NCBI GenBank assembly: GCA_048882485.1
Contig: JBHLRP010000029.1
Span: 1-39,493 of the forward strand
Reading direction: 5' to 3'
Length of the DNA stretch: 39,493 bases
DNA from: Candidatus Thorarchaeota archaeon
GTDB lineage: Archaea; Asgardarchaeota; Thorarchaeia; Thorarchaeales; Thorarchaeaceae
The notes under the pieces are model-generated. The model saw only the letters and a list, made by a program, of their open reading frames with translations. It was not told where the DNA came from and did no database searches. Within the stretch, counting starts at the first letter, position 1; every line of letters begins with the position of its first letter. Positions 1 through 39,493 of this stretch are shown piece by piece. Made by a program: the position numbers and the translations under genes.

Positions 1-2
1 AC

Positions 3-2909
3 CAAACCCTCTTCTCAACCAGAGTGTTTTCAAATCCAGTGGTTCCGGATTCTGATGGAGATGGCGTCGATGATTGTGAGGAATATCTGAGCAATCTCAA
101 TCCCAAGTCACAGGATACCGATGGCGATGGCAAGAAGGACAAGGCTGGCCCTAGGTTCGTAACAGAATCTCACTTTGAATGGAAGACGACCTATCACCTA
201 GAACGAGAAGATTACTGTCCTGATTTCGCGATAGACTCGAATGGGTTCATCTATGCAGGCACTGAAGTAGGAATCGTTAAGGGGGATAACATTAGGTATG
301 GAATCCTCAAGTTCTCGCCTGATGGCACGTTTATTGAAGATTGGGGTGATTATGCATCTACGCTCGCCATTGATGAAAGCAACGGGTGGCTGTACTATTG
401 GAATGAGGAAGGAGTACACAGGACTGATCCCAGCTCTTTCGATCCGACGCTCATGTTTGAAGAAAACGATTTTGTCAATTCATTAGACGTCGATTCTTCA
501 GGAGATATTTATCTAGCCTTTGATAGTGCCTACAACTCCATAGTTGAGAAGCGAAGTCTCACGGGAGAGGTGCTAGCGGGACCTTGGGGAGGCAACGGTC
601 CCAGTCCTGATCAATTTGGTACAATTCAGGCTATAGCCGTTGATGATGTGAATGAATATGTCTACGTCGCTGATAATCGCGAAGAGTTTGGTCAGCCAAA
701 TCGAGTAGCGAAGATAGATATGAGTGACGGTTCGATTATGACCGCTTTACCAGACGGCTTCATTAATCCACAAGGAGTGGTTGTTGATTCGAATCAGCAA
801 GTCTATGTTGTCGACAATGAAGGTAGATGTATCAGGAAGTTTGACCCAAACGGGTTTGAAGACACGAACTTCATAATTCGAGGAACTGACTCCGAGAATT
901 TCACCTGGGACCACTCCCGCACACCAGGGTTGTCAATGGATATTGATTCCAACCTGAATATTATAGTAGCGGCCTGGAATGGTGGGGGCGCGGGCAATTT
1001 TACGAAGTTCTCACAGACGCAAGTAAACGCTAGTGATGTCATACCAAATACAAATCCTGACTGGGATGCAGATGGACTGTCGAATATTGATGAGGATGAT
1101 GGGTGGAAGCTCAATGTCGAATTCAACGCAACTTATGCATGCACATTCAATGTGACGAGTGACCCGCGACTCAATGATACAGATTTCGATGGACTTTCTG
1201 ATTACGAAGAGTTCATCCTTGGTTCGAATCCGCTAATTCCGGATACAGACCTCGATGGATTACCAGACCTTGATGAGAGCATTCTGGGAACAAACATCAC
1301 ATGCTGGGACACCGACGGAGAAGCGTTGGGAGACGGCACTGAGGTCACATTCGGTAGCGACCCCCTTAAGCCTGACTCTGACGAAGAAGGATTATCAGAC
1401 CTTCTTGAGTTTCAATATGGCTCAAATCCGAGAAGCATAGATACAGACGAGGATGGACTCACTGATTTCTGGGAGTACCTTCATGGGACAAACCTACTTC
1501 ATGCGGACTCTGACGGTGACTTCAGTTTTGATGGTGCTGAGAATGTACTCGGCACGGATCCCACAAATCCAGATGCGGATGGAGACGGGCTAAGAGATGG
1601 CGATGAGTACCTCCATGGTACAGACCCTCTAAACAATGATTCAGATGATGACGGAGCGCCTGATGGATATGAAGTGTCTGTCATGCTGGATCCATTAAAT
1701 AATGATACGGACGGTGATGGCATCCCTGATCTGGAAGAGCTTGAATGGGGGAGCAACCCCTGGAATTCCGATTCTGACTTTGATGGCGTCCCAGACATGC
1801 AGGATCCAGACACATTTGCTGAGTTTGCTGGGCCTGTGATTCTAGCATGTGATTGGGATGAATATAATTACACTCGTGATTTCGCACAGGGTCTTGGAAA
1901 TTACACCGAAGTCATAGTAGTTTCATTGGAGGAATTGATGGCAAGCTACACGGACTATCAGTACATAGTCCTTGTCGGGCGGGCAGATCCTGGGAGTGAA
2001 ACTGTTGCTGGACTCACCTATGAAATCTTGGAGGATACTGGCAGTGTACTTGCAGACATGATGCAACCTGATTCACATGAGATTGCAATTCGCCACTGTG
2101 TCTGGAATAGTCCTCAGACAGTTGTCATCCTCTCTAGTGCGTATTCAGCGGATGTCTATAATGTGCTCCAGATTCTCAGGAGCAGAAACGTGACGATATT
2201 GGCTGATTCGTTCATAGCGGAGTATCAAATAATACCAGTGAGTCATGCGTTAAATGTTGAATATTCTTTTGCACTGGATGGTATAGACATGGTAAAAGCA
2301 ACGGACTCAGTAATTGGAGTCGTATTGATGAGTTCGGAACTACCATGTATTCAAGTGACTCGATATAACACCACAAATACGCCACATATGCTGACCCATC
2401 AAAATGGCCTTGAAGAAGGGGATGAGGCTATGTCTAGATTTTTAGAAGTTTCAGTCACCTCTAACGGAGCGGCGAGTATCCCTGTGCATGAAGCTCTTAT
2501 CGTGGTCTATTATCGGTTCTCTGACATTGACCGAAACGGAGATGGAAGCTTTGATGGCATTATAGACTTCAATGAAACTACTCTGACAATGTATTGGTAT
2601 GATGATGTCACCGATACATGGACAAAGCTGTCAAGAGATTTAGATTGGGTGTTGGATATGGGTGTCAATACCACAGACACCGAAGTCTATGGCGAGGCAT
2701 ATGCAGGATATGTCTGGGCTCGAGTTACTCATCTCTCACTCTATGGCATTGGAGGAAAATTGAATGCAATAATGATACCTCCACCAAACCTGCTTTTGAT
2801 TTTAGTTGCTCTGTGTGGTTTCACCGGGATAATTATTGTTGCAGTTTGGATTAGAAGACGCAAGGCGATGCCTGAATTTGAAGCAGACTTCAGCAGCCTA
2901 ATGGAATGA
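3..2909 (+). CDS. Large Ca-binding cell-surface protein (5'-partial): NHL/beta-propeller, DxDxDG (TSP3-like) repeats, HLS-motif domain, C-terminal TM anchor
   Basis: Frame is open to the window edge upstream of GTG 24. NHL-like repeats (IQAIAVDD..YVYVAD; PQGVVVDSNQQVYVVD). More than 10 D(T/S)DxDG(L)xDxxE..G(T/S)(D/N)P repeats. Hydrophobic LLLILVALCGFTGIIIVAVWI followed by RRRK. Confidence 0.85.
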   Translation, partial: QTLFSTRVFSNPVVPDSDGDGVDDCEEYLSNLNPKSQDTDGDGKKDKAGPRFVTESHFEWKTTYHLEREDYCPDFAIDSNGFIYAGTEVGIVKGDNIRYGILKFSPDGTFIEDWGDYASTLAIDESNGWLYYWNEEGVHRTDPSSFDPTLMFEENDFVNSLDVDSSGDIYLAFDSAYNSIVEKRSLTGEVLAGPWGGNGPSPDQFGTIQAIAVDDVNEYVYVADNREEFGQPNRVAKIDMSDGSIMTALPDGFINPQGVVVDSNQQVYVVDNEGRCIRKFDPNGFEDTNFIIRGTDSENFTWDHSRTPGLSMDIDSNLNIIVAAWNGGGAGNFTKFSQTQVNASDVIPNTNPDWDADGLSNIDEDDGWKLNVEFNATYACTFNVTSDPRLNDTDFDGLSDYEEFILGSNPLIPDTDLDGLPDLDESILGTNITCWDTDGEALGDGTEVTFGSDPLKPDSDEEGLSDLLEFQYGSNPRSIDTDEDGLTDFWEYLHGTNLLHADSDGDFSFDGAENVLGTDPTNPDADGDGLRDGDEYLHGTDPLNNDSDDDGAPDGYEVSVMLDPLNNDTDGDGIPDLEELEWGSNPWNSDSDFDGVPDMQDPDTFAEFAGPVILACDWDEYNYTRDFAQGLGNYTEVIVVSLEELMASYTDYQYIVLVGRADPGSETVAGLTYEILEDTGSVLADMMQPDSHEIAIRHCVWNSPQTVVILSSAYSADVYNVLQILRSRNVTILADSFIAEYQIIPVSHALNVEYSFALDGIDMVKATDSVIGVVLMSSELPCIQVTRYNTTNTPHMLTHQNGLEEGDEAMSRFLEVSVTSNGAASIPVHEALIVVYYRFSDIDRNGDGSFDGIIDFNETTLTMYWYDDVTDTWTKLSRDLDWVLDMGVNTTDTEVYGEAYAGYVWARVTHLSLYGIGGKLNAIMIPPPNLLLILVALCGFTGIIIVAVWIRRRKAMPEFEADFSSLME
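1056..1820 (+). repeat. Intragenic tandem ~22-aa acidic Ca-binding repeats (TSP3-like)
   Basis: DTDFDGLSDYEE..GSNP, DTDLDGLPDLDE..GTN, DSDEEGLSDLLE..GSNP, DADGDGLRDGDE..GTDP etc. Confidence 0.85.
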
Positions 2910-3161
2910 AATGGAAAATCTACAGATCTATCGCAATGATAAGAAATGGTTGAAGATAGCGAGTGTTCTTTATCAAAAGCTGTGACGAGATAATTGTGTG
3001 TACACCGCTGTCAACTCTCCAGAGCGCAGCAAATAATAGATGAACTCCAGAAATGTGGACTTTGGGCTTCTGTGCTCAATTTGAGTTTCAGCATAAATAT
3101 AAGGTGCAGGGAAAAAGTGCAGCAATTATCCAGCCTGGATGATATTCCGTGGGGGATTGAA

Positions 3162-3953
3162 ATGAAATACACAAGACCAGCAATCGTGTCCATTATTACG
3201 ATCATACCCTTGACGGTGTTGTTCAGTGTAACAAGCGCTGCAGGGTGGGTGGTCCTACTGTTTCCCGTTTCTGCTATTATTGGAACCCTAATTGGCTTCG
3301 CATTAGCCCCTCTCCTCCTGTGGGTCTACAAGAAGTATATGGGAAGAAATAACCTGTTTGCTATACAAGAACAGCATGCAATGGAGAGGTCGCATGGTAT
3401 GCTTATGGGATTCTTCCCCGCATTGATGGCGACGAACTTCACTCTCACTCTGATATTCGATCCTACAATCATGGATGTGCCATTTTTCCAAGATTATTAT
3501 CTACAATGGAACAGTATCATATTCCTGTTCTTTGTCCTAGGTGCCTTGTTACAGGCTCCTGCATTTGCTCTCTTTTCCGCCGCTTGGATAATCGACGAGG
3601 CCGGGATTGTGCTAATGAGCAAATATGGTGCGGCCGAACTACAGGCAATTGGCAAGTGGTATCTAGCACTACTGAAAGGCTATGCAGGCATAGGCGTCGT
3701 CATTGCCTTGTACCAATTCACCTTCGACTTTCTGGGCACGTATGGTAGCCAAGTGCATTGGTCCGCAGTTCTCTTTCTGTTCATCCTACCAATTATCGTC
3801 ACACTGTGGGTAATTCCTGCAATAATGCTTGTAGGTGCAACGGAAGGAAGGCGACGGAGATACATTCTCGGATTTGCCAAAAGGCTTGGTATTAGGAATG
3901 AATTCGAGCTGACTGTTAGAAGACTTGATGATGGCTCAATGCATCATGATTAA
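3162..3953 (+). CDS. Multi-pass membrane protein of unknown function
   Basis: About 6 hydrophobic segments. ATG 3162 follows GGGGA and is preferred to GTG 2994. Confidence 0.7.
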   Translation: MKYTRPAIVSIITIIPLTVLFSVTSAAGWVVLLFPVSAIIGTLIGFALAPLLLWVYKKYMGRNNLFAIQEQHAMERSHGMLMGFFPALMATNFTLTLIFDPTIMDVPFFQDYYLQWNSIIFLFFVLGALLQAPAFALFSAAWIIDEAGIVLMSKYGAAELQAIGKWYLALLKGYAGIGVVIALYQFTFDFLGTYGSQVHWSAVLFLFILPIIVTLWVIPAIMLVGATEGRRRRYILGFAKRLGIRNEFELTVRRLDDGSMHHD

Positions 3954-4098
3954 AAATGGAAACGAATCAAAAGACAAGGAAAAGAGAGATTCACTGGAAA
4001 AAGCGAAGACTTTTACTAGCTTTTTGCAATGGAGTTATCATTAGGTCTTGCTGCAGCAGAAAACTATGCACAGCCTTGCCCGGGACGAGTCGATAGAT

Positions 4099-4494
4099 AT
4101 GAGCACCACATGGTTCATTGCAAAGGAGTATCTCAAGAGACTGGAGGTCAATTTCGAGGAACATGGAAGAAAGACCTTCAGTTTGTACCCATATGGACCG
4201 ACTGAAACCAAGGAGATTGAAGTATTCCCCGGCAAGCACTGGATCACACTCACAACAAGGCTCATGGACTTGAGCACTGTTTCAAAGAGGACCAAACTAT
4301 ATGAAATGCTCTTGAAATCAAATGCTAGGCTAGCAGAAATGACATTTGGCATAGACAAGAAGAACTATCTGATAATCAGAAATGCGATGCCAGTCACTGG
4401 CATCTCGTATGATGTCTTCAACACCACATATGAGGCACATCTTGCAGGAATCAGGTTCTTCCATAACAAGCTGAAACCGACTTTCATTTCGTAG
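4099..4494 (+). CDS. YbjN/CesT (T3SS-chaperone fold)-like small protein
   Basis: Pattern LYEMLLKSNARLAEMTFGID..YLIIR typical of YbjN/CesT-fold proteins; start at ATG 4099 is inferred. Confidence 0.6.
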   Translation: MSTTWFIAKEYLKRLEVNFEEHGRKTFSLYPYGPTETKEIEVFPGKHWITLTTRLMDLSTVSKRTKLYEMLLKSNARLAEMTFGIDKKNYLIIRNAMPVTGISYDVFNTTYEAHLAGIRFFHNKLKPTFIS

Positions 4495-4525
4495 AAAGGC
4501 GAATCTACTTCTGGAATATGATATG

Positions 4526-4559
4526 AGAAAAAGAGAGGGTAGAGGGGGTCACCCCCCTC
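4526..4559 (-). terminator. Hairpin plus pyrimidine/T tract terminator of the giant gene
   Basis: GAGGGGG-TCAC-CCCCCTC 7-bp stem at 4542-4559, followed on the minus strand by CCCTCTCTTTTTCTC. Confidence 0.6.
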
Positions 4560-4563
4560 CGTC

Positions 4564-7500
4564 TTACCATTCGTAAGATGTACGACTTCGGCGTCGCCTA
4601 CGGACAAGACCGCCGATCATGGCAAGGACAAATCCTCCGCCTCCCAGAAGCATCAGCATGTCCATGTCAAGATCAAATCCTCCAGGATATGTGGTCTGTC
4701 TGCCACCGACAATGTAGCTACTGACCTGAGATTGATAGTCGCCACTCTGTGTATAGACCATAACCATGTAGTAGACCTCTGTCTGGTCCTCAAAAGGCGG
4801 AATTGTACCCACATAGGTATATTCGCCTTCCTTCGACATCGGATCAGACCACCAATTCTCGCCGTCTGAGCCGTACAGGAGGTCAACGCCATAGATTGGT
4901 TCAGTCTCAGAATAGACATCTACTCTCACTGTAACGGTGTCGGTCGCAGTAGGTGTGGCTATATCAAGCGTCAATGGACCGATGTACATGCCCTCGGGCA
5001 GTTCTGGTGCACCAGCCCTTGATACGTAGCTTACAAACACTGGGTCCTGGTAGACACTGTAGCCATCCCATTGAGGGAAGCCAATCGTCACGTAGAACAT
5101 GTTAGAGCCAAATGACCAGGAAGTCGCTGACTTGCCGTTATCTGACTCAAACGCTGTTCGGAAGGTACCAACAGGCGTGGTGTAGCTGACGACATCATAG
5201 GGAGCAGAAGTGTTCTTGCCCCAGTCATAGGTCACACCGCCCATGATCATCTTCGCGAACTGTGCTGTTGCCGTTTCAAACTCGAAGACATCTGCACTAA
5301 CGGTCATCTCATTGTCCGCGACGGATCCTTCTGCCTTGAAGGCGAAGTCGTGCATATTCACGTCTGCGAAGTAATTGAGAGCCAGAGAGCGGTTCTCCAA
5401 GTTATCGCGACCACCAATCATGTCGACATCCCAGTTGCCAACATAGTTGTCGACCTTGATGTCAGCGTAGTTGTTCAGTGACTCTGCGTCAATGTATCCC
5501 TGGAAGTGCACTAAGAAAGAAAGCTCATCGATAACCACCTCAGTGGGTCGCTGATCAAAGCCTCTCAGGTCAGAACCAGTCATGAAGCCATCGTACCAAC
5601 CCCAATAGCCATCCAGAGTGAATGGGAACGATGTCCCATTAATCTCATAGAAGTTCACGCCCCAAGTGACCTCATCCAAGAGGTCTAGGTGCATGTAGCC
5701 TTGAGAGTCGGGATTGCCATAGGCCTGGCCTGGAGTGACAAATCCAACGCTGCCGACAGAATCGGGAATCAGATAATGACTGAGTTCACCGCTGCCGGGG
5801 TCGAATAAGTCGACATCCATCTGACCGTTGTCGTTTAGATCTTCCCAGATCATTAGACCGCTATACTCATAGTGCATTCCGATACGAGCCCAGTGCTCTG
5901 TACCGAAGTCATCGTAACTTGTGCCATAGTCTTGACCCACGCCAAAGCTCATCCAAGTCCAAGTCTGCTCATTCGATGTGATCCAGTCCCAGCCATTGGC
6001 CTCTGCTTCAGCAACGAGATCTGCCCATGTAACGTTCTTGGCCATATGAGAGATGTCCCAGTATCCTGGGCGAGCATCGCCCTCAGCAGTCAAAAGAGTG
6101 TCTTTGACATTCTGCATTTCTACAGCATCGAGCTGAACCATATCAGTCGTGTACCAATAGAAGGTCTGTGACCATTCATAGGTCCAGGAGAAGATGTCTA
6201 GACCTAGCCAAGAATTGACATTCATCTCATCACCCCGGATCGTGCCATTCGGATCCCAGGTTATGTGGACATCCATTCGATCCCAGGTGTGTGTCCAGCT
6301 GTCAGTTGACGTGTACTGCTCCTGTACGAAGTACTGGTCATCCACTGTGTCAAGGTCTCCGTCAAGGTCAAGAGCACCGTTCTCAGGATTGATATCCCAA
6401 TTTTTCAAGCCCCACATGCCCCATTCGGGAACACCAATAATGAGATCGTAGAAGTTCTTGTAGACATCACTCTGGATTGGAGAGGGACCATATACTAGAG
6501 CATAGCCCCATCTCTGACGCATCCGTTCGATGCTCTCAAAGGCCGCAGTAGCAGTAACGGGAGTTCCAAGATAATCGAACTGGAGGACATCATGACCGCC
6601 CAACTGCATATTCAAGAATAGCGTTCCTGAATATGAAGCATTGTGGACTGTATACCCCCAGACATTCATGCCCCAGTAATAGATGAGATAGGTTTCTGAC
6701 ATGAAGTCAAAGACAGTGCCATTCATGGGACTTTCATGGGTATATACCAAATGCCTGCCAACTCGTGTGGCACTATCAAAGTCAGGAACCTCAAGATATG
6801 TGCCATTGATGAGACAATACTCATACCAGGACGAGTTGCCATCTTCGTAGTAGTATGGATAGTCCTGAGCAGAATAGAAGGCCACTCCAGAGTAATCATA
6901 TTCATTCAGAAGCATCGCATAGGAGTAGTTGGCAATCCACTTCGTCCCATTGAAGAGGTCAATGACATAGTAGCCATGCATTGAGTCCCAACGGGGCTGA
7001 CCCATCATGTCAGGAGTGTAGTACTGTATTGTTTCAACCTCAGAGAAGAGCAGATCGTTATTGAAAGCACCAACAACACCCTCGACTCCTACTCTAAGTG
7101 GAGCCCAGATGTCTGTCCCATTAGCAACAGAGTGGGGTACATAGGTCATGTCCAGAGAGTATGTTGCACCTGCAATGTCTGCAAAGTAGTCCAACGAGAT
7201 GTTGTATACTGGATAGGCCTTGTCATTGTAGAGCAGTGACTTGGTAGTTGGCACAAAGCCGCCCTCAGAGATTGTGTGACTCATCTCATAGTGCCAAGGA
7301 GCGTTTGCACCAGGATAGGGCATTTCGTGTTTAATACCTTCAGACTCGTGGAACCAGAACCGATGCTGGTCGTATGTAAACAGCATTGCTTCAGATCCCT
7401 CGAAGTCAGCTATGTAGTAGCGCTCGGGCCAGCTACAGATTTGCCACTTGCCTTCAATGAAGATATGGTAGTAGTAGTCTGTTTCGCTATAGACCATCTC

Positions 7501-10440
7501 GTAGAGATTGTGGTCAGAACCTTCAACAAAGTACATCCCATCTCTACTGCTCCAGTACCAGTTCGAAACGTTCAGCATCTTATCTGCACCGTATCTCATG
7601 AAATAGCCTATATTGTTGAAGTCTACCTCGACCTTGTCATATAGCTCAATAACGCTATTGCCCCAATAATATTCGAACCCACCTTGGTGTATTCCACCAT
7701 AGATATCGATCCAATAATTATAGGAATTAGTGCCATCAAACCAACCCCAATCGTAACTCATTGCTGTAAGGAATGAGTCTCCGAACAAAGATGTGACATT
7801 GTAGATGTAAACGACGTCTGTGTAGCTGACATAGATCTTTGTGCCATTCATTAGCTCATAGAAGTAGACATCTTTTCCAGTTGCTGGATCCATGTGACTA
7901 TAGAAGAACATCTCAGTCCAAGTAGTCCCACAGCCGGGGTCGAAGTTCTCTCGAACCTTGATTGGTAGCTTCTCGTCGTTGATAACGATGTATGGGCTTT
8001 CCTTTCCAATCATGAAGTCTGAACTCAGAGTTCCATTGAAGAAGGCAAGCTGGTTCTCAACTACTGGATCCATGTATACCTTATCACCGAAGTAGTCAAA
8101 GCTGTAGACCCATTCGCGGTCCCAGCTGAGGACCTCATGCTCGCCGTAGTTGCTTGAATAGTCCTCAAACCAGGTGTTGTTCATAAAGGCAAACTCCCAC
8201 CAGTAGTTGGTATCAGGTACATGAGGTGCCATCACAACATCAAACTCCAGGAAGAAGTCGCCGCCGTCGGTCCAGCTAGAGAATCCGGATGTTGTGCAGA
8301 AGTCTGCAGCAACCTCAGTTTCAGCGCTCTGGTATGGGATGTATTCGGTCTGCCATTCACCAGTAAGCTGGTTATAGTACCACCATTGCCAATGCCAACC
8401 TTCAATCTCGGCCCAGACCCATTCTTGGTACTCACCGTAGGTCCACGCCCAAGTGTTAGTGTCCTCATTGTATTCGTCATGCCAACCTGTGACATTGGAG
8501 TAGACATAATCCATGTACATACCCCAAGTGTAGTTGTGTTTCTCGGTGAAGTTGAACGCCCTCAATCTGGGACTTCCATCAACACCCATCTCAATCTCGT
8601 ATGTGAGCTCTGACCAACCATATTCTTCCTCTGTCCAGTAGCCATCATAGGCCCTAAGCATAAGACTGGCAGCGTCGATGTCATCAGCAATGTCACTACC
8701 GCCCTGAAGCCTTCCACGGACCTTGAATGGATCACCCTTGTCTACCTGGAACATCCATCCAGAAGGCTCAGAACCGTCGGACTTTAGGAGTCTGGCAATG
8801 GTCACAGGGGTCTCAATGGTGATTCGCCTAGCCATTTGATACTCGCTCTCAGTCTGGCGTGGTCTCTCACCACAAGTAGCTGGGCCATAGTACCAGTTGT
8901 CAGGACCAACAACTCTGTCAAAGAACTCGAAGTACATGCCTTCACCTGTCTTTGGCATCTTGTCTGTGAAGTGGCCGACGAAGTCTACTACCAGCTCGTT
9001 ATTTATCACCTGAGCGGTGCTCCTTGTCGTGTTGAGGTCGAAAAACACTGGAAGGTCCGCGGGGATAGGTTCTAGAACCATAATCTCCTCGTTCCAGTCC
9101 CATTCATTGATTATGTAATCATGTGGATAGCCATAGTAGGTGTATCCGTAGTAGCTCTCAAAGGAGGCAGTTGTCTGATTATAGATGTAGAAGAATTGGC
9201 GCTCGATCCAATAGGTCTCATTTGCCAAATACTTGTCATATGTCATTGTGACATTATTCCAATCCTCACGAATGACAGTCACATTGACTTCTTCAGAAAT
9301 GCCAAGCGATGTGTATTGATGCTGCTCATATGGGCCAAAGACCTGTTGCATGTAGGTCACCTGCTTGGATGCATTCCAGAGATATGTCTGCAAAAGAGCA
9401 GCATACTCCCAAGCACCCGTAGTGGTGACCATTTCATCATGCCAACCTGTGACATTAACAGTGACATACATATCATAGGGCATTCTGAAGCTAAGCATTG
9501 CATACTCAATGTCACCAGAGATGTTGAACCTCATCTTGAAGTCCGTACCCCTTGCTACTGAGTAGAGGGCATCTCCGGCCATGTCCAGCTTCTGAAGTGT
9601 GTAAGATCCTCCATAGGATGTAGCCCAAGCTATATCAGCATGCATTCCCACTGCTATTCCTGTGAACTCCCAGCCTGAACCGTAGTTGTAGGAACCAATC
9701 CAGTTCCACTGGTCATCCTCTACATTCATGTTCAGCTCATAGAGACCCAATGGGGCTTCATCATTGAAGCTCACAGCAAAAGTCAGATAGTATGCATCAG
9801 GATCACTTGTCATGGAACAGAAACCCGGATAAATGTCAATGAAACTCGGCATTGGTGGCGGCGGCTCATAGGGATCAATTGGATCAATCGGATAGGGCTC
9901 CTCGGTGTAGTTCCACTGACTGCTATATGCCCACCAATGATTGTCGATGTTCCAGCTGTCGTAGCTGAAATCGAAGTTTGCTGAGTAGTTGTAATCTTGA
10001 GTCATATACCATCCGTAGAACTGGACACGCCCAATGTCGGCTCCTTGAGTGAAGACGCCTCTGGGCACAGTCACCACGAACCTCAGGATCTCGCCTATCT
10101 CAGCATAGCTGTCCTTGGTCAGAAGGCTCCCATTGGCATGGAATATCTCAAATGAAGGCCTTGGACCAAACAGCCAATTCCTGTTGTTCCACGTCCACTC
10201 ATCACTAGTGCTGTTACTGTCCTGATTCCACCAGACATGGGTCCCATTCTCAGGCTCCTGACTGGTGATTGCAGATGGTGTGTAGTATAGCGGTGAAACG
10301 GCTGCCGTCATGGTGGCTGGGACAGCTGCAGTAGTTCCCGCATATGTCATTGAAAGCAGAAATAGCATAACAGCAACTAGAGAAAACAGTGCACGTCTGG
10401 ATTCTCGTCGTCGCAAATTGGTTAACTCCTTGCGCACCAT
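4564..10440 (-). CDS. Giant (1958 aa) secreted, C-terminally anchored, Trp/Tyr-rich surface glycoprotein
   Basis: Basic N-terminus plus hydrophobic signal region; many NxS/T sequons; C-terminal TM (MLMLLGGGGFVLAMIGGLV) followed by RRRRRSR. Confidence 0.85.
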   Translation of the reverse strand: MVRKELTNLRRRESRRALFSLVAVMLFLLSMTYAGTTAAVPATMTAAVSPLYYTPSAITSQEPENGTHVWWNQDSNSTSDEWTWNNRNWLFGPRPSFEIFHANGSLLTKDSYAEIGEILRFVVTVPRGVFTQGADIGRVQFYGWYMTQDYNYSANFDFSYDSWNIDNHWWAYSSQWNYTEEPYPIDPIDPYEPPPPMPSFIDIYPGFCSMTSDPDAYYLTFAVSFNDEAPLGLYELNMNVEDDQWNWIGSYNYGSGWEFTGIAVGMHADIAWATSYGGSYTLQKLDMAGDALYSVARGTDFKMRFNISGDIEYAMLSFRMPYDMYVTVNVTGWHDEMVTTTGAWEYAALLQTYLWNASKQVTYMQQVFGPYEQHQYTSLGISEEVNVTVIREDWNNVTMTYDKYLANETYWIERQFFYIYNQTTASFESYYGYTYYGYPHDYIINEWDWNEEIMVLEPIPADLPVFFDLNTTRSTAQVINNELVVDFVGHFTDKMPKTGEGMYFEFFDRVVGPDNWYYGPATCGERPRQTESEYQMARRITIETPVTIARLLKSDGSEPSGWMFQVDKGDPFKVRGRLQGGSDIADDIDAASLMLRAYDGYWTEEEYGWSELTYEIEMGVDGSPRLRAFNFTEKHNYTWGMYMDYVYSNVTGWHDEYNEDTNTWAWTYGEYQEWVWAEIEGWHWQWWYYNQLTGEWQTEYIPYQSAETEVAADFCTTSGFSSWTDGGDFFLEFDVVMAPHVPDTNYWWEFAFMNNTWFEDYSSNYGEHEVLSWDREWVYSFDYFGDKVYMDPVVENQLAFFNGTLSSDFMIGKESPYIVINDEKLPIKVRENFDPGCGTTWTEMFFYSHMDPATGKDVYFYELMNGTKIYVSYTDVVYIYNVTSLFGDSFLTAMSYDWGWFDGTNSYNYWIDIYGGIHQGGFEYYWGNSVIELYDKVEVDFNNIGYFMRYGADKMLNVSNWYWSSRDGMYFVEGSDHNLYEMVYSETDYYYHIFIEGKWQICSWPERYYIADFEGSEAMLFTYDQHRFWFHESEGIKHEMPYPGANAPWHYEMSHTISEGGFVPTTKSLLYNDKAYPVYNISLDYFADIAGATYSLDMTYVPHSVANGTDIWAPLRVGVEGVVGAFNNDLLFSEVETIQYYTPDMMGQPRWDSMHGYYVIDLFNGTKWIANYSYAMLLNEYDYSGVAFYSAQDYPYYYEDGNSSWYEYCLINGTYLEVPDFDSATRVGRHLVYTHESPMNGTVFDFMSETYLIYYWGMNVWGYTVHNASYSGTLFLNMQLGGHDVLQFDYLGTPVTATAAFESIERMRQRWGYALVYGPSPIQSDVYKNFYDLIIGVPEWGMWGLKNWDINPENGALDLDGDLDTVDDQYFVQEQYTSTDSWTHTWDRMDVHITWDPNGTIRGDEMNVNSWLGLDIFSWTYEWSQTFYWYTTDMVQLDAVEMQNVKDTLLTAEGDARPGYWDISHMAKNVTWADLVAEAEANGWDWITSNEQTWTWMSFGVGQDYGTSYDDFGTEHWARIGMHYEYSGLMIWEDLNDNGQMDVDLFDPGSGELSHYLIPDSVGSVGFVTPGQAYGNPDSQGYMHLDLLDEVTWGVNFYEINGTSFPFTLDGYWGWYDGFMTGSDLRGFDQRPTEVVIDELSFLVHFQGYIDAESLNNYADIKVDNYVGNWDVDMIGGRDNLENRSLALNYFADVNMHDFAFKAEGSVADNEMTVSADVFEFETATAQFAKMIMGGVTYDWGKNTSAPYDVVSYTTPVGTFRTAFESDNGKSATSWSFGSNMFYVTIGFPQWDGYSVYQDPVFVSYVSRAGAPELPEGMYIGPLTLDIATPTATDTVTVRVDVYSETEPIYGVDLLYGSDGENWWSDPMSKEGEYTYVGTIPPFEDQTEVYYMVMVYTQSGDYQSQVSSYIVGGRQTTYPGGFDLDMDMLMLLGGGGFVLAMIGGLVRRRRRSRTSYEW

Positions 10441-10517
10441 GACTCAAAAGGTAAAGAGACCGCAGGCCACATGCATGATAGCCTGAATCTCCACGAAGAA
10501 GCGAGCTTGGCGCGCTA

Positions 10518-10560
10518 TCAATATATATTTTAATGTATTATTTTTGAATATAAGATATTC
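10518..10560 (-). promoter_or_regulatory. AT-rich promoter region of the giant gene with a 6-3-6 inverted repeat
   Basis: ATATATAT TATA-like box at 10521-10528; GAATAT-AAG-ATATTC at 10546-10560. Confidence 0.4.
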
Positions 10561-10704
10561 TTGGACATGTATTGTTAAAATAATCAGGAATTTGTATTAT
10601 TCTAATCTTACATAGAGAGGATGAATTGACTCTCCAGGATATTATTGAAGGAAGAGAACAGGGCGCCTGCCATCGACAGGAAATGGAGCTAAGCTAAACG
10701 CCCG

Positions 10705-13506
10705 TTAGGGGAGAATTGTTGACACCCACCTCACAATGAGAGGAGTGACAAACGCTTCAATAACAGCTGAAATTAGGAGAAAGAACACGATTAGCAAGTA
10801 GATTCTCCAGGTGCGTTCGTCAGTCAGCAGCGCTCTTGTCTTTTTGGGCACATCCTCCCAGTTCTCTTGTTCTACACTTGGTGAGAGGTTCTTCGCTATC
10901 CTGAGCGAAATCGCCGCAGTAATCAGAAATGTAGGTATCTCGATTATGGCGTGTGGCACGATGCTGGACAGGAATGGTAGTGCTGATCCCGCAAATGTCG
11001 CATCGATAATGCTGATGCCTCCAACGATTAGAGCTGTGGACAGTACCTCTGCAATGGCAATCCCCATGAAGCTGAATTTGATATAGGTTAACAGTATATC
11101 TTCACGTCGAACCTCCTCACGACCCATGTATGCTCCCTTGTATATTGTCGCCAGAAACATGGGCATTATTGTCAAAGCAATTAGAGTGAATTGGTCATCA
11201 TAGATGAAATACTCCAGAGCAAAGATAGAGAGGAACAAAGGAAACCACCATGAACCAGCGCCTTTACCACTGCCTACTCGAGTTGCAATTATAATCGCAT
11301 AGAATAGAGCTAGAGCCCCAAAGACAACAATGGCACGGAGCCCCATTTGAGCAGCCAGGCTCCATGGATCCTGAACATGAAGAGGAATCATCCAATTCAA
11401 AGCAGGCGCCGGCGTAAATACACCTCTTGACATGTCAAAGAAAGTCCAGACAAAAGTCGCAATAACACCTACTCCTGCTAGCGCAAGTCCAGTTTTAGCT
11501 ACGCTTGATTCCTCAGCCGTCTTTTTGACGCCCACTAACCACAGTATTGCCGCCCAGAACATGGGTCCGAATACAAGCATGATCAGAGTACGAATTATGT
11601 TGTGCTCAGCGATAATGATGAATGGAGTGTGATAGTCCACTTCAGCAAGCCATGCCAATACTCCTTCCAATCCGTTTGGATCTCCAATCTCTGAGAAGAG
11701 AGCTGCCAATGTATTGGTGAGCAGACTTGGATCTATTATTATTGCCAAGGCAAAGACTGCCACCACAGCAATAACTAGTCCGCCCACGAACATTCCCACT
11801 GCCTGATATACATCTCTGGATTGAAGGTTTAGAATTGACTGTGATTCCTCACCTATCTCTTCACGCCACTTCTCTCGGTATTCCATGTAGTACATGATGA
11901 ATAGCGCTGTGAAGACATATGTCGGTAGATTAACAATATATTGCAGGGCCAGCCTGAAGAAGATATTCCCTGTTGGCGGTCCTATTATCGGTCGAAGTCG
12001 ATACAATAGCTCTCCATCTACAACAGCAGGAGTTGGAAGGACATTCAGCAGATAATCCATGTTTGGCAGTAGAAAATATGTTGCAACTGAAACAAAGACT
12101 CCCGCAACAAATGCATAGATTTCTGTGCTACCAATAACTTTCCATCGAAGCACATGCCCCAGAATGCCCAGAAGAAGCATAGCCGCAAATGGAATGGCTA
12201 GCATCAGTAGCGTCCAAGAAACTGGGAGGATGAGGCTATTGTTTGTGAATGGCGAAACCAGCAGGCTAACAACGTCCGAGTCAACTTGACCTGGATAGAA
12301 ACGAAACTGATTCGGATTAAGAGGGTTATTGAACGAGAAGTATAGCGTAGTTCCCATCACTCCTCCCAAGAAGGCACCAGTCACTATTGCTCCAACGCCA
12401 AGTCCACTTCCGATGCTTGATGCTCTCCTTGTTGGAGCGTCACTTACTTCATCGGACTTTCGTCCTGCGAAGGTTTCAAAGGTCCTCTTATAAAGCACAA
12501 CGGCAAAATCCTCCACTAGAGGCAGCACGATTATCGCAATCAATATTGGAGGCAGTGAGTAAAATAGACCATCTCTGAAGTATCTGATAATATAATCAAC
12601 AACTTGACCTTCGGTAAGCCCCAACTGACCAGGGCCGGTACCAATTAACTGCGGCGCAGTGAATGCATTGAAAACACTAGTTGCGATTAGGAATACGGAA
12701 AGAAGAATGTTGAGTCTAAAGAACCAGCCTAGAACGCCTCTCATCATCTCTTTTCCAAGGTCTCTCTCACCAAGATGCATTCCCGCGCCCTTTGCAATTC
12801 TGTTTGAAGCAGGATATCCAAACCTATAGATCCAAGTCAGAAAGATGAAAACCCCAGTGATATATGGGTTGACGAGAAATGATGGATCTGCTGTTTCGAG
12901 GAATGCTGTATAGGAAACAACGTCTCCCACATATGCAGCAATGGATGGGAGGAGAGTAGCAAGCCCTATGATGAGATAGTCTTTCCACGCATCACGCCAA
13001 GCCCTTCCAATAACTTCAGGATTAAGAGGTTGAGGCTCAACTCCTTCAAAGGTGATATTGTTCAATCGATCTCTGAGACCCAAGTAGCCATCGCTCTCAG
13101 GCTCACTTCCGACTATTCTTTGAATGAGATTCTTGAATCTCATCTTGAGGGGATCCTGCAATGTGAGTTTCACAGCAAGTACTCCCATCCCGAAGAGAAC
13201 GGCGAAGAATGCGACCATTATCCAGATCAGGTATTGCTGAAGTGTGTACACAAACTGGAAAATCAGGTCGATAAGGAAGATCCATGCCAGAGCAGTTCCA
13301 CCAACCTCGGTGAAGACAGGTGCACCTGCGACAGGAATGAACCAGATATAGAAGAGGTTGAAGGTGATAGTGAGAGCGTACATGAGCCCGATGAATGCTT
13401 CGATAAACCTGTTCCGCCTCTTATTGAAGAGAATCAAATAGACGACCGTCACAACAAGAGGAGACATAAACTCGAAAACTAAGGTCAGTGGCGTTAGGTC
13501 GGCCAT
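10705..13506 (-). CDS. Large polytopic membrane protein with C-terminal SpoIIM-like domain
   Basis: About 20 hydrophobic segments; C-terminal PHAIIEIP...LLISAVIEAFVTP matches the stage II sporulation protein M family signature. Confidence 0.75.
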   Translation of the reverse strand: MADLTPLTLVFEFMSPLVVTVVYLILFNKRRNRFIEAFIGLMYALTITFNLFYIWFIPVAGAPVFTEVGGTALAWIFLIDLIFQFVYTLQQYLIWIMVAFFAVLFGMGVLAVKLTLQDPLKMRFKNLIQRIVGSEPESDGYLGLRDRLNNITFEGVEPQPLNPEVIGRAWRDAWKDYLIIGLATLLPSIAAYVGDVVSYTAFLETADPSFLVNPYITGVFIFLTWIYRFGYPASNRIAKGAGMHLGERDLGKEMMRGVLGWFFRLNILLSVFLIATSVFNAFTAPQLIGTGPGQLGLTEGQVVDYIIRYFRDGLFYSLPPILIAIIVLPLVEDFAVVLYKRTFETFAGRKSDEVSDAPTRRASSIGSGLGVGAIVTGAFLGGVMGTTLYFSFNNPLNPNQFRFYPGQVDSDVVSLLVSPFTNNSLILPVSWTLLMLAIPFAAMLLLGILGHVLRWKVIGSTEIYAFVAGVFVSVATYFLLPNMDYLLNVLPTPAVVDGELLYRLRPIIGPPTGNIFFRLALQYIVNLPTYVFTALFIMYYMEYREKWREEIGEESQSILNLQSRDVYQAVGMFVGGLVIAVVAVFALAIIIDPSLLTNTLAALFSEIGDPNGLEGVLAWLAEVDYHTPFIIIAEHNIIRTLIMLVFGPMFWAAILWLVGVKKTAEESSVAKTGLALAGVGVIATFVWTFFDMSRGVFTPAPALNWMIPLHVQDPWSLAAQMGLRAIVVFGALALFYAIIIATRVGSGKGAGSWWFPLFLSIFALEYFIYDDQFTLIALTIMPMFLATIYKGAYMGREEVRREDILLTYIKFSFMGIAIAEVLSTALIVGGISIIDATFAGSALPFLSSIVPHAIIEIPTFLITAAISLRIAKNLSPSVEQENWEDVPKKTRALLTDERTWRIYLLIVFFLLISAVIEAFVTPLIVRWVSTILP

Positions 13507-13662
13507 ATCATAGCACCTAGTCTAGCTATAGAAATGAAACAAACCGGAGCTAACTCAAAAAGCTTCGTTGGACAGACTCAGGCAGTTTCTCCTTATGATG
13601 AGACTTATATACTATAGTTAATTAAGCGGACTTGCATCAACAAGTTTGGTGAGGAATGCACA

Positions 13663-14190
13663 GTGGAAATCAGTACGGAACTAGAAGAGATGATGAATGA
13701 CCAGCTCAACTTTGAGCTGTATAGCGCCTACATCTATTTGGGAATGGCCGCATATTTTGAAGATCTAAACCTCAGCGGTATGGCACATTGGATGGAGATA
13801 CAATTCTTTGAAGAATTCAATCATGCAATTCGGTTCTATCGCCATATCTTTGAACGTGGCGGAAGAGTCGATTTAAGAGAAATCCAAAAACCCCAGAAGG
13901 ACTATGCTTCAGTCCTCGAAGCCTGGGAAACCGCCTACGAGCATGAAAAGCTTGTGACCTCACGAATCTACAAGATAGGAGAATTGGCTGAGAAGGAAGG
14001 CGATCGAGCAGCACTGACAATGCTGCACTGGTTTTATACAGAACAGGTCGAGGAAGAAGAGAAGACCATGACGATTCGCGATAAGCTGAAGTTCATTGGA
14101 GATAATATTCCGGGTCTCTACCACCTTGACCAAGAGCTTGGCGCCAGGCCGCCTGTCGCGGCTCCACCAGCTGAGTCATTTGCACCCTAA
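13663..14190 (+). CDS. ftnA: Non-heme ferritin
   Basis: NDQLNFELYSAYIYLGMAAYF, EEFNHA, EHEKLVT, WFYTEQVEEE ferroxidase motifs; GGTGAGGA RBS. Confidence 0.95.
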   Translation: MEISTELEEMMNDQLNFELYSAYIYLGMAAYFEDLNLSGMAHWMEIQFFEEFNHAIRFYRHIFERGGRVDLREIQKPQKDYASVLEAWETAYEHEKLVTSRIYKIGELAEKEGDRAALTMLHWFYTEQVEEEEKTMTIRDKLKFIGDNIPGLYHLDQELGARPPVAAPPAESFAP

Positions 14191-14211
14191 ATCATCAACT
14201 CGAGATATTGC

Positions 14212-14260
14212 CCGGTTCACTGCATAAGTGGTGAACCGGCGTTATTCCTTCTTTTTCTTC
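14212..14260 (+). terminator. Hairpin plus T-rich tract after ferritin
   Basis: CCGGTTCAC..GTGAACCGG 9-bp stem (14212-14239) then TTATTCCTTCTTTTTCTTC. Confidence 0.6.
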
Positions 14261-14314
14261 AGTAGGATACTACTTATGTCACCTTTCCTTCGCATATTCT
14301 GGTGAAACCGCCAT

Positions 14315-16315
14315 ATGCTGCCAGAAGAGATGGTCGAGGCTGTCAACAGGATGGTTTCTGGGATTCGAGCGAAGGACTATGTGGCATCAATTTCGAGGTT
14401 CCATAGAATTCAAGCTAGCCCCGGGATTCTCGAAGCCATCAATTATCTAAAAGGCGAGATAGGGAAGGTCTCTAACGCAAAAGTTGAGATCTATGAATAT
14501 CCAGCGGATGGCAAACGACAGATAGAAACTTTCGTCGCGCCATTTGGGTGGTTCCCATCTTCTGGAACTCTAGAGCTCTTGGAACCTGAGCGGAAGCTGT
14601 TGGCGGATTTCAAAGCGGAGCCAATCTCACTCATTGCTCATTCAGTCAGTGCCAAGATGGAATCTGAAGTTGTCTACGTTGGCAAAGCATTGTCACATGA
14701 AAACCTGAAAGAGAAAGACATCAAGGGCAAGATAGTGCTGACAGAGAATCTAGCACGAAAAGCATTCAAACCTCTATGTGTCCTGGGCGGAGCTGCCGGC
14801 CTACTAACCTATGTTCCACCTTCAGGTCAAGACGAAATTGCTAGCCTTCGAAGATATGACGCATTTTGGCCAAGTACAGATGAAGGGAAGACTGGCGCAT
14901 TTGGATTCTCGCTACGGCAAAGGGATGGCCTGGAGATAAAGGACTTTCTCGAAAATGGGAAGACCGTCAAAGTACGGGCGAAAGTTGATGCCGCCCTTAA
15001 GACGGGGAAGACTTCGGTCCTTTCAGCACTAATCGAAGGGAAAGATGCAAACAAGGAATTCTGGCTGATCGCGCATGTCTGTCATCCTCATGAAGGAGCT
15101 AATGACAATGCATCAGGTAGCGGTGCACTCATGGAAACGCTGAGGGTGATTTCAGACATGATTCATGAGGGGATCATTTCAAAGCCCGAATGCTCGCTCC
15201 GGTTCCTATGGGTTCCTGAGTGGTCAGGAACTATTGAGTATATCCAGAACGAGAAGTCCATCTTAGGCAGATGTCTCGCAGTTCTCAATTTAGACATGGT
15301 TGGCGCTGATCCCGCAAAGTCGGGCTCAGTACTTCACTTGTTCAGAACTCCTTTCTCGTTGCCAACAACCTTCAACAATGTTGTCAGATACTGGCTTGAG
15401 AAAGAAGGAAAGCGAAAGATTGACAGATCACTAGGGGGCACCATGACACCACTTCCATTTGAGTACTCCATCTACTCTGCTGGAAGTGATCATTTCATTT
15501 TCACCGACAAAACCGTTGGGATTCCTGCGGTCATGCTAAACCAGAGCCCTGACAGATTCTATCACACATCCACGGATACGATAGAGAAAATCGACCCAAA
15601 CCAGATGGCGTATGTTTCGAGAATTGCAGTGCTATCGTCTCTCACCTACGTGCTCCCGAAACATGTTTGCAAAGAGATACTCCTTACGTGGGCAAGAGAT
15701 GAGGCTTTAGAGCTGATGCGCAAGGTTTCTCATGAAAGTGTCAGGAAGCTATCTCAGTGCTTAGGAGACCCCGAGGAGATCTATTCCAAGGCCTTGAGAT
15801 GGCTAGGTCGCGCACATGACCTGGGCCAGGCTACACTGCATGTTGCAGCTGAGGAGTGGCATCTGATTTCAGAACAGAAATCGTTCTTGGAAGCGCTCAA
15901 AACCAGTCTCAAAATGGTCTATACGACGGAGATGGTTGTGGCGAGAAAGGCCTATGAAGGCGCTTGTGTTGAGGTGGGTCTTGAAGCTCAAAAGGATGAC
16001 CAGCTGATTGTGGACACAGTTTCGTTAGGCGTTGCAGTTCGCCGCAAGGTCAAGTATCCAATCAATATTGGATACTTCAACGACAAGATGGTGCACAAGA
16101 TACCCAAATACATGGAACTTCAAAAATCACTGGACCGCTTGTATGAACGAATCGATGAGATCGTCAACCTATCTGCAGAGTATACTACTTTGGATGAGAT
16201 ATGGGACTCGCTTTGCTTCCAATTCGGAGACTTCGAAATCAAGACGCTGGTGGAGATTGTGAAAGATCTGACTGAGGCAGGCCTCATGGAATCAAAAGAA
16301 ACTGAGTCAGCTTAG
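14315..16315 (+). CDS. M28-family metallopeptidase (PA domain, DUF4910-like, C-terminal winged-helix-like)
   Basis: AHVCHP..GANDNASGS, WVPEWSGT, NLDMVG, GSDH, YHTSTD; PA-domain DIKGKIVL. Confidence 0.85.
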   Translation: MLPEEMVEAVNRMVSGIRAKDYVASISRFHRIQASPGILEAINYLKGEIGKVSNAKVEIYEYPADGKRQIETFVAPFGWFPSSGTLELLEPERKLLADFKAEPISLIAHSVSAKMESEVVYVGKALSHENLKEKDIKGKIVLTENLARKAFKPLCVLGGAAGLLTYVPPSGQDEIASLRRYDAFWPSTDEGKTGAFGFSLRQRDGLEIKDFLENGKTVKVRAKVDAALKTGKTSVLSALIEGKDANKEFWLIAHVCHPHEGANDNASGSGALMETLRVISDMIHEGIISKPECSLRFLWVPEWSGTIEYIQNEKSILGRCLAVLNLDMVGADPAKSGSVLHLFRTPFSLPTTFNNVVRYWLEKEGKRKIDRSLGGTMTPLPFEYSIYSAGSDHFIFTDKTVGIPAVMLNQSPDRFYHTSTDTIEKIDPNQMAYVSRIAVLSSLTYVLPKHVCKEILLTWARDEALELMRKVSHESVRKLSQCLGDPEEIYSKALRWLGRAHDLGQATLHVAAEEWHLISEQKSFLEALKTSLKMVYTTEMVVARKAYEGACVEVGLEAQKDDQLIVDTVSLGVAVRRKVKYPINIGYFNDKMVHKIPKYMELQKSLDRLYERIDEIVNLSAEYTTLDEIWDSLCFQFGDFEIKTLVEIVKDLTEAGLMESKETESA

Positions 16316-16385
16316 GGGTTTGGACATAAGCCACAACAGAGAAGTACTATTCTTGTAAGGGTCAGAATCAGCTATACTCAGGGGT

Positions 16386-16883
16386 GTGCTGAAACTGCAG
16401 GACAACGCAGGACTATACGGAAAAGTAGTATTTGCCGGTACGTTTGACCATTTGCATGAAGGACACAAACATTTGCTTCGTACTGCCAGCAGGTTGGGAA
16501 AGAGAGTAGCTATTGGTCTAACCTCTGACAGAATGCTTGATTCAAAATCCAAGAGGCACCTAGTCCAGAGCTATTCACAGAGACATGGTGTTTTGGAGGC
16601 ATTCCTGAGGGAGGAGCAGATCATGGATAAATGCTCTATCTTTCCGATAGAAACCATGGAAGGAGGAGCAGACGAAATGGAGGATCTCGAAGCCCTAATT
16701 GTTTCTGACGAAATAAAAGTCGTTGAGAATGCTTTTGCGATAAACGACAAGCGAATCAAAAAGGGACTCAAGCGGTTTCACACAATTGTCATTCCGAGAG
16801 TCAGGACTCCCGATGGGAGACCACTATCCTCCTCACGCATCAGAGATGGAGAGGAATTTGACTCAGACGATTTAGTCTATTAA
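16386..16883 (+). CDS. coaD: Phosphopantetheine adenylyltransferase (archaeal/eukaryotic type)
   Basis: GTFDHLHEGHK, IGLTSD, LIVSDE, LSSSRIR. Confidence 0.9.
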   Translation: MLKLQDNAGLYGKVVFAGTFDHLHEGHKHLLRTASRLGKRVAIGLTSDRMLDSKSKRHLVQSYSQRHGVLEAFLREEQIMDKCSIFPIETMEGGADEMEDLEALIVSDEIKVVENAFAINDKRIKKGLKRFHTIVIPRVRTPDGRPLSSSRIRDGEEFDSDDLVY

Positions 16884-18154
16884 TCAGAGATAGGGATGAA
16901 ATGTTGCGATTTTAGGTAGTACTCCTGAAACTCAGGATTATCTGTCAACTCGATGTAGCTAATTCTCTCAGGTGCTTTTTCAATCTTGGAACGGAGTTTG
17001 GGATCTTTTAGAATCATGTCTGCACCCGATATGGCGCCTCCATCAAATTGCCGGAAATGAGCATTCTCAAAACGGGGAAAGAGGCCAATTTGGAAAGCAT
17101 CTTCCAGATTCAGCGCAGTACCAAATGCACCTGTTAGGAAGAATTGGCTGACCTCAGACGCCGAACACTTGGCCTTTCGCAACAGGAGTCGCACAGCGCC
17201 AGCAATAGCAGCTTTGGACTGTTGGAGCATTCTAACATCTGATTGTGATAAGAAAATGGGCTTCTTAGTTTCGGACCTAAATGCATTGGCCAATACTAGC
17301 CGCGGTCCGCCTGATACTATCTTCAGCCATTCAAACGCAACATCCCGACGAATAGAGCCTTTCGCGTTCATCAGGTCTGCATCACGAAGGCTGGCCAAAG
17401 CTGATATTGCACCAGAGCCACATATCCCCTTAGGCTTGCCGCCTCCTATTACAGTAATCCTTGGTTCGCGAGTTTCCCTCAATTCAACGCTGGCAATTGC
17501 GCCTCTTTCTCCGGGAACTCCGCAAGCGAGAGACATGCCTTCAAATGCTGGGCCAGATGCAGCCGACGCCATCCAAAGGCCCCTTGGACTACGGACTGCA
17601 ATCTCAGTATTAGTTCCGACATCAATCGAAACGAGATTCTGATCGGAGTCCAAAGCACCGGATACGAGAAGCAGCATCAAGGCGTCAGGACCAATAAAGG
17701 ACTCAACAATTGGTGGCGAGTAACATAGGGCACCCTCGCCTAATTGAAGCCCAACTCCCGGAGCAGGAACTGATATAGCGTCCTTACCTGTAGCACGAAA
17801 TGGAGGAGCTTGAAGCGATTTGGTAGACATTCCATAGAACATATGATGCATCACTGTGTTGCCCACTATAACTACAAGTCTTATTGAGGCGGGATCAATA
17901 TTCGTTTGTGATGCCATCTCAAGAATTCCGGCAAAGACAGCATTTCTCACGACATCTGTGACTAGTTGGGCGTTCTTCTCGCTTCTACGATGGAAGACAA
18001 TCCTTGAAATCACATCTAAACCAAATTCAACCTGCGGATTTGGAACCAGTTTGGAATCAGCAACCAACCCAGTACTCAAGTCAACAAGGTGCATAGTGAT
18101 TTGAGACGTGCCGAGGTCAACCGAAACACCGTATCTCGGACTTTTCACCAACAA
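16880..18154 (-). CDS. ASKHA ATPase of the RACo/DUF4445 (corrinoid reductive activator) family, lacking an Fe-S domain
   Basis: VDLGTS, NPQVEFGLDVISRI, GNTVMHH, IDVGTNTEI, SAASGPAFEG, GICGSG, LTGAFG. Confidence 0.85.
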   Translation of the reverse strand: MLVKSPRYGVSVDLGTSQITMHLVDLSTGLVADSKLVPNPQVEFGLDVISRIVFHRRSEKNAQLVTDVVRNAVFAGILEMASQTNIDPASIRLVVIVGNTVMHHMFYGMSTKSLQAPPFRATGKDAISVPAPGVGLQLGEGALCYSPPIVESFIGPDALMLLLVSGALDSDQNLVSIDVGTNTEIAVRSPRGLWMASAASGPAFEGMSLACGVPGERGAIASVELRETREPRITVIGGGKPKGICGSGAISALASLRDADLMNAKGSIRRDVAFEWLKIVSGGPRLVLANAFRSETKKPIFLSQSDVRMLQQSKAAIAGAVRLLLRKAKCSASEVSQFFLTGAFGTALNLEDAFQIGLFPRFENAHFRQFDGGAISGADMILKDPKLRSKIEKAPERISYIELTDNPEFQEYYLKSQHFIPISD

Positions 18155-18186
18155 GAACGCCCACCAAAGCGCAGCGTGTTGACGGA

Positions 18187-18636
18187 CTATCTAACAATCA
18201 TCACCGGACAGGGCGCATGATTGACAACTTTATCACTTATCGAGCCCACAAACAAACGTTTGATGCCACTAACCCCTCGAGAGCCCATGATAATCAGTTC
18301 TACTTCACGCTCACAAGCTATATCGACTATTTTGTTCGCAGGATCACCATGAGATATGAGTTCGGTGACGCCGCATCCCAAACCGACTGCGATTTTCTTG
18401 GCTTTCGCGAGGATGTCCTCTCCTACCTTTTGGAGAGCAAGGAATGGCTGATCCGACACAGTATCATGATATGGAGTAGCAGAAACCAGCATTGGCACAA
18501 CATGAAGAAGGACTACCTCTGCTCCCAGCTTTGGTCCAATAGCACATGCATATCGGACAGCTTTATCCGAATAGTCAGAGCCATCCACTGCTACGAGAAC
18601 AGTCTTGATTTGAACTGGTTCGGTATTTTCGCTCAT
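18187..18636 (-). CDS. uspA: Universal stress protein (UspA family)
   Basis: VLVAVDGS, GDPA, LIIMGSRG..GSISDKVVNHAPCPVMIVR; ATG 18636 after GAGGGTG. Confidence 0.92.
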   Translation of the reverse strand: MSENTEPVQIKTVLVAVDGSDYSDKAVRYACAIGPKLGAEVVLLHVVPMLVSATPYHDTVSDQPFLALQKVGEDILAKAKKIAVGLGCGVTELISHGDPANKIVDIACEREVELIIMGSRGVSGIKRLFVGSISDKVVNHAPCPVMIVR

Positions 18637-18706
18637 TGACACCCTCTCTTTGCTCTATGATACTTGGGGACCTTATCTCTCTTTCCCCAGAAAGTGGAGA
18701 CTCTTC

Positions 18707-20215
18707 CTACTTCAGAGAGGCGAATATCTGCTCTCCTTTGACGAGTTTTTTCAGAACTCCGACAAGATCGCTCGTTTTAACTCGCACCTGTTCCATGCTA
18801 TCGCGATCTCGCACAGTAACAGTCTGGTCCTCCAATGACTGATAGTCTACGGTAACACAGTAGGGAGTGCCAACCTCATCCTGTCGTCTGTAGCGCCTTC
18901 CGATAGAACCACTTTGGTCAAAATATGTGATTAGACCACTATCCACTATCTCGTCATATATAGCTCTAGCGGGACCGAGTAGCTCGTCCTTGCCCATGAG
19001 TGGAAAGACAGCAACCTGAATCGGTGCAATCTCGGGAGGGAATCTGAGCCATGTACGCTCCTCGTCTTCAGCATAGGAGTTGTCTATTATACTGAATAAT
19101 GGGCGCTCAACTCCAAAGGCAATCTCCAAGACCTCAGGAACGACAGGCTGTTTGTTCACCTTGATACTCAGCTTTTCCTTTGAGTACTCTTGATGTCGAC
19201 TCAAGTCATAATTGCCTCTGTCATGAACTCCACAGCACTCTACCCAGCCATAGCTCTGTGTATTGATTTCAACATCCCATGCATCCGCTGCGTAATGAGC
19301 TCTCTCCGTGGGAAGGTGCTGCCGCAGGCGAATGTTCTCATCACGAAAGCCCATCCCTTTGAAGATTCGATAGGCGAGATAAACACACCATGCATAGGCA
19401 GGCTTTTGGAAATAGCCCCTTTTCAGAGCCGCTGACATCTTGGTCATTGACACCTTCTCGCTGTCCTCCTCCTGGGTCTGATAGGGGAGTAGAGGGAGCT
19501 TGAAGTCTTTGACCTCCTCATAAGGTGGCCATTCCATCTCATCTTTCTCGAGCAGGAAAATCTGACCCTCAACTTGTGTGAACTCCCGGAGCCTTAGCAT
19601 ACCCTGTCTTGGCGAGATTTCATTCCTGTATGCTTTCCCAATCTGAAAGACAGATGCCGGAAGCTTGTCGCGAAAGAATGTGAGGAATCGCTTGAATAGC
19701 AGGTAAGTTGAAGTTGCGGTTTCCGGCCTCATGTAGGCTTCAGTATCAATTCCAAGGCGAGTCTTAAGCATGAGGTTGTACTGTGTCACATCGCTGAGTT
19801 CTCCTTTGCAGGATGGACACCTGATACCGTGTTTCTTGATTGATTCTGTCAGCTCCTCGGGCGTCAGACCCTTGATGTTCGCGTCTGGCGCTTGCTCCTC
19901 GATGAGTGTGTCAGCTCGAAATACTTCCTGACACTTTGTACACTGAACGACGGGATCGATAAAGCCTTCTAGATGACCCGATGCTCTCCAGACAATGGCA
20001 GGTGATACTGTTGGGCACTCTACCTCCCAGAAGTCAGCTCTCACAAATGAGGATCTAATTCTGTCCTCGAGTCTATTCTTCAGTAGCTTGCCCAGAGGTC
20101 CAAGATCGTATAATCCGGAACTGCCTCCATATATCTCGGGCGAAGGGCCCCAGAAGAAGCCTCTCTTCTTGCAGAGTCCAGTTACAATCTCGCCAAAGTC
20201 TCTCTCGGAACTCAT
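18707..20215 (-). CDS. glyS: Glycine--tRNA ligase (alpha2, archaeal/eukaryotic type)
   Basis: YDLGPLG, YMRPETA, QIGKAYRNEISPRQGMLRLREFTQ, GSIGRRYRRQDEVGTPYCVTVD; alternative start TTG 20227. Confidence 0.97.
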   Translation of the reverse strand: MSSERDFGEIVTGLCKKRGFFWGPSPEIYGGSSGLYDLGPLGKLLKNRLEDRIRSSFVRADFWEVECPTVSPAIVWRASGHLEGFIDPVVQCTKCQEVFRADTLIEEQAPDANIKGLTPEELTESIKKHGIRCPSCKGELSDVTQYNLMLKTRLGIDTEAYMRPETATSTYLLFKRFLTFFRDKLPASVFQIGKAYRNEISPRQGMLRLREFTQVEGQIFLLEKDEMEWPPYEEVKDFKLPLLPYQTQEEDSEKVSMTKMSAALKRGYFQKPAYAWCVYLAYRIFKGMGFRDENIRLRQHLPTERAHYAADAWDVEINTQSYGWVECCGVHDRGNYDLSRHQEYSKEKLSIKVNKQPVVPEVLEIAFGVERPLFSIIDNSYAEDEERTWLRFPPEIAPIQVAVFPLMGKDELLGPARAIYDEIVDSGLITYFDQSGSIGRRYRRQDEVGTPYCVTVDYQSLEDQTVTVRDRDSMEQVRVKTSDLVGVLKKLVKGEQIFASLK

Positions 20216-20291
20216 GGATACTACCAATTCGCATGCTTGAGTGCACCCGACTTAAACGTATGGTCCCAGACACACAGAACGATATTCTTCT

Positions 20292-20645
20292 CTAGATTGC
20301 AAGCTTGGCCATCAAGAGACGCTCCTTCAAGTCATCAATATCATGACTCGAGAAGCTCTTCCATAGCTTCTCGAGAGTTGGGCAAGTGTAATCCTCACAG
20401 TTGGAACAGAGATGAAATCCTTGATTAAGAGCGCATTTCCGAACATCGCAGGTCACACAGGAACCATTGATACGAGGTCCAAAGCAGCCATCACAGAGCA
20501 TGTCCTTTGGTTCATACACTGTGTCTTCATCTTCAGACCAAGACTCTGCAATCCGTGCAAGTTCTTCCCAGTCGTCAGCTTTTGTTGCTTTGAAAGCCTC
20601 ACACTCAACACAGTCGATTCCACATGGAGCAATGATTTGCGTCAT
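20292..20645 (-). CDS. DUF3795-family Cys-rich (putative Fe-S/Zn) protein
   Basis: APCGIDCVEC...CDGC...CVTCDVRKC...CSNCEDYTC; start at MTQIIAPCG (20645) is inferred. Confidence 0.8.
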   Translation of the reverse strand: MTQIIAPCGIDCVECEAFKATKADDWEELARIAESWSEDEDTVYEPKDMLCDGCFGPRINGSCVTCDVRKCALNQGFHLCSNCEDYTCPTLEKLWKSFSSHDIDDLKERLLMAKLAI

Positions 20646-20731
20646 GAGAGTTTGGTGGAATTGGCTTGGCTTAAGATTTCTACCGACACTGGTCGGTAGT
20701 TGCTCAGCGAAGAGGGGGATCCGTCTCAAGC

Positions 20732-21493
20732 TCATCTGACGCCTCTCTTCTTGAGGATAGCCGCCACAAATGCGGCTAATCCGATCGTAACTGCACCTAT
20801 TCCAAGCAGAACCATACTATCGACTCCTCCACCTGGACGAGAGGTTCTGAAGGTCAGATAATCGCCGTTTTGCAAGAGGCAGTTCATCTCAAAGAGGTTG
20901 AGTGCACCATCCGCCTTGGAATACTTCACAGTTTCATTTTGAATGTGAATACCCAAGCTATTGAGTTCCACAGAGGTGATTAATCCCCATTCAGTTTCTG
21001 TGTCAATAATCTCGATATCTACTGGGAAACTAATGGTAGTATTCATTTCTGCAAGAAGTGAAGATCTATCAAACCTGCACGTCCTATCAATCGTGCATTC
21101 TTCAACCAAGCTCCAATTTCCAACAGGATATGCAGACCAACGCAAATTTCCATGCCAAAAAATAATGTCGCCTGTAATCTCAGTACCGTTCATGAGATAG
21201 AATGAAAAGTAGATGTTCACCACATCGGCGACTGTAGCAGATATTTTCGGAATCTCTGTGACATTTACAGGAATACTAGGGAGACTGTCAACGACAACAT
21301 AGTAGTCTAGGCTGTGATCGAGGTATCTAGTTCCATCAGCACTCCATCCCAGTTCCGTATAGTTGTAGTCGAACCTATCATCAACTTCAATTCCCCAATA
21401 TAATCCATGATTGATAGTTGCTTCAGCCATCCCAAAAGGAACAAGAACTAGAATTGCCATAAGAATTCCTGAATGTGTTCCTCTATGATTCAA
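20732..21493 (-). CDS. Secreted membrane-anchored hypothetical protein
   Basis: Signal-like ILMAILVLVPFGMAEA; C-terminal TM followed by KKR; sequons NYT, NVT, NGT, NWS. Confidence 0.7.
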   Translation of the reverse strand: MNHRGTHSGILMAILVLVPFGMAEATINHGLYWGIEVDDRFDYNYTELGWSADGTRYLDHSLDYYVVVDSLPSIPVNVTEIPKISATVADVVNIYFSFYLMNGTEITGDIIFWHGNLRWSAYPVGNWSLVEECTIDRTCRFDRSSLLAEMNTTISFPVDIEIIDTETEWGLITSVELNSLGIHIQNETVKYSKADGALNLFEMNCLLQNGDYLTFRTSRPGGGVDSMVLLGIGAVTIGLAAFVAAILKKRGVR

Positions 21494-21655
21494 ACCACCA
21501 ACTCAGCATTTAGAGGTCTATTAAAGTAATTAATCAATCGAACAGGATACGCTAGTTTAATCAAAAATATGGTCAGGATAGCATCTGCCGCATTATCTAG
21601 GCTGTTGAGCATCCTTTTTATGGCAATGGCACTGTGTCCGGGAGAGGGAGACACC

Positions 21656-22921
21656 TTGGTAGAGGACTCACGAATCCCAAGTTTCTACAAGCTAACGCGA
21701 GAAGAGAGAGCAAGGAAGATTCAAGAGATTACTGGAATCCCAGAAGATGAACTCAAGCCCCTCTTTGATCCTGGCACAGTTGACATGGAAGTTCTTGACC
21801 ATATGATTGAGAATGTCATTGGGTCTATGACTATGCCACTTGGAATCGCGACAAACTTCAGGATAAATGATAAGGACTACTTGATTCCAATGGCCCTGGA
21901 AGAGCCGTCAGTGGTCGCAGCCGCTAGTAATGCAGCGCGGATGACAAGACCGCACGGCGGGTTCTCTGCAGAAGATACGGGTCCCGTCATGATCGGCCAG
22001 ATTCAGGCGGTTGAAGTTCCAAAGCCATTTGCGGCAAAAGAGAAGATCCTTGAGGCAAAGGGTGACCTCATAGCCCTCGCAAATGAACAAGATCCAATCC
22101 TGGTTCGGTTCGGGGGAGGAGCAAGAGATCTCAGAGTGAAAGTTATAGATACCAAGGTTGGACCTATGGTAATCACAGAACTCATCGTTGATACAAGAGA
22201 TGCTATGGGAGCGAACGCTGTTAATACGATGGCGGAGGCTTTGGCTCCGCGCATTGAAACGATTAGTGGTGGAAAAGTCCTTCTCCGAATTCTCTCTAAC
22301 CTCGCGGACCTAAGAGTGGTCAGGTCTTCTGCTACATTTGATAAGGAGCTACTTGGCGGAGAAGAGGTAGTTGACGGGATTATTGCAGCTTGGGCTTTTG
22401 CAGAAGCAGATCCCTATCGGTGTTCAACCCATAACAAAGGGATAATGAACGGCATTGATGCGGTAGTAATTGCTACAGGCAATGACTTCCGGGCGATTGA
22501 AGCTGGAGCACATAGCTACGCCGCAGTAGATGGATACAGCTCTTTGACAAAATACGAAAAGTCGAAGGATGGCCACCTCGTTGGAAGTATTGAGATTCCC
22601 ATGGCGGTGGGACTTGTTGGAGGAGCCACGAAAGTCCATCCAGTGGCAAGGGCATGTGTCAAGATTCTTGGAGTTGAAACAGCAACAGAACTTGGCAGAA
22701 TCATCGCCAGCGTTGGACTAGCACAGAACCTCGCTGCATTAAGGGCTCTAGCATCTGAGGGCATACAGAAAGGCCACATGTCGCTTCATGCAAGAAACGT
22801 CGCTGCCACTGCTGGTGCAAGAGGCGACTTGGTTGACAAGATTGCTGAGCAACTCATCAAGGAGAAGTTGGTCAAGGTCGAACGTGCCAAAGAGATTCTA
22901 AAAGATCTTCAATCCCCCTAG
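21656..22921 (+). CDS. mvaA: Hydroxymethylglutaryl-CoA reductase, class II (degradative type)
   Basis: ENVIG, EEPSVVAAAS, DAMGANAVNT, THNKGIMNGI, EGIQKGHM; TTG 21656 after GGAGAGGGAG. Confidence 0.95.
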   Translation: MVEDSRIPSFYKLTREERARKIQEITGIPEDELKPLFDPGTVDMEVLDHMIENVIGSMTMPLGIATNFRINDKDYLIPMALEEPSVVAAASNAARMTRPHGGFSAEDTGPVMIGQIQAVEVPKPFAAKEKILEAKGDLIALANEQDPILVRFGGGARDLRVKVIDTKVGPMVITELIVDTRDAMGANAVNTMAEALAPRIETISGGKVLLRILSNLADLRVVRSSATFDKELLGGEEVVDGIIAAWAFAEADPYRCSTHNKGIMNGIDAVVIATGNDFRAIEAGAHSYAAVDGYSSLTKYEKSKDGHLVGSIEIPMAVGLVGGATKVHPVARACVKILGVETATELGRIIASVGLAQNLAALRALASEGIQKGHMSLHARNVAATAGARGDLVDKIAEQLIKEKLVKVERAKEILKDLQSP

Positions 22922-22950
22922 CCGCAGGTCAGAGTTGTAAAAAGGACGAG

Positions 22951-22973
22951 GAAGCCCTCGTGACGAGGGCTTC
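22951..22973. terminator. Perfect hairpin between convergent genes
   Basis: GAAGCCCTCG-TGA-CGAGGGCTTC (10-bp stem). Confidence 0.6.
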
Positions 22974-22981
22974 TATGGAAT

Positions 22982-23572
22982 TCATTTCTTCTTTTTGGCG
23001 GGCTTCTTCTTGGGCTGCTTCTTGGGAGTAGAGCCACCAGAACGGCGGCGTGATACAAGAACAAGAATCAGGATGAGAGCAAGAGCAGATCCACCGATGA
23101 TAAGAAGCTTTGTCAAATCAAGATTAAAGGGCAGTCCTCCTCCGGGAATTGTCGTGAACACTATCTCGTTCTGCCAAAGCTCAACGGAGTCTCGATATGT
23201 CGAATCATCCTCATCACCTGTGCATGTATCAATAAGATAGCCGTTATAGAGAGTCTGCTTGTCATTACTCACGATGGTGAGTGCATTGCCATCTTGCGCA
23301 TCAGCTGTGCTCCCTGCCAGCGCAGTATACCCTGACAAGACTGTCAGTGTATCAGCATCGTCCGAAACGAACACATTGGATGTAAAGTTGACCGCATTGC
23401 GGTCATTAGGTTCGGTGAATATGTCATGAGATACATCCCATATGTACATGGATGGTTCCCCAGATAGTGTCGAAGAGAATTCCACACCCAATTTGAACCA
23501 AAGCGGATGCGTTGAGTCATTATCAATGTCAAAACATGACATCAGCAGTTTCCCTCCACCTAGGACTCGGCC
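22982..23572 (-). pseudogene. Probable 5'-truncated remnant of a membrane-anchored extracellular protein
   Basis: C-terminal TM and Lys-rich tail but no signal peptide. Protein-like VLGGGKLL continues upstream of ATG 23542 to an in-frame TGA at 23573-23575. Confidence 0.5.
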
Positions 23573-23752
23573 TCACAATTGCCAATATAAAGTCACTAGG
23601 AGAATAGTCCGCCTTTCAAGAAATGCTCGATTTTTCGAGGCAACTCTATCGGAGTAACATATTTGTGCTTGACAGGAGGTACCGTACGCACCCAACTCGG
23701 GGAACTAAGTGAGTCCGCCGTATATTTAGCTGTAACTGAGGTCGAGAATACG

Positions 23753-24490
23753 ATGGAAGAAGAATGTGCACAGTGGGAACGCCTCGCTGGCGAGTTCGCA
23801 GATAGTGAGAATTTCTACCAAGCAGCAAATCAATACAAACAAGCTGCAGGATGCTATCTCGACCGGGTTATTGAAATGACTCGCAAAGCAGCAGAGTATT
23901 ATCATATGTATGCAGAGGAAAAGGTTTCAGAGGATGACAACAAAGCGGCGGCTACAGGTTATTTCGAGGCTGCATCGCAGTATAAGCAGGTAAGTGAATT
24001 AGATACAGCATTGACTCTCTTCGAGCATGCAGCAGAATACGCCCTCAAGGAGGATTTGACCGAAACCGCTGCTCAAGCATACCTCTGGGCAGCGTTTGCA
24101 TGTCACAAGCTTGGAAATAGCGAATATTTCCTTACATGTGCTGAAAACATGGGCAATCTGTACGACAAGGCTGCAGAAAAAGCGGTTAAGGAAGGTAAGC
24201 CCCAAAGCGCGGTCATAGATCTTTCATTGGCAGCAATGGGATTAGCAACTATTGAGAAGGCTACGGAGGCAAAAGATAGGATAGAGAAAGCGCGTCGCGC
24301 AATTGAGAAGACAAGGGGAGAATGGCTTGAAACTCTTGTTTCATTTGTCGAGGCACTAACAGCAAATGAACTTGATGACGCTGATGACCATCTCAAGGCT
24401 TTCAAAGGTCAAGATACAATTCAGGAGCTAATGGGCGCCTGCCTAAACATCCTCCAAGAGAACCAGAAGAAACGGCGACGAGGAAAGTGA
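23753..24490 (+). CDS. SNAP (NSF attachment protein)-like TPR solenoid, alpha-SNAP-like
   Basis: Helical AAxxY/FxxAA repeats (QAANQYKQAA; AAATGYFEAASQYKQ; TAAQAYLWAA); ATG 23753 after GAGGT. Confidence 0.7.
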   Translation: MEEECAQWERLAGEFADSENFYQAANQYKQAAGCYLDRVIEMTRKAAEYYHMYAEEKVSEDDNKAAATGYFEAASQYKQVSELDTALTLFEHAAEYALKEDLTETAAQAYLWAAFACHKLGNSEYFLTCAENMGNLYDKAAEKAVKEGKPQSAVIDLSLAAMGLATIEKATEAKDRIEKARRAIEKTRGEWLETLVSFVEALTANELDDADDHLKAFKGQDTIQELMGACLNILQENQKKRRRGK

Positions 24491-24494
24491 GCTT

Positions 24495-25742
24495 TTAGGC
24501 GACTCTTACAGTTGAAGACTTCGTTATCTCCTCCCCAACTCTGCCATCAACAGCTTTGACGGTTACCACTTCATCTCCTATAGAGACTCCTCTGACAAAT
24601 ATCTGGAATCTCATTCGCTCCCTGGGGCCAATGAATTGGATGGTCTTCTCAATGCTTCCCAACGATATCTCAAGGCCGTCTGAAAGCTCAACTGTGACCT
24701 TTATGTTGTCTGCTGGCCCATCGCCCTCATTCACAAACTCTACGTCAAAGATAGATTCGTCGCCCAATGCACACGACAAACGTTCAGGTGTAAGATTCAT
24801 TTTCAAATCAGATGGAGCACGGGCGATTCGAAAATCGATTGCATTACTGATTTTATGGACCAATACGCTTTCTCCTTCAAGTGTTAAATTGAATGGTCCC
24901 ACTGACCCATCACCACTCAGAACAGGAAGAACCTCAAGGAGCCAAGAATCCTCTTTGCCGAGTCGCGGCTCGATGTCTGGCTCCTTTGTGAATTTCAAGC
25001 TCTTTGACAACGTGTATCTCCTATCCACCACCTTTACCGGAGCAGGACATTTGTAACGCAACTCAAACTCAATAGGAGTCTTGACATTGATCTCATTTTG
25101 AGCAGCTCCAGCCCATTCAATCACAACCTCGGTTTTTTGGGCTAGCTTTACAGACTCCGCAACAAACTTGACCAGTTCTCCTTCCGCAAGCTTTGGCTTA
25201 GCCGCGCTAATTGCTTTACTCACCACTTTGTCATCTGGGGAAGCGCCTTCACAAAGAACCTCTGCTGAAAGCTGTGCGAAGCTAAACATTGGCTCCTTCA
25301 CTGACGACCCGGAGAAACGCTTCTCAGCTTTTCGCGTGAGATTCACAGCAGTATTGAAGTTTCTGGCAGCAAGATAACATATGATTGCTACTGCAAGTGC
25401 CCTCAGCGAGCCTTTGTGTTTCTTCACTCTAAAGAGATGGTCAGAAGCCTCAGACAGAAGTGCGCCACCTTCATCAAACCTAGCATCTGACAGAAGTGCG
25501 TTAGCAGCCTCAGTCTTCATATCAGCACCTCGTGAGTGGTCATCAGCAATGAGTGCGCAATTAGCCGCCTCTCTGAAGTATTTCACAGCGAAATCGATTT
25601 CTCGTTCTTCAAGGAACAAGGCTGCCGCTTTCTCATACTCTGTGCTGGCATAGTCGGGGTAATCATCCTCCAGCTCCTTCAGTGCTTTCTCAACATGTTT
25701 CTTGGCTCTCTTCAGTGGATCTCTCCTGAGGAATCTAGACAT
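24495..25742 (-). CDS. Gamma-SNAP-like TPR solenoid fused to two Ig-like beta-sandwich domains
   Basis: N-terminal ~200 aa of helical repeats (YASTEYEKAAALF; AVKYFREAAN); C-terminal beta-rich VEFVNEGDGPADNIKVTVELSDGL (CARDB/DUF11-like); no signal peptide. Confidence 0.7.
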   Translation of the reverse strand: MSRFLRRDPLKRAKKHVEKALKELEDDYPDYASTEYEKAAALFLEEREIDFAVKYFREAANCALIADDHSRGADMKTEAANALLSDARFDEGGALLSEASDHLFRVKKHKGSLRALAVAIICYLAARNFNTAVNLTRKAEKRFSGSSVKEPMFSFAQLSAEVLCEGASPDDKVVSKAISAAKPKLAEGELVKFVAESVKLAQKTEVVIEWAGAAQNEINVKTPIEFELRYKCPAPVKVVDRRYTLSKSLKFTKEPDIEPRLGKEDSWLLEVLPVLSGDGSVGPFNLTLEGESVLVHKISNAIDFRIARAPSDLKMNLTPERLSCALGDESIFDVEFVNEGDGPADNIKVTVELSDGLEISLGSIEKTIQFIGPRERMRFQIFVRGVSIGDEVVTVKAVDGRVGEEITKSSTVRVA

Positions 25743-25826
25743 CTATTATTCGCCTCTACTAATCCGGTAGGTTAGTATAGAACCTGTGCGTCCCTGCTTT
25801 ATCGATTTCGGCGGATGTGAATTTCG

Positions 25827-27032
25827 TTGACTTATGAATTTCCGTATTGGTCCGACCCCGAAAAGGACCAGTTTGATGTTGAAATTGCAGCTTGTATGAA
25901 GTCTGATGATCAGTACCAGATAATTATCAGCGATGAGGTTGTCAGGGCCGCAGGAGGCGGGCAGGGCGGTGACAAAGGTAAGATTCGATTTGGCGATAGA
26001 GTTTCGAAGTTCAATGAAACTGCTAGAATCAAAGGCAATCTGGCGCTTATTGCTGACTCACCCATTGATCCAGGAACGACAGCTACTATCCATATTGACA
26101 TGAGTTGGCGTAGAGCAATGATGAGGAATCATACTGGTGAACATCTGTTCGTTGCGGCGATAAAGAGAAACCATCCGAAAATTGAACTTGGATATATCTG
26201 GATAGATGGAGACCGAGGCACCGTGGATCTTGAAGGGGGAGAACTTGGAATTGACGATTTGGTTGACGCAGAACTCAACGTGCAACATATGATTGAGAAA
26301 GGTATTCCAGTGGAAACCAAACTGGTGAAAGCATCTGAAGTCAGCACAGAAGTCAGAGCACGAGAAGGATTGACTGACAAGCATGAGATGATGAGAATAG
26401 TGAGTGTAGGAGATCACGATAGCTCCGCTTGTTCAGGAATACATGTAACCAATACGCGGGATATTGAACTCTTCAAGGTCATAGATTTCAAAGCAAAAGA
26501 CAATGTTACCAGAGTGACATTTGCTTCCGGACCAAAGGCCAAGAGAGTCTTGGTGGTGACATTCAATCAAGTGCTTCGCCGCAAACACCGCTATCCATTT
26601 GAGATGGAGCAAATTGGTGATGTTCTTGATAAGGCAAAATCTGCAGCCGAGAATCAGAAGCTACTCAAGGAAAAGATTGTCAAGCTAATCTCAGAAGGAA
26701 TCACCACTGAAAACATTGAAGGCATCACCCTTATCCACGAATGCATCCCCGGATTGGAATCAAGGGAGATTAAGAGCATCCTAAAGAAGATCAAGCTTTC
26801 AGGTCCCGGAGTAGTTCTACTCTTCATACCAAGTGAAAAATCGACTCTGACACTTAGCACAAACGAAATGCCATTGGAAGCAAGTGAATATATAGCTCGC
26901 ATTGTGGATGAGATGGGTGGAAGAGGAGGAGGAAGTCGGGATGTCTACACCGGCGGTTTCTCTGAAACAAGTGACCCTGATGAACTGTATTTCACAATTC
27001 TGGACCGTCTACGCACTAGACTACGCGAATAG
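25827..27032 (+). CDS. alaX: Alanyl-tRNA editing protein AlaX with C-Ala/DHHA1 domain
   Basis: GGGQGGDKG, MRNHTGEHLF (HxxxH), CSGIHV (CxxxH), C-terminal GGRGGG. Confidence 0.88.
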   Translation: MTYEFPYWSDPEKDQFDVEIAACMKSDDQYQIIISDEVVRAAGGGQGGDKGKIRFGDRVSKFNETARIKGNLALIADSPIDPGTTATIHIDMSWRRAMMRNHTGEHLFVAAIKRNHPKIELGYIWIDGDRGTVDLEGGELGIDDLVDAELNVQHMIEKGIPVETKLVKASEVSTEVRAREGLTDKHEMMRIVSVGDHDSSACSGIHVTNTRDIELFKVIDFKAKDNVTRVTFASGPKAKRVLVVTFNQVLRRKHRYPFEMEQIGDVLDKAKSAAENQKLLKEKIVKLISEGITTENIEGITLIHECIPGLESREIKSILKKIKLSGPGVVLLFIPSEKSTLTLSTNEMPLEASEYIARIVDEMGGRGGGSRDVYTGGFSETSDPDELYFTILDRLRTRLRE

Positions 27033-27168
27033 CTCCTGCATATTAAGGAATAGTCTCGGTGGGGCCTCTCCATGACATCACCATTCGTGAAAGAGCATTC
27101 TTGCATTAGAGAATGAACTTAGCAAAGCAACCCCACATGATGCAGGGTCCATACTCTCAGGCAGGGGC

Positions 27169-28329
27169 TTGGCAATGGTGGTCTCTCAGGTCTTCAAATC
27201 CCAGTCGCAAATCGAATCAGCTTCGCGGAAGAGAAGCCTGACAGTCTACAGCCCCCCTGGCTTATTCATTGAAACTGCGAAATATCCTATTCTAACTGCT
27301 GGAATCTTGGCAACGCCTGATGCCTCTGAGTGGCTATCAATCTATGACCATCCCGAATCTTGGGGGGGACTTGAGAGAGATGCGATTTTCAATATGAGGA
27401 AGAACCTACTAAGGTTCGTTCTTTCAGTAGATTCCTGGGAGGTTGAGCCAAGAAGAATAGTAGAAGTCTTTCAGACCCTTGCCCTCTCGGCGACTCCTGT
27501 AGCTCTCAATGTTCAAGTCGATGAGGTATCTCATCCTGAACTCCATTCAGTGAAAGGTCTTTTGCCATGCGGTCCATTAGTCAACGCCAGTAATATTGAG
27601 ATTCTGTCTGAACCTGAAATCAGCAGGGTAGCTCAACGCGTTACTGAAATGGATGTTCCTGCATCTGAAGCGATATGGAATCTGTTGAATTTTGACTATA
27701 CTCTCGACCAAATTGCTCGTCTAATGTCAGTCGGTCTCTTGGGTCCATTTGCTCATAGAAGATTAATGCCTCTACGAAGCGCCTACAAGGCGACTATTGA
27801 TACAATCATCAGCCGATGCATAATAGAACTTGCTGATAGCCCTCAGTCCTGTGAGTCGAAGATCTATATGTCGACATTGCTTGGTGATAGTCTCACAGTT
27901 CTATCCATTCCCGGCGAAGCAAGGGTTGACTACCTTAGAATGGAAAAGAGGCAAGGAGGCCTTACCTGTACAAATAGTCTGGAAGATCTTCGTTGTCCAT
28001 CAACTGACACCACGACTTCAGTTCATGCTGACAATGCCCGGTTTTCGACCTACTACACAATGGCCGCTGAAAGGCAAGCTTCACACAATATCATATTCCA
28101 TTTCTCTCGCAGTGCCAGAAACAATTCTCTCGGCCCCTGGATTACAAGAGCCGGAGTGAAGGAAGCACTCCTATCCACTCCTGTTGTAATGGAAGACAAG
28201 GGCAATGCTCTGGCAGTGCTTGATTCTGTCCTCCGACCAGAACTAGGGAGATGGGCTTCAAGCAATCCTCTACTCGAGTTACTCGGACTAGAGGAAGCAG
28301 CTCATCCCCTGGTTCACTCTGCGAATTAG
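27169..28329 (+). CDS. Divergent Nre-family (archaeal DNA repair) protein
   Basis: SPPGLFI..KYP, DHPESW, LMSVGLLG..RRLMPLR resemble the Nre motifs SPPxxFxGxxGYP and GLLG..RRLVPTRW. Confidence 0.7.
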   Translation: MAMVVSQVFKSQSQIESASRKRSLTVYSPPGLFIETAKYPILTAGILATPDASEWLSIYDHPESWGGLERDAIFNMRKNLLRFVLSVDSWEVEPRRIVEVFQTLALSATPVALNVQVDEVSHPELHSVKGLLPCGPLVNASNIEILSEPEISRVAQRVTEMDVPASEAIWNLLNFDYTLDQIARLMSVGLLGPFAHRRLMPLRSAYKATIDTIISRCIIELADSPQSCESKIYMSTLLGDSLTVLSIPGEARVDYLRMEKRQGGLTCTNSLEDLRCPSTDTTTSVHADNARFSTYYTMAAERQASHNIIFHFSRSARNNSLGPWITRAGVKEALLSTPVVMEDKGNALAVLDSVLRPELGRWASSNPLLELLGLEEAAHPLVHSAN

Positions 28330-28334
28330 AAAGC

Positions 28335-28366
28335 AAAAAAAAGAGAGGATAGGGGCTGAGCCCCTA
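28335..28366 (-). terminator. Hairpin plus T8 terminator of the Zn-ribbon operon
   Basis: TAGGGGC-TGA-GCCCCTA at 28350-28366, then TCCTCTCTTTTTTTT on the minus strand. Confidence 0.65.
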
Positions 28367-29332
28367 GATCTGTTCTTTGGCTTCTTTTCGAGAAACACCC
28401 TTGTACATTAAGACCAGTCCTAGAATAGCCATAAGGCTTCCACCAGCAAGACCAGCGCCTACAAATATCTCTAGCATAAATGCCAAAGCCAGGAGTGCAG
28501 CTCCTCCGAGAAGGAGTATGAGGCCAAATCCCAATCCTGCTGCACGAAATGCCATGGACCTTGGGTATTTGCTCTCGATAACATAGCCAGTTGAGGCGGC
28601 TACAGATGCTTTGTACTTGCTGTTGCCGTATTTGTATTCTAGTTCCCAAACCGGCACATGTACCAGAAAGGTTTCCCCTACAGTATTTGTATCATCACGT
28701 TCCTCAATCTTGTCTACTTCGGACATGATAAGGGCCGTCTGTCTGTCATATGCCATTTGCTTTGCCAGGCGTTTTGCCTCTTCTTCACCGATGTTGCTGT
28801 GAAGAACCTTGCCGTCAAACTCCTCTGCGTGTGCGTGGCTGAAGAACTCTTTTGCTCTAGTCGGGATGGGATGTCTCTTGACATCTTCATCAAGATCCTT
28901 CACGCCTGGGATACTGATCTCATGCCTTCTAGTGAATTGCCCTGACTCTGGCTTCCAGAAGTAGTCGATTCGCTTGTAGGCTCCTCTTCTCTGAGGCCAC
29001 TCGTCATAGAAGTTCGCATCTCTACCGAGACCTCGATAGGTTGAATTGGAGTCCACTCTGCTAATCCAGAAGGGATACCAGTACTGTTGATACTGAACGA
29101 AACGGGCCTTGGCAGGCAGATCAGCAGGAGCGCCTAGCTGTTTGGAAACCCAGTCCAGCAATGTAGTCTGAGCCTCTCCTTGATCAAAATGGACGCGTAT
29201 CATGTAGTGGTCAGTGAATTTCGCTCCCTCAGTAGTCTGTGCAGTACCGCAGTAAGGACAGACTAAAAGGACATCTCCACGACCAGCTTCAAAGTCTGCG
29301 TCGCAAAATGCACATCTTGCCAATTCAATCAC
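28364..29332 (-). CDS. Zn-ribbon membrane protein (CxxC..CPYCG, two C-terminal TMs)
   Basis: CAFC..CPYCG, YWYPFW, VHVPVW, two TMs; GTG 29332 overlaps the upstream TGA (GTGA). Confidence 0.8.
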   Translation of the reverse strand: MIELARCAFCDADFEAGRGDVLLVCPYCGTAQTTEGAKFTDHYMIRVHFDQGEAQTTLLDWVSKQLGAPADLPAKARFVQYQQYWYPFWISRVDSNSTYRGLGRDANFYDEWPQRRGAYKRIDYFWKPESGQFTRRHEISIPGVKDLDEDVKRHPIPTRAKEFFSHAHAEEFDGKVLHSNIGEEEAKRLAKQMAYDRQTALIMSEVDKIEERDDTNTVGETFLVHVPVWELEYKYGNSKYKASVAASTGYVIESKYPRSMAFRAAGLGFGLILLLGGAALLALAFMLEIFVGAGLAGGSLMAILGLVLMYKGVSRKEAKEQI

Positions 29333-30390
29333 CCCTTCTTCTCCCGCTGAGTCATAATCAGCACTCGGAACCCAGCTATTGCCATTATCCATCCAACCAC
29401 AGCAGCAAGTCCTCCTCCAAGTAGGAGAGCAGTTTCCGGTTCAGCCAGCATCGCTTGAGTGTATGCGAGCTCTCCACCGATTAGCGCCAGCACGATTCCG
29501 ATAAGACCCACCAGAGTCCACATCGCGCGCTGTGCTTTAGTGATTGGAATTTCACCCAGAACGACCTTTCCACTATGCCCATCTAGCGCGGCCTTGTATA
29601 GGTCGCCTTCAAATTTGTAGCGTACTAGAGCAAAAGGTGCTTGCAGATAAGTGGTGCCACGGACTTCAGTGTTCGTTCTACAGTCAAATAGCTCGCTGAG
29701 TCCACCTGCGGCTTGCGATCGATGTCGATCGGCCACTCGACCATGGATGGTCTTCTCGAACTCCTCCTCACCTATCTCTGCATTTAGAAGGGTCATGTCC
29801 GTTTCTTCATTATTCACAAAGGACCGTAGGTCCTTTATCTTCTCAAAATTATAAGGCTCTGTTTTCTTGAGTTCGACCTTTTCCAGGTACTCTTCAAGTC
29901 CATAGAACCTGGCTCCTTTCCTTGCTAGTAATCGCTCATCTGTATCGGTATGAATCTCATCCTGCACAGGGACATAGCCTGTCTCATAGTCCGTATAGGT
30001 CTCAGTTCTTGTATTGCCATCAGAGTCGCGAACGGTTCTTGTCTTCTGAACTGGAACCTGCACAGTCTTGTAGCCTTTGTACCATGAGTCAGCTTTGACC
30101 TTAGCCGTCCAGACAGGCACGAAAAGTAGCTTGTTCTCGACGACCTGAGCCTTCTGAACAAGGGACTTGTTCATGCCCTTGTTCTTGTCAAGGAATTCTC
30201 GGAAGCCACCTAGACGTTCATCAAGGTCTACGCCGGACTCCATGAGGTGGTCGCCAATGGCCTTCCCCTCAATAGTGGTCGTGCTACCGCAATAAGTGCA
30301 GGTTATCACGACATCGTCAGGGCCGGTCTTGACGTTGCCGCTGCAGACGGGACACTTGAATACGTCCACTGCTTGTGCTTCAGAACTCAT
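29329..30390 (-). CDS. Zn-ribbon membrane protein, paralog of the downstream gene
   Basis: CPVC..CTYCG, LFVPVW, YLQAPF..Y.F...Y...DGHSG...GEIP, two TMs; GGAG RBS. Confidence 0.82.
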   Translation of the reverse strand: MSSEAQAVDVFKCPVCSGNVKTGPDDVVITCTYCGSTTTIEGKAIGDHLMESGVDLDERLGGFREFLDKNKGMNKSLVQKAQVVENKLLFVPVWTAKVKADSWYKGYKTVQVPVQKTRTVRDSDGNTRTETYTDYETGYVPVQDEIHTDTDERLLARKGARFYGLEEYLEKVELKKTEPYNFEKIKDLRSFVNNEETDMTLLNAEIGEEEFEKTIHGRVADRHRSQAAGGLSELFDCRTNTEVRGTTYLQAPFALVRYKFEGDLYKAALDGHSGKVVLGEIPITKAQRAMWTLVGLIGIVLALIGGELAYTQAMLAEPETALLLGGGLAAVVGWIMAIAGFRVLIMTQREKKG

Positions 30391-30472
30391 CGTAAACTCT
30401 CCTCGGAGTTTTCTGGGGGGACATGCGTTCTGATGCCATTTAAGACTTCGTCAGGTATAGACGAGAAACACT

Positions 30473-30929
30473 CTACTCTGGTCTAAACAGCCTATCGCAA
30501 TTTTTGCATCTTGTTGAATCCGCGAAACTGCCCTTCATTTCCTCTGCAAGATAGGTATACCGTGCGTTGCAGTATGGACATGTTAGAATCATTTTCTCTG
30601 GGCCATAATCGATTATCCAATTCTTATCGATTGCAAGCTTCCTAACATATAATGTGAAATCCCGTTCAGCGGCTTGAAGGGCCCTATCCTCCATTCGAAC
30701 ACCGCCTGTTGCAATACACCATAATGTCGCCAAATTTCCTTCTGCCTCATAGTCCAAAACGATACCCAATGTCAGTTCTCCAGGCCTTCTCTGGGAGAAG
30801 GGGTCATGGAGAAAGAACCCGAAGACAATGGAGGCAGTCTTCTTGACTCTCGAACGTGTTCGCATACGACTCCTCTAGAAATCTGAGAAGAATTTCGATA
30901 TCGAGATTCTTCAGCAAAAAGCTCTGCAT
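30473..30929 (-). pseudogene. Frameshifted C-terminal Zn-ribbon protein, paralog of 30985-31458
   Basis: ATG 30929 frame (MQSFLLKNLDIEILLRFLEESYANTFE) and the 30865 frame (RVKKTASIVFGFFLH..CPYC..CKNC) align consecutively to the neighbour; the shift lies at ~30847-30851. Confidence 0.7.
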
Positions 30930-30984
30930 GTGAAATCATCCCCTCATGAGGCAGAAGCTTCACTACTACATAAATCTGAGCGCA

Positions 30985-31458
30985 TCAATATGCAGGGTGA
31001 ACTAGGAATTCCTTAGCGCAGTTGTGACATACAACAGTTGCAACGTTCTGTTGCTCTAAATCAATTCTATAGGCATATGATGCTTTACAATGGGGGCAGG
31101 CCTGAACTATTCTGTCATTGCGTCTGTAGTTCCATTGATTGTTATTGGCTGGACCAAGAATTTCATCGGCCAATTTAGCTTCTTTATCCTCGTATAGAGA
31201 GCTTTCAAAGGTTAAGATAGCCTCTTTGCGTGAAGGGATATATTCCACCACTGTTGTCAACTTGATGAAATCAACATTCGGATCATTCGCTGGCATTCGA
31301 TGAATGAAGACTCCAAACCTAATCTCCTCAAAGCGACTGATTCTTTTGAATATATTAGAGAAGTTCTCTGAGAGATGGCTAAGTAGAAGGTCGATATCCG
31401 GATTCTCTATTATGTAGCTTCTCAAGAAGCGCCGCCTCCTATACTCAGGCAGCTTCAC
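30985..31458 (-). CDS. Hypothetical protein with C-terminal Zn ribbon
   Basis: CPHC-x19-CHNC at the C-terminus. Confidence 0.75.
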   Translation of the reverse strand: MKLPEYRRRRFLRSYIIENPDIDLLLSHLSENFSNIFKRISRFEEIRFGVFIHRMPANDPNVDFIKLTTVVEYIPSRKEAILTFESSLYEDKEAKLADEILGPANNNQWNYRRNDRIVQACPHCKASYAYRIDLEQQNVATVVCHNCAKEFLVHPAY

Positions 31459-31507
31459 TCATTTGTGATATTAAGGATTGCTTCCAAGTGGGAGAGTCAA
31501 GGATGAT

Positions 31508-32653
31508 TTACCGTTTCATTTCATCTCTGAGTCTCGCCGCCGAATACTCATGAACGCGATCCTTTACTTCTTCTCTTGTTGCTTGATGCTTCTCCAAGAA
31601 CTCTAGCATTAAAGGAGCAAGAATCTGCTTGCACTCCCCGCACAGGAGCTCACCAGATCTGCATCCTTGTTCAATCTTTGCAAGTTCCTTATCATCTGGC
31701 ACGAAAATGAAGAGGTAATACTTGAAGACACTGCAGATATCAGGATTAGCTCCTAGTTTCCGCTGTTCCTCGACTGTTGCTCTTCCTCCTGTGAAAGCAG
31801 CCATCACCTTCTTCTTCGCAAGCTTTGGCGTATCCGTTGTGAAAATTGCAGACATAGGTTCGGATGCAGACATCTTTCCATCCTGTCCTTTCAATCCAGG
31901 AACGAATGTGCACTGAATAGATGCGGGCTTGTAGTATCCTAATCGCTCTGCTACATCTCGGGTAACTCGCCAGAATGGGTCTTGATCGATTGCACATGGA
32001 ATGATACATGGAGTTTTCGTCTGGTATACCCAGGAATGTATGAAAGCAGGAACGGCTTGCATCGCAGGATGCCAAACTAGCCCAATGTTTGAGCTATTGG
32101 TGAAGCCAAAGGTGGCTTTCACAGTAGAGAAGGTCACTCTTTTAGCAACATCAACAGCGACTTCATACAACAGGTCAATGTGTCCAATATCCTCTATAAT
32201 ATAGGTATCCTCTGGTTCAAAGCCTAAAGCAAGCAAGTCAAGCGTGTTTTCATAGGCGAAATGCTTCACATCATCAATACTAAGTTGGACGTCTGCGAAG
32301 GCCTTCTCATCTGTGGTTAGTTGGAAGTATAGCCGCGTCTGGAACTTGTCTTGCATCCATTTGGTGAACATCCATGGAACAAGGTGACCAATATGTGTGT
32401 GGCCACTGGGACCACGTCCAGTGTAGAGAACGAACTTGTTCCTCTTCTCATACTCGTCGAGAATCCAACCTAGGTCGCGGTGAGAGAAGAAGAGGTCACG
32501 CTTCAGCATAATGTGAAGATCTCCTGCGATCTTTTCCATTCGCTCCTTCAGTTCAGGTGTGATTCTTTCTGTTCCGAATTCTTTAATGAGGCGATCATAG
32601 TCAACCTTGCCTTTGACCTCCCAAGGAGTAACGACCATTTCATCTTCGTTCAT
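31508..32653 (-). CDS. trpS: Tryptophan--tRNA ligase (archaeal/eukaryotic type)
   Basis: VVTPWEV, YTGRGPSGHTHIGH, IDQDPFWR, KMSAS, AFTGGR, CGECK. Confidence 0.97.
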   Translation of the reverse strand: MNEDEMVVTPWEVKGKVDYDRLIKEFGTERITPELKERMEKIAGDLHIMLKRDLFFSHRDLGWILDEYEKRNKFVLYTGRGPSGHTHIGHLVPWMFTKWMQDKFQTRLYFQLTTDEKAFADVQLSIDDVKHFAYENTLDLLALGFEPEDTYIIEDIGHIDLLYEVAVDVAKRVTFSTVKATFGFTNSSNIGLVWHPAMQAVPAFIHSWVYQTKTPCIIPCAIDQDPFWRVTRDVAERLGYYKPASIQCTFVPGLKGQDGKMSASEPMSAIFTTDTPKLAKKKVMAAFTGGRATVEEQRKLGANPDICSVFKYYLFIFVPDDKELAKIEQGCRSGELLCGECKQILAPLMLEFLEKHQATREEVKDRVHEYSAARLRDEMKR

Positions 32654-32730
32654 TGTAATCCCTCAGGATTGAGGATGTCACCGTGAATCTCTCAGCCTGT
32701 GACTTTGCAATTAAGGATGGCGGTTTTCGT
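32631..32730. repeat. Direct repeat copy 1 (trpS upstream region plus first ~8 codons)
   Basis: Ungapped 89/100 identity to 33632-33731 by manual alignment. Confidence 0.9.
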
Positions 32731-32844
32731 TAAGCCCGATATGCATATCAATGAACAATTTCACAGCATATCAAAGGAGAATGCAATCTTCTGAACTTGA
32801 TTTAGAATCGCTTCTCTCGGATTGCGAACGGTACGGCATGGAGA

Positions 32845-33336
32845 TTAATCGATAAGCCTATGATGCCATTTCCTGATTGCCTGCCTTAGAATATTGAGGA
32901 CATCAGCAGCATCACTTCTTAGGTCTGGTTTCCAGTCCTCTACATCCTTTACATGGGTTTTACCTTCTTTTTCAATCAGAAATCTTTCTAGAATTTTCAG
33001 TTTCTTAAGATCCATTTCAGCTGCTTTCATTGCATCTCTCCCAGAAGGATACCCTCCCCTTGGAGTTTCAGAAGTTGCGTTGACATACCAGGAATTCCTG
33101 TCGATATAAACGGCTACAATACGAGCAGGCACATTTGGAATGGCTTCCACAAAAAGAACCGTATCTCCGGACTTGATTTCAGATTCACTTGCTCTTGGTT
33201 TACCACTTATGTCCAAGATAGTTTCATTAAATTCAAAGAGGACCTTCTTCACGCCCTCTCTTAGAATGTCAAGTGAGGTGTCTACAATGATGCCTTCATC
33301 TTGCATCATTTCCTCATTGTATTCCTTGTCGACCAT
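32845..33336 (-). CDS. Hypothetical protein
   Basis: 163-aa ATG ORF with protein-like composition; no motif recognised. Confidence 0.6.
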   Translation of the reverse strand: MVDKEYNEEMMQDEGIIVDTSLDILREGVKKVLFEFNETILDISGKPRASESEIKSGDTVLFVEAIPNVPARIVAVYIDRNSWYVNATSETPRGGYPSGRDAMKAAEMDLKKLKILERFLIEKEGKTHVKDVEDWKPDLRSDAADVLNILRQAIRKWHHRLID

Positions 33337-33631
33337 AGCAAGTCTTCTGAAATCATGCTGTTTAATCTATGCTTTCTTCCTGGGACATCCCTATGCTTGA
33401 AAATCGATACGACGCAGGAAAGTGGAGTTAATAGTTCTGGCAGAGATGCTCTGATTCTACATATAGCATGAGATAGACGATTATGACTCCGCTTTCATTT
33501 CGTGTTAGTTCTCAGAATAAGCAGGACAAGTCACCAAAATATTCACATTTTTCATGTCAGGAGTACATGGCTTAAACTTTGGTAGTGCTCTGAGCAATGT
33601 ACCGCTCTTCATCTTGATTCTCTTGAACAAG

Positions 33632-33731
33632 ACGATCATGTCATCTTCGTTCATCATAATCACTCTGGAATGTGGATGTCACCGTGAATCTCTCAGCCAG
33701 TGATTTTGCAATAAAGGATGGCGGTTTTCGT
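33632..33731. repeat. Direct repeat copy 2 (duplicated trpS 5' region)
   Basis: Offset 1001 bp from copy 1; encodes MNEDDMIV versus trpS MNEDEMVV. Confidence 0.9.
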
Positions 33732-33798
33732 CACAATGGTTAGGCTAAAAAGGCAGGACTCTCGCCTTTCAATCAATTATCTCCATGAGGTTTGAATC

Positions 33799-34050
33799 AT
33801 GGATATTGATGAGTACGAGTTTGAAGAAGAACGCACCCATTCGAAACTTGCTGAACTCCTTGAGAAAATGGCTGAAGAGATTCGAAAGGGTGAATGCATA
33901 GAGCTTCCAATGCCAAGCTTGAGAGAAGGCCAGATTGAACTGCAGCTGGGGGAGCCTATTGAAACTGGATTAGAAGTAAAGATTCGGAAGAGCACAATTC
34001 GTGTCAATTTAGCGTTACGCTGGAAACGAGCGGAATCCTTGGAGGAATGA
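33799..34050 (+). CDS. Amphi-Trp domain protein
   Basis: Amphipathic helix LAELLEKMAEEIRKG, beta strands, near-terminal LRW; GAGGT RBS. Confidence 0.75.
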   Translation: MDIDEYEFEEERTHSKLAELLEKMAEEIRKGECIELPMPSLREGQIELQLGEPIETGLEVKIRKSTIRVNLALRWKRAESLEE

Positions 34051-34053
34051 ACC

Positions 34054-34677
34054 GTGACAATCGAAGTATTGGATCGGACTGACATTGCCAAAGGACTTGC
34101 TCACATTGCGGAGCATTTGGTCGAGATAGCAGAAGCAATTGACCGGGAATTATGCAAAGCAATAACGGGAGACTGCGAATCTGATTGGGCAACTGATCGA
34201 AACAAAGTGACAAAAGCATTTCAGAAGATAGTACCAAAACATAGCTTTTCTAATCGACTTCCAACAAACGAGGTGGGTTTGATTGCTCTTGAAGCCTTGT
34301 CATCTCTTGTCAAAATCGGCGGAGCGTATCAACGCATATTCTTTATGATAGATATGTTGAGAGATGTTGAGTTTGACGCAGTTTTCATGGATTCTTTGAG
34401 TTCCATTTCTCGCAAAGTCTACGATGCAGTCCTTGCCCTCAAGAATATGGCAGATGGATTTCCTGATGATCCAAATGCAATCACTGAGTGTAGCGAAACC
34501 ATTTCAAGGATAGAGCGTGAAGTGGATGAAGAGCATATAATAATATGTCGCCAAATCTCCGTAGCAACCGAAGGACATCCAGGCTATGTGGTCTATCTTA
34601 TGAGAAAGATTGTGGGAGAACTGGAACATATTACGGATAACCTACAAGACTTCGCTGAAACTGTCGAAGGTTTTTGA
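34054..34677 (+). CDS. PhoU/DUF47-like helical-bundle protein
   Basis: ISRIEREVDE and ELEHITDNLQDFAE resemble the E-x3-D and ExxxD motifs of PhoU/DUF47. Confidence 0.65.
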   Translation: MTIEVLDRTDIAKGLAHIAEHLVEIAEAIDRELCKAITGDCESDWATDRNKVTKAFQKIVPKHSFSNRLPTNEVGLIALEALSSLVKIGGAYQRIFFMIDMLRDVEFDAVFMDSLSSISRKVYDAVLALKNMADGFPDDPNAITECSETISRIEREVDEEHIIICRQISVATEGHPGYVVYLMRKIVGELEHITDNLQDFAETVEGF

Positions 34678-34687
34678 GGTGTGACTC

Positions 34688-36319
34688 TTGGCTGCTGAGC
34701 AATACCTTTTCGTTGGTATTCTCATAATAGGAGCTGGTTTGGCCAAGTTTGCTGAGAAATATCGATTTCCCTATCCAATCCTTCTAATCATTTCAGGCAT
34801 AGTTCTCGCTCAATTATTCCCAAATCAAGGATTCGTAGAATCAATAGGTATTGAGTTCGTTGCACAGCTAACACTTGCAGCAGTGTTATTCTATGCTGGA
34901 CTCACATTGAATATTAAAGAGCTAAGATTATCGCTAGGCCCTGTCCTGCTCCTTGCAACTCTGGGAGTTCTGCTGACATCCATAATAGCTGGCGTAACAA
35001 TTGCCCTCATTCTTGGTTCCAGCATAGTAGTTGTAGCCGCTGCATACCTAATTGGAGCGATTCTCTCCCCCACAGATCCTGCAGCCCTCTTTTCAGTTCT
35101 AGAAACTGGCGGCGTCAGGGTTAAGCGTAAGCTCTTTGCAATACTTGAAGGAGAAGCAGTGTTTAACGATGCTACAAGTGTTGTGCTAGTCTTGACGGTA
35201 TTTGAGCCATTAGTGGTACTTGCGCTAGCACAAGAATGGAGTCTCGTAATCCTAGATTTCATCTTGAGTATGGGATTGGGAGTTCTTATTGGATATGCAA
35301 TGGCATATGGGATTGGATGGCTACTTCATATAACCGGAGGAGACACGGATATTGCGATTTTGACGGCGGCAACTCCAATACTGACCTATGGAATCGGCGA
35401 GGCAATGTCCTTGCTCCTAGAAGGAGCTAATCTGCCAGGAGTCCACCCTGGAGCTTTAGCTTGTGTCTTTACAGGGATTTTCATGGCAAATGCCAAGCGA
35501 ATAGGCCTAGAGATTCTACCCCAGAAATCCATGCGAGGTGTCATGAAGAATGTTTCATTTGCGTTTGAGATTGTCATCTTCATTCTACTCGGATTCACAC
35601 TGGATACAATGTTTCTGATATCAAATCCAGGCACCGTAATCTCTGGTATCGTAGTCGCTCTCCTTGTAATTCTCGTTGCAAGACCAGTATCAGTATTCCT
35701 TGTTACATCTCCGGATCGAAGCATGGGAGTTCGCGATAGGTTCTTCCTAAGTTGGGCAGGTGTGAAGGGTGTTGCAAGTGCAGCATTAGCTGCCATTGCT
35801 GTTTCCGTCATCACAGAATATCAGATAACGGATTACGACTTGTTGAGCAACCAAATCAATTCGATTGTCTTCATAGTTTTAATGATAAGTCTCGCGTTGC
35901 AAGGGCTCACGACTCCCATTCTGGCAACCAAACTCAACCTCCTGGAAGAGGTTGACCTTGCTGAGGAGATATCTGCACACAGAGATGCGACGAGATATGC
36001 ATTGCTTCAGATGGTCGATTTGTATACTGAAGGGAAGATACCTCAGGACTTGTATTTGCGAATGAAGGCCGAACTTGAAGAAGAAATCTTTACTCTTGAG
36101 GACGAACTCAGGAGATTAGTCACAGATAAGAGAGCGCGTGAACAAGAACTCGAAATCAGAGAGTTAGTGCTCTCGAATAAACTCACCTACCTACAGAATG
36201 AGTACGAGGGAGGAAGACTCTCTGATATTGCATATGATGACGAAAGGAGCGAGATTGAGGCCGAAATTGATGACATCATGATGAGGCTGAAACTCACTCG
36301 AGAGGGCAGACATGCCTAG
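34688..36319 (+). CDS. nhaP: CPA1-family cation:proton antiporter (NhaP-like) with C-terminal helical tail
   Basis: GAILSPTDPAA, LEGEAVFNDA, ARP, WAGVKG, QGLT; GAGGTG RBS. Confidence 0.9.
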   Translation: MAAEQYLFVGILIIGAGLAKFAEKYRFPYPILLIISGIVLAQLFPNQGFVESIGIEFVAQLTLAAVLFYAGLTLNIKELRLSLGPVLLLATLGVLLTSIIAGVTIALILGSSIVVVAAAYLIGAILSPTDPAALFSVLETGGVRVKRKLFAILEGEAVFNDATSVVLVLTVFEPLVVLALAQEWSLVILDFILSMGLGVLIGYAMAYGIGWLLHITGGDTDIAILTAATPILTYGIGEAMSLLLEGANLPGVHPGALACVFTGIFMANAKRIGLEILPQKSMRGVMKNVSFAFEIVIFILLGFTLDTMFLISNPGTVISGIVVALLVILVARPVSVFLVTSPDRSMGVRDRFFLSWAGVKGVASAALAAIAVSVITEYQITDYDLLSNQINSIVFIVLMISLALQGLTTPILATKLNLLEEVDLAEEISAHRDATRYALLQMVDLYTEGKIPQDLYLRMKAELEEEIFTLEDELRRLVTDKRAREQELEIRELVLSNKLTYLQNEYEGGRLSDIAYDDERSEIEAEIDDIMMRLKLTREGRHA

Positions 36320-36390
36320 GTGAGATTCAAGCGCGACGCATATATGGTGGCGATTATCGCAGTTCGCTTGGAAATAGAGGCGTTCTCAGA

Positions 36391-39195
36391 ATGGAAAAAA
36401 GAAGCTCGCAAGAAGGTATGCTAGACTATAGCGAATGCTTAACCAATTTAGGTTCGAATCCTGAGGGACTTACCCAGGAGGAGGCAAGAAAGAAATTAAT
36501 CGAGGAAGGTCCCAATGAGCTTACTCTTAAGGAACGAGAGAATGCGCTCTTCTTGTTTCTAAGACAATTCAATTCACCATTAGTCTACGTTCTAATCGTC
36601 GCAGCAGTAGTTTCCATTGTCGCCGACCATGCGATAGATGCCGTGGTCATTGCTATCATCTTGATAATCAATGCCATAATTGGATTCATACAAGAGTGGA
36701 AAGCTGAGAAGACAATTGAGTCCGTTCGTCAGCTAATCGAGGAGAGATCTCTTGTTGTCAGAGAAGGGGAAGAACGTGATATCCCATCAAGCGAAATCGT
36801 ACCTGGAGACGTTCTGCTCCTTCGAGCTGGAGAGAGAGTGCCAGCTGACGGCAGGGTCCTGTTTGAAAGGAATCTCCATGTTGATGAGAGTCTTCTTACT
36901 GGGGAGAGCGTCCCAATAAAGAAAGATGTTGTTTGTCTAATAGAGAATCCTCATTACTATGAGAAGTCAAACCAGGTCTTTGCAGGATCATTTGTTACAG
37001 AGGGACGAGCTAGAATCCTTGTTGAAGAGACTGGTGACAATACTGTCTTGGGAAAAATAAATCGCGAATTGGCGGATGTTGAGAAAGAAGAATCAACCAT
37101 CGCGGTGCGCCTCAAGAGGCTTAGTGTGTTTTTCCTGATTGCAGCGGTAGCCTTTGTTGGACTAAATTTCATCTTGGGTATCTATCGAGGAATTGAAACC
37201 ACAGAATTACTATTGTTCTCACTCTCTGCTCTTGTTTCAGCCATTCCAGAAGGTTTGGTTGCTATTGTCACAGTGGTGCTATCTGTCGGGGTGTACCGAT
37301 TATCAAGGAAGAATGTGATAGTGAGAAACCTTAGCGTCATTGAAACTCTGGGTGTTGTGAACGTCATTTGTTCAGATAAGACAGGAACGCTCACGAAGAA
37401 TCAGATGATGGTTCGACGAATCCTTACAACCAGCAATATGTTTGAAGCAAGTGGAAGCGGATTCAGTCCAGAAACTGGAGCAATTTTCATTCAGGGATGC
37501 GGTCCAGAGGGGTGTCTAAGGTCGATTGGAGTTGTAGTAGAGACGGATGAAAAAAGAAGAGTTCCAATACGTGGAGGAAGTCTCACGGAATATCCTGACC
37601 TAGAGATGCTGCTGAGCTCAATGGCCTTATGCAATGATTCCGAGGTGTATTCTCTTTGTCTGACAGAAGATGACCCCGTGCGTAAGTGCACCGGAGAAGA
37701 CAGAATCTGGAGAATAAAAGGCTCACCAACGGAGGCGGCTCTGCTTGTTGCGCTAGAGAAAGCTCAACTGCACAAATATGTCCTAGATGAGGCTTGGCCG
37801 CGGGTTTCAGAGATCCCGTTCACCAGCAAGCGCAAATACATGGCGACCTTTCATGTTCCCCGCCTAAAAATTGATGCACTTGATATCACGAGTGGGAATG
37901 GCCTGCTAATTGTGAAGGGTGCGCCGGAGGTCATTGAGTCGTTCTTGGAAAAGCCCTCTGGAACAGAATACTTCGTCGGTGAATTTGCATCACAAGGACT
38001 TCGAGTTCTAGCGTGTGCAGTCAAGGAAATTCCCACAGATTCGCCGCAGATTCGCGAGGAAGACCTGAAGGATATGACATTCCTCGGCATATGTGGCATC
38101 AATGATCCGCCTAGGGAGGGAGTTAGAGATTACATATTGAAATCCAAAATAGCTGGCATTGATGTACTGATGATAACAGGTGATAATGCATTCACTGCAG
38201 AAGCAATTGGGAAGGAAGTTGGGATATTTGATGAAGACCTCGGGCATACAAGCCTAACAGGTGATGACATCGACAATATGAGTGAAGAGGAACTTGAAGA
38301 GGCGCTATCTGGTGGAGCAAAGGTCCTATCACGTACAAATCCAATACACAAGCTCCGTGCTGTAAAAGCCCTCCAAAATCAAGGGCAGCTTGTAAGCATG
38401 ACAGGAGACGGAGTGAATGATAGTCCCGCTCTGCGTCAAGCTAATGTAGGAATTGCAATGGGAATTACGGGTACTGACATTGCTAAGGAAGCCGCGGACA
38501 TAGTTCTTCAGGATGAGAGATTTGAGGCGGTTGTTGACGGAATCGAGGAGGGACGACATATTCTTAATTCGCTACGGAGAGTAGTGTTATTTCTGACCTC
38601 AACAAACTTGGCCGAGAGCTTCGCCATATTGGGGATTCTATTGCTATTCCAGAATCCAGTATTGCTCCTTCCTCTGCAAATCCTTTGGATTAATCTCGTA
38701 ACAGATGGGATGCTTGATGTTGCTCTCTCACTTGAGCCCAAGGAAGAAGGACTCTTGAACCAAGGCCCAGGATCGTTAAGAGACCGGATTCTTTCAAGGG
38801 ACACACTTGGCCGGGCATTTCTGTATGGCATCGTCATGGCAGGCTTCGTGATATTCGTCTATTTCCAACATATTGGCCAATCTGAAGATAAGATACGAAC
38901 CATGCTGTTTGTGTCCCTAATCATTCTCCAATGGTACAGTGTGCAAAACTGCCGATCACCTACCAAATCAATAGCAGAAATGGGACTGTTAACGAACAAG
39001 GTCATATTGGCAGTCTATGTAATCGACATATTGCTTGTCAGCATCCTCTTCCTCATCCCCCCTCTTTCAACTGTATTTGGACTCGTCCAGCTCGAGGTGT
39101 GGGAATGGGTCGAGATTGCCATATTTGGAGTAGTACTGCTCCTGATTGAAGAAGCCAGAAAACAAGTCTCCAGAAGGCTTGCTTCTTCGAATTAG
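36391..39195 (+). CDS. P-type IIA (Ca2+-transporting-like) ATPase
   Basis: LTGES, IPEGL, CSDKTGTLT, KGAPE, DPPR, MITGD, GDGVND, QILWINLVTDG. Confidence 0.93.
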   Translation: MEKRSSQEGMLDYSECLTNLGSNPEGLTQEEARKKLIEEGPNELTLKERENALFLFLRQFNSPLVYVLIVAAVVSIVADHAIDAVVIAIILIINAIIGFIQEWKAEKTIESVRQLIEERSLVVREGEERDIPSSEIVPGDVLLLRAGERVPADGRVLFERNLHVDESLLTGESVPIKKDVVCLIENPHYYEKSNQVFAGSFVTEGRARILVEETGDNTVLGKINRELADVEKEESTIAVRLKRLSVFFLIAAVAFVGLNFILGIYRGIETTELLLFSLSALVSAIPEGLVAIVTVVLSVGVYRLSRKNVIVRNLSVIETLGVVNVICSDKTGTLTKNQMMVRRILTTSNMFEASGSGFSPETGAIFIQGCGPEGCLRSIGVVVETDEKRRVPIRGGSLTEYPDLEMLLSSMALCNDSEVYSLCLTEDDPVRKCTGEDRIWRIKGSPTEAALLVALEKAQLHKYVLDEAWPRVSEIPFTSKRKYMATFHVPRLKIDALDITSGNGLLIVKGAPEVIESFLEKPSGTEYFVGEFASQGLRVLACAVKEIPTDSPQIREEDLKDMTFLGICGINDPPREGVRDYILKSKIAGIDVLMITGDNAFTAEAIGKEVGIFDEDLGHTSLTGDDIDNMSEEELEEALSGGAKVLSRTNPIHKLRAVKALQNQGQLVSMTGDGVNDSPALRQANVGIAMGITGTDIAKEAADIVLQDERFEAVVDGIEEGRHILNSLRRVVLFLTSTNLAESFAILGILLLFQNPVLLLPLQILWINLVTDGMLDVALSLEPKEEGLLNQGPGSLRDRILSRDTLGRAFLYGIVMAGFVIFVYFQHIGQSEDKIRTMLFVSLIILQWYSVQNCRSPTKSIAEMGLLTNKVILAVYVIDILLVSILFLIPPLSTVFGLVQLEVWEWVEIAIFGVVLLLIEEARKQVSRRLASSN

Positions 39196-39199
39196 AATG

Positions 39200-39493
39200 C
39201 TAGAACGACACCTTTCGATAGACATCAGGAAGATGAATTCCAGTCTTGCCCAGGAAGATATCCCGCAGAAGATCAAAGTGTTCATCGAGATCCTTCAAGA
39301 GTTTCTCTAGAGCATGAGGCTCGATATTGGGCTCAACACTCCACATCGTCAGGTAATTGGAGATGACGCCTACCTCAACTGCCCCTTCCTCGAGGTCTCG
39401 AAAGATTGTAATCTTGACCAGAAATTCAGCTTCAAACATATCGAGGATGTCTTGGATGCTCAGTACAATGAGGTCGAGAAACCCCACAAGATC
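39200..39493 (-). CDS. Hypothetical protein (5'-partial)
   Basis: Frame is open to the window end; converges on the ATPase. Confidence 0.5.
   Translation of the reverse strand, partial: DLVGFLDLIVLSIQDILDMFEAEFLVKITIFRDLEEGAVEVGVISNYLTMWSVEPNIEPHALEKLLKDLDEHFDLLRDIFLGKTGIHLPDVYRKVSF

Follow-up and report, generated by a model that had tools for sequence, protein, structure and literature searches.

Two adjacent Thorarchaeota genes share a helical module that, judging from predicted structures, falls into one structural group with HAP40 and eukaryotic SNAP, a core vesicle-fusion factor. The two proteins are probably genuine SNAP-fold relatives that serve as scaffolds rather than as working SNAPs, and old paralogues built on one module. 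Both genes lie in a stretch of 39,493 nucleotides, hereafter the window, from a Thorarchaeota MAG that is 90.5% complete.

Organization of the locus

The features of the locus are as follows (window coordinates, strand).

23753..24490, plus: gene 1, 245 aa, all-helical, a stand-alone SNAP-type solenoid module
Residues 1-184 of gene 1, plus: nine sheet helices in the predicted structure (pLDDT 94.2)
24320..24484 (residues 190-244), plus: C-terminal three-helix bundle of gene 1, aligned to the SNAP bundle and to gene 2 residues 151-202
24491..24494: the 4 bp that separate the two convergent stops, a usual spacing in the source genome
24495..25742, minus: gene 2, 415 aa, a SNAP-fold solenoid with bundle followed by two Ig-like domains
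24501..24806, minus: second Ig-like beta-sandwich of gene 2 (residues 313-414), of DUF11/CARDB/TRAP-beta/TRAPPC13_C type; N338 invariant
24822..25130, minus: first Ig-like beta-sandwich of gene 2 (residues 205-307); GP motif conserved
25137..25718, minus: helical domain of gene 2 (residues 9-202) with SNAP/HAP40 geometry, a sheet of seven helices and a bundle
25719..25742, minus: basic/aromatic N-terminal octapeptide MSRFLRRD of gene 2 (family consensus MFKFLKSD), candidate membrane anchor

A preliminary description of this locus had presented two solenoid genes whose stops lie 4 bp apart. Both genes and the distance were confirmed, but the roughly 200 helical residues of gene 2 precede two beta-sandwich domains (residues 205-414; AlphaFold, pLDDT 92.9) that had been missed. 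The short gap is within chance expectation, as stops are no more than 4 bp apart in 38% of the 451 convergent ORF pairs of the source genome (median, 10). For gene 1, the ATG at 23753 was chosen over an upstream TTG at 23663 because of the starts of its homologues, in which M1 is nearly invariant. Inspection by eye revealed no evident signal peptide or transmembrane stretch in either protein.

The sequence motifs on which the likeness to SNAPs had been proposed are present in gene 1 (residues 65-79, 86-96, 105-110 and 195-217) and gene 2 (residues 29-43, 80-91 and 119-132). The proposed alignments held in part. In gene 1, the bundle motif and the alpha-SNAP bundle do line up, but AAATGYFEAASQYKQ falls on other helices of the 20-residue repeat than the one first named. 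The gene 2 motifs do match gamma-SNAP, but they require two registers offset by about 80 residues.

Gene 2 superposes closely on SNAPs and HAP40

In gene 2, the helical repeat is clearly of the SNAP type, and the bundle that closes it resembles the C-terminal bundle of SNAPs. The helical half of its predicted model superposed on Sec17 with a Z score of 18.7 and an rmsd of 2.4 Å over 147 residues, and the sheet comparisons with Sec17 gave Z scores of 16-18.7 and 2.4-2.6 Å over 143-151 residues. The proposed non-TPR C-terminal bundle was borne out as well: with it included, residues 5-206 aligned with Sec17 89-292 at 3.7 Å over 198 residues. Values of 3.0 Å over 191 residues and 2.7 Å over 186 residues (Z 15.8) were obtained with gamma-SNAP and HAP40, respectively. 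The published HAP40-SNAP comparison yielded Z scores of 16-18 at 2.5-3 Å, with the next best structure at Z 13 and 5 Å (PMC7725122); the modeled helical half of gene 2 reaches this benchmark, superposing on Sec17 as well as HAP40 does. In a wide structural search, LGN/Pins ranked above Sec17 by Z score (17.1 vs 15.2) but fitted less tightly (4.6 vs 2.6 Å).

Sequence profiles pointed in the same direction. The best natural matches of gene 2 were SNAPs (2e-9 to 2e-5; next match, 0.005), with profile positions 46-182 matching Sec17 131-266 through the bundle. A deep profile matched alpha-SNAP at 1e-13, Sec17 at 8e-12 and gamma-SNAP at 2e-11. With the Pfam SNAP model, gene 2 scored 16.2 bits, below the cut-off of 25, and 27/32 family members matched at an E value of 0.05.

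The N-terminal octapeptide is found in 95/99 Thorarchaeota members of the family, against a background of 11%, and is absent in many other lineages. The profile alignment of gene 2 begins at the SNAP membrane loop, and in one structural register (residues 1-165 on Sec17 23/24-188) the octapeptide falls on the apolar membrane loop of Sec17. Peptides of this kind are a common type. For the second Ig-like domain, at the other end of the protein, TRAPPC13_C matched 8/44 family members and was on a par with DUF11, CARDB and TRAP-beta.

Gene 1 carries the same module

The same combination of SNAP-type repeat and SNAP-like bundle is supported for gene 1, although less strongly than for gene 2. Its predicted model matched Sec17 and gamma-SNAP with Z scores of 13.8-14.8 and rmsd values of 5.1-5.7 Å over 214-222 residues, level with LGN, and Foldseek TM-scores were 0.3-0.5. 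Gamma-SNAP was its top match in a wide structural search, and the complete protein (residues 1-245, bundle included) superposed on Sec17 46-291, more loosely than gene 2 does. The Pfam SNAP model (PF14938) gave 27.5 bits (cut-off, 25) and covered only profile positions 23-117 of 282.

The two modules are homologous. Comparison of the gene 1 family with the N-terminal part of the gene 2 family by hhalign gave a probability of 98.1% and an E value of 9e-14, and gene 1 41-238 was colinear with gene 2 7-202, bundle included. This score exceeds the SNAP scores partly because the profile is deeper (Neff 7.7 vs 1.9 for SNAP). Further carriers in the source genome are a 592-aa protein with an Ig domain, a 276-aa protein with a winged-helix-like tail and a 620-aa repeat protein; across Asgard archaea the module is followed by nothing (gene 1), two Ig domains (gene 2), or, in other genes of the source genome, Ig plus coiled coil or winged helix. 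A tree of the module, built from 47 rows that covered both genes, other carriers and five animal alpha-SNAPs but neither gamma-SNAP nor HAP40, did not even recover gene 2 as one clade; its poorly supported backbone did not place the modules relative to alpha-SNAP, so that it was not used for orthology. Accordingly, proteins of families f7 and f19 that grouped with gene 1 (support 82/74) are termed its closest relatives rather than orthologues.

NSF- and SNARE-related SNAP sites are lost in both proteins

SNAP function depends on the F21/M22 loop, K159/K163 and L291/L292 (PMC5540461; PMC2139964). The NSF-stimulating C-terminal leucine, defined with its acidic tail on alpha-SNAP (L294; Sec17 L291/L292), is absent from both proteins. 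The basic tail of gene 1 lacks the leucine motif: its family ends in K/R, the last 10 residues have a mean charge of +3.2, and leucine is terminal in 1/94 members and penultimate in 0/94. In gene 2, the bundle runs into the Ig domains with no SNAP-type tail. The SNARE-binding basic residues (alpha-SNAP K122/K163; Sec17 K159/K163) are not kept, with the caveat that the register within the repeat is uncertain. Position 74 of gene 2, which corresponds in one register to Sec17 K159 and in the other to alpha-SNAP K122, carries E/D in 86/99 members, position 78 is mostly A/E, and the single basic match, R114, occurs in one register only; the aligned residues of gene 1 are T and A, subject to the same uncertainty. 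Gene 1 has a short polar loop in place of the apolar N-terminal membrane loop.

The preliminary description had inferred an adaptor pair for a Cdc48/NSF-like ATPase, a reading that these losses do not support. The source genome encodes two Cdc48s, both canonical with both Walker A/B pairs intact; no other two-ring paralogue, no NSF and no SNARE (PF05739) were found in this 90.5% complete genome. Complex prediction for the two proteins gave a score of 0.01, which carries no weight either way.

The pair is a fixed Thorarchaeota gene order

Gene 2 is widespread, occurring in 57/60 genomes of f1, 48/55 of f9, 16/19 of f12, 17/17 of f22, 5/5 of f24 and 3/3 of f21, and also in f10, f18 and f28; many Asgard lineages have it as a single copy, and genomes labelled Hod and Heimdall are among the carriers. 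Full-length gene 1 relatives were detected only in f1, f2, f7 and f19, and outside Thorarchaeia the two genes occur in different families. In the genomes searched, the lineages nearest eukaryotes have gene 2 and no full-length gene 1.

Conservation of the pair in Thorarchaeota was confirmed (47/48 loci), but the links of HMG-CoA reductase to gene 1 (40/47) and of AlaX to gene 2 (29/29) are equally well kept, so the tail-to-tail arrangement is a fixed gene order and not evidence of a module. Opposite strands and differing ranges likewise speak against the joint module originally proposed, and in a sister family the two genes are 7 kb apart on one strand. Among the gene 2 neighbors in about 20 non-Thorarchaeota genomes, we found neither a partner common to the families nor Cdc48. 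One distant gene 2 homologue also faces a convergent gene, of 241 aa, but this proved to encode a membrane protein and not a gene 1 relative.

Alternative interpretations

The proteins might be generic prokaryotic long-helix TPR proteins of the MalT/TPR_12/AdAR type with no special link to eukaryotic SNAP, their likeness resulting from the common 20-residue alanine/aromatic repeat and convergent geometry. We regard this as unlikely, although several observations favor it. Pfam SNAP, the model proposed for checking the assignment, also matches five proteins of the source genome and control proteins of Bacillus, Deinococcus and Methanosarcina; a MalT-like TPR protein on contig C6 scores above gene 1 on both the Pfam SNAP and alpha-SNAP profiles, and Altiarchaeales and other archaeal proteins reach 83-110 bits with the Pfam model, two of them ending in BatD/TRAP-beta Ig domains. 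Gene 1 ties structurally with LGN (Z 13.9-14.1 vs 14.0-14.8), Pins scores above Sec17 and gamma-SNAP on its broad profile, and the nearest Atlas shapes to the Ig pair outside Asgard archaea are bacterial DUF11/CARDB proteins. It is gene 2 that argues otherwise, with its much better sequence matches to SNAPs extending through the bundle and its rmsd of 2.4-3.7 Å to SNAP and HAP40, vs 4.6-6.7 Å to LGN. At the opposite extreme, gene 1 and gene 2 had been likened to alpha-SNAP and gamma-SNAP, possibly reflecting an early split; as true orthologues they would place that split before eukaryotes. With narrow Thorarchaeota profiles, the best natural matches are indeed alpha-SNAP (gene 1, E 4e-4) and gamma-SNAP (gene 2, E 8e-4), and mammalian alpha-SNAP stays the favored match of the broad gene 1 profile (3e-8). 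With the deep profile, however, gene 2 loses its preference, and by structure both preferences are reversed: gamma-SNAP is the top match of gene 1 in the wide search, and Sec17 is the best SNAP for gene 2. On the gene 1 profile, Sec17, the yeast alpha-SNAP, falls below Pins. As the two modules align with one another over their full length (98% probability) and full-length gene 1 was not found in the searched genomes of the lineages nearest eukaryotes, true orthology is hardly tenable, and the pair in the window does not by itself point to an early split of alpha from gamma or to an operon for trafficking.

It also seems quite unlikely that gene 2 represents an early, small version of the large TRAPP subunits, acting as a membrane-tethering arm for small-GTPase regulators. 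Foldseek ranked two yeast TRAPPII chains first, 7u06_A and 7u05_A (E 6e-11), presumably Trs120 given the chain length, and the first eukaryotic Atlas cluster by features was TRAPPC11-like (score 0.80, a lead only). TRAPPC13_C matches some members, the source genome has two Bet3 genes, and gene 2 lies among Rag/Arf-type GTPase genes in one Heimdall-labelled lineage, though in that lineage only. The TRAPP superpositions are poor, however (TM-score 0.30-0.34, rmsd 13-22 Å, identity 7-10%); all full-length family members start with the solenoid and lack an N-terminal GTPase-like domain, and there are two Ig domains, not four. TRAPP chains were not among the top 50 structural re-alignments of gene 2, nor found with its Ig profile in the PDB, results that still allow kinship. 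Furthermore, Pfam-detectable Bet3 (PF04051; divergent V4R-type proteins would escape detection) is confined to f1, f2 and f16, whereas gene 2 is near-universal in f9, f12, f22 and f24. A role for one or both proteins as substrate adaptors of archaeal Cdc48, forerunner of the SNAP-NSF couple, is very unlikely. Cdc48 has been proposed to have disassembled archaeal SNAREs (preprint 10.64898/2026.10.19.760048). In six f7/f19 genomes with a sufficiently long contig, the closest relatives of gene 1 form clusters, each of three to four solenoid genes of this kind, no more than 5-6 kb away from a Cdc48 gene; in most Thorarchaeota genomes, 4-8 kb separate the 592-aa paralogue from one Cdc48. Yet genes for arginine synthesis are part of the f7/f19 cluster too, so the proximity can be explained by gene order alone; those genomes have three to four Cdc48 genes each, and the nearby one is canonical, with a proteasome-docking type tail, in a clade without a Thorarchaeota member. 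The pair in the window does not adjoin any Cdc48, the gene 1 tail is basic without leucine, and SNARE candidates have been reported only in Heimdallarchaeia (same preprint), none being found in the source genome.

Proposed roles and significance

Both genes most likely encode general protein scaffolds and belong to the pool of genes that later gave rise to SNAP; as trafficking adaptors they are putative, and a scaffold role is probably the better description. Gene 2 would be a cytoplasmic adaptor, held at the membrane by its basic/aromatic peptide in the lineages that have it, with the concave face of the solenoid binding one partner and the two Ig domains another. Gene 1 may be a soluble acidic scaffold, probably with a basic partner in view of its net charge of -15 and conserved surface glutamates. 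A bolder and doubtful, though not far-fetched, possibility is that SNAP/HAP40 have their archaeal sister in the gene 2 family: an adaptor of solenoid and bundle, anchored at the membrane, would have predated NSF/SNARE diversification, and loss of its Ig domains would have given SNAP, while a relative that kept them perhaps gave the large TRAPP arm.

Our searches of the open literature yielded no description of an archaeal relative of SNAP, although automatic annotation already tags some of these proteins with Pfam SNAP. A recent preprint does not settle which factor takes Heimdallarchaeal SNARE complexes apart. Gene 2, conserved and single-copy in Asgard archaea and predicted to have SNAP geometry, is a concrete candidate for a SNAP-like factor, and our results suggest that SNAP originated by recruitment of a general scaffold module.

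Comparison with known systems

The closest system is the SNAP family (Sec17/alpha-SNAP 1qqe, 9nlu, 9ojz; gamma-SNAP 2ifu; PF14938). Shared with it are alanine/aromatic helices of about 20 residues, the twisted sheet, the closing helical bundle and the close superposition of gene 2, whose N terminus may correspond to the apolar membrane loop. Unlike SNAPs, the modules are short (203 residues in gene 2 and 245 in gene 1 vs about 292), lack the leucine/acidic tail and the SNARE-binding lysine, and belong to a genome in which NSF and SNARE were not found; gene 2 extends into two Ig domains, and gene 1 fits only at 5-6 Å.

To our knowledge, archaea have no huntingtin-like partner. HAP40, of the same fold group as gene 2, is a huntingtin partner with a SNAP-derived solenoid that serves as a scaffold without NSF (PMC7725122), which shows that the SNAP fold can take on another function; it differs from gene 2 in being restricted to eukaryotes, having six hairpins and lacking Ig domains. 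TRAPPC8/9/10/11 have a solenoid followed by Ig domains (PMC10152722), and gene 2 resembles these subunits (Trs85/120/130) and TRAPPC13 in having a solenoid, presumably cytoplasmic, ahead of tandem Ig-like domains; the TRAPPC13_C matches of its family are weak, and TRAPP chains hold the top Foldseek rank at a TM-score of only 0.3. It is unlike the large subunits in having no GTPase-like N terminus, two Ig domains rather than four and a range that does not follow Bet3. LGN/Pins, BtubC and MalT/PH0952-type proteins share the long-helix TPR repeats and are level with SNAP for gene 1, and the long SNAP-repeat plus Ig proteins of Altiarchaeales share the repeat-then-Ig order of gene 2, but this group differs from gene 2 in its many more repeats and its larger rmsd to it.

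Two convergent genes and their surroundings

The two genes converge, with four bases between their stops:

23753-24490, + strand: gene 1, 245 aa
24495-25742, - strand: gene 2, 415 aa

Every motif quoted for them in the preliminary description, which had read them as alpha-SNAP-like and gamma-SNAP-like, respectively, was located in the window sequence, and near homologues of the pair carry the Thorarchaeota label. The genome is 3.96 Mb (completeness, 90.5%), and the pair is flanked by genes for HMG-CoA reductase, an AlaX-type editing protein, Nre, and tRNA synthetases. A 186-aa gene whose product has a C-terminal membrane helix and a basic tail (22982-23542, - strand) lies between the HMG-CoA reductase gene and gene 1 and is present at only 2 of 47 related loci. 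Elsewhere in the window are a Na+/H+ exchanger whose C-terminus gives a CdvA-like coiled-coil match under the cut-off (34688-36319, + strand; E 6e-6), a 1958-aa protein (4564-10440, - strand) for which a Pfam search at E 0.01 gave no match, and an overlapping tandem gene pair of 353 and 342 aa (28364-30390, - strand), both with a weak RING/zinc-ribbon match at the start. Similar-sized genes are found at the position of this tandem pair in a complete Thorarchaeota genome.

As anticipated, the pair is conserved across relatives, gene 1 and gene 2 being adjacent at 47 of 48 loci. Its reading as a joint module was not borne out: other neighbor links are equally kept (HMG-CoA reductase precedes gene 1 at 40/47 loci and AlaX precedes gene 2 at 29/29), the genes are convergent, and 7 kb separates them in the sister family. 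The gene order of the whole region is kept in a complete genome, 38% of convergent pairs have stops no more than 4 bp from each other, and convergent genes are not cotranscribed.

Among the surveyed Asgard families, gene 2 is found in f1 (57/60), f9 (48/55), f12 (16/19), f22 (17/17), f24 (5/5), and f21 (3/3), as well as in f10, f18, and f28, almost always in a single copy; depositor labels of its members include Hel-, Hod-, Heimdall-, Odin-, and Ranarchaeia. Two homologues with an interrupting stop or split (G249:C1:1503903-1504508 and G077:C60:7193-8428) are possibly assembly errors. Full-length gene 1 relatives were found in f1, f2, f7, and f19, and both genes only in f1 and f2. Searches of the open literature gave no published description of either protein.

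Domain anatomy and SNAP likeness

Both AlphaFold models are confident (pLDDT 94.2 for gene 1 and 92.9 for gene 2). Gene 1 is modeled as twelve helices, nine forming the sheet and three the closing bundle. Gene 2, initially taken for a plain solenoid, begins with eight flexible residues and continues through seven sheet helices and a three-helix bundle that ends at residue 202; two overlooked beta-sandwich domains (residues 205-307 and 313-414) follow. In Pfam searches with 44 family members, these sandwiches matched DUF11 (12), TRAP-beta (11), CARDB (8), and TRAPPC13_C (8) roughly equally.

The proposed likeness to SNAPs held for gene 2 in profiles and superposition and is weaker for gene 1. 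A profile of 32 Asgard gene 2 members matched gamma-SNAP (2e-9), Sec17, the yeast alpha-SNAP (1.5e-7), and alpha-SNAP (1.7e-6) ahead of the best other TPR protein (0.005), with one aligned stretch passing through the Sec17 bundle. With a deeper N-terminal profile, alpha-SNAP (1e-13), Sec17 (8e-12), and gamma-SNAP (2e-11) were followed among natural proteins by the archaeal PH0952 (4e-9); designed consensus TPRs outscored the SNAPs because repeats are summed. The gene 2 model superposed on Sec17 with a Z of 18.7 (2.4 A over 147 residues, or 3.7 A over 198 with the bundle included). Its deviation was 2.7 A for HAP40 (186 residues) and 3.0 A for gamma-SNAP (191 residues), compared with a Z of 17.1 at 4.6 A for LGN. 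The published HAP40-SNAP comparison gave a Z of 16-18 at 2.5-3 A (PMC7725122); gene 2 thus satisfies the standard for calling HAP40 a SNAP homologue. The predicted geometry and bundle of gene 2 are the best SNAP-specific evidence. For gene 1, Sec17 ranked first in Foldseek, yet with a TM of 0.3-0.5, and structural re-alignment spanned Sec17 residues 46-291 at 5.1-5.7 A with a Z of ~14, level with LGN.

The Pfam SNAP model is not specific, as it also matches Bacillus, Deinococcus, and Methanosarcina proteins and five proteins of this genome. Longer SNAP-repeat proteins of f9/f24 (511-554 aa; L129:3163-4695) and of this genome (620 aa; G000:C6:84427-86286) score 50.6 and 38 bits on it, respectively, above both window genes. 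An alpha-SNAP profile built here retrieved a MalT-like TPR protein (5.5e-7) ahead of gene 1 (5.8e-4), and gene 2 was not among its listed matches. Long archaeal proteins reach 83-110 bits on the Pfam model, one of them with an Altiarchaeales cluster member, and two terminate in Ig domains; therefore, neither the repeat type nor the repeat-then-Ig order is restricted to Asgards or eukaryotes. The archaeal proteins P0347/P0422 (the Altiarchaeales cluster) and P0327, which are ~840 aa long and either non-Asgard or unassigned, combine long SNAP-type repeats with terminal BatD/TRAP-beta-type Ig domains. A further protein of this genome (G000:C6:47556-48383, or L133:4557-5384; 276 aa) has no Pfam match and carries the same solenoid-plus-bundle module as the window genes, with a tail that looks winged-helix-like by eye, a PCI-like layout; a small GTPase gene lies ~2 kb from its gene in three genomes.

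Alpha and gamma labels, functional sites, and partners

Narrow profiles weakly favored alpha for gene 1 (E 4e-4) and gamma for gene 2 (E 8e-4), but these initial labels failed with the deep gene 2 profile, in which the gamma preference was absent, and with structure, which pointed the opposite way (gene 1 to gamma-SNAP, gene 2 to Sec17). In the gene 1 profile, Pins outscored Sec17. Gene 1 and the N-terminal domain of gene 2 aligned colinearly, bundle included, with 98.1% probability; for alignment to alpha-SNAP, the probability was 60.8% with gene 1 and 96.6% with gene 2, at differing profile depths. A module tree did not place alpha-SNAP.

The functional sites of SNAPs are an apolar loop at the N-terminus, basic residues in the central part, and a leucine at the C-terminus (PMC5540461, PMC2139964). 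Gene 1 has none of these three: its first loop is short and polar, the aligned basic sites are T and A, and its tail is K/R. In gene 2, the position of Sec17 K159 is E/D in 86 of 99 members, and Ig domains cap the bundle. An N-terminal F-L-K/R peptide coincides with the Sec17 loop in one register; it is present in 95/99 Thorarchaeota members and several further lineages and absent from many, and 11% of all proteins in this genome carry a loose form of it. The genome (90.5% complete) has two Cdc48 genes, both canonical; neither an NSF-like paralogue nor a SNARE match was found, the latter in agreement with SNARE candidates being reported in Heimdallarchaeia only (preprint 10.64898/2026.10.19.760048). 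Both genes fail the family tests for working SNAPs.

As leads toward the proposed trafficking role, to be read with caution, related solenoid genes lie near Cdc48 genes at two kinds of loci:

L125:449-8338 (G063:C1:1348448-1356337; also L123, L126, L127, and L115): f7/f19 cluster
G000:C3:143836-145611 (L132:4837-6612): 592-aa paralogue with a SNAP-type module, one Ig domain, and a long helical tail

In f7 and f19, which we take to be probably Jordarchaeia, the nearest gene 1 relatives and two or three further solenoid genes, one PCI-like, adjoin a canonical Cdc48 whose clade has no Thorarchaeota member. Besides argH/argG, the cluster contains an ACT-domain regulator, Cdc48, and as many as four SNAP-type solenoid genes, among them the closest gene 1 relative and another whose product has a zinc ribbon and a PCI-like winged helix. 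A 240-aa ORF duplicating the Cdc48 N-domain lies beside a full Cdc48 at G063:C1:2248699-2249802. Of 41 Thorarchaeota genomes, 36 have the 592-aa paralogue, which usually lies 4-8 kb from a divergent Cdc48 (G000:C3:135497-137722) and again inside a conserved gene order. In a Heimdallarchaeota-labelled lineage (L158:337-11002 and L155), three Rag/Arf-type GTPase genes flank the gene 2 homologue, as do a 132-aa gene and a convergently encoded protein whose start resembles a degenerate GTPase.

Comparison with known systems

On balance, we favor reading gene 1 and gene 2 as paralogous scaffolds that share a SNAP-fold module expanded in Asgards. In this view, gene 2 would be a two-ended cytoplasmic adaptor, attached to the membrane in some lineages, and gene 1 may be a soluble acidic scaffold. 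A novel reading, in which SNAP/HAP40 would have its archaeal sister in the gene 2 family, seems rather doubtful. The layout of gene 2 is reminiscent of that of the large TRAPP subunits, and yeast TRAPPII is its top-ranked Foldseek match, but the TM is 0.3 and the range of Bet3 differs from that of gene 2. Both genes fail the family tests for TRAPP subunits.
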